Below the pieces are notes generated by a model. That model searched no databases. It had not been told where the DNA came from and saw only the letters and a list, made by a program, of their open reading frames with translations. The position numbers and the translations under genes were made by a program. From an uncultured Actinomycetes bacterium (GTDB taxonomy: Bacteria; Actinomycetota; Acidimicrobiia; Spongiisociales; DATADW01): a stretch of DNA of 64,000 nt. Numbering within the stretch: the stretch's first letter is position 1; each line of letters begins with the position of its first letter. The DNA lies in the NCBI GenBank assembly GCA_963733905.1, contig CAVTEU010000007.1, positions 277,840 to 341,839 on the forward strand. The letters are read 5' to 3'. Below, piece by piece: positions 1 through 64,000 of the stretch.

Positions 1-27
1 GGTACTAATCAGCCGAGGGCTTGTACT
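1..27 (+). rRNA. rrl: 23S rRNA, 3'-terminal fragment (window begins inside an rrn operon)
   Basis: GGTACTAATCAGCCGAGGGCTTG resembles the conserved 3'-terminal helix of bacterial 23S rRNA (E. coli GGUACUAAUGAACCGUGAGGCUUAACCUU). A 5S gene follows ~55 nt downstream, as in a normal rrn operon. The 3' end is approximate. Confidence 0.6.
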
Positions 28-83
28 GAATCCAAAAACACGTGCTCGCTATGGAGTGCTCGGGGTGCCGGGCACGCTCGGTT

Positions 84-203
<120 letters not shown>

Positions 204-212
204 GTCTTTTCG

Positions 213-240
213 GTGGGGGTCGCCGATCGGCGGCCCCCAC
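213..240 (+). terminator. GC-rich stem-loop after 5S rRNA (candidate rrn terminator or processing hairpin)
   Basis: GTGGGGGTCGCC-GATC-GGCGGCCCCCAC forms a 12-bp stem with one G-U pair. There is no U-tract. Confidence 0.35.
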
Positions 241-265
241 GACGCGTTCGAGGAGAGAGCCCCAC

Positions 266-1009
266 ATGCCGGATCGCCGTCAGCCTCCCCGACGGGGTGA
301 ATATGGCGACGATCGGAGGGGCCAGCGCCGCGACACCCGCGGCGAGCCGCCCCGCAAGCCGGTCCAGCTTCAGAAGGGTGGCGCCGAGCTTCCACGCTGG
401 GTGCGCGAGGAACTGGTGCGGGTCACCCCCAAGGACCGTCGCGACGCCGCCCTCCAACTCCTCACCTCCGCTGCCGTTGCCTTCTCCGAGGGCCGGTTCC
501 GTGCCGCTATGTCGAAACTGCTCGAGACGAAGAGTCTCTCGCCGCGCACGGCCACGGTGCGCGAGTTGCTCGGGTTGAGTGCCTACCGCACCGGTCAGTG
601 GAAGGTCGCCCTCAGCGAGCTGCGCACCTTTCGCCGGCTCACCGGCGATACCACCCATATGCCGGTGGAGATGGACTCGCTCCGCGCGCTGGGTCGTGCC
701 GAGGACGTCACCAAGGCATGGGAGCTGTGGCGTGAGCTCGGAGGTTCCCGTCAGACCGAAGACGAGGCCCGAGTCGTCTACGCATCGTTCCTGCTCGACC
801 AGGGTGATGCCCGCAAGGCGTGGTCGGTGATCAAGCCGGGCAAGCTCATCGCCCAGCCCGGTGAGTCCGAGCTTCGGCGCTGGTACGTGGCCGCCAGGGT
901 GGCCGCGGCGCTCGATGACCGTGATGCCGGGCGCAAGTTCATGCGGGCCGTGGAGAAGGCCGATCCGGCGTTCCCGGGTCTGGACGAACTCGAGCAGCAG
1001 CTCGCCTGA
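266..1009 (+). CDS. hypothetical protein, helical/TPR-like with an Arg-rich N-terminus
   Basis: 247-aa uninterrupted ORF with coding-like GC3 bias. It has repeated helical A/L/R-rich segments (e.g. RTGQWKVALSELRTFRRLTGD). The start codon is uncertain. Confidence 0.5.
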   Translation: MPDRRQPPRRGEYGDDRRGQRRDTRGEPPRKPVQLQKGGAELPRWVREELVRVTPKDRRDAALQLLTSAAVAFSEGRFRAAMSKLLETKSLSPRTATVRELLGLSAYRTGQWKVALSELRTFRRLTGDTTHMPVEMDSLRALGRAEDVTKAWELWRELGGSRQTEDEARVVYASFLLDQGDARKAWSVIKPGKLIAQPGESELRRWYVAARVAAALDDRDAGRKFMRAVEKADPAFPGLDELEQQLA

Positions 1010-1065
1010 GCAATGGCCACGGCGACCACCGCATACGACTCGGTCCGCTACGCATCGGCCAACCG

Positions 1066-1617
1066 TTGGGACCCACGGCATCTCGCCACCCTTCGGCGGT
1101 CTGCTGGCTCCCACGTCCGGGGATGCGGCTCCTCGAGGTGGGGTGCGGTCGGGGGCATCTCCTCCGCCGGGTCCAGGACCAGGGGATCGACGCCATCGGG
1201 ATCGACGTCAACCCGGAGGCAGCGGCAATCGCGGTAACCCGCAACGTCCGCTCGATGAGTGCCACAGATCTCGAGTTTCCCGACGCATCGTTCGACCAGG
1301 TGTACTCGATGCACGCCATCGAGCACATCCCCGATGCCGAGGCGGCCATCGCCGAGATGAGCCGGGTCGTCCGACCTGGCGGGAGCGTGATGCTCGTCTA
1401 CCCGGCCGAGCCGGTGCGTGGCCTCTACGCCGTTCCCAGCGCCGTGATCCTCCACGGCAACCCTCTCCGGGCCCGCGAGGTTCACTGCCACCGGTTCACC
1501 CCCCGCCGGCTGACCAAGCTGGCGCAGGCCGCCGGGTTGGCCGAGGTGATCAGCGAGTTCCATCTCCTCTCCAGCCCCGAATTCGCCACGCTGCTGGTGC
1601 GACCGGGGCGAAGGTAG
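1066..1617 (+). CDS. class I SAM-dependent methyltransferase (Methyltransf_11-like)
   Basis: Motif I is LEVGCGRG, followed by IGIDVNPEA, D..YSMHAIEH and VRPGG. An N-terminal AYDSVRY...DPRHLATL segment lies in the ORF starting at 1013 in another frame. The gene may therefore start at 1013 and carry one frameshift near 1105-1120. Confidence 0.7.
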   Translation: MGPTASRHPSAVCWLPRPGMRLLEVGCGRGHLLRRVQDQGIDAIGIDVNPEAAAIAVTRNVRSMSATDLEFPDASFDQVYSMHAIEHIPDAEAAIAEMSRVVRPGGSVMLVYPAEPVRGLYAVPSAVILHGNPLRAREVHCHRFTPRRLTKLAQAAGLAEVISEFHLLSSPEFATLLVRPGRR

Positions 1618-1626
1618 CCTCACCGC

Positions 1627-2590
1627 GTGCCACGGGCCGTCCAACTGACCGAGATCGGACCTGAGCCTTCGCTTGCCCTCATCGAGGTTCCGGACCCCCA
1701 GTCCCGAGCCTGGGAGGACGCTGGTCACCTTCGCCGCCGCTGAGGTGGCCCCGATCGACGTCCAGATCGCCACGGGCAAGATCCCGGGGATTCCCCCGCC
1801 GCCACTGTTGCCCGGCGGAACCGCTGCGGGCACCGTGCTCGAGTCGGGGGTCCACCCAGCGGGAACGCCTGGTGTATGTGTCGGGTGGGCCGCACGGGAT
1901 GGGGACGCGGACGCCGGGGACCTTCGCCGAGGTGGTCAACGCGTCCCGATGATGCGGTGTTCCCGCTTCCCGACGGGCTCGACCCCGAGATCGCCGCTGC
2001 GGGTGTCTCCTCCGCAACGGCTGCCCGCTACGCGCTGGTCGACCATGCCGACGTGCAAGAGGGCGAGATCGTCCTGGTGCTGGGTGCAACCGGCGCCGTC
2101 GGATCCGCCGCCATCCAGCTGGCGGTCGCGCTGGGTGCGCAGGTGCTCGCAGCCGCCCGCCGGCCGGAACGTGGTCCAGACCGGGCCGGGTGTCCAAGCC
2201 ATCTCGTTCGATGGGTTCGCCAATGCGGTGTCGGAGGCGACCGAAGGTGTCGGGGTCGCCGCCATCATCGACACGGTTGGGGGCCCCTACATGGATGAGT
2301 CGATCCGCTCGGGTGGGCCGCGCTGCCGCCATGTGGTCCTCGGCTACACGGCTGGGACCGACGCCGACTTCAACCTTCCGCTGATGTCGGTCAAGGAGCA
2401 CCGTCTTCTCGGGATGAACACCAACCGCCCACGCCGGAGCGGCGTGCCCAATTGATGGCCGAGGTGCTCGACGACCTGGCGGACGGGGCGGGTCCAGCCC
2501 CGGATCGGCGAGCGGTTCCCGCTGTCCGCCGCCGCCGACGCCTACAGGGCCGACGGCAGCGCCGGTCGGATCCTGCTCGTGGCGGGTTAG
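1627..2590 (+). pseudogene. NADPH:quinone oxidoreductase / zinc-type alcohol dehydrogenase (MDR family), split by >=5 frameshifts as assembled
   Basis: The following pieces lie in alternating frames: RAVQLTEIGPEP..LIEVPDP, LVTFAAAEVAPIDVQIATGKIPG, FPLPDGLDPEIAAAGVSSATAARYALVD..GEIVLVLGATGAVGSAAIQLA, AAIIDTVGGPYMDESIR..VVLGYTAG, and the C-terminus RVQPRIGERFPLSAAADAYRA...ILLVAG ending at TAG 2588-2590. Confidence 0.8.
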
Positions 2591-2648
2591 CCACCTATCC
2601 CGCGCCCGAGGGCCGGCGCATCCGCACCGGCCCAACGAGCAGTACTTG

Positions 2649-3224
2649 TCACCACTTATGGGCGACGTCGATCACCAGCCTCGCCCCGTCACCAGGGCCG
2701 TCGAAGACGAACGCCCGGAAGGGGAGCCGGCCCCGCACCCCAAGCACCACTTGGGTCTGGCCCTCGAAGGTCCCCATGAAGGCAACCTGACGGAAAGTCC
2801 GGAAGCCGTCGACGTCGATGGCATGGAGGCGATCATCCGGGTCATAGGTGGGTCGTAGATCGTCGTCGTGTGCCGGGGCGTTGACCTGTATCGACAGGAT
2901 CGCACCACCGGCGATGGGGATGGTCCCCCCGGTCTCGATGTCGGGCACCGCCGACACATACGCCACCCGGTAGCCGATGGCTTTGTCGGCCGGCCGTCCC
3001 TGCGGGTCGGCACCCAGGTCGACCACGATCCGGTCGAAGCACTCATGCCTGCCGGCTCTGAGGTTCTCCACCGGGGCGGTGGTGTAGGTGTTGACCCTGT
3101 GCTTCTCGGGCAGCGAGCCCCACACGAGCCCGCAGTAGGGCTGGGTGCTTGCCTGGGCCGGGACCGTTGCCAACGTCAGCGCAACAACCAACCCCAGGAG
3201 CGTCGTTCTTGCGAGTCGTCGCAT
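2649..3224 (-). CDS. secreted hypothetical protein (signal peptide; AMIN-like/unknown fold)
   Basis: MRRLARTTLLGLVVALTLATVPAQA is a signal peptide. It is followed by CGLVWGSL and RAGRHECFDRIVVDL, as in conserved actinobacterial secreted proteins. The start was taken at the second Met of the 203-aa ORF. Confidence 0.6.
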   Translation of the reverse strand: MRRLARTTLLGLVVALTLATVPAQASTQPYCGLVWGSLPEKHRVNTYTTAPVENLRAGRHECFDRIVVDLGADPQGRPADKAIGYRVAYVSAVPDIETGGTIPIAGGAILSIQVNAPAHDDDLRPTYDPDDRLHAIDVDGFRTFRQVAFMGTFEGQTQVVLGVRGRLPFRAFVFDGPGDGARLVIDVAHKW

Positions 3225-3363
3225 CGCTTTCTCCTTTCGTGGCGACTCACCGTCAACCATGGGGCACCCGGGTAACCGTGGCGTTGCGCCGACGTAACGG
3301 AAGGGTCACAGTCGTTTTGGCGTCACTCAGCGCGGCGATTGCCCGTCAAGTGACGCCAAAACG

Positions 3364-4673
3364 ATGAGGTTGAATGTGGAGATGCAATCGGACCGCCTCG
3401 ACCAGATGATCGCCGACGAGGAGCAGCGGTTCCTCGAGCGGGCGCCGCTGGCGGTTGCCGCCCATCGGGAGGCATCGGCCCACCTGGCGGGCGGGGTGGC
3501 GTCGAGCCTGCAGGTCACCGAGCCCAGCCCGGTTTGGGCCAGCCACGGGAAGGGGTCGCGGCTGACCGACCTGGACGGCAACGAGTACGTCGACCTCAAC
3601 AATGGGTACGGGGCGCTGGTGGTGGGGCACGCCCACCCAGAAGTGGTCGCCGCCGTTGAGGCACGGCTCAGATCGCGGGTCACACTTCGCTCAGCCCACC
3701 ACCGAGGTGGCGGAGGTCGCCGCCGAGCTATCGGACCGTTTCGGGCTGCCGCTTGTGGCGGTTTGGCAGTTCGGGGACCGAGGCGACCATGGACGCCGTC
3801 CACCTCATGAGGGCGCACACCGGTCGGGACCTCATCGTCAAGGCAGAGGGTGCCTACCACGGCCATCACGACACGGTGAGGGCCGGGCAGGGTGTGCCTG
3901 ATGCGATGCGCGCCCTCACGCTCGAGATGCGGTGGAACCATCCCGACGACGTGGACCGGGTGTTCGCCGAGCACGGTGACCGGATCGCCGGGGTGCTGAT
4001 CGAGCCGGTCGTCACCGCTTGCGGTCTCGTCCCCCCCGAGCCTGGCTACCTCGAGCACATCCGGGACCTGACCAGGAGCCATGGGGCGCTGCTCGCCTTC
4101 GACGAGGTGAAGACCGGGCTCACCGTCGGGCCGGGCGGGGCCACCGGGCTGTACGGCGTCGAGCCCGACCTGGTGTGCCTGGCGAAGTCGCTCGGCGGTG
4201 GGTTGCCGGCGGGAGCCACCGGGGGGACCGAGGAGGTCATGGATCAGATCGTCTCCGGCAGCTACCTGCAACTGGGGACGTTCAACGGCAACCCGCTCTC
4301 CATGGCGGCGAGCCGGGCGGTGCTGCAGGTGCTGGACGACGACGCCTACCAGCATCTCAACCGACTGGGGAAGAGGATCGACGACGGGCTCCGCCAGGCG
4401 GTCGAGAACTGGGACCTGCCGGCGCAGGTTGTCGTCCTCGGGGCGAGGGGATCGATCACCTTCCGAAGCGAACCCGTCCTCGAGTACCGCGACTTCCTCG
4501 AGGTGGACCAGAGGTACCACCGCGCCGCCTGGCTCCACATGTACAACCGGGGGGTGTTCCTCCTCCCTTGGGGCCGCGGGCTGCAATGGCTGCTATCGGT
4601 GCAGCACGACGATGCCGACGCCGATCAGTTCATCGATGCGTTTGCGGGGTTCGCCGCCGCGCTGCGCGGCTGA
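3364..4673 (+). pseudogene. class III PLP aminotransferase (glutamate-1-semialdehyde 2,1-aminomutase-like), 2 frameshifts as assembled
   Basis: GSRLTDLDGNEYVDLNNGYGALVVGHAHPEVV is in frame 1. HFAQPTTEVAEVAAELSDRFGL is in frame 2. SSGTEATMDAVHLMRAHTGRDLIVKAEGAYHGHHD...FDEVKTG...CLAKSLGGGLP is in frame 3. Confidence 0.85.
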
Positions 4674-4676
4674 GCC

Positions 4677-5744
4677 TCACCAGGGGCGCCGTGCCACCAA
4701 TTCTTCGACAGCGTCGAGGGGGAGGGCGTGAGCGGTGTGCCCCAGGTGCCCCGTCATGGTCTCGGCCGCGGTCAGCGCGTTGAGGATGGCCTCCTCGGTG
4801 GCGTCGGCCGCTGCGGCGAACATGACGTCCAACTGACCGTGGGGGAGCATCACCAGGTCGTGCCGGACATTCTCGCCTGCCGGTAGCGAGTTGCCGGTGG
4901 CAAAGGCGAGGAAGAGGTCGCCGCTCCCGTTGTGCCCGTAACCCCCGACCCGGGAGAGACCCACCGTGGCCCGCCTGGCCAGCCGGCGACACTGCACGGG
5001 CAGCAAAGGGGCGTCGGTGGCGAGTACCACGATGATCGAGCCCTGGTCCGGGTAGGCGAGCGGGGTGTGCTCCTCTCCGATCGACCCGACCGAGCGGGAG
5101 ACCGTCGATCCGCAGCGTCTCCCGGTCGCCGTAGTTGGCCTGGACGAGGACCCCGACGGTGAAGGTCCCGGCCGGGGTAGTCCACCACCCGGGATGAGGT
5201 GCCGATCCCGCCCTTGAAGTCGTGGCAGATCATCCCGGTCCCGCCACCGACATTGCCCTCCGCCACCGGCCCCGGGGACGCCGAGTCAAGCGCCGCCCTG
5301 GCGTCCTCCGCCGTGAGCGGGAACGGAACCGGCGTCGCTCAGCCAGCCGTCCCAGGTCTCGGCGACCACCGGCAGGTCGAAGGGATCGGCGTACCCGGCT
5401 TCCACCCCGAAGGCGACGAGCGCATCTCGCACCAGCCCGACCTGATGGGTGTTGGTGATCCCGATGGCCGACCCGAGCATCCCCGACTCCTCGAGCCAGG
5501 GCAGCCCGGTCATCTCTCCGTTGCCGTTGAAGATGTGGTGCCCGGCGAAGGCGTAGTCCTCCCAGATCCGGTTCTCCCGCGGCACCACCATGGTCACCCC
5601 GGTGCGTGCCACCGTGGGCTCGTCACGGATCACCGTGGCGTGTCCCACCCATACTCCGGGGACGTCGGTGATGGCGTTGTTGGCGCCGGTGGGGAGGTCG
5701 CCGATCTCGACGCCCAGCTGGCGGATCCTCGGGCGGCTGCTCAT
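4677..5744 (-). pseudogene. DmpA/S58-family L-aminopeptidase / D-esterase, >=2 frameshifts as assembled
   Basis: The N-terminus is MSSRPRIRQLGVEIGDLPTGANNAITDVPGVWVGHATV. The middle piece is AEGNVGGGTGMICHDFKGGIGTSSRVV. The C-terminus is MVLATDAPLLPVQCRRLARRATVGLSRVGGYGHNGSGDLFLAFATGN. The three pieces are in different frames. The start ATG overlaps the upstream stop as ATGA. Confidence 0.8.
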
Positions 5745-6739
5745 CGGCTGTTGAGCAGACAGGCGGCGAGGTGGTCGGTGCCCACCATCTCGAGCGGAGG
5801 ATCGACGATGGGGCACTGGTCGAAAGCGCGGGGCATCGGGGGTGGAACCGGCACCCGGGAGCGATCCGTGACGGGTCGGGGGTCTCGCCGACGAGCACGA
5901 TGGGCCGGGTCCGCCGGGCGGGGTCCGGGACCGGGACCACCGACAGGAGCGCCTCGGTGTACGGGTGGCGGGGTGCTGTCAGCACCTCCGTAGTGGGCCC
6001 GATCTCCACCACCCGGCCCAGGTACATCACCGCTACCCGGTGGCTGTAGGCGGCCACCGTCGAGAGGTCGTGGGTGATCATGAGCACGGCGATGCCCTGC
6101 TCGGATGCGAGCCGGGCGAGCAGGTTGAGGATCTCGGCCCGGATGGAGACGTCGAGCATCGACACCGGCTCGTCTGCGATGAGGACCTGCGGTTCGAGGG
6201 CGAGGGCGGCGGCGATGACCACCCGCTGTCTCTGCCCACCCGACAACTGGTGGGGATGGCGATCCCAGTAGACATCCGGTGGGTTCAGGCCCGCCTGGAC
6301 CAGCGCCCTCTCCACCCGGTGGCGCTCGTCGGCACGGTCGGTGGCCACCTTGTGGACCCTCAGGGGCTCGGCGACGATGTCGGCCACCCTCATGCGCGGG
6401 TTGAGCGACTCGTAGGGGTCCTGGAAGATCATCTGCAGCCGGCGACGCTTGGCCCGCATGGCGTCCTTGTCGAGCACGGCGAGGTCGTCACCGGCAACCA
6501 CGACACGTCCGCTCGTCGGCTTGATCAGCCCGAGTATCAGGTTCGCCGTCGTGGTCTTTCCGCACCCGGACTCACCCACCACGGCGAGGACCTCGCCGGG
6601 AGCGACGCTGAAGCTCACCCCGTCCACGGCGCGCACCACACGCAGCCGGGCGGCGCCGCATGCCGTCGAACATGCCGCGGCTGGTGGCGAACTGGACGGC
6701 GATGTCCTCCACCTCGAGGACGGGCGTGCGCTCAGACAT
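5741..6739 (-). pseudogene. oligopeptide/dipeptide ABC transporter ATP-binding protein (DppF/OppF-like), 2 frameshifts as assembled
   Basis: Contains Walker [10 protein letters not shown], the signature LSGGQRQR, Walker B LIADEP, and the oligopeptide C-terminal motif PRHPYTEALL...GCRFHPRCP. The N-terminus ([17 protein letters not shown]) and the extreme C-terminus (FDQCPIVDPPLEMVGTDHLAACLLNSR) are in other frames. Confidence 0.85.
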
Positions 6740-8615
6740 CGTCGCCATCTCCCACCGGCTGCAAGGGGGCCTCCAACAGGAAGCACGAGGCGGCACTGGA
6801 TTCGCCCGCCCAGTAGAGGGGGGGCTGCTCGGTCCGGCACCGGTCGAACACGAAAGGGCAACGCGGAGCGAACCGGCATCCGGGAGGTAGCTCGTTGAGC
6901 CGAGGCGGAGAACCTGGGATCGCCACCAGCGGTCGGTCGGGATGATCCATGTCGGGAAATGCCTCGAGGAGCAGTTGGGTATAGGGGTGGCGGGGTGAGG
7001 CGAACACCTCGGCGACCAGCCCCTGCTCGGCAACCACCCCTCCGTACATCACCACGACACGGTCACATGTCTGCGCAACCACACCGAGGTCGTGGGTGAC
7101 GACGATCATGCTCATATCCATCTCGTCGACCAGTTCGGCGAGCAGTTCGAGGATCTGTGCCTGGATCATCACGTCGAGAGCCGTGGTCGGCTCGTCGGCG
7201 ATGATGAGAGAGGGTTCGCACGCCAGGGCCAAGGCGATCATCGCCCGCTGTCTCATCCCGCCCGACAGGGTGTGTGGATAGTCGTTGATCCGTTCGGGCC
7301 CGATGCCGACCCGCTGGAGAAGCCGCTTCGCCCGGTCGTCGGCAGCCCCCTGGCTCACCGATGGCTCGTGGAGCCGGATCGCCTCGGTGATCTGGTCTCC
7401 AACCCGACGCACCGGGTTGAGGGCATTCATCGCCCCCTGGAACACGACCGCCAGCCGCTTCCACCTCAGGTCCCGCAAGGCGTCGGCGTCGAGCCGGGTG
7501 AGGTCCTGGCCCTCGAACAGGACCTCACCGGCGGTGACCTGCCCCGACGGGGGGAGCAGCCTGAGGGCACCCATCACCGCCGTCGTCTTGCCACAACCCG
7601 ACTCGCCCACCAGGCCGAGCACCTCGCCGCGGCGGAGTTCGAACCCGACGTCCTCGACAGCGGTGAGAACACCACCCGGCGACTCGTAACCGACGGAGAG
7701 ACCCCGCACCTCCAGCATCAACTCTGGCTTGGGAGGGCGGAGGGCGGCCGGTCGAACCTTGAGCGGCCGCTCCTTCTCCAGGTGATGACGGATCAGCTTC
7801 GGGTTGAGCAACTCCTCCAGAGCGGTCCCGAGCAGCGTGGTGCCGAGTACCACCCAGACGATGGCGAGACCCGGCGGGAGCAGTGCCCACCACGCGCCCG
7901 CCGAGACCGCGCCGCGGGTAAAGGCGAAATTGAGCATCTTGCCCCACGAGATGAGGAGGGGGTCCCCGAGACCGATGAAGGCGAGCGTCGACTCGGAGAG
8001 GATCGCGAGCGAGATGACGAGGACCGTGTTGGCCAGCATCAGTGGGAGCACGAGCGGGAAGACGTGGCGGCTGAGGATGTGGAGATCGGAGGCGCCCACC
8101 GCCCTGGCCCGCTTGACGAAGCCCCGCTCCCGCACCGAGAGCGTCTGCGACCGGACCAGGCGGGCCGTCGTCGTCCACCCGAGCAATCCGATCACCAGGA
8201 TGATGTTCCCCAGGCTCGCGCCGATCACTGCGACGATCACGATCAGCAGCGCCAGGTCCGGTATCACCAGGAAGAAGTCGGTGAACCGCATGATGGCGCC
8301 GCCGAGCTTGCGGTAATACCCGGCGATCAGACCCAGCGCCCCGCCCACAACCAAGGCGATGAAGGCGGCGGCGAACCCGACGATGAGCGAAACCCTCGAC
8401 CCGTAGACCAGGGCGGAGAAGACGTCCTTGCCGCCGTCGTCGGTCCCCAGCCAGTGGAGGGCGGAGGGGGCCTGGTAGATGTCGTCGATGGTGACCCGCA
8501 CGATTTCGTACGGGTCGTATGGGGCTATCAGCGGGGCGAATATCGCCACGATGACGGTGAGCAGGATCATGGCCACGCCCACGATCCCCATCGGGCTGAG
8601 TCGGACCCGGCGCAT
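6732..8615 (-). CDS. fused dipeptide/oligopeptide ABC transporter permease / ATP-binding protein (DppC-DppD type)
   Basis: One uninterrupted frame. The N-terminal half is a BPD-type permease ([23 protein letters not shown]-like [17 protein letters not shown]). The C-terminal half is an ATPase ([46 protein letters not shown]). The start was taken at [10 protein letters not shown]. Confidence 0.85.
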
Positions 8616-8617
8616 CG

Positions 8618-9621
8618 CTATGCCTCCTCGATGCGCGGGTCGAGCCACCCGTAGATCAGCTCGGCGAAGAGGTTGGCCACCACGACGCTTATCGCCAGCA
8701 ACAGGAATGCGCCCTGGAGAACCGGGTAGTCGCGCTGATCAACCGCCTGCACGGTGAGCAGGCCCAGGCCGGGCCATGAGAACACGGTCTCCACTTGGAT
8801 CGCACCGGACACGGCGAACCCGATGTTGAGGGCGATGATGGTGACCATGGGGAGCATGGCGTTCCTCAGGGCGTGGTCCTTGATGATCTGGAAGGTGGAC
8901 AGCCCTTTCGCCTTGGCGGTGAGGATGTAGTCCTCGGAGAGGACATCGACCACCGAACTGCGCATGATCAGCATGTACTCGCCCACCAGCACCAGGGTCA
9001 GGGTCAGCGTCGGCAGAAACAGGTGGCTTGACCACATCCCCGATCTGATTCCAGAGGTCGGTGAAGGATGCCCCGATGGTGACCCGCCCAGCCACGGGGA
9101 GACCGAGCCAGCGCGATCCCACATACAGCAGGACGATCCCCAGAAAGAACGTGGGGAGAGACCACATGAACAGCGAGAACCCGAGCGCTCCGACATCGAG
9201 CTTGGTGCCGCGCCGCCATGCCGCAAGCAACCCCAGGAGGATCCCGAGGAATATCGCAATGAGCTCGGCGGGGAGCACCAGCCAGATCGTGTTGACCAGC
9301 GCCTGCCCCAGGAGATCGGATACCGACTGGTCCTGGAAGGCGTAGGAGACCCCCAGGTCGCCGCTCGCCAGCGCACCGAAGTAGGCGAAGAACTGGGTGT
9401 CGAACGGGTTCCCCCCGTCGAGATCGAGGAATTGCGGCTTGTCCAGCCCGAAGCGCTCCCGCAGCGCCTCGACCGACTCCTCGGTGAGCCTGGGGTCGCG
9501 CGCCCGGAGCGGGCCGGGTCGCCGGGGAGCACCCGGAAGAGGAAGAAGTTGAAGACGATGACCACGAGCACCGTGACGATCGCCCATCCAACTTTTGGAG
9601 GATGTAGCGACCGCGGCCCAT
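8618..9621 (-). pseudogene. dipeptide/oligopeptide ABC transporter permease (DppB-like), >=3 frameshifts as assembled
   Basis: MGRGRYILQK, VVIVFNFFLFRVLPGDPAR, LGQALVNTIWLVLPAELIAIFLGILLGLLAA and LTAKAKGLSTFQIIKDHALRNAMLPMVTII...YGWLDPRIEEA lie in three alternating frames. Confidence 0.8.
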
Positions 9622-9622
9622 C

Positions 9623-9650
9623 AGACGGCAGACGGCGGACGGCAGACGGC
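9623..9650 (-). repeat. tandem heptamer repeat (GCCGTCY)x4 immediately 5' of the dppB-like start codon
   Basis: The minus strand reads GCCGTCT GCCGTCC GCCGTCT GCCGTCT G ATG. A near-identical 4-unit array is at 46551-46578. Confidence 0.8.
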
Positions 9651-9712
9651 AGCCAGAGCAGGATCGACCGACCCGGCGTTACCCACTACCCGTCACCCAT
9701 CACGCTCATCGA

Positions 9713-11454
9713 TCACCCCGCCGGCCGGATGACCGTGAGGGAGGTCGGATCCTCGAGGGCGAGGCGGGTCGCCGAGTCCTGCCAGCCGGTGAAGGTGTCG
9801 TTTCGGTACGCCTGCACCGTCTGGTCGTAGTACGGGATGATGTAGGGGAGGTCCCGCATCAGGATCTCCTGCATCTCCCAGATGATCTGCCGGCGCGCCT
9901 CGGGGTCGGTCTCGATCCCCTGGTCGGCGTAGAGCTGGTCGTACTCCTCGTTGCAGTAGCCCGTTTCCGACAACCCGGTATCCAGCTCGTCGCACAACAC
10001 GATGCCCAACAGGAAGGCCGGGTCGGGATCCCCTCCCCAGCTCCAACGGATGATGTCGAAGTCGAATGCGGGACAGCACACCGAGGTCAGAGTGTCGCCG
10101 TCGAGTCCCTGGATCTGGAGGGCCACGCCGATCTCCGCCCACCATCCCGAAAGGAGCTCCGCTTCGCGGGGGGCGGTGTCGGCGTCGGTGTTGAAATTGA
10201 ATCTGAAGGTGAGGTCGTCGCAGTCCTGATCGGGGAGGCACTCGCGTACGCCGTCTCCGTCCTCGTCGGCGTACCCCGCTTCGTCGAGGATCCGGTTTGC
10301 CTCGGCGATGTCGAATGCGTAGTCCTGCAATTCAGAGTTGAAGTACGGCCCGTAACCGGGAGCGAGGAGGGAGAGGCCGGGCGTCCCGAGTCCGAGCTGG
10401 ACCACGTCGATCATCTGCTGCTTGTCGACGGCATGGGCCAAGGCGGTGCGCACCGCGAGGTCACGCAGCGCCGGGTGGCCGCTGCAGACGCCGTCCTCGG
10501 GGCATCGCTCCGGTTCGACCAGGTTGAAGAAGATGTCGACCAGGCTGGGCGACAGGGGCTCTCCACTCACGACCGTGATGTTGGGGTCGTTGCGCAGCGT
10601 GGCCACCGCCGTCTTCGGGAACTCGGTGATCATGTCCGCTTGACCGGTGGTCAGCGCCGAGACCCGCGCGTCGGCGTTCTGGATCGTCTGGAAGATCACC
10701 TCATCGACATTGGGCGGTGCCCCAAAGTAGTCATCGTTGGCCTCCAGCCGGACGAACTCGCCCTGCCGGTACTCCGCCAGCTTGAACGGCCCCGATCCGA
10801 TCATCTCGGCGTTGTCGAAGGCGACCGGATCCTCGACCTCCTCCCAGATCGCCTTGGGCACGACGTACATGAACACCATGCGCGACTCGAAGTTGCCCAC
10901 CGGGTTGGTCAAGGTGATGGTGACCGTCTGCTCGTCGGGAGCCTGGATATCTTCAAATACGTCTCCGTAGGCGGAGAGATAAGCCCAGTCCTCGTGGTCC
11001 CGCCACAACTCGAGCGAGTACTTGACGTCCTCGGCGGTGAGCGGCGTTCCGTCGTGGAAGGTGGCTCCTTCCACCAGGTCGAGCGTCCAGGTGAGCCCGT
11101 CATCAGACACCGACCACTCCTCGGCCAGTTCGGGAACGTAGTTGCCGTCGAGGTCGATGGTTATCGGCGTGTCGTACACCAACTCGTACATGATGTAGCG
11201 CCTCGGCGAGCAGGCCGAGGCCCGGGTTGAGGCTGTCGGGGGAGCCGCCATAGCCGATGCGGACCGTGCCCCCGGTTGCGCCGCTTGCGGATGCGGTGGT
11301 GTCGCTCGGTTCTCCGGTGGTCCCGCCGGTCAGCGGTCGTCTCTGTGGCAGGCGCGGTCCCTCCGCTCGTGGTCGTCGCCGTCGTATCCCCCCCGGTACC
11401 GCATGCAGCCAGCAGGGCGAGCAGCGCCCCCATCGTGGTGAGCCGCCTTGTCAT
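9713..11454 (-). pseudogene. ABC transporter substrate-binding lipoprotein, family 5 (peptide/nickel), >=2 frameshifts near the N-terminus
   Basis: The signal/lipobox is MTRRLTTMGALLALLAACG. The 512-aa body (YELVYDTPITIDLDGNYVPELAEEWSVSDDGLTWTLDL...) is typical SBP_bac_5. The linker GGTVRIGYGGSPDSLNPG is in a third frame. Confidence 0.85.
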
Positions 11455-11485
11455 CGATCGTCCCTTCTCCCGCCTACGGCGGGCG

Positions 11486-13340
11486 CTACATCAGATACCA
11501 GTCGAGGAAGCGCTCCAGCCTCCGGTAGAAGTCCACCTGGGGCGCCGCTCTGAGCAACCCGTGACCCTCGGTGGGGTAGGTCACGTACTCGTACGTCTTG
11601 CCGAGCTTGTCGAGGTGCTCGACCAGCTCCTCGGACTGCTTGAGGTGAACCCGCTCATCCTGCTCGCCGTGGGCGATGAGCAGCGGCCGCTCCACATCGG
11701 CAAGGTGGTGCACCGGCGAGCCGGCCCGATAGGCCTCCGGGTTGTCTGCGGGGTGACCCATCATCCGCTCCAGGTCCTCGGCCCCGCCGCGGTCGCCCTG
11801 GGCCCAAGATGGTGAGGATGTTGCAGTCGCCGTACTTGAGCACCCCGCAGGCGAAGCGGTGCTCGGGGTCCATTGCCAGCGAGCAGAGGGCCATGTAGGA
11901 CCCGTAGCTGGCGCCGAATATCCCGATGCGGCGGGGATCGATCCAATCGAGCGAGGCGAGGAAGTCGTAGGCGGCCAGGCAGTCCTCGGTGTCCCTGACC
12001 CCCCAAACGCCGTGGTTGGCTCGCTCGAACTCGAGGCCGTACCCGACGCTCCCTCTGAAGTTGATCGCCAGCCAGGCGTACCCCTTCTCGACGAAATATT
12101 GGGCGTGACCGTCCCACTCGTCGCCGTAGACCGATGTCGGGCCGCCGTGGGGATAGACGATGGCGGCCACCGGCTTGTCCTCGGCGGCGGCCGGCTTGAA
12201 GAGGAACGCCGGGATCTCGAGGCCATCGAAGGACTTGTAGCTGACCACCTCGGGGACGACGTATGGCGCGGCCATCACCGCCGCCGGCGCCGGTTGCAGC
12301 AGCGTGGCGATCGATCCGTCGCGGTCTATGCGGACGATCCTTGGCGGGGTGCGCTGGTCCTCGTGGAGTGCGACGAGGGCACCGTCAGCCGTCCATGCCG
12401 GGTCGCTCCACCATCCGCCGACTCCGATCACGGTGACCTCGCCCGTGGCGCCATCGACCGTGACCATGTCGCAAACCCCGGAGTTGTGCCTGGTCGCCAC
12501 GAGCGAGCCGCCATCGGGGTGCCAGGCAAGTTGGCTGAAGTTGCCCTGGTCCTCGGTCAGCTGTCGCCGCCCCGACCCATCGGCAGCCATCAGATGGACC
12601 TGGTTCCATCCCGGCTGTTCGGACACGAAGGCGATGGTCGAACCGTCCGGGCTGATGGCGGCTCCGCGCTCCTGGTAGCCGGGGGTGCCGCTGAGGCGGT
12701 GGGAGGCGCCGTCCGCCAACTCGACCCGCCAGATGTCGCTTCGCTTGCGGTCGGATGGCGGGTAGAAGGTGAACACCGCCCACGACCGGTCAGGGGAGAG
12801 CGACAGCTCGCCGACATCGCCATCGGAAGGTCCGAACGGCTGCGGCCACGAGTCGTCAGGATCGAGCCAGGCGAAACGGGAATGCCGATCCCGATCGACG
12901 GTGACGATCATCCGGTTCTCGTCCACCCAATGCGGATCGCCCGCTTCCACCAGACGTTTGCCTGGGCCGCCGCCACCGGGGACCACGCAGAGCATTCCCT
13001 CGTCCACATAGGCGAGGCGACTCCCGTCGGGCGACCATACCGGGGCGGTGTCCTCCCAGTAGGCATGGGGGACCCGGTCCACGCTCAACCGTCGGGCGGT
13101 CCCCCCGGCGACGGGGACCGACCACACGTCGGACGTGTCGCGGTCGAGGGCGAAGGCGACGGTGGCGCCGTCGGGCGAGAGGGCGAGGTGATGGGGGCGT
13201 TCTGTGGCGGCGATCGCCTCGAGCCGCCAGTGCGGAGGAGGCGGCAGATCGGGGCGGGGTTGGCTGGGGACGCCGCCGTGCGTGTCCTTGCCGACCCACA
13301 TCGCAACCAGCTTCGAGGACAGCGCACCGGCCTCAGTCAT
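11486..13340 (-). pseudogene. S9 prolyl oligopeptidase / acylaminoacyl peptidase with N-terminal beta-propeller, 1 frameshift near 11815
   Basis: Propeller repeats are present (SPDGATVAF, WSPDGSRLAY, ISPDGSTIAF, WHPDGGSLVA). The catalytic GASYGSY is present. The C-terminus LLIAHGEQDERV...YPTEGHG is in another frame. The start MTEAG overlaps the upstream stop by 8 nt. Confidence 0.85.
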
Positions 13341-14429
13341 GCCTCTCCCGCTTCTCCCCCTCGAAGGCGAGCAGCGTAGCCAGCACGAGTTGGCCGAGGC
13401 TGTCCAGGTGGTACCCACCTTCCTGGACGAAGACGGTGGGGAGGCCGAGCCCTGCCACCAGCCGGCCCGCTTCCGCATAGCCGTCGACCGTGACCTGCAA
13501 CGGGCTTTCAGGGTCGTCGCGCGCCGCGTCCACGCCCAGCGAGACGACCACTGCTCCGATGCCATGGTCGGCGACGAATCGGGTCAGCCGGCCGACGGCT
13601 TCCAGCCAGCCGGAATCGCCGGTCCCCGGTGGCAGCGGAAGGTTCAGGTTCGCCCCTGCACCGTCCTCATCGCCGGTCTCATCCCCGTACCCGACGAAGT
13701 GGGGAAACCATCCCGCACCCGGATCGACGTGGACCGAGGCGTAGACCACGTCGGCACGCCGGTAGAAGATCTCCTGAGTCCCGTTGCCGTGGTGGGCGTC
13801 GAGGTCGATGATCCCAACCCTTGGGATGCCGCGGGAGCGCAGCCGCTGTGCGGCGATGGCGGCGTTGTTCAGGTAGCAAGACCCTCCGTAGAAGTCGCGG
13901 CCCGACGTGGTGTCCCGGTGGCCGGCAGACGGCGTATGCGGCAGGGATGCCGTCGGCGACCAGGTCGGCTGCGGTCAGCGCGGCCTCGGCGACGGCTCTG
14001 GCCGCCTCCCAGGTGCCGGGACCGATCAGGGTCATCGTGTCCATGGCGAACATCCCAGTGCGTGCCGAGGCCGCTGTGGGCCGGCGTGGCGCCCTCCCGG
14101 ATGTCAGCTGGGGGAGCGGGAAGACATACGGCACGACGCGGTCCTGCCCCGGCTCGTCGAGGTATCCGCCTGCCACCCATTCGTCGTATGCGTTGGCGAG
14201 AAACGAGAGAAAGGCGGGGTCGTGGACGGCCTCGAACGGGGCCGTCGTCGTAGGCGCGGGGATCGACGAACGAGGCGCCGGCCTCCTCCAGGGCCTGGCG
14301 GATGCGTTCACCTCTTGCCGGCACCTCGGTCCCCTCGATCCACACCCCGAGCCACACCTCACCCTTCGGCTCATGGAGGCGGTGCCGGTCGGTCCAGACC
14401 ACGGGCATCGACAGGTTGGGTCCCGACAT
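13333..14429 (-). pseudogene. histone deacetylase-family amidohydrolase (acetylpolyamine/acetoin-utilisation type), 2 frameshifts as assembled
   Basis: MSGPNLSMPVVWTDRHRLHEP, AVHDPAFLSFL...AYAVCRPPGHH and IIDLDAHHGNGTQEIFY..VVYASVHVDP...VQEGGY lie in three frames. Confidence 0.8.
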
Positions 14430-14488
14430 CTCAGCCGATGGTATCGATCGGGTCGTCGCCCAGACCTGGCGACCTAGGGTTCGCCGCC

Positions 14489-16051
14489 ATGAGCTTTCGG
14501 GTCACGTACGCAACCATGTCGGCGGATGATGCCGATCTCCACGACGGATACGACCACGGCATAGAGGCGGCGCGGAGCCGTCTTGGGGAGAGCCACCCGC
14601 TGATGATCGATGGCGAGGCGCGTCCCGGTGACGGCGAGCACGAGGAGCGATCCCCGATCGATCACGACGTCGTCCTGGGACGTTTCGCCCAAGCCACCGC
14701 GAAGGATGTCGATGCCGCTGTCGACGCCGCCCGCTCCTTCGCCCCGTCCTGGGCGGCGACACCCTGGCAGGAGCGCGCCAGGCTGTTGCGCGACGCGGCG
14801 GACGTCATCAGCGACCAGCGCTTCGAGTTGGCGGCGCTGATGACCATGGAAGTGGGGAAGAACCGCCTCGAGGCGTTGGGCGACGTCGAGGAGTCAGCCG
14901 ATCTGATCCGCTACTACTGCCACGAGATCGAGGACCAAGAGCGGCTACACGCAGGCCATGAACCGGCTGTCGCCCGATGAGGCCACCTGGGACGTGATGC
15001 GACCGTATGGCGTATGGGCGGTGATCAGTCCCTTCAACTTCCCGATGGCGCTTGCCGCCGGTCCGGCGGGGGCCGCCCTGGTCGCCGGGAACACGGTGGT
15101 GCTCAAGCCATCCAACGCCGGAGCGATGATGGCGGTGAGGCTGTACGAGGCGCTACGGCAGGCCGGTGTCCCGGCGGGTGCCGTCCACCTGGTCACGGGG
15201 TCGGGACCGGTTGCCGGCGACAGCGCTGGTGCACCACCCCGAAGTGGACGGGATCACGTTCACCGGCTCATACGAGGTGGGGATGGGGATCCACCGCAGC
15301 TTCGCCGCCGAGCTATCCGAAGCCGGCCATCTGCGAGATGGGTGGCAAGAACCCGGTGATCGTCACCGCCGCCGCCGACATCGACGAGGCGACCGACGGG
15401 GTGATGCGCTCCGCCTTCGGGTTCGGGGGTCAGAAATGCTCCGCCGCCTCGAGGGTCTATGTGGAGCGCCCGGTGGTGGACGAGTTCATCGACGGCCTCA
15501 TCGCCAAGGCGGAGAAGGTGGCGGTGGGTGACCCGCTCGACCGGTCGGTGTATCTCGGGCCGGTGATCGACCGGCGAGCAGTCGAGCGCTTCAGCGAAGC
15601 GGTGGCCGAAGCCCGGTCGACCGGCTCGATACTCGCCGGAGGCGAGGTCATCACCGAGGGTGATCTCGGGCGGGGGAACTTCGTCCAGCCGACCGTGGTG
15701 ACCGCTCCGGAGTCGTCGTGGATCTGGAAGCGGGAGCTGTTCGTCCCATTCGTGGCGGTGGCCGCGGTGGACGACATGGACGAGGGGCTGGCCCGGGCCA
15801 ACGACACCGAGTACGGGCTGACGGCAGGGTTCTACAGCCGAGACCAGGACGAGATCGACCGCTTCCTCACCGGGATCGAGGCCGGAGTCGTCTACATCAA
15901 CCGCAGGGCGGGGGCAACCACCGGCGCCTGGCCCGGCGTGCAGCCGTTCGGTGGCTGGAAGGGGTCGGGGACCAGCGGCAAGGCGGGCGGGGGTCCCCAC
16001 TACCTCACCCAGTACCTCAGGGAGCAGTCGCGCACCATCGTCGGAGGGTGA
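14489..16051 (+). pseudogene. aldehyde dehydrogenase, L-glutamate gamma-semialdehyde (P5C) dehydrogenase-like, 3 frameshifts as assembled
   Basis: WAATPWQERARLLRDAADV..MTMEVGKNRLEALGDVEE, GVWAVISPFNFPMAL..VVLKPS, FTGSYEVG, and EMGGKNPVIV...GGQKCSAASRVYV...PFGGWKGSGTSGKAGG lie in alternating frames. Confidence 0.85.
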
Positions 16052-16058
16052 GGGTTGC

Positions 16059-16525
16059 TCATTGCTCGCCGAGAGACCGGAGATCGCCGAGCACCTCCTC
16101 GGGGTGAGCCGCGTTGTCGGTAACCAGATAGGCGCGCCGCACCATCCCCTCGGGGTCGACCAGGTAGGTCACCCGTCTGCGGCCAGCCAAAGCGACGGTC
16201 ATCGGGCTCCCGTTCGACACCCTGGGCGCGCCCGATGGCATGGTCGGGGTCGGACAGCAACGGGAAAGTCGAATCCCATCATCTCCGACCAGGCGCGGTT
16301 GTCCTCGGGCGAGTCGTAGGACACCCCGAAGATGGCGGCGCCGGCTGCTTCGAATTCAGGGGTTCGGTCACGGAACCCCTCCCCTTCGAGCGTTCAGCCG
16401 GGGGTGTCCGCCTTGAGGTACCACCAGACGACTGCCCACTTCCCCAACAGGTCGCCGCGGGTCACCCGTCGCCCGCGGTCGTCCGTGGCTTCGAAGTCGG
16501 GGAGCGCCGTTCCCTCATCGAGCAA
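16059..16525 (-). pseudogene. bcp: Bcp-type peroxiredoxin (AhpC/TSA) with TGA at the peroxidatic Cys position, plus 2 downstream frameshifts
   Basis: TTG start 7 nt after AGGAGG. The sequence reads ...[69 protein letters not shown] and [18 protein letters not shown] follow in other frames. Confidence 0.75.
16350..16389 (-). promoter_or_regulatory. SECIS-like stem-loop downstream of the in-frame TGA of the peroxiredoxin gene
   Basis: The RNA reads UCGAA-GGGGA-GGGGUUC-CGUGACC-GAACCCC-UGAA-UUCGA. There is a perfect 7-bp apical stem starting 14 nt after the UGA, a 7-nt loop containing GU, and a 5-bp outer stem. Confidence 0.4.
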
Positions 16526-16542
16526 TGGATCACCTCCTCTCT

Positions 16543-17869
<1,327 letters not shown>

Positions 17870-17873
<4 letters not shown>

Positions 17874-18352
17874 CCATCGAGACTGCCGACGCGCCAGTCG
17901 GGGAGCGGCTCCGGATCCTGGGCACTGCCCGCACCGTCGCACTGGTCGGGGTTTCGGCCAACCCGCTGCGGTCGTCGAACTTCGTCGCCACCTACCTGAT
18001 CCGCACCAGTTACACCATCTGGCCGGTCAACCCCACCTACCCCGAGGTGCTCGGTCTGCGCTGCTACCCGGCGCTGGCCGATCTCCCCGAGCCGCCCGAC
18101 ATCGTCGACGTCTTCCGGCGGGCCGAGGAGATCCCATCGGTGGTCGAGGAGGCGATCGACGTCGGGGCCAAAGTGGTCTGGTTCCAACTCGGGCTCCGCC
18201 ACGAGGAGGCGGCGGAGCGGGCCCGAGATGCGGGTCTCGCCGTCGTCCAGGACCGTTGCCTCAAGATCGAGCACGCCCGGTTCGCCGGAGGACTCCACCT
18301 CGGCGGGTTCGACACCGGGGTGATCACCTCGCGGCGCCGCCGGCCGATCTGA
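17870..18352 (+). CDS. CoA-binding domain protein (YccU/YneT-like)
   Basis: ARTVALVGVSANPLRSSNFVATYL...VNP...DIVDVFRRAEE...VVWFQLG is the CoA_binding_2 pattern. The GTG start overlaps the metY stop (GTGA). Confidence 0.8.
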
Positions 18353-18356
18353 GCTA

Positions 18357-18765
18357 TCAGAGGGCGCGGATCCGGTTGTTCCTCGGGTTGTGCTCCAACT
18401 CGGCCAGACCCATCACCTCGAGCACGGGCGTGACGTAGTTCCCCACCCTTCCCCGCAGGCCCTTCTTGAGCCCGTACCAACCGCCAATCGGGTTGTCCGC
18501 CGACCGGGCCCACGCCTCGACCGATCCCTCGGGTGCCTGCTTCTGCTCGTCGGCATTGCCCAGCGGCATCCAATCGCCGTGTTCGGAGAGCATGGCGTGC
18601 ATGTCGTCGATGATGCGCAGGTCGTAGTGGAGGACCGTGCTCCCCACCGTGCACACCAGCACCGGAGGGTCGGCCGACTTCGTCACGGTACATCTGGAAT
18701 GTCGAGGTGAGACTCGGCGTCTGGAGAACCCAGGGGTCTTCCTTGGTGCCCGATCCGGTCGCCAT
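18357..18765 (-). pseudogene. conserved hypothetical protein, 1 frameshift near 18685
   Basis: MATGSGTKEDPWVLQTPSLTSTFQMYRDE is in one frame. PPVLVCTVGSTVLHYDLRIIDDMHAML...GGWYGLKKGLRGRVGNYVTPVLEVMGLAELEHNPRNNRIRAL is in a second frame. It resembles a small conserved actinobacterial family of unknown function. Confidence 0.5.
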
Positions 18766-18797
18766 CTGCTAGCTCCTTCGGTAACGAATCAGTTACG

Positions 18798-20618
18798 TTA
18801 CCAGCTGGTCAGGCAATTGCCCCGGAGCTGGAACCTTGAACTCGTTCTTGCGTGGCTGAAGTGTCGAGACGACTGCCGAGTCACGCCACGAACGGGATCT
18901 GCGTGACTGGTGCGAACGAGCTCAGTCCGAGCGGAGGAGGCACAGCTGCTACCGCGGCGTGCTTGACGTTGTACGGGCCTCCCAAGTGATGACGCCCGGT
19001 AACCGGTGACCGAGGGGGCAATCGCTTCCACGTAACGGGCGGTGACGATCTGGATCTGATAGAGGCCCTGCTCGACGTCGTAGCGCTGCACCGCTTGCCA
19101 GGCAGCCCCGGCCTCCTCCTCGGGCGCCTGCACCGCGGCGAGCAGAAGAGCGTCGTACTCCTCGTCGGCGGGGAACCCGTAGAGCGACCCGTTGAGGTTG
19201 CCGGGCATGTCCGAGGTCGCGCTCCAATACGGGTAATCAGAACCGAAGCCTGATGCTGCTTGGACCTCGACGGCGAGCAGCACGAGGTCGTAATCCCTGG
19301 TCACTGTGAGCCTCTCCACCACCTGGCTGGTGCTCTCCACGAATATCGCCACGGGTATGCCCACCGCGGCGAGGTCGGCCTGGACCATCACCGCGGTGTC
19401 CAACAGGTAGGGGTCGTCGATCAGGTAGAGCCCGAGCGTCTGCTCCGGTGGACCCCCGGCCTCTTCGAGATACTGCGCCGCTTCCTCGGGATCGGCCGGT
19501 CCGCCGAAGAAGTCGCCCAGCTGAGGGTCGAAGTGGTCGGCCCGGCTGGAGAGCAAGGTCGCTGCGGGGATGGCCGTGCCAAAGAAAGCCTCGTTGGCGA
19601 TTCCACCGCGCCCGATGGCCTCGGCAATGGCGCGCCGGGCGGCGTATGAGGCGCCGGTGAACCGAGCCGGGTCGAGGTTGGGGTACATGTAGACCCGGGT
19701 GGTCGAGTCCTCGGTGATGCTGACGGTGACACCGCCGCGGTCGAGGACATGGAGCTGGCTCAGGGCGGGGTCGGGAACGATGTGGGTCGTTCCCGACACC
19801 AGGTTGGCCGAGCGGGCGCCGTCCTCGGGGACCACCTTCATCACGACCTGTCCGGTCACTGGAAGCGAGCTGTCCCAGTAGCGATCGAACCGCCTCATGA
19901 CGATCTGGTCGCCCTGGGTCCACTCGACGAATCGGTACGGGCCGGTCCCGATCGTCGTCCGCGCATAGGTGTCGCCCACCGTGTACGGGACGTTGGAAGG
20001 GACGATCGGGATCCTGGCAAGAGTCACGGGAAAGGGAGTGAAGACGCTCTCCAGGGTGAAGACGACGGTGTGTTCGTCCGGGACATCGATCGACGAGATC
20101 ATCGAAACCCGGGGCTTCCACTGCGACGTGCTCGTTTCTGCGCCGATGGTCTCGTAGCTGAACTTCACATCCTCTGAGGTAAAGGGCTTGTCGTTGTGGA
20201 AGGTGACTCCCTCTCGGAGGGTGACGGTGTAGGTCAGGCCGTCCTCGCTGACCTCGGGCGGGCCGGCGGCGAGTTGAGGGACGATCTCACGATCCTCGTC
20301 CCATGTGAGCAGCGACTCGTTGGTGAGCCGGTAGACCCTCTGGATCGACTGCGCGCTCCAGTTGAGCGGGTCGACGTCCGGGGTGGGGTCGGCCAGGATG
20401 TCGATCCTCAACTCCCCGGCAGATGCTCCCGCGGTGGTGGACGTGGCCGCTGAGGTGGCTGTGGCGGCGGTCGTGATGGTGCCGGCCAGCGACGTCGCCG
20501 CCTGAGCCGTGGTCGTCGTGGTCGCCTCGCCAGCGTTGCAGGCAGCGAGGAGGGCTCCCGAGGCACTGATGCCCGCCACGCCCTTGCTCATGGCAGCAAG
20601 GAACCGGCGGCGGCTCAT
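18798..20618 (-). CDS. orphan ABC transporter substrate-binding lipoprotein, family 5, with Tat signal; C-terminus probably frameshifted
   Basis: MSRRRFLAAMSKGVAGISASGALLAAC is a Tat signal plus lipobox, followed by an SBP_bac_5 body. The last ~50 codons of the assembled frame look non-coding, so the true stop is probably between 18800 and 18950 in another frame. Confidence 0.75.
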   Translation of the reverse strand: MSRRRFLAAMSKGVAGISASGALLAACNAGEATTTTTAQAATSLAGTITTAATATSAATSTTAGASAGELRIDILADPTPDVDPLNWSAQSIQRVYRLTNESLLTWDEDREIVPQLAAGPPEVSEDGLTYTVTLREGVTFHNDKPFTSEDVKFSYETIGAETSTSQWKPRVSMISSIDVPDEHTVVFTLESVFTPFPVTLARIPIVPSNVPYTVGDTYARTTIGTGPYRFVEWTQGDQIVMRRFDRYWDSSLPVTGQVVMKVVPEDGARSANLVSGTTHIVPDPALSQLHVLDRGGVTVSITEDSTTRVYMYPNLDPARFTGASYAARRAIAEAIGRGGIANEAFFGTAIPAATLLSSRADHFDPQLGDFFGGPADPEEAAQYLEEAGGPPEQTLGLYLIDDPYLLDTAVMVQADLAAVGIPVAIFVESTSQVVERLTVTRDYDLVLLAVEVQAASGFGSDYPYWSATSDMPGNLNGSLYGFPADEEYDALLLAAVQAPEEEAGAAWQAVQRYDVEQGLYQIQIVTARYVEAIAPSVTGYRASSLGRPVQRQARRGSSCASSARTELVRTSHADPVRGVTRQSSRHFSHARTSSRFQLRGNCLTSW

Positions 20619-20774
20619 CTCGGTTGCGGCCAACCGTGGCCGCCCGGCTCGGCGATCCATCGTCTCATCCTCTCGTGTGCGGCGCAAGGGTACGGTGGCA
20701 CGCGGTGCACCCGTCTCCACGACGCTATCGGCTACGCCCTACCCGGGGCCGGTTGAACTCGGGACCTTGAACGG

Positions 20775-21560
20775 GTGACGGCGCGCCAAGCCGACCCGGC
20801 GACACTCGATCGCTCCCGCGAGTTCGTCGGGGGCTTCCACGAGGCCGACCTGTCGGCCCGTGCGCTCGCCGTCCCCGGGCTGCCACCGGGCTGTGAGGCA
20901 AAGACGCTGTCCCGTGACCCCCTGGGTGAATCGACCCAACTGATCCGGATCCCCGCCGGCTGGCGTTCGGGCCGGGGCGGCTTCACCGCGGCCCTCGAGA
21001 TGTTCGTGGTCAGCGGGAGGCTGCAACTCGACGGTCGACCGCTGCGCCCGATGACCCATGTCGCCATGCCCGCAGGTGTAACAGGTCGGTACTCGGCCCC
21101 GATCGACACGGTCGTACTCGCCCACTCCGCGGGTCCCCTGAGCTTTGGAGAGGCAACTGACCCCGGTCCCGGCTCGGTGGTGGACACAGAGGAACTGGAC
21201 TGGGAACCGGCGGGCGATCCTGAGCTGCCACCCGGACTCATGGTCAAGGCGGTCCACGGCGGCGATGGTGCTGGGCCCCGCGTGTGGCTCATGGCGGGCG
21301 TCCATTGGGGGAAGCGGTCGAGATGGCAGCGGCACCCGGTGAGCGAGGAGGGGTTCCTCCTCGAAGGCGAGTTGGCGGCGGCCGTGGGTTTGGCCGACGG
21401 TGTGAAGGTCCACAGGTATCAGCCCGGCGGGTACTTCCACCGGCCGCCGGGCACACCGCACCTCGTGCGCACCGCGGGCGCCATGCTGCTGTTGATGCGA
21501 TCGGCCGGCCCGCTCACCACCGAATGGAGCGAGACTCCCTGGCAGGACGACCGGGGCTGA
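20775..21560 (+). CDS. cupin-fold protein (two cupin-like halves)
   Basis: Intact 261-aa ORF. Two repeats of the pattern G....H.H...E...V..G are seen (e.g. WQRHPVSEEGFLLEGEL, YFHRPPGTPH). Confidence 0.55.
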   Translation: MTARQADPATLDRSREFVGGFHEADLSARALAVPGLPPGCEAKTLSRDPLGESTQLIRIPAGWRSGRGGFTAALEMFVVSGRLQLDGRPLRPMTHVAMPAGVTGRYSAPIDTVVLAHSAGPLSFGEATDPGPGSVVDTEELDWEPAGDPELPPGLMVKAVHGGDGAGPRVWLMAGVHWGKRSRWQRHPVSEEGFLLEGELAAAVGLADGVKVHRYQPGGYFHRPPGTPHLVRTAGAMLLLMRSAGPLTTEWSETPWQDDRG

Positions 21561-21636
21561 GCCTGGCGCTCCCGAAATGTCGCACCCCGGTCTTACGTTT
21601 CCAAGCGTTCCCCGCGCTTCCCGAGAGGAGCGGAAA

Positions 21637-21975
21637 ATGGACCTCAACCTCGTCGTCTTATCGGGGAGACTGGCGTCGGCACCCGAGATGCGGGTCTTCG
21701 ACTCTGGGACCCGGTTGATCCGGTACCTGGTGACGGTGCGCACCGAGACCCCCCGACGCCGTATCGACGTCCTACCGGTGACGCTGTGGGATCCGGGCGA
21801 AGAGGTCACCGCCGATCTCGAGCCGGGTCGCCGGGTATGGGTGGCGGGGAGCGCCCAACGCCGGTTCTGGGAGGGTCCTGAGGGACGGCGCAGCCGGATC
21901 GAGATCGTCGCCGAGCAGGTGACCCACGACGTCGCCGAGGAGCCCGAGTCGGTCGCCGAGGTCAGCCCTCGGTAG
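21637..21975 (+). CDS. short SSB-like OB-fold protein
   Basis: MDLNLVVLSGRLASAPEMRVFDSGTRLIRYLVTVRTE...RIEIVAEQV is the SSB N-terminal OB pattern. The RBS GAGAGGAG lies upstream. No long Gly/Pro tail is present. Confidence 0.6.
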   Translation: MDLNLVVLSGRLASAPEMRVFDSGTRLIRYLVTVRTETPRRRIDVLPVTLWDPGEEVTADLEPGRRVWVAGSAQRRFWEGPEGRRSRIEIVAEQVTHDVAEEPESVAEVSPR

Positions 21976-21984
21976 CCTCGGAGG

Positions 21985-23512
21985 ATGGGTCGGGTAGCCG
22001 TCGCCGCTCCCTCGGCGCTGGCAGCCGCTGCTGGCGCCGCTGTTGCCGATGCGGGTGGCAACGCGGTCGATGCCGCCATAGCCGCCACTGTGTTCGCATC
22101 GATCTCCGAGCCGGGGGTGTGCTCTCTCGGCGCCGGGGGGTTCATCACGGTCACCTCCGCCTGAAGGGGAGAGCGTGGTCTACGACGGCCAGGTCGAGAT
22201 GCCTGGCCGCGGGCTAGCCCCCGAGCGGTTCGGCAAGGCGATGTTCGAGGTGTCGATGGCGTACGGCGGTGGAACGACGACCTTGGTCGGACCGGGGTCG
22301 GTCGCCACGCCCGGGGTCGGTGGCGGCGTTTGCCGCCGTGGCGAATGCGCACGGACGGCTGCCATGGCCCGAACTCTGGGAACCGTCGATCATCGCCGCC
22401 ACGACCGGGTTTCCCTTGCCGGCGGCATCGCACCGCTACCTCACCCAGGGTGCGATGGACATCTTCGGCAGGGAGGATGCCAGCCGGGAGGCAGTGACCG
22501 GCGGCGACGGGATGCCGCTGCCCACCGGGGCGACGGTGTTCGTCAAGGGTCTGGCCGACACGCTGATCCAACTCGCCGAGGAGGGACCGGCATGCCTGCA
22601 CGGTGGCGATCTCGGCCGGCGGATCGCTGATGCGGTCGAGGCCGAGGGCGGGATACTCACCATCGACGATCTGGCCGCCTACCGGGTGCTTCGCCGCACC
22701 CCGTTACGGGTGGAGAGCGCCGGCTGGATCTTGTCCACTGTCCCTCCCCCCGCTGTTGGGGGTGCTGCGGTGGCGGCGGTGCTGCGGATCATGGGCGACA
22801 GCCCGGTGAGGACGTGGGAGGCAGCCGATGTCGCCCGGTTCGCCGACGCGCTGGCAGCGGTCTTCGCCTACCGCGCCGCCCGGGTCGACCGCGGGGAGTC
22901 ACCGGAAGAGGCGGTGACCGAGATGCTCGGCGCGAGCAACGCCCAAGAGCTGACCGGGATGGGAGCGGCCTCCACCATCCACGTGTCGGCTGTCGACTCC
23001 GACGGACTGGCGTGCGCCGCCACCATGTCGGCCGGTTACGGGTCGGGCGTCCTCCCGGCGGGTCAGGGGTCTGGCTCAACAACTGTCTTGGCGAGTTGGA
23101 GCTCAACCGGCGCGGGGTGCACGTCCTGGCGCCGGGGACCCGCCTCCCCTCGAACATGGCGCCCACGGTGGCGATCGACGGGAATGGGCGGGTGATGGCG
23201 GTGGGCACGCCGGGCGCCGACCGGATCACGAGCGCCATGGCGATGGTCTTCCTCAACATCACCCGGCTCGGGCTCTCGCTGGAGGACGCCATCGCCCATC
23301 CCAGGCTCCACGTCGAAGGCTGGCCGGAACACCCCCGTGCCGCCTACGAGCCGGGGCTCGACGTCTCCGAGGTGACCCTGCCGACCAGGGCGTTCGACGA
23401 GGCATCGATGTTCTTCGGTGGTGCCGCCGCCGCGCTCCGCCATGCCGACCGGACGCTGGTGGCTGCCGCCGACCCACGCCGAACGGGTGGGACCGCCATC
23501 GCCGGTGAGTGA
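21985..23512 (+). pseudogene. ggt: gamma-glutamyltransferase, 3 frameshifts as assembled
   Basis: GGNAVDAAIAATVFASISEPGVCSLGAGGF, LVGPGSVATPG, GGILTIDDLAAYRV..., ASTIHVSAVDSDGLACAATMS, and NNCLGELELN...PSNMAPTV...GTPGADRITSA are spread over 3 frames. Confidence 0.85.
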
Positions 23513-23689
23513 TCGAACGACGACCTTGTCGTTCCCCAGGTCACCGGGGGGTTGACATGGGGGGTACGTTGGGCCCAGTCCGGCGAGCCCGCCGGCGACC
23601 GCTGAGAACCCCGAGCCCTGGCCTGTTCGCGCCCGTTCGGAGGTGGTCGGTCGGTGATCCGAAGCGAATGCGGCAGGTGGAGGTGCAAT

Positions 23690-23875
23690 ATGCCTTGGAT
23701 GTGGAGCGACGATCTGGCCCGCCTGCTCATCGAGCGGGGAGAGGCGAGCGTCCCACAGCTCCGGGAGTGGCTCGACCGCCCGGTGGGGCTCGCCTCCGAT
23801 TCCGATCCGGTCGAGACCGCCCGAGCTCTCTTCCACGGACCGTCAGCCGCCGCCTCCGACGAAACCGCCGCCTGA
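23690..23875 (+). CDS. small hypothetical protein (61 aa)
   Basis: ATG preceded by GGTGGAGG. It sits in a 400-nt gap with no homology recognised. This is a weak call. Confidence 0.25.
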   Translation: MPWMWSDDLARLLIERGEASVPQLREWLDRPVGLASDSDPVETARALFHGPSAAASDETAA

Positions 23876-23921
23876 CCCGACCGGCTCCGCTTGGCCGGCG
23901 GAACGATCATCATCCCGAGCT

Positions 23922-24662
23922 ATGTACGCGTTCCTCCGCAGCCCGCGCTGGATCATCGCCACATCGGCGGTCGTGCTCATCGCCGGGCTCTTCGTCAACC
24001 TGGGGTTCTGGCAGCTCCGGAGACTCGAGGAGGCGCGCCAGGAGAACCAACTCCTCACTGCCCGCCTCGCCCTTCCACCAGAGGATCTCGAGGTGATGCT
24101 CCAGGCGGTGGGGGAGGACCTCGCCGCAATCGAGTACCACCCCGTCACCGTCAGTGGCGTCTTCGACCCTTCGGGCGAGGTGCTGCTCCGGTCGCGGACT
24201 CTCGATGGAGTCGCCGGATTCCACGTCGTCACTCCGCTGCTGACCGCCAGCGGCGATGCGGTGCTGGTCAACCGAGGATGGGTACCGATGGAGATGGACG
24301 AGCCACCAGTGCCGGCCGCACCGCCGGATGGCCAGGTCGTCGTCGAGGGTCTGGTCCGGCTCAGCCAGGAGCGCTCCGGGCTGGGGCCTGTCGATCCCGC
24401 CGAGGGGGAGTTGGCGCTGCTCAGCAGGCTCGACATCCCCCGGATCCAGCAGCAGAGCGAAGACGAGTTGGCGCCGGTATCGGTGGACCTGACCTCGGTG
24501 GACCCGGCCGCCGGCGATCTCCCGGTCCCGATGGGCCCGCCGCCAACCGACGACGAGGGCAATCACCTCGCCTACGCCATCCAGTGGTTCGCCTTCGCAG
24601 TGGTCGGAGTCGTCGGTTACGTGATCCTGGTGCGAAGGAGGGCACGCAGCGGAGGCGCCTAG
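23922..24662 (+). CDS. SURF1-family cytochrome oxidase assembly protein
   Basis: N-terminal TM segment plus GFWQLRRLEE, then GFHVVTPL...VLVNRGWVP, and a C-terminal NHLAYAIQWFAFAVV TM segment. Confidence 0.8.
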   Translation: MYAFLRSPRWIIATSAVVLIAGLFVNLGFWQLRRLEEARQENQLLTARLALPPEDLEVMLQAVGEDLAAIEYHPVTVSGVFDPSGEVLLRSRTLDGVAGFHVVTPLLTASGDAVLVNRGWVPMEMDEPPVPAAPPDGQVVVEGLVRLSQERSGLGPVDPAEGELALLSRLDIPRIQQQSEDELAPVSVDLTSVDPAAGDLPVPMGPPPTDDEGNHLAYAIQWFAFAVVGVVGYVILVRRRARSGGA

Positions 24663-25159
24663 CTGGGGGTCGGCTCCAGCGGCCGGGCCAGCCCCTCGAT
24701 CACCTCGGCACCCGATGCGCGGACCAGATCTTCCGGGGCGAGCCGGATCTTGGCGGCACGGGTGCCGGCGCCGACGATCACCCAATCCGGATTCATCACC
24801 TCGGCGTCGATCCACACCTTCAGCCCTTCAGGGAGGCCGAGTGGCGTGACCCCCCCGATGGTCATCCCGGTTACCTCGACGGTCTCCTCGGGCGAGGCGA
24901 AAGAGGCCTTCTTCACCCCGAGACGTTGGCGCACCGTACGGTTGACGTCGAGCCGGGTGGTGGCGAGGGCGACGCACACGGCACGCTCGCCCAAGGGTCG
25001 GCGTGAGGCAACCAGGATGGCGTTGGCCGAGTGCTCCGGGGGTATGCCGTACGCCTCGCAGAAGGCGGCGGTGTCGGCGAGCTCGGGATCGCAGGGCATC
25101 ACCTCGTAACGCACACCTGCGCCATCGAGCGCGGCGATGACAGTCGGGGCAGCGGCCAC
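24659..25159 (-). CDS. YbaK/EbsC-type aminoacyl-tRNA deacylase domain protein
   Basis: ...AFCEAYGIPPEHSANAILV...VTGMTIGGVTPLGLP..VWIDAEV. A GTG start was chosen at 25159, giving 166 aa. The longer ORF overlaps the divergent gene. Confidence 0.7.
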   Translation of the reverse strand: MAAAPTVIAALDGAGVRYEVMPCDPELADTAAFCEAYGIPPEHSANAILVASRRPLGERAVCVALATTRLDVNRTVRQRLGVKKASFASPEETVEVTGMTIGGVTPLGLPEGLKVWIDAEVMNPDWVIVGAGTRAAKIRLAPEDLVRASGAEVIEGLARPLEPTPS

Positions 25160-25176
25160 TCCGTCAGGGTAGGGCG

Positions 25177-25959
25177 GTGCCGAAATGGGGCCTTCCCACA
25201 GCCGCAATCTGGCACGATGCGCCGGTGGACGAATACGGGCCGGAGACATACGGCGAACGGATCGCCGACGTGTACGACGAGTGGTACCCGGATGCGCCGC
25301 CGGCAATGATCGACCGGCTGGCCGAAATGGCGGGGGAGGGGCGGGCCCTCGAGTTGGCGATCGGCACGGGGCGGGTGGCGTTGCCGCTTGCCTCGAAGGG
25401 CGTGGACATCCACGGAGTGGACGTGTCGGACGACATGGTCGCCCGCCTCCGGACCAAGCAGGGCGGGGACCGGATCCCGGTGACCATGGGCGACTTCGCC
25501 GATGTACCCGTCGAAGGGAAGTTCGCCCTCGTCTTCATCGTGTTCAACACGCTGTTCGCCCTGCTCACCCAGCAGGATCAGGTGCGGTGCTTCCGGAACG
25601 TCGCCAGCCGGCTCGAGCCCGATGGCGCCTTCGTCCTCGAGGCCTTCGTCCCCGACCTCACCAGGTTCGACCGCGGGCAACGTGTCTCTGTCGCCGAGAC
25701 CGAGGCCACGCAGGTGAGGCTCGAGGCGTCGATCCTCGACCCCGTGGAACAGGTCGTCACGGTCCAGCACATCGTTCTCGACGAGGCTGGTGCGAGGTTG
25801 CGACCCGTGGTGATCCGCTACGCCTGGCCGGCCGAGCTGGACCTGATGGCACAGCTCGCCGGTATGGAGTTGGATGCCCGATGGGGCGACTGGGACGGCT
25901 CAGCCTTCACCGCCGCCTCCACCGGGCATGTCTCCGTCTATCGCCTCCGAGCGACGTAG
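25177..25959 (+). CDS. class I SAM-dependent methyltransferase
   Basis: YDEWY...ALELAIGTGRVALPLASKGVDIHGVDVSDDMV...FALVFIVFNTLFAL...LEPDGAFV. The gene is intact. The start could be 25177 or 25228 (both GTG). Confidence 0.8.
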   Translation: MPKWGLPTAAIWHDAPVDEYGPETYGERIADVYDEWYPDAPPAMIDRLAEMAGEGRALELAIGTGRVALPLASKGVDIHGVDVSDDMVARLRTKQGGDRIPVTMGDFADVPVEGKFALVFIVFNTLFALLTQQDQVRCFRNVASRLEPDGAFVLEAFVPDLTRFDRGQRVSVAETEATQVRLEASILDPVEQVVTVQHIVLDEAGARLRPVVIRYAWPAELDLMAQLAGMELDARWGDWDGSAFTAASTGHVSVYRLRAT

Positions 25960-25979
25960 TCATACGCCCCGCTCGGGTT

Positions 25980-27935
<1,956 letters not shown>

Positions 27936-28259
27936 TCACACGAGGACAGATCGGCGCGGGGGAGCGGAAAGGATGGTGCGAGCTATCGGTCACGACGGTC
28001 CTCCTCAGTTCTCGACGCGCTCTCCGGCGCCTCGAGCGGGAGTCCCGCCGTCGGCAGCTCATCGATCGGGCATTGGCACCGGTGTCGCTTCCTCTGTCTA
28101 TCGCTGGGGAGCTTCCGGTTGCCGCGGCTTCAAAGGGCCCGTCCCTCCACCGCTCTGGATAAGCGCGTTGTAGTGGCGGGGAAGTGTGCCACCCCGCCCG
28201 GTCACCGTCAAGGCAGAAGATCGCGCATCACGGGTCGGTCGAGTGTGATCGGTCTCGAT

Positions 28260-29459
28260 ATGCATCACTCGATGGCGCTCGCCACCCGCGCCGATTGGAG
28301 GCCGCCGCTTACCCAGCCGGGCCGCGCCGACCTATCGCAGTCGCGCCTCGACCGGTTTCTCGCCGAGCATCGCCATCCGACACCGTTCCTCGTTGTGGAC
28401 CTCGATGAGGTCGCTGACCGATATCGGGAACTGACCAATGCCTTCCCCGGAGTCGAGATCCACTATGCGGTCAAGGCCAATGCCGGCCGGCCGATCCTCG
28501 AGCTGCTCACCCGCCTCGGCTCCCGGTTCGAGGTCGCATCGATCGGAGAGCTCCGGGCCTGTCTCGACGCCGGAGCGCCTTCCGAATTGGTCTCCTTTGG
28601 CAACTCGGTGAAACCGGCGGCGCACATCGCCGAGGCGTACGAGCTGGGTGTGAGGCGTTTTGTCTTCGATGCGCCCGAGGAGCTCGACAAGCTGGTGGCG
28701 CTGGCACCAGGTTCGCTGGTTGTCGCCCGGCTCCGCTGTGACGGCCGCGGTTCGGACTGGGCACTCGGCGGCAAGTTCGGGTGCCCGCCAGAGATGGCCG
28801 AGGCACTGCTGGTGCGCGCCGCAGGGGCAAGGATGCGGGCGGGAGTCTCGTTCCATGTCGGCTCCCAGCAACGCGACCCCGAGGCGTGGACACCGCTGCT
28901 GCAACAGGTCGCCCACCTCCGCCAGAGGCTGCGGGGCAGGGGCATCAGGTTGGAACTGATCAACCTGGGGGGCGGGCTCCCCGGGCAGCACCTCGACCCG
29001 ACACCGCCCCTCGCCACATATGCCGCGGCGATACGGAGAGCCGTCTCCACCAATCTCGGACCTGAGCCGCCGGCGCTCGTGCTCGAGCCCGGCCGATTCC
29101 TGGTTGCCGACGCTGGAGTGCTCCAGACCGAGGTGCTGCTGGTCACGCACCGTGACTGGAGGCGATGGGTGTTCCTCGATGCCGGGCTTTACGGCGGTCT
29201 GGCCGAGACCATGGGAGAAGCCGTCCGCTATCGGGTGCGCGCCGACCGCGACGGACCGCTCGGCCCGGTCGTCCTGGCTGGCCCCACCTGCGATTCCACC
29301 GACGTGCTCTACCGGAACACACAGTGCCTCCTTCCGATGAAACTGAGGACGGGTGACCGGGTGGATGTCCTCGCCGCAGGCGCCTACACCACCGCATACG
29401 CCAGCCGATTCAACGGATTCCCTCCACCAGCCGAGCACTACCTGCCCGCTTCCGGCTGA
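28260..29459 (+). CDS. type III PLP-dependent decarboxylase (ornithine/diaminopimelate/arginine decarboxylase family 2)
   Basis: TPFLVVDLDEV...EIHYAVKAN...FEVASIGEL...SFHVGSQ...INLGGGLPG...EPGRFLVADAG...GPTCDSTD...GAYT. Intact, 399 aa. Confidence 0.85.
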   Translation: MHHSMALATRADWRPPLTQPGRADLSQSRLDRFLAEHRHPTPFLVVDLDEVADRYRELTNAFPGVEIHYAVKANAGRPILELLTRLGSRFEVASIGELRACLDAGAPSELVSFGNSVKPAAHIAEAYELGVRRFVFDAPEELDKLVALAPGSLVVARLRCDGRGSDWALGGKFGCPPEMAEALLVRAAGARMRAGVSFHVGSQQRDPEAWTPLLQQVAHLRQRLRGRGIRLELINLGGGLPGQHLDPTPPLATYAAAIRRAVSTNLGPEPPALVLEPGRFLVADAGVLQTEVLLVTHRDWRRWVFLDAGLYGGLAETMGEAVRYRVRADRDGPLGPVVLAGPTCDSTDVLYRNTQCLLPMKLRTGDRVDVLAAGAYTTAYASRFNGFPPPAEHYLPASG

Positions 29460-29504
29460 CCCCGTCCGGACGGCGCTCAAGTAGGTGCTGGCCACGGCGG
29501 TAGG

Positions 29505-31340
29505 TTGCCGTTGATGTCCCGGCCGATCGCCGACTACGGGCTGCTCTCCGATTGCCAGTCGAGCGCACTCGTCGCCAGGGACGGCTCGATCGACTGGCTG
29601 TGCTGCCCCCGATTCGATTCACCCGCGATGTGTGCCCGCCTTCTCGACGAGAACGGAGGGTGCTGGGAGCTTCGTCCTTTCGGCGAGGTGTCGGTCACCC
29701 GCCGATACATCGACGACACGATGGTGTTGGAGACAACCTTCACCACCGATAGCGGGGTGGTGACCATCACCGATGCGCTTGCCCTGGTTGCTGCGCCCCG
29801 ACACCACGACTTGGGCCGTAAGTCGCCCCAAACCCTTCTCCGAATGGTTCACGGAGTATCCGGCACCGTTGACATGCATTTCCACTGCAGACCACGGCCG
29901 GAGTTCGGGCTGGTCGTGCCGCTGTCAATGGCCGTACCGGGAGGGATCATCCTCCGCGGTGGCGCCTCGCTTCTCGCCCTTTCCAGCCCGGTCCCACTCA
30001 CCCCGGTCCTGGGAGGAGCCGGGGCGCGTCTCTCGGTCAAGGAGGGATCGACACTCGGATTCGCCCTGCAGCACCGATCCGCATGGGACGAGATCCCAGA
30101 GTTGCTCACCACCACAGATATCGAGGCCGCTCTGGAGGAGACCGTCGGGGCCTGGCAGGGCTGGGCAGAAGCACACGTCAACTACTCGGGGCCATGGGGA
30201 GAGGCGGTGCGGTTGTCCGGGAGGGTCCTCCAGGCTCTCACCTATGCACCGACCGGGGCCATGATCGCCGCTCCGACCACATCGCTCCCCGAGGACCCCG
30301 GTGGAGTGCGGAACTGGGACTATCGCTTTTCCTGGGTCCGCGACGCCAGCCTGACCCTTCATGCCATGTGGGTAGCCGCCTGTCCCGACGAGGTACACCG
30401 GTTCTTCGCCTGGATGGTCGGGGCGGCGGCGAGCGACCTCGCTCGGGAGCGTCCTCTCCAGATCGTCTACGGAGTCGGAGGCGAGCGTGATCTCACCGAG
30501 CGGACCCTCGATCATCTAGGTGGTTGGGAAGGAAGTCGGCCCGTTCGGGTGGGCAACGGGGCATGGTCGCAACGGCAGAATGACGCCTTTGGTCATCTTC
30601 TCGACGCCGCACTGCTGTATCGGGACTTATTGTCCGACCTCGCCCCCGAGGCTCGCCGGTTCTTCACCGAGGTCGCCGACGCGGCCGCAGCAGTTTGGGA
30701 AGCGCCGGATCACGGAATCTGGGAGGTGCGCGACGAGCCGCGACACTTCCTCTCGTCCAAACTGCTGTGTTGGGTGGCTCTCGACCGCGCCGCAGAGTTG
30801 GCCGCCGACCTCGACGCGGCCGACCGCGCCGCCGAGTGGCGCGATGAGGCTGAGAGGATCCGTACCTCGATACTCGAGGAGGGGTGGAACGAGCAGGTCG
30901 GCGCTTTCACTCAGGCGTTCGGAAGAGACGAACTGGACGCATCCGTGCTCCTCATCTCGATATGCGGTTTTCTCGAACCGCGCCACGAGAAGGTCCTGGC
31001 GACCATCGACGCGGTGGAGCGTGGGCTGCTCGACGAGCGCGGGCTGGTGATGCGGTATCTCGCCACTGATGGGCTCAAGGGAGACGAGGGCTCTTTCCTG
31101 CTGTGCACCTTCTGGTTGGCGGAGGCACTTGCGCTTGCCGACGAGATCGATCGTGCGATTGGTCTGATAGACAGGGTGCTGGGACATGCCAACGACCTCG
31201 GGCTGTTCTCCGAGGAGGTCGGGCAGGACGGTTCGCTCTTGGGGAATTTCCCACAGGCCTTCAGCCACGTAGGGCTCATCCACGCGGCGTACGCAGTCGG
31301 CGAGGCCCAGAAGCGCAGCGGCGACCGGACCCCCGAGTGA
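29505..31340 (+). CDS. glycoside hydrolase family 15 (glucoamylase/trehalase-like)
   Basis: IADYGLLSDCQSSALVARDGSIDWLCCPRFDSP...TTSLPE..GGVRNWDYRFSWVRDAS...FLLCTFWLAEAL. Intact, 611 aa. The start may instead be the internal ATG at 29514. Confidence 0.85.
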   Translation: MPLMSRPIADYGLLSDCQSSALVARDGSIDWLCCPRFDSPAMCARLLDENGGCWELRPFGEVSVTRRYIDDTMVLETTFTTDSGVVTITDALALVAAPRHHDLGRKSPQTLLRMVHGVSGTVDMHFHCRPRPEFGLVVPLSMAVPGGIILRGGASLLALSSPVPLTPVLGGAGARLSVKEGSTLGFALQHRSAWDEIPELLTTTDIEAALEETVGAWQGWAEAHVNYSGPWGEAVRLSGRVLQALTYAPTGAMIAAPTTSLPEDPGGVRNWDYRFSWVRDASLTLHAMWVAACPDEVHRFFAWMVGAAASDLARERPLQIVYGVGGERDLTERTLDHLGGWEGSRPVRVGNGAWSQRQNDAFGHLLDAALLYRDLLSDLAPEARRFFTEVADAAAAVWEAPDHGIWEVRDEPRHFLSSKLLCWVALDRAAELAADLDAADRAAEWRDEAERIRTSILEEGWNEQVGAFTQAFGRDELDASVLLISICGFLEPRHEKVLATIDAVERGLLDERGLVMRYLATDGLKGDEGSFLLCTFWLAEALALADEIDRAIGLIDRVLGHANDLGLFSEEVGQDGSLLGNFPQAFSHVGLIHAAYAVGEAQKRSGDRTPE

Positions 31341-31445
31341 ACGGCAGCGTCTAGGCAAAAGCCCCTCCTCTTCCGGATCACCCATCTCGGTCGGGGCTTC
31401 GACTTCCGACTCCCCGCAACCAGGCTTGCGCTTGCGGCGACGTTC

Positions 31446-32255
31446 GTGGCCGGCGCCACCGCAGGGGGGATCGCCCTCGTCACCGGCGACCGGTGGACAG
31501 CGATCCTCTGGGAGGCATTCGTCGCCGCCGCCTCGGCATTCATGGGATGGGCGCTGACCCGGGAGCTCGACCCCGACCAGCAATGGACCTCGGTTTTCGC
31601 CTCGATCCTCGCCGGGATAGCCGGGACCGCATTTGTCGCAGGGTGGGGCGGGACCCTGCTGGCCAACCCGTCGGTGGGCTTGACCCTCGTCGTCGTGGTT
31701 GCGGCGCGGATCCAGGTCGGGACGGTCGGTCTCGAGCCGATGTTGACCGATGCGGCGGCTGTCGGGGTGGTGGCTGCGGCGCTGTCCTGGGGTGACCGGG
31801 CCAACTGGCTCGCCGCCATCGCCTTCGGACTGGTTCTGATCGGGGTCACCCGGCGCACCAACGACCGCCGCTTCCTGGTTGTGGCCGCAGCGACGGTGCT
31901 GGCGGCCACCGTGCTGGCTTGGGGTGACCTGATGGCTCTGACCGAGACTTGGCGGTTGCCGTTGGCCATCGAGTGGTGGATCGGAGCGCTCGGGCTGATC
32001 GGTGGGTTGATCGGCTGGGCAAGGACCCGCCAGCCCGCGGTGACGTGCGACGCCACCCGCGCCCCGATATCCACCGCCCGGCTGCGCACTGCCCGCGGCG
32101 GCGTTTTCCTCCTGTCCGCGGCCATCATCGCCCTCGGCGGCGGGCACGACGTGGTCTCGATCGTGATCCTCCTCGTGGCGCAATTTGCGGTTGGGGTGGG
32201 TTCTCTCGTCGCATCGCCGCAAAGCGCTGGAGTGATAGCGAGAAGAGTCACCTAG
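31446..32255 (+). CDS. integral membrane protein, hypothetical
   Basis: 269-aa ORF with at least 6 hydrophobic A/G/L/V-rich segments. No family was recognised. Confidence 0.5.
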   Translation: MAGATAGGIALVTGDRWTAILWEAFVAAASAFMGWALTRELDPDQQWTSVFASILAGIAGTAFVAGWGGTLLANPSVGLTLVVVVAARIQVGTVGLEPMLTDAAAVGVVAAALSWGDRANWLAAIAFGLVLIGVTRRTNDRRFLVVAAATVLAATVLAWGDLMALTETWRLPLAIEWWIGALGLIGGLIGWARTRQPAVTCDATRAPISTARLRTARGGVFLLSAAIIALGGGHDVVSIVILLVAQFAVGVGSLVASPQSAGVIARRVT

Positions 32256-32290
32256 CCCGATTGAGGAGCGTTCAGCGGCGTTAGACAACT

Positions 32291-32770
32291 TTGGTGCGAC
32301 GTGGGACGATCGTGCCGGTGACCAAAGGACCCACCGCCTCGCACCTGAGCGATCTCGTGTGGCTGCGCCGCGTTCGCGACCGGATCGACCGGGAGTACGC
32401 CCAGCCGCTGGACGTCGAGGCGCTCGCTCGCGGCGTGCACATGTCGGCCGGTCACCTCAGTCGCCAGTTCCGGCTCGCCTACGGCGAGTCGCCCTATAGC
32501 TATCTGATGACCCGGCGGATCGAGCGAGCGATGGCGCTGCTGCGGCGGGGCGATCTCAGCGTCACCGAGGTCTGTTTCGCGGTCGGCTGCTCGTCGCTGG
32601 GAACCTTCAGCACACGCTTCACCGAACTGGTCGGCGTGCCGCCTAGCGTCTACCGCCGCCGGGCAGAGGGCGCGATCGAGGGCGAGGGGATGCCGCCGTG
32701 CGTGGCGAAACGGGTCACCAGACCGGTCAGGAATCGAGAAGCGCCGAAACCCCTAGTCGCGATAGGTTGA
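32291..32770 (+). CDS. AraC-family (HTH_18) transcriptional regulator, short form
   Basis: L.RVRDRIDREYAQPLDVEALARGVHMSAGHLSRQFRLAYGESPYSYLMTRRIERAMALLRRGDLSVTEVCFAVGCSSLGTFSTRF. The start codon is uncertain. Confidence 0.8.
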   Translation: MVRRGTIVPVTKGPTASHLSDLVWLRRVRDRIDREYAQPLDVEALARGVHMSAGHLSRQFRLAYGESPYSYLMTRRIERAMALLRRGDLSVTEVCFAVGCSSLGTFSTRFTELVGVPPSVYRRRAEGAIEGEGMPPCVAKRVTRPVRNREAPKPLVAIG

Positions 32771-32775
32771 CCGCC

Positions 32776-33187
32776 ATGGACATCATCATTCACCAGACGT
32801 ACCTCCCGCACAACGACCCGAGACGAGTCCCTGGCTTTCTATCGCGACACTCTCGGCTTCGAGGTCCGCAACGACGTCGAGTACCAAGGGATGCACTGGA
32901 TCACGATCGGCCCGGCCGATCAGCCCGACACGTCGATCGTCCTGCACCCGCCCGGCGCCGACCCTGGCATCACCGACGAAGAGCGCCGCACCATCACCGA
33001 GATGATGGCCAAGGGCACCTACGCCGGCATCAACCTGGCCACCAAGGACCTCGATGGCACGTTCGAACAGCTGCAGTCCAGCGACGCCGAGGTCGTCCAG
33101 GAGCCGACCGATCAACCGTGGGGCGTTCGCGACTGCGCCTTCCGTGACCCCGCCGGCAACATGATCCGCATCTTCGAGGTCAGCTGA
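32776..33187 (+). pseudogene. VOC/glyoxalase-family protein, 1 frameshift near 32818
   Basis: MDIIIHQTYLPHNDP is followed, in the next frame, by ESLAFYRDTLGFEVRNDVEYQGMHWITIGP...[22 protein letters not shown]. Confidence 0.75.
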
Positions 33188-33225
33188 GCCGTCCGGCCTC
33201 GGGAGCGCCTGCACAGGAGAGATCG

Positions 33226-33687
33226 ATGAGCCCACAAAAGGCCACAGAGTCCGCCAAGGCCACCACCTCGAAAGGCAAGACGTCCAAGGCATTCACCGCC
33301 GAGGAACGAGCCGCGATGAAGGAGCGCGCCCAGGAGGTGAAGTCGGGCGCCAAGGCGAGCGGCGAGGACGCCGTGCTGGCGAAGATCGCTGAGATGGATG
33401 AATCGGATCGCGCCATGGGCGAGCGGCTCCACGAGATCGTCAAGGCGAACGCGCCAGAGCTCACGCCAAGGCTCTGGTACGGACAGCCGGCGTATGCCAG
33501 GGACGGCAAGGTCGTCTGCTTTTTCCAAGCCGCATCGAAGTTCAAGACGAGGTATGCGACGCTCGGCTTCAACGAAGAGGCGAACCTCGACGAAGGCAGC
33601 ATGTGGCCGACTGCCTTCGCACTGAAGAAGTTGACCGCCGCCGACGAGAAGAAGATCGGTGCACTTGTAAAGAAAGCGACGAGTTAG
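33226..33687 (+). CDS. YdhG/DUF1801-like protein with Lys-rich N-terminal tail
   Basis: [64 protein letters not shown]. Intact. Composition is visibly lower in GC than the rest of the window. Confidence 0.65.
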
Positions 33688-33724
33688 GGCTGAACTCGCC
33701 GGGACGTCATAAGGGAGGCAAATC

Positions 33725-34060
33725 ATGGCAATGACCGAACAACTGGTCGTCTATCCCGTCAAAGACCTCGAGAAGGCGAAGGAGCTGTTCACGCAACTCC
33801 TCGGTGCCGATCCATATGTCGATTCGCCCTACTACGTCGGGTACCGCACAGAGGGTCGCGAGATCGGACTCGATCCGAATGGCTCGAGCAATGGTCCGAT
33901 TGCCTACTGGGAAACAGAGGACATCGCTGCCAGAGTCGATGAGCTTCGTTCTGCGGGGTGGCAGGTCACCAGCGACGCGAAGGATGTTGGTGGGGGACTG
34001 CTCGTGGCGCAGTTGGCCGACAGCGATGGAAACACCATCGGGTTGAGGCAGCAGCCCTAA
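33725..34060 (+). CDS. VOC/glyoxalase-family protein (single domain)
   Basis: VYPVKDLEKAKELFTQLLG...GGLLVAQLADSDGNTIGLRQ. The RBS AAGGGAGG lies upstream. Confidence 0.7.
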   Translation: MAMTEQLVVYPVKDLEKAKELFTQLLGADPYVDSPYYVGYRTEGREIGLDPNGSSNGPIAYWETEDIAARVDELRSAGWQVTSDAKDVGGGLLVAQLADSDGNTIGLRQQP

Positions 34061-34106
34061 CCGATGGCAAGCGCGGCCGCGATCATGGGCAACGCAGTCG
34101 CCCGAT

Positions 34107-36461
<2,355 letters not shown>

Positions 36462-36633
36462 GAGGGGCTGAGGGAGGTCTCCTCTGGTTTGCGACTCTGT
36501 GCCTCAAGCGCCCATAATCCACGTTATGTAAAGTCAGAGATGGGACTGCCATTCACAGTGCTCCCCTGACCTTACCCATACCAAACGCAGCGAAGCGAGC
36601 GAGCAGAGCGAGCCTCTCCGTTACTGTCCCCTC

Positions 36634-38574
36634 GTGCGACGTCAGGTGGTAGCGGTCGTCCTCTTTGCCGTTGTGGCTGCGCTGTTGGCGCCAGCCGCCA
36701 ACGCCGCGCCGCAACGCCAGTCTCAGCTGGCTCCGGCGCCGGCTTCGGTTCCGACCAAACCGTGCCCCGACGTCCCCGGGGCGCGCTGCGGGTTCTTAAC
36801 CGTGGCAATGGATCCAGCGGACCCATCGGCCGGGACGATCGACATCGGGTTCGAGATCCATCCGGCGCGCCTGGGCCGAACTCTGGGAACCATCGTCGCC
36901 ATCGAGGGCGGCCCCGGATATGCCACCACCGACAGCCGCGATTGGTACCTCGATCTGTTCGATCCGCTGCTCGACCATCGCGACCTGCTCCTAATCGACA
37001 ACAGGGGCACAGGACGGTCCGAAGCGATCGACTGCCCAGAGCTCCAGTCGTACCAAGGCGACTACGTGGCCAACGTCGGGCTCTGCGGCGCCCAGCTCGG
37101 CGCCACCTCTGACCTGTACGGCACAGCCTTCGCCGTCGACGACATGGCCCGGGTGCTCGACGCCCTCGGCATCGATGCCGTCGACATGTACGGCGACTCC
37201 TATGGCAGCTTCATGGCTCAGGCTTTCGCCGTGCGCCACCCCGATCGAGTGCGCACCTTGGTGCTGGACGGCACCTACCCGGTCGAGGACCAGGACCCCT
37301 GGTACCGCGACCTCAACGCGGCGTTGCGCGACGCGTTCCGGGTCGTTTGCCAGCGTGATCCGGGGTGCGACGCACTGGGTGGTGACCCGGTCGAACGGAT
37401 CGCACGGCTGGCCGATGCCCTGCGTGCCGAGCCGCTCACCGGCACGGCATATGACGCCGACGGGGTACGGCGCCGGGTGACGGTGGACGCCCCGATGCTT
37501 GGCTACCTGACCGGCGTGGCCGCCTATGGGCACGCCGTGTACCGCGAGCTCGACGCCGCAGCCCGCGCCTACCTCCGGGACGACCCGGACCCGGCGCCAC
37601 TGCTCCGCATCGCCGCAGAGCAGATCTACTGGGGCGATGGCGGGCCGGTCGAGGAGTACTCGGAAGGCCTCTACGTGGCGGCGATATGCAACGACTACCC
37701 CCAATTGTGGGACATCGAGTCGCCCATCCCCCAGCGGCCCGCGCAGTACGAGTCTGCTCTCGCCGAACTGAAGGCCACGCAACCGGCCGCCTTTTACCCG
37801 TACACCATTGATGACTGGGTGGCCTCACCCTGGGCGGAGTACACCTCCTGCATCCGGTGGCCGGTTCCGAGCAATCACGTGCCGCCGGTCGAGGCCGCCA
37901 CGCCATACCCCGACGTCCCCACTCTGGTCATCGCGGGTGAGCTCGACTCGCTCACCTCCCCCGCCGGGGCGGAGATCGTTGCCGGGCGGTTCCCCAACTC
38001 GACCTATGTCGAGGTGGCGAATGGTGTCCACATCATGGCGCTGGCTGACTTCTCGCGGTGCGCATCCGACCTGACGGTCCGTTTCGTCAGCACCGGTGGT
38101 GATCCGGGCGACACCTCGTGCGCCGGCCGCTACCAGGAGGTGCGGGTGGTGGAGGAGTTTCCCGAGTCCCTGACCGAGGTGGACCCGGCGCCACAGGGCG
38201 ACCGGGTCAAGTCCCCGGCGGCCGACCGCCGGGTGGTGGCTGCCGCCGCCAACACGGTGGCCGATATCTTCCCCCGCTGGTTCAATGCCGTCGGTTTCGA
38301 CGGTGTCGGGCTTAGGGGAGGCAGCTTCACCTCGCGTGGGTCCGAATTCGTCCAGTTCCGGCTCCACAGGCTCGCCTGGGTGCCGCAGGTGCGGGTGAGC
38401 GGGACCGTCAGCTGGGATCGTATAAGCGGCGCCATCGTCGCCCGGATCCGAGTGCAGGGTCCCGCTCCCGGCCAGCTCGTGCTCCGGTGGAACGACTACC
38501 GGCAGTTGGCCGACCTCAGGGCGACCGGGACGGTCGGCAGCCGTCCCGTCGACCTGGTGATGTCTGCTCCCTGA
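36634..38574 (+). CDS. secreted alpha/beta hydrolase (tripeptidyl aminopeptidase / TAP-like, S33)
   Basis: The signal peptide is VVAVVLFAVVAALLAPAANA. GGPGY, LLLIDNRGTGRS, nucleophile elbow YGDSYGS, and the TAP-like C-terminal part (LVIAGELDSLT, NGVHI) are present. Intact, 646 aa. Confidence 0.8.
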   Translation: MRRQVVAVVLFAVVAALLAPAANAAPQRQSQLAPAPASVPTKPCPDVPGARCGFLTVAMDPADPSAGTIDIGFEIHPARLGRTLGTIVAIEGGPGYATTDSRDWYLDLFDPLLDHRDLLLIDNRGTGRSEAIDCPELQSYQGDYVANVGLCGAQLGATSDLYGTAFAVDDMARVLDALGIDAVDMYGDSYGSFMAQAFAVRHPDRVRTLVLDGTYPVEDQDPWYRDLNAALRDAFRVVCQRDPGCDALGGDPVERIARLADALRAEPLTGTAYDADGVRRRVTVDAPMLGYLTGVAAYGHAVYRELDAAARAYLRDDPDPAPLLRIAAEQIYWGDGGPVEEYSEGLYVAAICNDYPQLWDIESPIPQRPAQYESALAELKATQPAAFYPYTIDDWVASPWAEYTSCIRWPVPSNHVPPVEAATPYPDVPTLVIAGELDSLTSPAGAEIVAGRFPNSTYVEVANGVHIMALADFSRCASDLTVRFVSTGGDPGDTSCAGRYQEVRVVEEFPESLTEVDPAPQGDRVKSPAADRRVVAAAANTVADIFPRWFNAVGFDGVGLRGGSFTSRGSEFVQFRLHRLAWVPQVRVSGTVSWDRISGAIVARIRVQGPAPGQLVLRWNDYRQLADLRATGTVGSRPVDLVMSAP

Positions 38575-38577
38575 CCT

Positions 38578-39385
38578 TCAGCGCCGAACCAGCCGGGCGA
38601 CCGCCAGACGAGCCGACCACCAACGCCGCGCCCATGGCGCCAAGCAACCAGATCGGGACCGCGGTGCCCGCCGCTCCCCCGGTGCCGGTTGGGATGCCCT
38701 CGGGCGGGGTCTGCAGCCCGGCGACCTGCTGGACGGCGACGTCAAAGCTGCCGCCCTCGACCGACCCGATGCCATAGATGAGGAATGCCGACCCCTCGGA
38801 GAGATCGACCTCGGTCTGGAAAAGGTCTCCTCCGCCCTCGGCCGAAGGGACCAGGGAAAGCGTGATCGCGCCCGCCTCCACCTCGGCGGTCGCCTCATCC
38901 CCATTGGCCACCTCGAGCGCCACCGGCTCGCCGTTGACCAGGAGATCGACGGCAGGCGCCTGTGCCTGGTGCCTGAGGACGACCCGCGCCTCGCCGGCCC
39001 CAACCGGGTCGGCGTTGTTGACGTAGACGGCGAGCGTCGGGTCCCCCGAGTTGGTCAGACCCGCCACCACGGTGGCGTCCGCTCCGTCAGCGAGATCCAT
39101 TTCGGCGGCCAGAGCCGGCTCCTCGGTTTCGGGGTCGGCGCCCTCGGGGTAGATGGCAACGTCGTGGGGGCCGGATGCCACCGTGGTCGCCTCGGTGACG
39201 GTGCCAAAAGTCATCTCCTCGACCACGAGTTCGCCGTCGAGGTAGATGTCCGCCGGGAACCCACCCTCGCCCGGAATGGCATGGATGATGGTCAGCTTGC
39301 TCTCGGCCTGGGCGGCGAGCGCCGCACCGGCTCCCAGAGCGGTGATCACGACGGCGAGAATCCCCACGGTTGCCAGTCTTTTCAT
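38578..39385 (-). pseudogene. DUF4397-like secreted protein with C-terminal anchor; 1 frameshift in the last ~15 codons
   Basis: The signal peptide is MKRLATVGILAVVITALGAGAALA. The body is repeated beta-rich units (LTIIHAIPG..ADIYLDGELV; VVLRHQAQAPAVDLLVNGEPV). The tail is GIPTGTGGAAG plus a hydrophobic stretch, and ends in LVRR in another frame. Confidence 0.65.
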
Positions 39386-39402
39386 CGATCCCATCCTTTC
39401 GT

Positions 39403-40067
39403 TCATTGCCCCGAAACGACGAGGCTCGTGATCGAGCCATCGGCGTCGTATTCGAGCCCTTCCGCCAGCACATCGATGACCGTGAAGGACACCCAGGCGC
39501 CTTCGATGCCTTCCAACCGGAACTCGGCGCGCCCATCTGACTCCGGATGGCTCCGAGACCGCTACCGGAATCGTCCCCGACCAGACTGCGGTGACGGTGG
39601 CGCCGGGCACAGGCTTGCCGCCCGGTCCGGCTACCACCACCGTCACCGCCGCATCCCACTCCCCGTCCCCGGGGATCGGATTGCCCTCGAGCGTGACCGT
39701 CACCCCCGATGCCACCACGGTCGTGGTGACTCCGTCGGTCGTGCTCACCAAGCCGCTTGTGGGAGTTGCCGTCGTCGTCGGTTGGGTCGCCGATGTCGTC
39801 GGTGGGGCCGCCGATGTGGCGGTTCGCGCTGCCGCGATCTGAGGTTCGGCCTCGGGTCGTGGAAGTCGCCTCCGGCGCCGGTTGCGACGGTGCGGTCGGA
39901 CGGCGAGCGGTTCCCGGTGTCGACCCGATCACCGTCTCAACCCTCGGCATCTCGCCGGTCACAACCACCTCTCCCAAGACGATTCCCGTCACCGCCGCGG
40001 CCAGTCCGGCGACCACGAGCAACAGCGCCTCCCCGGAGCGTCTCGCTACCTTCCTGGCACGCATCAA
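39403..40067 (-). pseudogene. membrane-anchored protein with Thr/Pro-rich linker and Ig-like beta domain, several frameshifts
   Basis: MMRARKVARRSGEALLLVVAGLAAAVTGIVLG is a TM anchor. GVTVTLEGNPIPGDGEWDAAVTVVVAGPGGKPVPGATVTAVWSG follows. EFRLEGIEGAWVSFTVIDVLAEGLEYDADGSITSLVVSGQ-stop is in different frames. Confidence 0.4.
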
Positions 40068-40192
40068 CTACCCCGCAGACGAATGGCTCCACCACATGAG
40101 CGGCCCTCTCAATTGCCCTCCCGCGCCGCTTGTCCACCATGGTTCGGAGCGAAGGCTCGCCCGGTTTGGTGGGATCTGCCACGATCCGGGCG

Positions 40193-40643
40193 ATGGCGCG
40201 CCACTACCGGGCACCCGGTTGGTTCACCACCCGGGTCTTCAATCCGCTGGTGTCTTGGTTCACCTACCGAGGCGTGAGCTTCATGGGATCGCGCGTCCTG
40301 GCTGTGCAGGGGCCGGAGCAGCGGCGAATGGCGCACCAACCCGGTCAACCTCCTCGAGTACCAGGGTCGGCGCTACCTGGTGTCGCCCAGGGGCGAGGGG
40401 CAATGGGTGCGGAACCTTCGCGTGGCCGGCGGTGGCGAGTTGCGGCTCGGCTCAAAGGCGGAGCCCTTCAGCGCCGCAGAGATCGCCGATGACGCCAAGG
40501 TCCCGATACTGCGCGCCTACCTGGAACGGTGGAAGATCGAGGTCGGCGCCTTCTTCGAAGGAGTGGGACCCGATTCCAGCGACGACGAGATCGGCGCCAT
40601 CGCCCACCGCCACCCGGTTTTCGAGGTGCTGCCGGCTGCTTGA
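40193..40643 (+). pseudogene. deazaflavin (F420)-dependent nitroreductase/quinone reductase family (Ddn-like), 1 frameshift near 40305
   Basis: MARHYRAPGWFTTRVFNPLVSWF...GSRVLAVQG is in one frame. RSSGEWRTNPVNLLEYQGRRYLVSPRGEGQWVRNLRVAGGGEL...ILRAYLERW is in a second frame. Confidence 0.75.
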
Positions 40644-40653
40644 GCGACAGCGG

Positions 40654-41004
40654 CTATTCCCCGGCGGTCGTCTCCTCCAACAGCCCGGCGCGTTGCAAGA
40701 CCTCGTCGGGAACGCCGACGAGCTGCCACGCCTCGGGGCTTATCCCCTTTCGGCGCGAGTAGTCGAGCGCCACCGCGACGAAATCGGCCTCGAGGCTCCG
40801 GTCGCGGGCCACCACACGATCGCGCGCCGCCCACATCGCCTCCTCGACAGATTCCCGTTCCTCGATCAACGATGCCCGCTCCGCCTCGTCGCGGGAATCC
40901 GAGATGAGGCGTCGCAGCGAGGCGAGGCGGTAGGCCATGGCGGCCCGCTCCGGGTCGAGCACCTCGGCGCGCTCCAGCCGCTCCAGATACCGGCGCACCG
41001 CCAT
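40654..41004 (-). CDS. hypothetical helical protein (116 aa)
   Basis: Intact ORF with coding-like composition. No family was recognised. Confidence 0.4.
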   Translation of the reverse strand: MAVRRYLERLERAEVLDPERAAMAYRLASLRRLISDSRDEAERASLIEERESVEEAMWAARDRVVARDRSLEADFVAVALDYSRRKGISPEAWQLVGVPDEVLQRAGLLEETTAGE

Positions 41005-41167
41005 GGCGTCCCGGCGGCTGACCCTGGATCCGGGCGCCGTCGCCGGTGTACGAAGCGGTCTTCGGTCACAGTGCCGACCGTATCACCCCAAACCACCCGG
41101 CAGGGAGAATCGATGGTCGCCATCGCCCGGGTTGCGCGGTGCGGGCCATCGTCGGCACACTCCCCCG

Positions 41168-42619
41168 GTGACTCCCTTCCTCGCCGGTCTCCTGGTCTTT
41201 GGCACATCGGCCGTGGTGCTGGTCATGGAGATTCTCGCCGGCCGGCTGCTCGCCCCATACGTGGGGGTCACCCTCGAGACGTTCACCGCGATCATCGGCA
41301 CCGTTCTCGCCGGGATCGCCCTCGGGACGTGGCTGGGCGGGCGACTCTCCGACCGGGTCGAGCCTCGGCGGCTGCTCGGGCCCGAACTGGCGCTTGGTGG
41401 CGTGGCGGCGGCGCTGGCAGCGCCGATGGCCCGGCTCCTCGGCCCGACAGCGGTCAGCGCCAACCCACCGACGCTGGTGCTTCTGGTGCTGGTGACCGTG
41501 TTCGTCCCCGCCGCCCTCCTCAGTGCGGTTCCACCTACGGTGGTCAAGGCGGTGCTCGCCGACCTGGACCAGACAGGGAGCGTCGTGGGCCGGTACTCGG
41601 CGCTGGGAACCGCCGGGGCCATCGCCGGCACGTTTCTCACCGGGTTCGTCCTGGTCCCGCTGTTCCCCACCCCGCAGATACTGATGGGGCTGGCGGTCTT
41701 GCTCGTTGTCAGCGGGCTGGCGCTGTGGTGGTGGCTGGCCCCCACCCGGTCTGCCTTTCTGATCATCCCGGCACTCCTCGCCGGTGTCTGGCTGGGAGGC
41801 GCCCTGGCCGACCCATGCGAGACCGAGACCTCCTATTACTGCCTGCGGGTCGAGCAGGATGTCGACAACCCGTCGGGCCGGACCTTGTGGCTCGACACCC
41901 TGCGACACGCCTACGTCGACCTCGATGACCCCACCGAACTCCGGTTCACCTATACCCGGATGCTGGCGGCGGTGGCCGACGCCACCAGCGAGGGACCGAT
42001 CGACGTGCTCCACATCGGTGGTGGTGGGTTCACCATGCCGCGCTGGTTGGAAGCGACCAGACCAGGGTCCAGCGGGGTGGTGCTCGAGCTCGACCCCGAG
42101 ATCGTCGCTGTCGCCGAGGAGCGACTGGGATGGGAGCCGTCCCCGGAGGTCGACGTGCTCGTCGGCGACGCCAGGCTCGGCATCAGGCGGGTGGGTCAAT
42201 CGAGCGCCGATCTTGCGATCGGAGATGCCTTTGGCGGCGTCGCGGTCCCCTGGCACCTCACCACCGGCGAGTTCGTCGGTCAGGTCGCCGCGGTCCTCCG
42301 GCCCAATGGCGTCTACGCGGCGAACATCATCGACGGTTCGGAGATGGCCTTCCTCCGCGCCGAGGCCGCCACCTTCGCAACTGTCTTCGAGCACGTGGCG
42401 GTGTTGTCACTCCCCGAGCGATTCGGCAGTGGGGGCAATTTCCTGGTGGTGGGGAGCGATGAACCCATCCCGGCCGACGAGATCATCGCCGCCGGCTCCC
42501 TTCACGACCTCGATCTGAGGGTGCTGACCGGCGACGAGCTCGTCGACTTCATCGCCGATGCGGAGGTCCTGACCGACGGCCACGCACCGGTCGACCAGTT
42601 GCTCACTCCGGGGAGATGA
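41168..42619 (+). CDS. fused membrane domain / spermidine synthase-like methyltransferase-fold protein
   Basis: About 7 TM segments (FGTSAVVLVMEILAGRLLAPYVG...). They are followed by VLHIGGGGFTMPRWL...VVLELDPEIV...VGDAR...DLAIGDAF...NGVYAANI. A GTG start near 41168 was chosen within the longer ORF. Confidence 0.7.
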   Translation: MTPFLAGLLVFGTSAVVLVMEILAGRLLAPYVGVTLETFTAIIGTVLAGIALGTWLGGRLSDRVEPRRLLGPELALGGVAAALAAPMARLLGPTAVSANPPTLVLLVLVTVFVPAALLSAVPPTVVKAVLADLDQTGSVVGRYSALGTAGAIAGTFLTGFVLVPLFPTPQILMGLAVLLVVSGLALWWWLAPTRSAFLIIPALLAGVWLGGALADPCETETSYYCLRVEQDVDNPSGRTLWLDTLRHAYVDLDDPTELRFTYTRMLAAVADATSEGPIDVLHIGGGGFTMPRWLEATRPGSSGVVLELDPEIVAVAEERLGWEPSPEVDVLVGDARLGIRRVGQSSADLAIGDAFGGVAVPWHLTTGEFVGQVAAVLRPNGVYAANIIDGSEMAFLRAEAATFATVFEHVAVLSLPERFGSGGNFLVVGSDEPIPADEIIAAGSLHDLDLRVLTGDELVDFIADAEVLTDGHAPVDQLLTPGR

Positions 42620-42626
42620 CCGCCGG

Positions 42627-43632
42627 TCAGACCCCGTCGCGTCTCCACGAGCAGAGCTGCTCGAGCGCAGGGCGATCGATCAGATCGGGCTCGGCCACCG
42701 CCACCCGGACCGGCGTCCTGGCCCGCATCGTCGCGGTCCGCATCCCCTCTTCCAGATAGGCCCGCTCCCCCACCACGGCGCCGGGGCCGACCTCGCCAAC
42801 GGTCTCGCCGTCCTTCTCCACCGACAGCATCCCGTCGAGTATGAGGAAGAGGGGGCCACCCTCCTCGCCCTGCTCGGTCAACAGATCGCCCGGGCGCAGT
42901 TGGCGCACCTCGGGACGGGCACCCTGCATGATCGTCGCCGACATCTGTCTCTCCAGCGCGCTCTCGACCTCGGCCACCAGCGCCGGGGAGTCCTCCTCTC
43001 CCCAGGGGCTGTGGGTGCCGAACTCGCCGCGGTACCAGTGCTCGACGTCGGTGAGGGCGCTCTTCGCCGCCAAGGGCCCCGTCGGGCCCGAACACCCAGT
43101 GGCGGGGAAACGAGCTGGCACCGACCAGTTCCACTTTCGCCGAGCCGGCAGCGTCGATTTCGAGAGCAAACGTGGTCCACACCGTCGGCGACACGACCTG
43201 GACAAAGGGAGGGTGCGACACCCGCCGCGGCGCCGGCATCCCGGCGCGCCCACCCGCCGTCTGGATGAACCTGGCCCGCTGCTCCGACCGCTCCACGGGC
43301 TGGCGCCGGTCGGGAAAGGCGACCGCAGCGACCCTCGTCTCCCAAGGCCCGACCCGTAGCGAGGAGCCACCCATCAGACCTTCGCTGTCCTGACCCCAGC
43401 CCGCATCCACCACCCGCCCGTCTTCGACCTCGACCCATCCCGACAACCGGTTGGCGAAGCGGAAGGTGTCGGCTTCAGCCAGCTGCTCCAGGTCGGCGAA
43501 GTCCAGATGGTCGGGGGGCGGCTGGTCGTAATGGGTGACGCCGGATTCGAACACACCTCGCAACAGAGGCATGCCGGTGATCGCCTCGGTGGGGATCCAG
43601 CTCACGGTGGCTGCAGTCGCCTGGTGTTTCAT
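42627..43632 (-). pseudogene. protein with uncharacterised N-terminal domain and C-terminal cyclic-nucleotide-binding domain, 1 frameshift near 43080
   Basis: The N-terminus is MKHQATAATVSWIPTEAITGMPLLRGVFESGVTHYDQPPPDHLDFADL... The C-terminus is RPGDLLTEQGEEGGPLFLILDGMLSVEKDGETVGEVGPGAVVGERAYL, which is a cNMP-binding fold pattern. The start overlaps the phoU stop as ATGA. Confidence 0.6.
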
Positions 43633-44297
43633 GGGATACCGCTCGGATAGATGTCTCGTTCGCCGGTGACCAGTAGGCGCGTTTCCTCGGCGATGTCCAC
43701 CGCCTGATCGGCCACCCTTTCCAATGCCCGCGCCGCCATGATCATCCGCGTCGCCCATTCCAGCACGGAGCGGTCCGGCCCGATCGCCACGGCGGCATCA
43801 ATCGCATCTTTGTAGAAGTCGTCAACCTCGGCGTCGAGCAGCTTGAGTTCCTCGACCGCCGAATCGTCTCTCGCCGCGAATCCCGCCAGCGAGCGGTCGG
43901 TGATGGGGAGCACCGCTTCGCCCATGGCACGGAGCAGCCCCGCCAGCCGAGGGTCGTCGGGGAGCCCGTCGGTGGCGATCACCATCTTGGCGATGTTCGA
44001 CGCCTGGTCGCCCATACGCTCCAGCACGACGAGCAGATGGAGAAGCGAGGCGAGCAGCCGAAGATCGGAGCCCATGGGGCCCTGGGTTGCGGTGAGCACC
44101 ATCCACTGCCCGTGGAGGTCGAAGTACAACTCGTCGATGACGCGATCGCCCTCCACAACCCGCTCGGCCCGGGTCCGGTCCCGTTGGTCGAGGGCGGCAA
44201 CGGCCTCGGCGACCTGGGCCCGCACCTGCTTGCCCATATCGAGCGTGTCCGCTTCGAGCTTCTCCAGACTGGCGTGGAAGCGCCGGTTTGTGGTCAT
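43629..44297 (-). CDS. phoU: PhoU-family phosphate signalling regulator
   Basis: Two PhoU repeats are seen: D..IDELY...L....QGPMGSDLRLLASLLHLLVVLERMGDQASNIA, and the second repeat ERVADQAVDIAE. The start was taken at MTTNRRF. Confidence 0.85.
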   Translation of the reverse strand: MTTNRRFHASLEKLEADTLDMGKQVRAQVAEAVAALDQRDRTRAERVVEGDRVIDELYFDLHGQWMVLTATQGPMGSDLRLLASLLHLLVVLERMGDQASNIAKMVIATDGLPDDPRLAGLLRAMGEAVLPITDRSLAGFAARDDSAVEELKLLDAEVDDFYKDAIDAAVAIGPDRSVLEWATRMIMAARALERVADQAVDIAEETRLLVTGERDIYPSGIP

Positions 44298-44382
44298 CGT
44301 GGGTGGTGACTGTATGCGCCCGTTTCCGATTCGGCGGAGCAGTCCGAGGTGGTCGTTACCCTGTCGGCCCCATCGGGGAGGG

Positions 44383-46500
<2,118 letters not shown>

Positions 46501-46550
46501 CAGTCGGCGTTCTGGCGCTCCCCCTACCCCCTCCGGGGCGACTTGGATGG

Positions 46551-46578
46551 GCCGTCTGCCGTCCGCCGTCCGCCGTCC
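46551..46578 (+). repeat. tandem heptamer repeat (GCCGTCY)x4, second copy
   Basis: GCCGTCT GCCGTCC GCCGTCC GCCGTCC lies between the convergent glgX and dehydrogenase genes. It matches the array at 9623-9650 on the opposite strand. Confidence 0.8.
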
Positions 46579-46585
46579 TTGCAGG

Positions 46586-47617
46586 TCACCCGAGGCGGTC
46601 GGTGTGCTCGGTCCTCTCCTCGCCGTAGATCTCGGGGTTGACCAGGTTGGGTGGTCTTCTCCCCTCGATCATGGCGCGCAGGTTGTCGACCACCGCCAGG
46701 CTCATCGCCTCGCGCGCCTCCACCGTGGCGCTGCCGATGTGAGGGGTGAGGATCACATTGGGGAAACGGAACAGCTCGGGGCTCGGGGCGGGCTCCCCCA
46801 CCGGTGGCTCCTGCCAGTAGACGTCCAGTCCGGCTCCGGCGATCTCACCGGCTTCGAGCGCCGCGATCAGCGCCTGCTCGTCCACGATGCGGCCCCGTGC
46901 CGTGTTGACGAAGAAGGCCGACCTCTTCATCAGGCCGAACTGGCGGGCGCCGAACATCAGGTGGGTCGTCGGGTTGTAGGTGGCCATCACCGACACCACG
47001 TCCGACCTGACGAGCAGGTCATCGAGTTCAGGAACCCACTCGACTCCCAGTTCCTGCTCGCTCGACTCGGGCAACCGGTTGCGCTTGGTGTAGATGATTT
47101 CCATCTCGAAGCCGCGCATCCGGCGGACGATCTCGGTCCCGATCGCCCCGAGACCGACCATCCCCAGCACCTTGCCGGTCAGCCCCTGGGGTGAGGAATG
47201 AGACCGACTGCTCCTGGTGGAACCGGCCGGACCGGACGAATTCGTCGGCCTCGACCAGCCGCCAAGCGAGCCCGATGATGAGGGCGCAGGTGAGATCGCA
47301 GGTTGCCTTGGTGATCACGTGCGGGACCACGGTCACCGGAAGCCCGCGTTTCGTCGCTGCTTCCACATCCACCACGTTGGGGAAGAGCGCCATGGTGGCG
47401 ATGCCCTTGAGCCCGAGGTGACGCCGCCATCACCTCTTCGTCTATCGGGTGTATCGCCCAGCATCCAGATGTAGTCGGCATCCTCGACCCCGGCGAGCAG
47501 ATCGGGCTTGCTGATCATCCGATCGCTTTCGTGCACCTCGACGTCGGCGATCTCCTCCAGAGCGCTCCGTCCGACATCCATCACCGGTTGCACCACGAAG
47601 ACCTTTGGTCTGGCCAC
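46586..47617 (-). pseudogene. D-isomer-specific 2-hydroxyacid dehydrogenase (glyoxylate/hydroxypyruvate reductase-like), >=2 frameshifts
   Basis: ARPKVFVVQPV is near the N-terminus. The NAD site is [31 protein letters not shown]...AGLDVY..EP and LTPHIGSAT are present. The N-terminal third is split over 3 frames. Confidence 0.8.
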
Positions 47618-47618
47618 C

Positions 47619-48581
47619 TCAGGCTCCGAACACCCATGCTGCAGTGCCCCGGAGCAGCGCATGGCGCTCCTCCTCGCTCAGCTCTTCCATCCGCTCCAGC
47701 CGGCCGACCGGGTCGTCAAACGTCATTGGGGCCGGCCAATCGGTGCCGAAGATCACCCGGTCGGCGCCGACCACATCGATCAGGAACCGCAGGTTGCGCG
47801 GCGTGTAGACCACGGTGTCATAGAGGAAGCGCCTCACGTACGAGCTGGGGCGGTCCTGGGTGGCGCCACGTTCTCCGGGCCAGACATCCCATCCCTTGTC
47901 GAGCCGGTCGAGGGCATATGGCACATAGCCGCCGCCGTGGCACAGGCAGATGGTGAGGCGCGGGTAACGGTCGAGCACTCCCCCGTAGATGAACGAGGCA
48001 AACGTGATGGTCCGGTCGACCAGGTTCCCGATCGAGTTGAGCAGGAAGTACTTGGTCGTCCGGTAGGCGACGACCGTCGGCTGGTACTGGTGCACGAGGA
48101 GGAAGACGCCGAGCTCCTCGGCCGCTTCCCACACCGGATCGAAGATCGGGTCGTCGTAGGTGAGACCGTTGACGTGGTCGTCGACCATGAACCCGGTGAG
48201 CCCGAGCTCGACCATCCCACGGGTCATCTCGGCAACCGCCCGCTTCGGGTCCTGCATCGGGAGGGTGCCGAGACCCATGAACCGCCGGGGGTGATCGCGC
48301 ACCATCCCGGCGATCTCCTCGTTCGCCTCCCTGGCGATCTGCTCGGTGACCTCGGGCTCCTGGTGGTACTGGTAGAAGACATCCGTAGGCGAGACGAGCT
48401 GGACATCGATCCGCATCTCATCCATGGCCTCGATGCGCCTGGCCACATCCCAGAGGTTGCGCTCGTTGCCGAGCTCGCCGTCGGCGCTCGTCATCCCGTG
48501 CCAGTCGGTGCCATCGACGAGCACCGCCTTCTGGAACCGCTGCAGCGTGCAATGGCAGTGGACGTCGATGATCCGACTCAT
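47619..48581 (-). CDS. amidohydrolase-2 family protein (ACMSD-like metal-dependent decarboxylase/hydrolase)
   Basis: MSRIIDVHCHC..., then HGGG, then FGTDWP. Intact, 320 aa. Confidence 0.8.
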   Translation of the reverse strand: MSRIIDVHCHCTLQRFQKAVLVDGTDWHGMTSADGELGNERNLWDVARRIEAMDEMRIDVQLVSPTDVFYQYHQEPEVTEQIAREANEEIAGMVRDHPRRFMGLGTLPMQDPKRAVAEMTRGMVELGLTGFMVDDHVNGLTYDDPIFDPVWEAAEELGVFLLVHQYQPTVVAYRTTKYFLLNSIGNLVDRTITFASFIYGGVLDRYPRLTICLCHGGGYVPYALDRLDKGWDVWPGERGATQDRPSSYVRRFLYDTVVYTPRNLRFLIDVVGADRVIFGTDWPAPMTFDDPVGRLERMEELSEEERHALLRGTAAWVFGA

Positions 48582-48592
48582 CGAGGCTCCCC

Positions 48593-49288
48593 TCAGTGCC
48601 CGTGCATCATGTGGGTGATCCGGGCGGTCCACTCGTGCTTGGTGGCCGCGGAGACGACCCGCATCGCCTCCTGGTACGCCTCCGAGGCCAGGAGCCGCTC
48701 CGCCGCCTCGGCGTCGGGCAGTTGGACATCGAGGATCCAGTCGAAGTCGGTCTTCAGCGATCCCACCCCGGTCCCGATGGTCACCCGCTCCACACCGTCG
48801 GCGTCCTTCGAGCCGGCGCACCGCATCGATGGCGGCGCTCTTGGCGTCCTCGGCGACCTCGTCCCTCCACACGAACATGGCGGCGTGACGTACTGCCCCG
48901 GCGTTATCAGGGGGACATCGCCGTCGTACCACCAGTCGACCCGCGCCGTCAGCTCCCCCTGCGAGACCTCGGCGTTGTACACCGCCACCTCGTGGTGGAC
49001 GTCGTCCTTGTTGTAGGCCTCGAGCCCTGCCTCGTCGGCGAAGTCGAGGTGGAGCGCCACGTCGAAGCTCGACGGAGGGCCGGTGGCGGCGGCGCGCCAG
49101 CGGGGCGTCCTGTCCCACGGTTTGGTGTCGTAGAGGTGGAGCGACCCCCCGAAGAGGTCGGAGCCGAAGTCGATGGCAACCGGCCCGGCGGCGGTGAACC
49201 GCATGTAGGCCGACCCCATCTGCATCCGCTTCATCTCCTCGGGCCCGTTGCCCGGTCTGAGCAGGAAAAGGGCGGAGTGTCTCAGCAC
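48593..49288 (-). pseudogene. tandem Dabb (stress-responsive alpha/beta barrel) domain protein, 2 internal frameshifts
   Basis: First Dabb domain: MLRHSALFLLRPG...HLDFADEAGLEAYNKDDVHHEV. Second Dabb domain: HAAMFVWRDEVAEDAKSAAIDAV (other frame), then FDWILDVQLPDAEAAERLLASEAYQEAM. Confidence 0.6.
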
Positions 49289-49334
49289 GTGGTTCCTCCT
49301 CGTGTTGAATCGATCGGTGGCGACGCGGCGCGGT

Positions 49335-50096
49335 TCACGCCTCGACCATCGGCGCTTCCATCTCCTCGAAGAGCTCGAGGATCTCTGCCTGCAGGATCGC
49401 CACGGCGCGATCGGTCTGGAGCCGGGGGAAAGGAAGGTCGATGGTCAGGTCGCGGAACACGACACCCTGGCTGCTCATCATGATGACCCGGCTCGACAAC
49501 AGGACCGCTTCCATCACGTCGTGGGTCACGAAGAGGACCGTGGACTTCGTGGCGAGCCACAATCGCTGCAGCTCGGCGCGCAGATCGCGTGCCGTGATGG
49601 CGTCGAGATGGCTGAACGGCTCGTCCATGAGCAGCAGATCCGGCTCGATCGACAGCGCCCTGGCGATACCCACCCGCTGCTGCATCCCACCCGATAGCTG
49701 GCCGGGATACATGCCGCCGCTGCCCTCGAGATTGACCAGCGACAGGAAACGCTTCCCGTGCTCGCTCCGCTCTTCGTTCGACCCTTCGTCGAGCACATAC
49801 TCCATGTTCTGCAGAACCGTCTTCCAGGGCAGGAGACGGGGGTCCTGGAAGACGTAGCCGATGCGCGCCTCGCCCTCGTTGCGACCGATCACCTGGAGGG
49901 TGCCGCCACTTGGCCGCTCGATCCCGGAGACCATGTTGAGGAAAGTGGTCTTGCCGCACCCCGACGGCCCCACCAGGGTCACGAAGGTGTGCCCCTCGGC
50001 CTGGAAGCTGATGTTGCGCAGCGCCACAACTGGTTCCTGGCCCGCCCGGGTGGGAGCGAAGACCTTTTTCACCTCTTGGGCGATCAGCCGCGCCAA
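49335..50096 (-). CDS. ABC transporter ATP-binding protein, NitT/TauT (nitrate/sulfonate/bicarbonate) family
   Basis: GPSGCGKTT, FQDPRLLPW, LSGGMQQRVGIARAL, LLMDEPFSHLD. Intact. Confidence 0.9.
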   Translation of the reverse strand: MARLIAQEVKKVFAPTRAGQEPVVALRNISFQAEGHTFVTLVGPSGCGKTTFLNMVSGIERPSGGTLQVIGRNEGEARIGYVFQDPRLLPWKTVLQNMEYVLDEGSNEERSEHGKRFLSLVNLEGSGGMYPGQLSGGMQQRVGIARALSIEPDLLLMDEPFSHLDAITARDLRAELQRLWLATKSTVLFVTHDVMEAVLLSSRVIMMSSQGVVFRDLTIDLPFPRLQTDRAVAILQAEILELFEEMEAPMVEA

Positions 50097-50109
50097 GCGC
50101 CACCTCCCG

Positions 50110-50940
50110 TCATGCCGACCACTCCTGTCCTCCCACCCTCCAGGCGCGCGCCCGATGCACCACGCGGTCCATCACCAGGCGGTCGAAGGCCAGGATGATG
50201 ACCATCATCACCACTCCCCACGCCATCATCCCCTCGAAGCTGCGGGCGTCGTACCAGAAGTGGGCGCGGAACCCGACCCCCTGGTCGTTGCCGAACCACT
50301 CGGTGAGCAGCACCGCACCCCACGCCGCAAGCACCGCCGATCGGAACCCGGCAGCGATGTACTCCATCATCGAAGGGATCACCAGCCAGCGGACCTGGCG
50401 CCTGGTGGACACCCGGTAGGCATCGGACATCGAGAGCAGCTTGCCGGGGGTGGCCGTCGCCCCTTGATAGGTGGACACCACCAGTTGCGGTGTCGCCGAG
50501 ACGATGGCAACGAAGATCGGGCCGATGTTGCTGAATCCCCACCACATGACCGCAAGCAGCGCCCAGATGAACGCCGGCAGGGTGATCCCCACGAGGACCA
50601 GGTCGGCGAGGAAGTAGCGGACCCGCCACCAGCGCGCCATCGCCACCCCGGTTGCCGTCCCGAGCAACAACACCACCGTCAGAGCGATCGTCACCCGGAC
50701 CAAGCTGATCCCGATATTGGGGAACACCTCGCCCCGTTGGAACTCCTCGATGAGGAAACCAAAAGTGGCCACCGGCGTCGGGATGTCGGCGAAGACGGTC
50801 CCCGCCAGCTGCCACATCAAGAGGAAGAGGATCCGGGCCGTCCAGCGAGCGGCACGATCCGAGGTGAGCCAGTGGTACCAGGGCCGGGGCTCGGGCTCGA
50901 GGGCGAGTTCGGGGTGGTCGGCGACCGTGGCGCTGGTCAC
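50110..50940 (-). CDS. ABC transporter permease (NitT/TauT family)
   Basis: Intact 276-aa multi-TM ORF with a BPD_transp_1-like core. It overlaps the upstream permease gene by 4 nt. Confidence 0.8.
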   Translation of the reverse strand: MTSATVADHPELALEPEPRPWYHWLTSDRAARWTARILFLLMWQLAGTVFADIPTPVATFGFLIEEFQRGEVFPNIGISLVRVTIALTVVLLLGTATGVAMARWWRVRYFLADLVLVGITLPAFIWALLAVMWWGFSNIGPIFVAIVSATPQLVVSTYQGATATPGKLLSMSDAYRVSTRRQVRWLVIPSMMEYIAAGFRSAVLAAWGAVLLTEWFGNDQGVGFRAHFWYDARSFEGMMAWGVVMMVIILAFDRLVMDRVVHRARAWRVGGQEWSA

Positions 50941-51782
50941 GTCCTGGCGCCCTTCGCCCCTGCCGGATCACGCCATGCGAATACCCGGCGCTCGGCCGGG
51001 GCGATGAGGAAGCGCTCCACGGCGATCACGAAGATCACGAAGAAGAACATCCACGCCAGGGCGGTGACCACCGAGAAGATCTGGAATGCCTTCTCCAACT
51101 GGTATCCGACCCCCAGATACCCGCCAAAGGTCTCGGCCAGGGCGGCCAGCTTCCATGAGTTGGCGAAGGAGACCCGGCCGCTGGCGAAGAGGAAGGGGAC
51201 CACCGAGGGGAAGACGATCGCCCGGGCCGTCTGGCGTGATGACCTCCGGAAGGAGCGGCTCATGGCGAGCAGTCCCCGGTCCACCGATTCCACCCCTGCG
51301 GCCACGTTGAGGGCGATCCCGGTGAAAGCCTCCAGGGCGACCACGAAGGCAGGACCCCAAGGACTGATCCCAAAGACGATCAAGGCGATCACCGCGTAGA
51401 CCAGCAGCGGCACGTTGGCGAACAGGTAGACGAAGTCGTGGAAGAAGGCGCGGGCGTAGCGGTAACGGCCCATCGCCAGCCCGATCGGGATGCCGATGGC
51501 CAGCGCCATCGCCCACCCCGCCATCGTCTTGACAAAGCTCGCCCCGAAGTTGATGAACACTTCGCCGGTGATCACCAGGCTCCACATCTCGGCAGCCACC
51601 GCCCATGGCGAAGGGAGCACGTATGGCTCGAAGACGAATGCCGAGAAGAGAGCCCAGAAACCGATGAAGGCAACCATCCCGAGCACCGACCAGAGCACCC
51701 GGTCGCGCGAGCGCCGGCCCGCCACCAGTGTGTCGATGGCCTCCTGTTCGATCTCCTCGAGGCTCTTCTCGACGGTTGTCAT
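50937..51782 (-). CDS. ABC transporter permease (NitT/TauT family)
   Basis: Intact 281-aa multi-TM ORF. An EAA-like loop is present (VDRGLLAMSRSFRRSSRQ). Confidence 0.8.
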   Translation of the reverse strand: MTTVEKSLEEIEQEAIDTLVAGRRSRDRVLWSVLGMVAFIGFWALFSAFVFEPYVLPSPWAVAAEMWSLVITGEVFINFGASFVKTMAGWAMALAIGIPIGLAMGRYRYARAFFHDFVYLFANVPLLVYAVIALIVFGISPWGPAFVVALEAFTGIALNVAAGVESVDRGLLAMSRSFRRSSRQTARAIVFPSVVPFLFASGRVSFANSWKLAALAETFGGYLGVGYQLEKAFQIFSVVTALAWMFFFVIFVIAVERFLIAPAERRVFAWRDPAGAKGART

Positions 51783-51871
51783 GGCCTCCTACGGGCTATC
51801 AGGCTCGAGGCACCACCCGATGGCCCGCCGCGTCGGGACAGTCCCCGAAATCGGCTTCCCGCACCAGGCTG

Positions 51872-52943
51872 TCAGGTGCCTTCGGGGCACGGAGAGTCAT
51901 CGGCCGGCTCCATCGGCTCGTGGCGGGGAAACTCGGCGTCCTCGGCGACGATCCCGGCCTCCTGCACCAGGTCGAAGACGGGCTCCTCCCCCTCGATCCA
52001 CTCCTCGGTCAGGTAGGGGCTCTCGACGAACCAGTCGAAGGTGTTGGCGAAGTAGTCCTTCATGAACTGCGCCTGCGACTCGTCGTCCACCGCGAAATGC
52101 TGCGGGTAGGTGTCGATGATCTCGTCGCGGTGCTCCGCCCACTGCACCATGGCGCAGTCCCACACCTCGAGGAAGAAGGCAGCCGCTTCGGGGTTGGCGT
52201 CGAACCATGCCTCCCGCGAGACGAATGCGTTGGAGAGAACGCCCTCGTGCCCCGGCACGATGTTCTCGCCGTAGAGCTGCGAAGCCGACTTGCCGTCGTA
52301 CATCACGGTCAGGTCGCCCGACGCCATCGCCGGGATCACCTGGGTGGGATCGAGGATCCCGGCGCACGCCTCACCCTCCTTCAGCAGCGTGGGGATCACC
52401 TGGTAGTCGGCGGTGACGATCCCGAGGTCGTCCGAGCCCTCGGCGAGCTCCCTGCCATCGAGCTCGTTGATCAACGAGGCCCAGATGATGGTGTTGCCGG
52501 TGACCGACTCGCTGGCGATCCGGCATCCTTCGGGAAGGTCCGATGCCGTCTGGTACGAGGGGTCGGCGGTGACCAGAACGTCCTTGTTCATGTTGAACTG
52601 ACCGAACGTCGACCGTGTCGATCCCCTGCTCTTCGAGCAGAGGCGTCTCGTAGGTGCCGGTCGAGATGACGTCGGCGTGCCCGCCGGCGAAGGTGGCGAA
52701 CTCGTCCCACGTCGCAAGCTGGAGGATCCGGAAGCCGGACTCCTGCTCCATCGTCTCGAGGATCCCCTGGTCCTTCATCCAGTCCCACGCCGGATCGGGG
52801 GCGAAGGTGAACCGGATGACGTCGGATTCCTCCCCTGCGGCCCCGCCGGACACGGTCGTTTCGGTTCCGCCGGTCTGGCCACCGCAGGCCGCCGCCACCA
52901 GCGCCAAGAGGGCGACCATGGCCGTCAGAGTTCTCCGGGACAT
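51872..52943 (-). pseudogene. ABC transporter substrate-binding lipoprotein (NMT1/THI5-like), 1 frameshift near 52610
   Basis: The lipobox is MSRRTLTAMVALLALVAAACGG. IRFTFAPDPAWDWMKDQGILE...GGHADVISTGTYE is in one frame. FGQFNMNKDVLVTADPS... to the stop is in a second frame. Confidence 0.8.
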
Positions 52944-52999
52944 CCTGACCTCCCGTGGAATTCGGTCCGATCCGGCACTCTATAGGATGTTAGGAGCCG

Positions 53000-53036
53000 A
53001 CGCTGAGAACGTGTGTGTACGATTGTCAGCGTTTTT
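53000..53036 (+). terminator. plus-strand intrinsic-terminator-like hairpin in an AT-rich spacer
   Basis: ACGCTGA-N19-TCAGCGT is followed by TTTT (53033-53036). Both flanking genes are on the minus strand. Confidence 0.25.
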
Positions 53037-53057
53037 CTACGTTCTATGGGATCGCTG

Positions 53058-53829
53058 CTACTCGGCGGGAAGCGACTCCCGCAGACTGCGCTCGATCTCG
53101 ACCAACCCGTCGAGATAGCTGTCCAGGTCCTCTCTGAGCACCTTGACCTGCTCGGAAGCCCGCTGCTCCGCTCCACTCCCCGGTGCGCCCAGCGCCAGCC
53201 CAGCGGTCTTGACCGCCAGCGTGTCGATCCCGGTGATCGTGCTCGCCACCTGGGCCAACGTCTCGTTGCGCCGCCGCCGCACCGTCTCCACCACCTCCAG
53301 TTGCTCGCGCAGCTCGGCGGCCACCGCCGACTGGGGGTCGATCGCCTCGAGACGCTGGTCGAGGCCCTGGGCGCCGACCGTGTCGAGGAACTCGTCGGCC
53401 TTCTGCGACCACAACACCGAGTCGTATAGCTGACGGCAGACGTCGTCGACCCGGACCTTCATCCCGGCGATCCCGGTGTCGCCCGGGAGGTCACTGGTGG
53501 CTTCTCCCAACCGGTCGCGTGCCGCCAGCGCCGACGCCATGTAGCGGAGGTGCTCCTCGTCGAGCACGCTGAGGTCGCGGTCGAACTGCGGCGCCAGGAG
53601 CGAACCGACCAGCTTGGGGTCGCGGAGGTGGAGGATCACCGATGTGATCCATGCCGCGATCCCGGCGCCGATCGCCCAGGGCAGAGTCACCAGACCCGTC
53701 AACAGCCCGAGCGCAGCGAGCGCACCCCCGGTGACCAGGCCGGCGGGAGAAACGGTCGCCTTGGCCAGGATCCTCCCCCGGCGAACCCGGGGGTCGTTGC
53801 GGAAGACGGTGGAGAAGCGCTCGCTCAAA
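53058..53829 (-). CDS. membrane protein with 2 TM segments and a long coiled-coil tail (XpaC/TelA-like architecture)
   Basis: The TTG start overlaps the stop of the VWA gene (TTTTGA). The TM segments are GLVTGGALAALGLLTGLV and AIGAGIAAWITSVIL. About 180 aa of helical E/L/R/A-rich sequence follows. Confidence 0.5.
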
Positions 53830-55610
53830 AGTTCGAGATGACCGACTGGAAGACGCGCTCGATGGTGAGCGGGTCGGTGGCCAGGTAGAGGCGGGCCGAC
53901 GTGCGCGTCGGCGATCGCCTGGAGTGCTTCCACGTCGGCGTCCTCGCCGTATGCCACCGGGAAGACCCTCACCGTCTCCCGCTCGCTCGAACCGAGGAAC
54001 TCGAGGAGCGGATCGAGTTCGCAGCCGGGCGGGTCGTCTTCGCACATCCCGTCGCTGAGGAGGACCACGGCGTTGATCTTGCTCGGGTCGAGCCCGTCAC
54101 GCACCGCCTGCACAGTCGCCGCGGTGGAGTCGTACAGCCCGGTCCCGCCGTCGGCGATGAGCGATTGCACGGACTGCTCGATCTCACCCCGCGTGTCGCG
54201 CAGCGGCCCAGGTGGGACCAGTTCGACGTAGTCACGCTCCCCATCGAGGAAGGTTGAGAACACCCACAGCCCCACCTCGTCCTGCGGCTGGAACTCGTCG
54301 AGGCTCCCCAGGACCGCTTCCTTCGCCAGGTCGAGCTTGGTGAACCCCTCGCCGCCGAGGTCGCCCATCGAACCACTCACGTCGAGCAGCATGATGACCC
54401 GCGCCCTCTTGCGGTATTGCTCCCAGCTGTCGATCAGCCCGACCAGCACCTCGGGGGCGGGAAGCTCGAGCTCGGTCTCGGGCTGCGACGGGTTGAGCCC
54501 ATTGGCGCTGTTGATCGGGTCGCCCACGGGAACAGCGGGATTCCCTGGACGGAAGCCGAACTCGAGCACCTTCGCCTGGTTCTCCGGGTCGTCGACCACG
54601 GATTGGCGGAAAGCGAGGGCGGCCTCACGCTGCACGTCGGTCACCCAGGGAGCGTCGAGCACGTACGCCGGGTTGTCCGAGAAGAGCGTGCCCTCCTTCG
54701 GATAGACCGCCACCAGCGGCACGTTTGGCGGCTCGAGGCCTTCGTCACCGGTGTCGGCCGGATCGCCGCGGTTGTAGGCGAGGATGCTGACCTCCTCGAC
54801 GGCGACCGCCGACACGTAGGTCAGCGGCCTCCCCGCCAGGTCCTCGCGCAGCATGTTGTCGAGGAAGGTGAGGGTGGTGTCCCCGTAGTGGACGACCGAC
54901 TCCTCGACCCCGGTGACGAACTCCCTCACCTGGGTCGAGCCGACGTCGTCGAGGGTGAGCCCCGAGGTCTTGCCGGTGGCGCCGTAGAAGGTGGCGACCG
55001 TGGCCGACAGACCCGATGTCGAGAAGTTGGGGTTGGTCTTGCCGAGACGGAACGGCCCCCACTCCGGGTGGCCGAACGCACCCCATCCATCCGGGTCTCT
55101 GGACAGCTCGAGGACGTCTCCCCACCCGATCTCGGCCTCGGGCCAGCCGAGTGCCTCGGCCATGGGGCGGGGCATCCCCAGGACGAGCGGGGTGAGCATG
55201 ATCCGCTCGAAGTCGTTGGCGATCGGCTCCTCGCCCGCCTCGCTGAGTCTCTGGTTGACGATCGATCCCCAACTCGAGGCGGCGGGGCTCCACAGCACGG
55301 GCTGCGGTCCCTCGGGGATGCCCTCGGGCCACCCGGCCGAGAGGAGGTTCGCCGCTACGCCCGAGGAGACCCGGTAAACGGTGACGGACGCACATTGCCC
55401 GTCCACCTCGAACCCTGTTGCGTTGAACTCGGCGGCGAGATCGGTGAGCAGCGTGAACTTCTCCGGTGAGGTGGCGACCGGCACCTCGACGCACCCGGCG
55501 GCGACGGTCGGGCCCGGGCCCCCCGAGATGGTGGTGTCGCTGGAACCGGCGGTACAGGCCCCAACGAGAACCAGCACGACGAGGAGCGACCCAAGGGTTG
55601 ATGACTTCAT
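53825..55610 (-). pseudogene. substrate-binding + von Willebrand factor A domain lipoprotein, 1 frameshift near 53890
   Basis: The lipobox is MKSSTLGSLLVVLVLVGAC. An SBP-like N-terminal half is followed by VWA MIDAS DVSGSM, then LSDG. The true C-terminus LYLATDPLTIERVFQSVISNF-stop is in another frame. Confidence 0.8.
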
Positions 55611-55617
55611 GTGCCTG

Positions 55618-56569
55618 TCATTGTGTCAGGTCGCGCCAGCTGTCGAGGAGCGTCTGGCTGGTGGCGTCGTCGAGCGGCGGCGACTGGACGCCTGGCTGCC
55701 CCAGGCCCTCGGGCAGCTCACCAGGATCGCCGCTGGGGGGTCGAAGCCCGGCCGGCCCGAGCAATGAGGCGATGTCCGGTTCGAGCAGACGCTCGGCGGT
55801 CCGCCGGGCATCGGACCCTCCCCCAGGCGCCACGACGTAACTCACCCAGGGAGCCGGGTCGGGGTAGGTGACCACCAACCGGCCGCCGCGACCCGGCGCA
55901 TTGGCCAGTTGCGAGGCGATGGCAACCTCGGTGGTCACCGCGGCATCGGCCCGGCTCGGCCCGAACAGCACCATGTCGGCCATCAGCCGGCCATCATCGC
56001 TGGCGACCAGACGGAGGCTTTCGGCCAGCCCTTCTGGGCGTCCCGTCCCCAGCCAGGGCGCTCCAGGCTGCCAAGCCCGCCTCGGTGAGAGTTGGGTCGG
56101 CCAGCCCGAGCTTGAAGATCCCCCAACTGTCGCTGCCCCCCAGGTCCGACCATTGCTGACCGAGCGCTCCTTCCACACAGGCGAGGTCGGGATCTCCGCC
56201 GCAACCCGAAGAGAGCACATTCGCCCGCTCCAGCCAAACCGCCACGGCGACAGGCGATCTGGCGAGCTCACCTGAACTGGCCAGCCCGTCGGGAAGATCT
56301 CCGGGAGGCGCCACCAGCACCTCGTCCTCGGATATGGGGTCACCCGCGGTCCAGGTGCGGACAGCAGCGTCTACTTCCTCGCCGAGCGAGTCGCACGCCG
56401 GGCGCAGCGACAGCGGGCAGGCCAGGGTGACATCGGCTGTCGCCGGTGGGCCGGTTGCGGTGGTGGTCGTGCCGTTGTCTGGAGCGGTGATGCGAGGTAT
56501 CGCCCATCCGGCAAGTAGGACCAGACCGCCGACGATTGCGGCTACAAGGGCAGCCCGCCACCCACTCAC
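55618..56569 (-). pseudogene. membrane-anchored extracellular protein (solute-binding-like), 1 frameshift near 56040
   Basis: The N-terminal anchor is WRAALVAAIVGGLVLLAGWAI. Extracellular Cys pairs are present. The gene is co-oriented with, and 8 nt upstream of, the SBP-VWA gene. Confidence 0.5.
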
Positions 56570-56683
56570 CCGCCACCATCGATCCGCATTTGAGCCTGCG
56601 ATGGTACTGGGATCGGTGTCGTCGGACCCCTCCGCTGAACTCGGCGGCGCAGGTACCGTCGGCGCACCCTGGAGGCGGCGGCT

Positions 56684-57284
56684 TGTTCGAAGATCTGATC
56701 GGATGGATCGAATCGCTCGCCAGCGCGCGCTGGTTCCCGTTCCTGGTGCTCGCCATAGCGCTGCTCGATGCCATCTTCCCGGTCGTCCCCAGCGAGACCG
56801 CAGTCATCACCGGCGGAGTGGCCGCCGGCTACGGAGAACAGACCCTGTGGGTCATCATCGCTGCCGGCGCGTTGGGCGCATTCCTCGGTGACAACATCGC
56901 ATATCAGATCGGCCGGTCTGGCTCGTCGTGGGTACGCAGGCGTGCCTCCGGCCGGATGCAGTCCAGGATCGACTGGGCGTCTCACCATTTGCGCAAACGG
57001 GGCGGGCCGCTGCTGGTGACGGCGCGCTTCATCCCCGGAGGCCGCAGTGCAGTCACCCTGGCGTCAGGGCTAACCAGACAGCCAGGGGACCGTTCGCAGC
57101 CTGGGTGGCGCTCGCCGGGCTGCTTTGGGCAGCTATGGCGCCCTGCTCGGCTACTTCTTCGGGGAGCGGTTCCAGGACAACCACACCGTCGCCTTCCTTT
57201 TGGCGTTCGGCGCCGCACTGGCTGCTGGCGCTGGTGATCGAGGTCGTGCGGCGTCTGGTGGAGCGCCGCAGCGGTGATGACTGA
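56684..57284 (+). pseudogene. DedA/SNARE-associated family membrane protein, >=2 frameshifts
   Basis: FPFLVLAIALLDAIFPVVPSETAVITGG...GAFLGDNIAYQIGR...LLVTARFIPGGRSAVTLASG. The C-terminal TM region is in other frames. Confidence 0.75.
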
Positions 57285-57372
57285 GCCGACGATGTCGAAG
57301 CCGATGAAGACCGACTGAGCGGCGGCGCCCTCTCCCCGCCTTAAGCTTGTGCTGCAACGGGAGAGTGGGTGA

Positions 57373-59600
57373 ATGACAGTCGACGTGACCGGCGAATCTT
57401 CTCGCGACCTGCGTCTCACAGACGCGTTGGAATCGGCAGCCCCTGGGGTTGTCGTCGTGCTCGCACAATCCCCGATCGGCGCCGCCGGCCCCGTGGCGGA
57501 GGCCATCGGACAGGCGGGGTCTGACCGGTTTCAGGAGGACCGCCGGCCGTGAGCCCGCCAGATCGCGGCCCGGGGCCATCGCCGTCGAGTTGGGCATCGA
57601 TGCCTCGTCGCTAGCCGCCGGTGGGAGGCCGCAGGCGGTTCTTCTCGAGGAGGCACAGTGGGCCGACCCGACCTCGCTCGGGTTGCTCCGCCATCTCATC
57701 ACCCGCCCCGACGGTGTCCGGCTGATGGTCATCGCCCACCGCCCACCGGACGAACTCGACCGTTGGTGGCTCGAATCCATTGCGGCAGCCGCCAGGGACC
57801 ACGGCGTCCTGATCGAGACGACCGGTGCCGAAGATGCTCCCGACCGCTCCCTCGAGCAGCTCGATGAGGCCGGCCGAGAACTGGTGACTGCCGCCTCGAT
57901 GGCCGGGGAGCCCATCACCGTGGAGGAGGCCGCCACCATCCTCTCGCTTGGTGAGACCGAGGCGCTCGGCGTTGCCGAGGCCGCCTCCTCCGCAGGCTGG
58001 CTCCTCGAGCTGCGGGGCGGGTTCATCTACTCCCCCTCGGCCGGGCCCCTGACCATCGGAGAGAGCAGACGGGGTCACGAGGCGGCCCGTCTCGCCTCGG
58101 TGTTGGAGGCCGCCGGCGGTGACGCCGGGGTCATCGGCTACCACCACCTCGACGCAGGCCACCCCGAGGTCCCGCCTTTTCTCGGCTGGCCGCCGCCGCC
58201 ATCGAAGCCGACCAGCATCGGGCGGTCAGGTGAGGCGTATCACCTCGCCGAGACCGCTCTCGGGGCTCAACCGGGGGCCGCCGTGTCCGACCCGGAGACG
58301 GCGGGGCGGTTGCACCTCATCTGCGGTCGTTTCCTCCACTGGGCCGGGTTATCGGAGCGGGCTGCCGAACACCTCGTCGCCGCCACCCGGCTGCTCACAG
58401 GGGTGGAGCGGATCGACGCCCTCGGCTTCGAGACGGCGGTTGCCGGCGATCGGCAGATGCCTCAGGAGGCCGAGCGGATATCCGCCATCGCATGTTGGGA
58501 GGCGAGCCGCCAGGGCGAGACCGCCAAGCTCGGTTCGCTCTACGACCCTGCGCGCCCACCAGGTGGACCGGATCGGTTTCTCCGCCGAGGCCGAGATCAT
58601 GCTCGACCGCGCCGACGTCCTCCTCGAGCAGGCGGCCACACCGGTACAGCGGTACTACGCCGCCGTCAACCGCGGCTGGATCGCCCTCGACCATGGGGAA
58701 TTCGCCCATGCGGAACGCGAGTTCGCCCGTCTCCGTGACGAGGCGATGGCGAGCGAGCCGGAGGCATCGCAGGCGGACAAGGAGGCTTGCTGGGGACGGG
58801 CGCTGTTGGCGACAGGGCAGGTGGACGAAGGTCTCGCCGCCCTGGACCGCGCCGAGGAGCTCGCCGGGAGCGCCAATGTCGAGGCACCGGTCTTCCTCGC
58901 CGAGATCGCCAGGGCCGAGGCGGTCGATCGCCATCGGGGCGCTACGAGGATGGCCTGACGGCTGCGAACCGGGTCCTCGATCTCGTCGAGCGCAGGCTGC
59001 CTGCCTGGGAAAACGTTGCACGGGCCCTCCGCGCCCAATCCCTCATCGGCTTGGGCCGGGTCGAGGAGGCCTCTACCGAGATCGCCGCCGCCTCGCCGCC
59101 TGCCCGCCCGGCGCCGACGGGTGTCGCTGGCGTGCCCGTTGCCGCGCCCTCCAGTTGGAGATCCAGACCTCGTTGGGGAGCCCATGGCCGGCGCAGGAGG
59201 CAGCCGACCTCGCCGACCAGATGCTCCACTCCAAGCTCTATCACTGGGCCATCGACCTGATGTGTGCCCGCGCCATCCACGAGAAGGACGACGAGATCGC
59301 CGCCGCCGCGCTCGGTCTGGCAGTCGAGACCGGCAACCCGATGGGTGCAGCCCGGGCGGCAACCGCAGGGCGTCTTGTGGGGCAAGCCCGCCGCCGCCCC
59401 CGCCGTCCGCTCGGTACAGCGCATGGCGGCATCGGTGCCCGCAGAGTGGCGTCCTCAGTGGGAGGCGCTCCCCGAGGTCGAACCCGCCTTGTCCGCTCCC
59501 CCACCGGACGACGACGCCGTGGCGGCTGCCGACCACGATGAGGCACTGGACCGGATCCTGGCCGCATCGGGCCTGGCGGGTGTCGAAACCGTGCTCAGCC
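57373..59600 (+). pseudogene. large ATPase-like/TPR regulator remnant (LAL/STAND-like N-terminus with degenerate Walker A), >=5 frameshifts
   Basis: VVVVLAQSPIGAAG sits where GEPGIGKS is expected. AVLLEEAQWADPTSLGLLRHLI is a Walker-B/HWAD-like block. It is followed by TPR-like helical repeats spread over all three frames. The 3' end is very approximate. Confidence 0.45.
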
Positions 59601-59639
59601 CGGCCCAGAGGCGAGCCAGGGGGTTGGTCGGTCCCCGTC

Positions 59640-60934
59640 GGCACGGTCCGCAGGCGCTGGCCCATGGTTGTCGCCGCCGCACGTGGGTGTGGTCGTGGTG
59701 GCAGGTGCCGCCTCGCTGGCGGTTGATCAGTCTCACCGATCCGGGTCCCACGACCACAGTGCCCCGCTCCAACCACCACCGTTCCCCTGGCTCTCGAGGA
59801 GACGGTCCTTCCCGAAGTGACGGAACGGGACTTCTTCACCGGGACCGCGTGAGCACAGGGCGGGGAACGACCGTACCGGCGCCTTCGATGCGGAGCCGGT
59901 CAGCTCCGCCCAGGGCCATTACTGGGTGCGTCCCACGCAGCAACCGATTGACGCGGCGCCGGTGGCATACGGGAGCATGCTCCTCGTCGCCGGCAACGAC
60001 AGCACCCTCTACGGTCTCCACCAGGAGACCGGCGGCGTCATCTGGAGGCTGTTGGCGGATGGGCCGATACACACAGCCCCCGCCATCGGGACCATCGAGA
60101 CCGCCGATGCCGCGTCCCCTGCCATCGTCGTGGTGGCCGGCGACGACGGGATCGTGCGCGCCCGCGAGGCGCTGCCCGACAGGGTCACCGAGCGCTGGGC
60201 GGTCCAACTCGGCGAGCGGATCCGCTCGTCGCCCGCAGTGGCCGACGGCGTCGTCTACGCGGCGACCAGCGAAGGCTCGGTGCACGCTCTCGATCTTGGG
60301 ACCGGATCCGAGCTGTGGCGGTTCCCCAGACGAGGGACCGTGGGGCCGGTCAGCGCCGATCTCGACCCTCCACGATGGCGTGCTCTACGTAACGACAAGC
60401 GATTCGACCGGCAATGTCATCCTGATCGACACCGCCACCGGCGAGGAGATATGCCGCCGGGAGACCGACGCACCCATCGAGGTCAACCCGATCGTCTCCG
60501 ATGAGGTGGTCTACGTCTCCAACACGGGCAGTCAGGTGTACATGTTCCCCGCCGGTGTCTGCAACGGCCTGGTCGCCGGCGACCCCCATCACTCCTGCGG
60601 GAGAGACCGGTCATCGTCTGCTCCGGCGATCCGCGACAACGTGATGTACATCGGCGAGGGCACGTTCCTCTATGCGATCGATCTCGCCACCAACACGGGG
60701 ATCTGGGAAGAGGTGGTGCAGGCCGGAGAGCAGTTTGGCTCGGTGACGGTGGCGGGCGATGTCGTCTACGCCGGCTCGGACGACGGGAATCTGTACGCGG
60801 TCGATGCCGACACCGGTGAGACCTTGTGGACGTGGCAAACGGGAGGTCCGGTCCGGGCGGCTACCGCCGTCATCGACCACATCGTCTATGCGGTGAGCCT
60901 CGACGGGATGGTCTACGCCATCGGAGGCGAATGA
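59640..60934 (+). pseudogene. PQQ-like (BamB/YxaL-type) beta-propeller repeat protein, several frameshifts
   Basis: Repeated blades are seen: GSMLLVAGNDSTLYGLHQETGGVIW, DGVVYAATSEGSVHALDLGTGSELW, DGVLYVTTSDSTGNVILIDTATGEE, GDVVYAGSDDGNLYAVDADTGETLW, IVYAVSLDGMVYAIGGE-stop. The 5' end is approximate. Confidence 0.65.
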
Positions 60935-60949
60935 GTAGTCGCCGCCCCG

Positions 60950-61000
60950 CCAACCCTGGGTTGGGGAGTACCCGGTGGGTAGCTGCCAACCCAGGGTTGG
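60950..61000. repeat. 51-bp inverted-repeat unit (left copy) containing two 15-bp perfect palindromes CCAACCC(T/A)GGGTTGG
   Basis: CCAACCCTGGGTTGG-GGAGTACCCGGTGGGTAGCTG-CCAACCCAGGGTTGG. Its reverse complement matches 63099-63149 at 48/51 positions. Confidence 0.9.
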
Positions 61001-61157
61001 AGCGCATTGGGGCGGGTGCCGGACCCGGAAGGGGCCGGGAAGTGGGGAGTCGACACATGTGTGGCCCCGGCCGGGTCCGATCGGGGCGACGGCGCCGTTG
61101 GTGCGGGCGGCGCCGTCGCCTGCTCGACCGGTTCATGCCCCGACGGGGCCTCGCATG

Positions 61158-61560
61158 TCAGCGGTACTCGATCCCGGGGAGGAGTCGCCCGGGAAGCCGG
61201 CCCGGTGCGGATCACGGTGCCCGTCCACCAGCATCCTCCCGTCGGCGAGATCGCTCCGAGCTCCACCGGTCCGCCGCATCGAGCGGCCAGGCGACGCCCT
61301 CCGGATCTACCGAAGGGCTGATGTTCCGGCGGCGACGTCTCCGGGGTGGTCGCCACAGTGGCGGTGCGCAGCATCATCGGTGCCGCCAGCAGCACGAGAC
61401 AAAGACGGCAGCCATCGGCGAGATCACCCGGAGCTGCCAGCGGGGCGGCTGTCTGCCGGGCAGCGGCGAGTGGCCGGCGGTCTCGACGACCGCCGTCCTC
61501 AGCATCGCCTCGATCTCGTTCCTGATACCGGGGCGTGGACGGCACTCTGGGGTGGTTTGA
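61158..61560 (-). pseudogene. putative anti-sigma / single-pass membrane protein downstream of the ECF sigma gene, multiple frameshifts
   Basis: IRNEIEAMLRTAVVETAGH, the TM-like AAVFVS..LVLLAAPMML, and the short extracytoplasmic tail ...MLVDGHRDPHRAGFPGDSSPGIEYR-stop were pieced from 3 frames. A GCCCC-GTC-GGGGC hairpin follows the stop. This is a weak call. Confidence 0.3.
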
Positions 61561-62161
61561 GCTCAGGCAAGCTCGGCCTCCATCGGCCCAGTCCGAGCGG
61601 TGGATGACCGCTGCCGATCATGGAGCGCATCCGCCTCCGTGCCCTGCTGAGCCGGAGCCGAGCGGCATTGGCGCTCACCTCGAGCGCCAGAGCCGCCTCT
61701 TGCGGGCTGAGACCATGCAGCGCAACCAACTCGAGGACGTCCCGCTCACCACACGGAGAGCAGTTCGAGGGCGGCCTCGATCTCGGGTCGTTGACGGGCG
61801 GCATCGATCGCCGCCACGACGTCGTCTTCCTCGGCCGAGTCGAAGTGCGGCATCGACCCTCCGACCCGCGATCGCAGCCTGTCCATCGGTGGTCGCGCCG
61901 CATCTGGCCCATCCACAGTCTTCTGGTGATCCCGAGCAGCCAGGGCAGAGCCGTGGGAAGCTCCTCGCGGTAACGGGGCGCCGCCTCGAGTGCAACCAGG
62001 AAGGTGTCGCCGACGAGGTCGGCCGCTTCGTGCGCATTGCGCACCCGGCGGAGGGCGAACCCCGTCACCGCGCCGACATGACGACGGAAGAGCGTGGCGT
62101 ATGCGTCGGCATCGCCACGCACCGTCGCCGCAAGCAGTTCCCCATCGGAGGGACCGGTCAT
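61499..62161 (-). pseudogene. ECF (group 4) sigma-70 family RNA polymerase sigma factor, internal frameshifts
   Basis: Region 2 is GDADAYATLFRRHVGAVTGFALRRV...AADLVGDTFLVALE. Region 4 is ERDVLELVALHGLSPQEAALALEVSANAARLRLSRARRRM. The linker (FDSAEEDDVVAAIDAARQRPEIEAALELL) is in another frame. The real stop is uncertain. Confidence 0.8.
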
Positions 62162-62186
62162 TCCACGTCTCCGCTTCCCAACCAGG

Positions 62187-63038
62187 TCATGTCACCACCG
62201 AGCCCCGCATGTCGCCGGCATCAGCACGGTCGAGGTACTCGGCCGATGCCTGGTACGCCAGTTGGAAACGACGTTCGGCCAGACCTGGGTCTATTTGCCG
62301 CAAGCGCTGCCCCGGGGGGTCGCACCGCCCCGGTCGGGCAGGACATGCGCCACCACGCCGGGCGGGCAGCGACGCCATGTCTGCCGAAGAAGCGGTGCCG
62401 GCGCGCCACCTCGAGCGCCACCTGCGCCACCTCCCAAGGCAGACGCGGGCACGGTGAGCTTCCGCTCGATCCGCCCCACCTGGAGCACGTAGATGGTGGT
62501 CGCCCCCAGGTCGAAAGCTCGGCGCACCGGGATGCTGTTGACGATCCCACCGTCGATGTAGTGCTCGCCGCCGATCTCGACCGGTGGGAACAGGCCAGGC
62601 ACCGACGAAGAGGCGAGTATCGGCTCGACCAGAGACCCGCTGCTGAACCACTGCTCGGCGGAACGCTCGATCGACGCCGCCACGCACTGGAACTCGACCA
62701 CCAGGTCCTCGAAACGCTCCGGCAACCACTCAGACGAGCATGGCTCGCAACGGGCTTATCGAGTAGAGGTGGGTCCGGGAACGAAAGGCGTTGAGGGCAG
62801 TGGCGAAAAGCCCGCCACCGAACATCTCCTGCTCGTCGAGGCTCAACCACACCGATCGAAGCCTGGCCACCCCTTCCAGGGTCGGGTCGGCGGCGATGCC
62901 AGCGCCATTGATCGCCCCTATGGAGGTCCCTACGACCAGGTCGGCGGCGATCCCGTGCTCGATGAGCGCCTGGAGCATCCCCACCTCGTAGGCGCCGAGC
63001 GGTCCGCCGCCACCGAGGACGAACGCGGTGCGACCCAT
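62187..63038 (-). pseudogene. patatin-like phospholipase, >=3 frameshifts
   Basis: The oxyanion motif is VLGGGGPLGAYEVG. The nucleophile motif is GTSIGAING. The catalytic Asp is in YIDGGIVNSIP. A 1-nt insertion creates TGA between LRAMLV and EWLPERFEDL. The C-terminal third is split over 3 frames. Confidence 0.8.
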
Positions 63039-63063
63039 CGCCGGAGGATACGGCAGGCACGCC

Positions 63064-63180
63064 CCAACCCAGGGTTGGTGGCAACATCACCTGTGACACC
63101 AACCCAGGGTTGGCAGCTACCTACCAGGTACTCCCCAACCCAGGGTTGGCAGAACGTCAGGTACTCCCGACCCAGGTTGG
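63064..63180. repeat. array of four palindrome units (three perfect CCAACCCAGGGTTGG plus one degenerate) in the patatin/kinase divergent promoter region; includes the right 51-bp inverted-repeat copy (63099-63149)
   Basis: Perfect copies are at 63064-63078, 63099-63113 and 63135-63149. A degenerate copy, CCGACCCAGGTTGG, is at 63167-63180. The last two lie in direct ~33-nt repeats CAGGTACTCCC(C/-)... ending at the ATG at 63186. Confidence 0.9.
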
Positions 63181-63185
63181 GAGAC

Positions 63186-63640
63186 ATGGACGACCTCAGG
63201 ATCCCGGTGCCGTCGCTGGTCATCCTCGCCGGCCCGTCGGGAGCCGGGAAGTCGGCGTGGGCGGAGGAATGGTTCCGCCCCGACCAGGTGGTGTCATCTG
63301 ATCGGTTGCGGAGCCTCGTCGGTGAGGGCGAGCACGACCAGGCAGCCGGAGAGGCCGCCTTCGACCTCCTCGAACGGGTGCTCGACCATCGGATGGCGAG
63401 GAGGCTGCTCACCGTCGTGGACACCCTGGGGATGAACGCCGAGCGGCGGTCTGCCTGGCGGGAGCGGGCCAGGGCTGCGGGTATGCCGGCGTTTGTGGTG
63501 GCATTCGACACCCCGCCGGCGGTGTGCCGCACCCGCAACAGGAGCCGGCCCGACCCCGTCCCCGACCGGGTGCTCGGATCCCAGCTGCGCCGCTGGCCAG
63601 GAGAGCGCGAGAGGATCGACGCGGAGATCATGGGACGGTG
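63186..63640 (+). CDS. AAA_33 / polynucleotide-kinase-like P-loop kinase domain (probably the N-terminal part of a kinase-LLM fusion)
   Basis: Walker A is LVILAGPSGAGKS. SSDRLRSLVGE...TVVDTLGM...FVVAFDTPPAVCRTRN follows. The frame changes near 63625 with no stop in the joined frames. Confidence 0.65.
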
Positions 63641-63726
63641 TACTCACTCCTGGCCCGGTCCGACTCGTGCTCCCTGGGTTCGGGACATCCGACGAGGCGG
63701 CGCGCCGTCAATCGGAGGACCCCAAG

Positions 63727-64000
63727 CCGCTTCGGTTCGGCCTGCAGATCTCGCGCTTTGCATGGGAGGGCGGCGCGGCCACGACTCGCCGACCACCTCG
63801 CCGCGGCGGCGGTCACCGCCGAGCAGGCCGGGTTCGAGGGTCTGTGGGTCATGGACCACCTCCTGCAAATCCCCCAGGTGGGGAGGGTGTGGGAGGATCT
63901 GCCCGAGAGCACCACGACGCTCGGTTTCCTGGCGGGGATCACCACGGGCATCGGGTTGGGAACGCTGGTCACCCCGGTGACCTTCCGGGCACCCGGGCTC
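63727..64000 (+). pseudogene. LLM-class flavin/F420-dependent oxidoreductase domain (partial, runs off the window; 1 frameshift near 63780)
   Basis: PLRFGLQISRF..., then LADHLAAAAVTAEQAGFEGLWVMDHLLQIPQVG...LGFLAGITTGIGLGTLVTPVTFRAPG is the typical LLM N-terminal pattern. Confidence 0.6.

Follow-up and report, generated by a model that had tools for sequence, protein, structure and literature searches.

The locus holds a peroxiredoxin gene of the Bcp/PrxQ type on the minus strand (16059..16525) of the window, by which we mean the whole 64,000-nucleotide stretch of DNA analysed. We delimited the gene from the sequence and its reading frames, a Pfam AhpC-TSA match, a match to BCP structures in the PDB, and an alignment of intact orthologues. 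It is 467 nt long, which equals 154 codons plus a stop codon and two extra bases. Translation would begin at a TTG codon (16523..16525, minus strand) that stands 7 nt downstream of the Shine–Dalgarno sequence AGGAGG (16533..16538, minus strand); the preliminary description had read the start in the same way, and AGGAGG does not vary among the six closest relatives. Forty-three codons after the TTG there is an in-frame UGA (16394..16396, minus strand), and in most family loci examined the start codon likewise lies exactly 43 codons 5′ of the UGA. The true terminator, located from the sequence and its alignment with relatives, is also a TGA (16059..16061, minus strand).

Once its frames had been repaired and a C written at the in-frame TGA, the window protein matched Pfam AhpC-TSA with E=4e-30 (104.7 bits; cut-off, 26 bits), covering positions 2–123 of the 124-position profile. 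The best solved-structure match of the repaired protein was BCP/PrxQ of Xanthomonas (E=1.8e-23, residues 17–151). With the UGA read as Sec44, the active-site residues are T41-P-G-U44 together with Arg117, which lies in the segment RVTYLVDP; Thr41 is conserved, this Arg is invariant in the family alignment, and RVTYLV aligns with the strand that carries the catalytic Arg of Xanthomonas BCP. The Pro of the PxxxTxxC pattern is replaced by Leu37 in the window protein and by Val in its nearest relatives, with Pro retained in most of the wider Sec clade. The window protein contains no cysteine at all and has Ser at the site of the Xanthomonas resolving Cys. It scored 76.2 bits against the NCBIfam Bcp equivalog NF006960 (cut-off 140) and 75.9 bits against the PrxQ equivalog NF053650 (cut-off 260). 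Of note, these were the best-scoring NCBIfam models for the protein, though both scores fall below the cut-off.

The UGA occupies the peroxidatic position of the motif T-P-G-[C/U]-T. To see how this codon behaves across relatives, we scanned one genome per GTDB species with an alignment of Sec and Cys forms, and the 80 most similar loci were returned. TGA stands at exactly the catalytic codon in 74 of these 80 genes and Cys in the other six, which come from Pseudofrankia (locus L011), Frankia (L013), and four metagenome-assembled genomes, or MAGs (L017, L027, L060, and L063). The window TGA aligns with the Cys of these six genes, with that of the sequences P0002 and P0004, and with that of the BCPs in the PDB. 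The preliminary description had assigned the TGA (16396-16394) to the peroxidatic Cys of T-P-G-C-T and had proposed an alignment against Cys-containing orthologues; the assignment holds against Xanthomonas BCP as well as against the homologues from Frankia, Pseudofrankia, and four MAGs. Acidimicrobiia MAGs recovered from soil, sediment, and sponges supply most of the Sec forms. The others are from Mycobacteriales MAGs, Thioalkalivibrio sp. HK1, a gammaproteobacterial MAG, Myxococcota, Eisenbacteria, and Acidobacteriota. The TGA also recurs across independently produced short-read and long-read assemblies and in metagenome contigs (L002-L004). A neighbour-joining tree places the Cys forms at scattered points among the Sec forms; the sub-clade that contains the window gene consists of Sec forms throughout.

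Public protein records carry the trace of this codon. The nine closest database proteins (56–90% identity) span only the C-terminal 55–68% of the query, and all nine are truncated gene calls that start after the Cys position; slightly more distant database proteins are full length and read TPGCT. The contigs behind three of these calls account for the pattern: at the loci L001, L002, L003, and L004, some 43 N-terminal codons stand in frame, a TGA follows, and the family sequence then resumes. Two short-read contigs and a JGI contig that lie behind truncated calls have no frameshift and a single in-frame TGA.

The reading frame downstream of the UGA is under purifying selection. An ORF of 101–129 codons past the UGA is kept in 72 of the 74 Sec-form genes. 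For this part, the two length groups with the most members (n=26 and 18) have a median Nei–Gojobori dN/dS of ~0.3, and two groups that are small and saturated (n=6 and 4) have ~0.63–0.66. TGA also serves as the terminator in 49 of 71 intact Sec-form genes and in the window gene; therefore UGA is an ordinary stop codon in these genomes and would be recoded only at the catalytic site. In the window itself, the frame after the UGA is family-like and, as had been described, continues for more than 35 codons before the first of two private 1-nt insertions breaks it.

Both of these insertions, which the preliminary description had reported as downstream frameshifts, are indeed present in the sequence. 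The first is an extra base in a TTTCCC run (16262..16267, minus strand), where relatives have GAC-TTCCCG or GAC-TTTCC. The second is an extra base in CCGCAGACGG (~16176..16178, minus strand), just before the Arg117 codon CGG (16175-16173). In a DNA alignment with the five relatives L012, L016, L005, L006, and L007, both are +1 and private to the window, and as written, the window copy has no full-length translation owing to them. To compare assemblies for frameshifts, we counted private indels in a multiple alignment; statistics of GC3 phase runs failed to separate the assemblies, and ORF-based tblastn was too noisy. The second insertion lies outside a homopolymer, and long-read errors less typically take that form.

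We considered whether the window copy belongs to a true selenoprotein family and yet is a pseudogene, inactivated recently by real insertions. The two frame-breaking insertions, one of them outside a homopolymer, are what such a history would leave, and the closest relatives, L012 (~97% DNA identity) and L016 (~94%; on the same contig as L001), each carry one frame-breaking 1-nt insertion in the same gene. The insertion sites, however, differ among the window, L012, and L016, and the gene is intact in L005 (a short-read assembly), L006, and L007, whose DNA identity to the window gene is 88–92%; all more distant Sec forms are also called intact. Close relatives that share the TGA thus do not present the obvious gene decay that had been named beforehand as evidence against the proposal. 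Moreover, the segments past each frameshift match every invariant column of the family and contain no extra stops. Similar private 1-nt indels affect the neighbouring genes as well: the adjacent aldehyde dehydrogenase gene needs at least three changes of frame and the adjacent O-acetylhomoserine sulfhydrylase gene needs one. Over a 3.1-kb six-way alignment, we counted 6 private frame-breaking indels in the window and 1 in the short-read L005, with 4 in L012, 4 in L006, 2 in L016, and 2 in L007. Because adjacent unrelated genes carry such private indels while a relative is only ~3% diverged, we read the two insertions as probable consensus errors of an error-prone assembly, in which case the real gene would be intact. 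We regard recent inactivation as unlikely, and of the rival explanations it is the one that survives best.

Downstream of the UGA, the window mRNA can form a stem-loop (16359..16379, minus strand) that we propose, from its fold, its covariation, and published criteria, as the upper part of a SECIS element. It consists of GGGGUUC (16379-16373), the loop CGUGACC (16372-16366), and GAACCCC (16365-16359); the stem begins 14 nt past the UGA and the apical loop 21 nt past it. The coordinates and sequence agree with the perfect 7-bp stem and 7-nt loop described earlier. The folding energy of this core is −10.5 kcal/mol, which becomes −18.9 kcal/mol with a possible lower stem formed by UCGAA (16389-16385) and UUCGA (16354-16350; whole span 16350..16389, minus strand). 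The lower stem was identified from the fold of the window sequence only. It had been described as an extension of the hairpin, and it is present and folds in the window; across the family, usually only its inner three pairs can form and they do not covary, so a conserved outer stem is not supported by the family alignment.

According to a 2026 review (PMC13188914), bacterial SECIS (bSECIS) elements have an apical loop of 3–9 nt on an upper stem of 4–16 bp, a G among the first two nucleotides of the loop that is usually followed by G or U, a distance of 16–37 nt from the UGA to the loop, and a minimum free energy of ≤ −7.5 kcal/mol. In the window element the loop is 7 nt long, the stem comprises 7–8 bp, loop positions 2–3 are G-U, the spacing is 21 nt, and the core has the energy given above; these values lie within all four of the review's criteria. 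The earlier suggestion that its placement and shape fit a bacterial SECIS therefore stands against these published ranges. As a single sequence, the hairpin folds modestly better than its shuffles (z = −2.1 to −2.75). Because this advantage amounts to only ~2–2.7 standard deviations, the case for a SECIS rests on the comparison with relatives.

For that comparison, we took 54 nt from the UGA onward at every locus, which gave 74 distinct Sec-form sequences. The mean uninterrupted stem in these sequences is 6.7 bp, compared with 1.76 bp when the 3′ arms are shuffled (maximum 2.3 in 500 shuffles; n=74). The 5′ arm ends at a constant column, and the 3′ arm moves with the length of the loop, which has 5, 6, or 7 nt; loops of 5–7 nt are found in 72 of the 74 sequences. 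Examples include, beside the window's own GGGGUUC-CGUGACC-GAACCCC, the elements GGAGCUC-CGUGAUC-GAGCUCC, GGGCCUG-CGUGAU-CAGGCCC, and GGCGCUG-CGUGA-CAGUGCC. A covariance-model alignment kept all sequences ungapped and thereby mis-registered the classes with 5- and 6-nt loops, so we used a register-adjusted count. In this count 50 sequences close the loop with C-G and 23 with G-C (pair 1), and pairs 3, 4, and 5 each occur as three to four standard pair types. A fixed-register count, which understates pairing since elements with 5- or 6-nt loops fall out of register in it, still gave 77% of cells paired and a covariation of 0.206 against 0.167, with 0 of 500 shuffles as high. The loop starts with CGUGA in 70 of the 74 sequences and with CGGGA in the remaining four.

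Part of this conservation could in principle come from the protein, for the hairpin overlaps the codons of a conserved G-F/L-R-D motif and might be a by-product of that coding with no function as RNA. The loop sequence CGUGA encodes Arg-Asp, a pair of residues that Cys-type Bcp proteins conserve too, and the lower stem, as noted, does not covary. Against such an origin, in Cys-form genes the L-R-D motif is spelled with CGC or CGA and a comparable stem is lacking, whereas the loop Arg codon is CGU in 70 of the 74 Sec forms, in genomes that are ~57–72% GC around the site, and the G-U of the loop is thereby kept. Replacements in the stem are also coupled across the two arms such that pairing is kept (UUC...GAA becomes CUG...CAG). 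We therefore think it very improbable that coding constraint explains the hairpin, and we favour its reading as a candidate SECIS.

An equally improbable account accepts that the UGA is followed by functional sequence and dispenses with Sec: a near-cognate Cys or Trp tRNA might read through the UGA, stimulated by the hairpin, or translation might stop and the downstream part be made separately. Stop-codon-downstream hairpins can stimulate read-through in some systems. In addition, neither the 64-kb window nor the flanks of related loci yielded any of the Sec machinery: tblastn with E. coli SelA, SelB, and SelD gave no selA, selB, or selD, and ARAGORN and Rfam gave no tRNA-Sec, in the window and 84 related loci (1.4 Mb), and Pfam scans of 30 long ORFs of the window gave no sel genes. 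At the level of the class, selA, selB, selC, and selD have been reported in all 84 complete genomes of Actinomarinales (class Acidimicrobiia). Sponge-symbiont bins from a range of phyla are also reported to have SelA together with SelB in most cases. Two leads from these searches were rejected. The only SelB-like match, found beside the gene in the Eisenbacteria loci, comes from a TypA/BipA-type GTPase and not from SelB. ARAGORN also called a 90-nt "tRNA-Gly" at 41366-41455, whose unusual length made us examine it as a possible tRNA-Sec; the call falls within coding sequence, Rfam has no tRNA there, and we consider it a false positive.

What argues against read-through without Sec is the position of the codon: it falls on the catalytic Cys site, and the exchange of UGA and Cys in sister lineages is the classic Sec/Cys signature. 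The geometry of the hairpin and its G-U loop match the model of a SelB-type SECIS, and the family is already catalogued as a selenoprotein. A separate downstream product would be a C-terminal fragment without the catalytic residue, and the region downstream of the UGA lacks a conserved start codon or ribosome-binding site. Finally, an ordinary Cys-peroxiredoxin gene whose TGA arose by nonsense mutation or by a wrong base call is extremely unlikely: TGA is one substitution away from TGC and the window sequence is clearly error-prone, but the same TGA recurs in 74 species-level genomes from several phyla in independent assemblies and is accompanied by the co-varying hairpin specific to Sec forms. 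Of the preliminary description's caveat about gene decay or sequencing error, the part that concerns the TGA is hence answered by those 74 genomes; the part that concerns the frameshifts is not fully answered, consensus errors being the probable cause.

We conclude that the locus most likely encodes a selenocysteine-containing Bcp/PrxQ peroxiredoxin whose UGA is decoded by means of a SECIS, a reading drawn from comparative sequence data to which we assign a probability of roughly 0.88. The selenoprotein proposal made from the window letters is thus supported by the TGA in 74 of 80 loci, by the agreement of the hairpin with the bSECIS criteria, and by its covariation. On this reading, translation would start at TTG 16525, and the UGA at codon 44 would not act as a stop. 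The hairpin downstream would serve as a bacterial SECIS, recruiting SelB-GTP-Sec-tRNA(Sec) to the ribosome so that Sec is inserted. In the resulting 154-residue product, Sec44 would attack the peroxide together with Thr41 and Arg117. The selenolate would reduce peroxides and a selenenic acid intermediate would presumably be recycled by an external thiol partner. Because the product has no cysteine at all, we propose that it is a "one-Sec" peroxiredoxin.

On its sequence features, the window gene belongs to a family that is already known. The Sec-Prx family (TxxU, PF00578/COG1225) was represented by 43 sequences in the Sargasso Sea selenoproteome (PMC1088965) and is listed in a current review (PMC13188914). 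Sec-Prx has also been reported in 78 sequenced bacteria. The window gene shares with it the Pfam family, the T-x-x-U redox motif (as T-P-G-U in a PF00578/COG1225 protein), Sec at the peroxidatic site, a SECIS candidate in the coding region just past the UGA, and widespread Cys homologues. It differs in that its clade is centred on Acidimicrobiia (soil and sponge MAGs), in that the protein has no Cys, and in the change of the motif Pro to Leu or Val in the sub-clade; here we compare with the family description rather than with a published example sequence. Our literature search found no description of Sec-Prx in Acidimicrobiia.

The motifs T-P-G-C-T and R-x-T-F/Y-L align in a comparison with the Cys enzymes, BCP/PrxQ of Xanthomonas campestris (PDB 5iph, 3gkk, and related entries) and E. 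coli Bcp. At the two sites where the window protein would have Sec and has Ser, these enzymes carry the peroxidatic Cys and a resolving Cys (C84 in Xanthomonas). PrxU of Eubacterium acidaminophilum (NF040737) is likewise a peroxiredoxin with a peroxidatic Sec, but it belongs to another subfamily; because the window protein scores 37.9 bits against the NF040737 cut-off of 270, the gene is not a PrxU. The candidate SECIS resembles those of E. coli fdhF and fdnG, which work with SelB and are the paradigm that the consensus bSECIS model describes, in being a stem-loop directly 3′ of the UGA inside the ORF, with a small apical loop that has G then U near its start and a spacing within 16–37 nt. It differs from them in that there is no sequence similarity and no Rfam model match, and binding of SelB to the window element is a prediction.

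We tentatively suggest a broader statement, which as a whole we hold to be possible but doubtful: that in this lineage of Bcp/PrxQ proteins the Sec form, and not the Cys form, is the default across a large clade of soil and sponge Acidimicrobiia and scattered members of other phyla. In this clade the enzyme would be of the "one-Sec" kind, with no resolving Cys at the two canonical sites and with Pro changed to Leu or Val in a sub-clade; the SECIS would be built on the codons of the conserved G-F/L-R-D motif; and the genes would be systematically mis-called as truncated. If the clade is uncatalogued, Sec decoding would be far commoner in aerobic, high-GC Actinomycetota than selenoproteome surveys show. 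If the Sec-peroxiredoxin prevails in Acidimicrobiia, selenium would be a relevant micronutrient for the oxidative-stress defence of abundant soil and sponge actinobacteria. The value of the finding would lie in annotation and ecology, and it implies no new mechanism.

For annotation, the public gene calls of the clade are "peroxiredoxin Q/BCP" fragments of 87–116 residues, so that a selenoenzyme of full length would go unseen in 74 or more species-level genomes. The frameshifts in the window serve as a warning about genome quality, consensus errors being likelier there than gene decay. A crude scan of the window for in-frame UGA codons followed by a hairpin returned one match, which looks non-coding, and missed the UGA of the Bcp gene itself. 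Rfam has no model that detects the element: the hairpin had no match in the window, nor at a permissive threshold on 16300-16450. The family offers a clean, co-varying alignment of bacterial SECIS candidates that could be used for a covariance model; ours, comprising the UGA and the hairpin, gave 79 matches in the 1.4 Mb of related loci, all of them at the Bcp catalytic codon.

In a neighbour-joining tree of the Bcp family, the Cys forms (Pseudofrankia L011, Frankia L013 and the MAG loci L017, L027, L060, and L063) are interspersed among forms with TGA at the catalytic codon (the Sec clade), which suggests that Sec/Cys exchange happened repeatedly in this family. In the same tree, the genes from Frankia and Pseudofrankia group together as a single small clade of Cys forms. 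Public annotation represents the Sec clade by truncated products: the gene calls P0001, P0003, P0005-P0007, P0009, P0054, P0072, and P0083 are C-terminal fragments of 87-116 residues that carry the name "peroxiredoxin Q/BCP," and the N-terminal 43 codons are either annotated as a tiny ORF of their own or left uncalled.

The motif preceding the catalytic residue also varies. At codon 37 of the Bcp gene in the window (16415-16417, minus strand), Leu occupies the position of the Pro of the PxxxTxxC motif ([11 protein letters not shown]). The next closest relatives have Val at this position, and most of the wider Sec clade has Pro. This Pro is usually described as universal in peroxiredoxins. Separately, the L002 orthologue, on a JGI contig, contains near its N-terminus (about 1040-1110) three tandem copies of a 15-nt repeat encoding LPVFE, which is absent from other family members.

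Genes with frame-shifting single-base indels lie near the Bcp gene and elsewhere in the window (14456-16051, 16568-17873, and 43843-47194, all plus strand). The aldehyde dehydrogenase gene requires at least three frame changes, the O-acetylhomoserine sulfhydrylase gene requires one, and two overlapping ORFs correspond to a split alpha-amylase-family gene. Because these neighbours are frame-broken, and because we counted six private frame-breaking indels in 3.1 kb of the window versus one in a short-read relative, the window looks like an error-prone consensus. In addition to the frame-broken metY-like copy adjoining the Bcp gene, a second, intact paralogue is encoded by a long ORF (25980-27932, minus strand) immediately downstream of a SAM riboswitch (28056-28165, minus strand; 65 bits versus a gathering score of 44); its C-terminal 423 residues constitute a complete Cys/Met-metabolism PLP enzyme.

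In L061, L080, and L082, the Sec-Bcp gene is followed, about 340 bp downstream, by a GTPase gene. The product of this GTPase gene matches Escherichia coli SelB weakly (31% over the G domain), and we rejected this identity: it is a 608-residue TypA/BipA-type protein. We also examined a tRNA-Gly(GCC) predicted by ARAGORN (41366-41455, minus strand) as a possible tRNA-Sec-like gene owing to its unusual length of 90 nt. The prediction falls within sequence that looks coding, and Rfam found no tRNA there; we therefore consider it a false positive. The window opens with a 5S rRNA gene (87-203, plus strand), so its start coincides with the end of an rRNA operon.

Follow-up and report, generated by a model that had tools for sequence, protein, structure and literature searches.

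A probable low-copy family of REP/BIME-like palindromes around a patatin/ECF sigma factor operon in uncultured Acidimicrobiia

Genes and repeats at the locus

Near the right end of the window—the whole 64-kb stretch of DNA that was analyzed—lies a minus-strand operon for a patatin-like phospholipase, an ECF sigma factor, and a putative anti-sigma factor. Palindromic repeats occupy the two spacers around it, and the features are as follows.

57337 to 60934, plus strand: PQQ/BamB-like gene with a C-terminal β-propeller, its stop codon ahead of the left doublet
60950 to 61000, minus strand: left doublet, palindromes 60950-60964 and 60986-61000 with a 21-nt spacer between them
61161 to 61568, minus strand: small gene, putative anti-sigma, downstream of the sigma factor gene and frameshifted in the window
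61565 to 62161, minus strand: ECF sigma factor gene, Sigma70_r2 and r4_2 (Pfam, NCBIfam)
62190 to 63038, minus strand: patatin-like phospholipase gene (Pfam, NCBIfam), with at least three frame changes in the window
63064 to 63181, plus strand: right array, three perfect palindromes and one degenerate, period 35-36 bp
63099 to 63149, plus strand: central doublet of the right array, P-CAGCTACC-TACCA-GGTACTCC-P, where P is the palindrome
63186 to 64000, plus strand: gene fusing an AAA_33 kinase-like domain to a TIGR03560-type F420-dependent LLM oxidoreductase, running off the window

The sequence-only reading of this DNA had named all three genes of the module. Its labels for the patatin and the ECF sigma factor hold in Pfam and NCBIfam, whereas the putative anti-sigma, a product of ~136 aa with one hydrophobic segment and a start that overlaps the sigma stop codon, matches no family. 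Frameshifts are found in all three module genes and in both neighbors: the PQQ/BamB-like gene (1199 aa in its ortholog at L002, L numbers denoting loci) is broken by frame changes, the middle part of the sigma gene is out of frame but intact in L013, and the AAA_33-LLM gene, which encodes 495 aa in L013, has a frame change near 63551-63668. The patatin gene is intact in L017, L025, L026, and L027. Since genes are fragmented throughout the window, the frameshifts in the module look like a matter of assembly quality rather than of module decay.

The stop codon that ends the plus-strand PQQ-domain gene lies 15 nt ahead of the left doublet, which has convergent genes on either side. In the orientation of the family it reads, on the minus strand, P-CAGCTACC-CACCG-GGTACTCC-P, and nhmmer scores it at 65 bits on that strand versus 32 bits on the plus strand; for the central doublet of the right array, the plus-strand score is 68 bits. 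The first reading had described the 51-mers at 60950-61000 and 63099-63149 as inverted repeats, each made of two 15-bp palindromes joined by a 21-nt spacer, and both descriptions are exact: the two are reverse complements in 48 of their 51 positions and differ at three, the central base of one palindrome and two bases in the 5-nt core of the spacer. It had found no other copy of the palindrome in the remaining ~62 kb, and a profile search likewise found no diverged copy elsewhere in the window, but two palindromes at the right site had been missed. In addition to the perfect palindromes at 63099-63113 and 63135-63149, there is a third at 63064-63078 and a degenerate one, with three mismatches, at 63167-63181, which makes this site an array of 3+1 units. 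The array fills the 147-nt spacer between the divergent patatin and AAA_33-LLM genes, delimited by the patatin ATG at 63038 (minus strand) and the AAA_33 gene ATG at 63186 (plus strand). The 15-bp sequence is the only repeated palindrome in 64 kb and contains the only 14-mer found there five times. Allowing up to three mismatches, the 15-mer gives 12 strand-matches in the window, whereas shuffled sequence averages 2.4 and never exceeds 7.

The repeat unit is ~36 bp long and consists of a perfect 15-bp palindrome, CCAACCCWGGGTTGG, with GGTACTCC on one side, CAGCTACC on the other, and a free 5-nt linker. The symmetry of the palindrome is a perfect 7-1-7 in which the central W is free, and it sits inside a longer imperfect palindrome of 31-36 bp. 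Units follow one another head to tail, an assignment made because the flanks CTCC...CAGC recur in the same orientation, and they occur as doublets with a 51-bp core or as arrays of three to four. The element is accordingly oriented, the doublet profile giving ~65 bits on one strand and ~32 on the other. Doublet spacing is exactly 36 bp in most loci, with the spacer conserved as CAGCTACC-N5-GGTACTCC, and it is kept in the CAZMSN01 lineage even though the spacer sequence differs there. Read in one orientation, most copies have GGTAGCTG, with its GTAG, ahead of the palindrome; 3 nt separate this GTAG from the stem, and the GTA in it is complementary to a TAC beyond the opposite end.

Variation among relatives and distribution of the family

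In each of the six relatives examined, the module keeps its collinearity with the flanks, and in none is it inverted; these flanks are constant, with the PQQ gene on the left and AAA_33-LLM, RNase HII, and DUF179 on the right. Against this fixed background, the elements vary by gain, loss, expansion, or contraction, and they do so independently of the adjoining genes. The window, L002, and L027 have the left doublet; L013 precisely lacks it (54 bp) while keeping the operon, and in L025 it is deleted along with the sigma and anti-sigma genes while the patatin gene is kept. The right array is present, with changes in unit number, in the window, L002, L013, L017, and L026; that of L025 is two units (72 bp) shorter, and L027 has none but keeps both divergent genes, separated by a 48-nt spacer. 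In both the window and L002, the two clusters lie 2.1 kb apart and inverted 51-mers bracket the module. Elsewhere, L008 has a doublet upstream of SURF1 that the syntenic region of the window lacks. Parsimony with the patatin tree favors ancient presence at the module locus followed by losses, and no clear recent gain of the repeat was seen. Distant homologs of AAA_33-LLM (~56-59% identity) have neither patatin synteny nor palindromes and therefore say nothing about where the array came from.

In GTDB genomes, 22 loci carry exact doublets, and all except one belong to six Acidimicrobiia MAGs. The first reading had associated an ordinary REP family with hundreds of dispersed copies; the family is instead dispersed yet low-copy, with one to six exact sites per genome, numbers that come from exact-match scanning, which undercounts. 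A metagenome scan added two further loci, orthologs of L001 and L012, a scan of viral contigs gave no matches, and no additional copies were found in the 64-kb window or in ~240 kb of loci. On large contigs the doublets are hundreds of kb apart.

All ~17 independent sites are intergenic, ~5 between convergent genes, nine between tandem genes, and two between divergent genes. Many lie 3-19 nt past a stop codon or 5-50 nt ahead of the next start codon, and orientation relative to transcription is evenly split (~5 co-directional versus ~5 opposed). The neighbors include argG/argH, rplM/HAD hydrolase, prfA, SURF1, ABC ATPase/permease, CopCD, glyoxalase/methyltransferase, and Rrf2/DUF1269, and several sites fall within apparent operons, such as argG-argH and ABC ATPase-permease. 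An all-versus-all protein comparison of the loci revealed no gene family, regulators included, that recurs beside nonorthologous sites. No RAYT or other transposase gene adjoins any site, and searching 306 kb, translated in all six frames, with E. coli RayT returned no homolog, a weak negative because the query was a single sequence. Scanning 58-64 kb against Rfam at a permissive threshold gave only a chance match to a miRNA family (E = 0.42, far under the gathering score), and a full-text literature search with the 15-mer and its 11-mer core found only unrelated eukaryotic primers. A consensus scan of 60.7-63.4 kb detected neither a sigma-70-like promoter nor a U-tract terminator at the repeats. 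An ECF-type promoter within the unit (GGAAC...GTT) was rejected on inspection, the spacings being wrong.

Constraint, folding, and competing readings

The arms of the palindrome are far better conserved than neighboring coding DNA. Across five lineages, only one of 28 palindrome-arm columns is variable, versus 27% of patatin columns (binomial p ~0.002), and in the same lineages three of the five loop columns vary. Orthologous copies are perfectly conserved across lineages with ~20% DNA divergence, which one would sooner expect of a functional binding site than of a selfish repeat. With regard to folding, doublets reach -18 to -24 kcal/mol as single-stranded DNA (z -4.1 to -4.7), the left one having the values of -24 kcal/mol and z = -4.7, and the doublet reaches -58 kcal/mol as RNA (z -5.7). 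Even head-to-tail units could form a long hairpin, since the palindrome is self-complementary. Covariation is too sparse to establish a hairpin: most pairs are invariant, and three show changes in both partners, a number that 17 of 500 shuffles also attained. Between the two palindromes, the central W shows no co-variation, and it is unpaired in 17 of 25 sequences, a pattern as compatible with protein sites on double-stranded DNA as with hairpins.

With a probability that we place at about 70%, the 51-mers are members of a low-copy, dispersed family of REP/BIME-like palindromic intergenic elements, proper to a clade of uncultured Acidimicrobiia and placed independently of one another. Of the possibilities raised by the first reading, the REP/BIME-like one is thus the best description. 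When transcribed or single-stranded, a doublet would form a very stable hairpin, which may act as a bidirectional 3′-end structure for transcription termination or mRNA stabilization, as REPs do; the left copy could play such a 3′-end role where the PQQ gene and the patatin/sigma operon converge. Conservation is at the level of sequence, beyond mere complementarity, and therefore implies a sequence-specific protein that would read the palindrome. Candidates for this putative recognizer are a RAYT-type transposase, which would spread or maintain the family, and a DNA-binding protein of the host. That the patatin, sigma, and anti-sigma genes are bracketed would reflect two separate ancient placements in the two spacers around the operon. 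By a rough estimate, two of ~6 sites would fall within 2.1 kb with a probability of ~0.02 under random placement, so that their closeness to this operon may be more than chance. We tentatively suggest, as an idea with perhaps a minority chance of being correct, that the palindrome and its rigid 36-bp period are the sites of a putative sequence-specific protein, either a domesticated Y1/RAYT-type enzyme or a new architectural/insulator protein marking operon boundaries. If true, either protein would explain both the letter-perfect sites across ~20% divergence and the two clusters that bracket a sigma-factor operon, and a Y1/RAYT-type recognizer would be the first REPIN-RAYT-like partnership in Actinomycetota.

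The sequence-only reading had also offered operator sites, and in its developed form this alternative holds that each 15-bp palindrome binds a dimer, that doublets bind cooperatively, and that the two clusters co-regulate or insulate the operon, for example by looping. Much of what is described above would suit such sites: the perfect 7-1-7 symmetry with a free center, the strict spacing that persists in CAZMSN01 over a different spacer, the purifying constraint on the arms, the low copy number, the presence of the largest array in a divergent promoter region where five lineages keep it, and the pair of clusters 2.1 kb apart in the window and L002. We nevertheless consider a regulon operator unlikely. 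The genes beside the sites are functionally unrelated and no regulator gene recurs among them; at least five independent sites lie between convergent genes, right past stop codons, and several others are inside apparent operons; and L027 keeps the divergent genes without the array, just as the operon persists in L013, where the left site is missing. The independent variation of the two sites argues against this reading.

It is much less probable still that these are chromosome-organization sites, matS-, parS-, or Ter-like, bound by a structural or fork-arrest protein. Low copy number, strongly conserved palindromes, and an oriented element would be in keeping with such a role, and a switch in GC skew and gene strand near 36-42 kb of the window could mark a terminus. 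Yet the sites, which do not evidently cluster, span at least 500 kb of one contig and are found on several, all are intergenic, array unit number varies, and no match to a dif consensus was seen near the GC-skew switch. The repeat palindrome is not known to resemble parS or dif sequences.

The last two readings treat the 51-mers as a functional pair, and both are rejected on the same observations, namely independent variation at the two sites and the lack of any inversion. That a recombinase encoded elsewhere flips or excises the 2.1-kb segment seems very improbable. Inverted 51-mers that are 94% identical, with dyad-symmetric arms around a variable 5-nt core, superficially resemble recombinase core sites, but the order and orientation of the genes are unchanged in every relative, including L013, L027, and L025, which miss one or the other site, and the element occurs singly at many loci. 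No recombinase is encoded in the module flanks, and the 5-nt cores differ (CACCG versus TACCA), a difference that would block crossover for most tyrosine or serine recombinases. Finally, the proposal that the 51-mers are terminal inverted repeats of a nonautonomous mobile cassette carrying the three genes, although in the window and L002 they enclose precisely these, is likewise very improbable: no target-site duplication was found outside 60950 and 63149, flanking synteny is identical in every relative, the ends are lost independently of the cargo and of each other (L013, L027), the right “end” is a four-unit array shared with the upstream region of the neighboring gene, and other family members, solitary at no fewer than 15 unrelated loci, flank nothing.

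Significance and likeness to known systems

Annotators should not take the inverted repeats as the limits of a mobile or phase-variable patatin/ECF-sigma cassette. The REP-like family to which they probably belong occurs in a phylum, Actinomycetota, in which such elements are barely described, and it is unusual for its very low copy number, its head-to-tail arrangement with a fixed 36-bp period, and the near-absolute conservation of the 15-bp palindrome across species. These properties offer a tractable handle on the putative recognizing protein, and the family would allow a role as terminator or mRNA stabilizer to be tested in high-GC Actinomycetota, a group in which terminators frequently have no U-tract.

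Among known systems, the resemblance to MIRU/VNTR loci is one of setting: these are actinobacterial and intergenic, sometimes intra-operonic, with tandem units of tens of bp at up to a few dozen loci, and their unit number varies between relatives, as in the right array, which ranges from two to four or more. MIRUs differ in being 40-100 bp long, in having no perfect-palindrome core, and in being oriented with transcription. With invertons and other site-specific inversion switches, the locus shares inverted repeats that bracket a promoter-proximal segment; it differs in having no recombinase, no orientation variants in relatives, nonidentical cores, and repeats that are dispersed.

The closest parallels are with REP/BIME elements and the GTAG-REP superfamily of E. 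coli, Pseudomonas, and Stenotrophomonas (Di Nocera et al. 2013, PMC3733652). REPs are described there as short stem-loops, often in dimers or clusters, that lie mainly 3′ of coding regions and between ORFs that are unidirectional or convergent (PMC3733652). Our family likewise consists of short palindromes able to form stem-loops; it is strictly extragenic and mostly located past coding regions, between convergent or unidirectional genes; it forms dimers and clusters with structured spacers, and dimers can fold into one large hairpin; and it is present or absent at orthologous sites. The GTAG motif next to the palindrome in one orientation may correspond to the tag of GTAG-REPs. The differences are those of scale and geometry. 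REP and GTAG-REP families number tens to hundreds of copies, as compared with a handful of sites per genome by exact matching; their dimers are usually head-head or tail-tail, head-to-tail ones being reported as rare (PMC3733652), whereas ours are head to tail with a rigid period; the GTAG of GTAG-REPs is an unpaired terminal tag, whereas the motif here lies 3 nt from the stem and may pair in part with TAC; and they are RAYT-associated, while no RAYT was seen beside our sites or in 306 kb. Neither Actinomycetota nor Acidimicrobiia are among the hosts reported in the GTAG-REP survey (PMC3733652). Similarly, REPINs consist of two inverted REPs and form large populations with one cognate RAYT (Bertels and Rainey 2011, PMC3116915; PMC3337134), whereas asymmetric flanks give our units a direct orientation and the populations are tiny. 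As in the REPIN-RAYT system, the doublet rather than the single palindrome is the prevalent conserved form, and the family appears to be vertically inherited, persisting over long divergence in one clade.

The repeats and the genes around them

The two 51-bp sequences picked out by the sequence-only reading, at 60950-61000 and 63099-63149, are indeed reverse complements matching at 48 of 51 positions, each made of CCAACCCWGGGTTGG twice with 21 nt between the copies. With up to three mismatches, this palindrome gives 12 strand-matches in the window, far above chance expectation (shuffles: mean 2.4, maximum 7); no other palindrome recurs in the 64 kb, and a profile search found no diverged copies elsewhere in the window. 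The original observation is thus real but slightly under-described. A third perfect palindrome (63064-63078) and a degenerate fourth (63167-63181) had been overlooked, which makes the right-hand site an array of 3+1 units with a period of 35-36 bp. Nearly all of the 147 nt that separate the patatin ATG (63038, minus) from the ATG of the divergent gene (63186, plus) are taken up by this array. The left and right copies have opposite element orientations.

Features at the module locus
57337-60934: left neighbour, ~1200-aa protein with a C-terminal PQQ/BamB-like propeller
60950-61000: left doublet
62190-63038, minus strand: patatin gene
63064-63181: right array
63186-64000, plus strand: right neighbour, AAA_33 kinase-like domain fused to a TIGR03560-type F420-dependent LLM oxidoreductase

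Pfam and NCBIfam uphold the patatin-like phospholipase and the ECF sigma factor. The third gene of the module (~136 aa, one hydrophobic segment, start overlapping the sigma stop codon) does lie next to sigma, but it matches no family, so "anti-sigma" is a positional guess only. Each of the five genes contains at least one frame change (at least three in patatin, three in the PQQ-domain gene, one in the AAA_33-LLM gene at 63551-63668), and gene calls are broken up over the entire 64 kb; relatives have unbroken orthologs. The likely cause is indel error, or poor consensus quality, in a long-read assembly rather than pseudogenes or decay of the module.

Three further features of the window deserve mention. 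The AAA_33 (polynucleotide-kinase-like)-LLM fusion (63186-64000; 3515-5002 in the related locus L013) is common in Acidimicrobiia, with thousands of homologs at E < 1e-30, and is adjacent to patatin in the close clade only. Between the array and the patatin ATG all relatives share a conserved GGAGGATAC, even L027, where only a 48-nt spacer takes the place of the array; in the window (63045-63050) this motif reads TATCCT on the minus strand, 6 nt upstream of the ATG, and a leaderless patatin transcript could use it as its -10 element. Finally, the GC skew, positive at first, becomes negative near 36 kb, and the strand bias of the genes shifts from mostly plus to mostly minus (~34000-42000), which could mark a replication terminus; near the skew switch no match to an actinobacterial dif consensus was found.

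Probable independent loss of the sites in relatives

Six relatives share the module locus, with patatin-gene identities to the window of ~95% (L025, L013) or ~82-85% (L002, L017, L026, L027).

The left doublet is found in the window, L002 and L027. It is missing from L025 and, with precision (54 bp) and with its flanks intact, from L013; in L017 and L026 this side lies outside the covered sequence. The right array has 3+1 units in both the window and L013, and in L002 it has 4 units and an additional half spacer. It is also present in L017 and L026, is two units (72 bp) shorter in L025, and is absent from L027.

The synteny comparison that had been proposed shows that the two sites vary independently between collinear flanks, and none of the six relatives has the module inverted. 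Two earlier readings, terminal repeats of a mobile cassette and recombination sites of an invertible segment, are therefore rejected: relatives lack either site on its own, and the genes remain collinear. The patatin tree suggests that both sites were ancestral and were later lost independently; since the module genes persist where one or the other site is missing, they require neither. Elsewhere, a doublet upstream of SURF1 (L008) is missing from the syntenic region of the window.

The closest relative, L025, carries a 1.2-kb deletion (its 5007-5030 against window 60933-62153). The left doublet and the anti-sigma-like gene are gone there, together with nearly the whole of sigma, so that patatin directly abuts the PQQ gene. 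In the window the octamer GTCGCCGC is found close to each breakpoint (about 60937 and about 62123), a hint that microhomology mediated the deletion.

A dispersed family of conserved units

A scan that took a single genome from each species and looked for palindrome pairs with 15-30 nt between them yielded 22 loci, all but one in six Acidimicrobiia MAGs. Dispersed copies thus exist in related genomes, but not in hundreds: each genome has 1-6 loci, separated on large contigs by hundreds of kb. Metagenomes added two loci, both orthologous to known ones, and the scan found no doublets in viral contigs. A Saccharibacteria contig end (L005 1-118) belongs to an unrelated phylum and has the identical 15-bp palindrome within an AT-rich 41-bp tandem repeat, probably a coincidental 15-mer multiplied by tandem duplication.

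In most doublets the palindromes are spaced by exactly 36 bp, and the conserved spacer is CAGCTACC-N5-GGTACTCC, in which TACC and GGTA are complementary and N5 is free. Because the outer flanks often continue this pattern (...TACTCC-P...P-CAGCTAC..., P being the palindrome), the unit is an imperfect palindrome of ~36 bp whose copies follow each other head to tail. The element has a direction: its profile scores ~65 bits on one strand versus ~32 on the other. In the more distant lineage CAZMSN01 / Ga0315543 the palindrome and its 36-bp period are retained but the spacer differs; there, a second palindromic motif, GAACCGTGGGCTG / CAGCCCACAGTTC, lies beside the palindromes (L001 7319-7449, L012 5816-6115, L023, L024), a pairing that hints at composite repeat clusters. 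A (CGGCAGA)n heptamer tandem repeat adjoins the doublet on two contigs of one DATADW01 MAG (L015 6474-6513, L022 3656-3695).

Doublets fold as single-stranded DNA at -18 to -24 kcal/mol (z -4.1 to -4.7) and as RNA at -58 kcal/mol (z -5.7); by these predictions each can form one long hairpin, after which no U-tract was found. Covariation is uninformative and cannot prove the hairpin because almost no column varies; the central W of paired palindromes does not co-vary and is unpaired in 17 of 25 sequences. Compared across five lineages, the palindrome arms vary at only 1 of 28 columns, versus 27% in the adjacent patatin gene (p about 0.002); the loop varies at 3 of 5. Conservation acts on sequence, not merely on pairing. 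Since a hairpin alone would permit compensatory change, we infer a putative sequence-specific recogniser of the palindrome.

Likeness to known elements

The ~17 independent sites lie beside unrelated housekeeping genes (argG/argH, rplM/HAD hydrolase, DUF1385/prfA, SURF1, ABC ATPase + permease, CopCD, glyoxalase/methyltransferase, Rrf2/DUF1269 and others), with no recurring gene family, regulator or transposase. About five sites separate convergent genes, nine tandem genes and two divergent genes; many sites begin 3-19 nt past a stop codon or end 5-50 nt short of the next start, and the element points with transcription about as often as against it. The pattern matches the one described for REPs (PMC3733652) and differs from that of a regulon operator; of the third earlier reading, the REP/BIME-like half therefore survives and the operator half is unlikely. 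Two of about six sites would fall within 2.1 kb with a chance of ~0.02 (a rough estimate), and a local functional link to the operon is still conceivable, for example termination at one end and occupancy of the divergent control region at the other. Since none of its frames contains a stop codon, the palindrome may lead automated callers to fuse the genes on either side of an array; between the DUF1385 gene and prfA, the assembled sequence runs in frame through a three-unit array (L004 4751-4838) without meeting a stop.

The family's remaining interest lies in how unusually conserved and how rigidly spaced it is, features that point to a putative new binding protein. A further likeness is to mycobacterial MIRUs, which, like this family, are intergenic tandem units variable in number. 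Among known classes REP/BIME comes closest, especially the GTAG-tagged REPs; read in one direction, the unit is GTAG-CTG-palindrome-GGAG-TAC. However, unlike typical REPs, the family is low in copy and its units run head to tail, not head-head or tail-tail. Its GTAG stands 3 nt from the stem, with GTA complementary to TAC on the other side, and so may not be a clean unpaired tag. No RAYT lies beside the sites, nor did E. coli RayT have a homolog in the 306 kb searched. A 2013 survey listed GTAG REPs from Proteobacteria, Cyanobacteria, Chloroflexi and the PVC group but from no Actinobacteria (PMC3733652). For these reasons we do not file the family among RAYT-associated REPs; it works like a REP and is a new low-copy variant.
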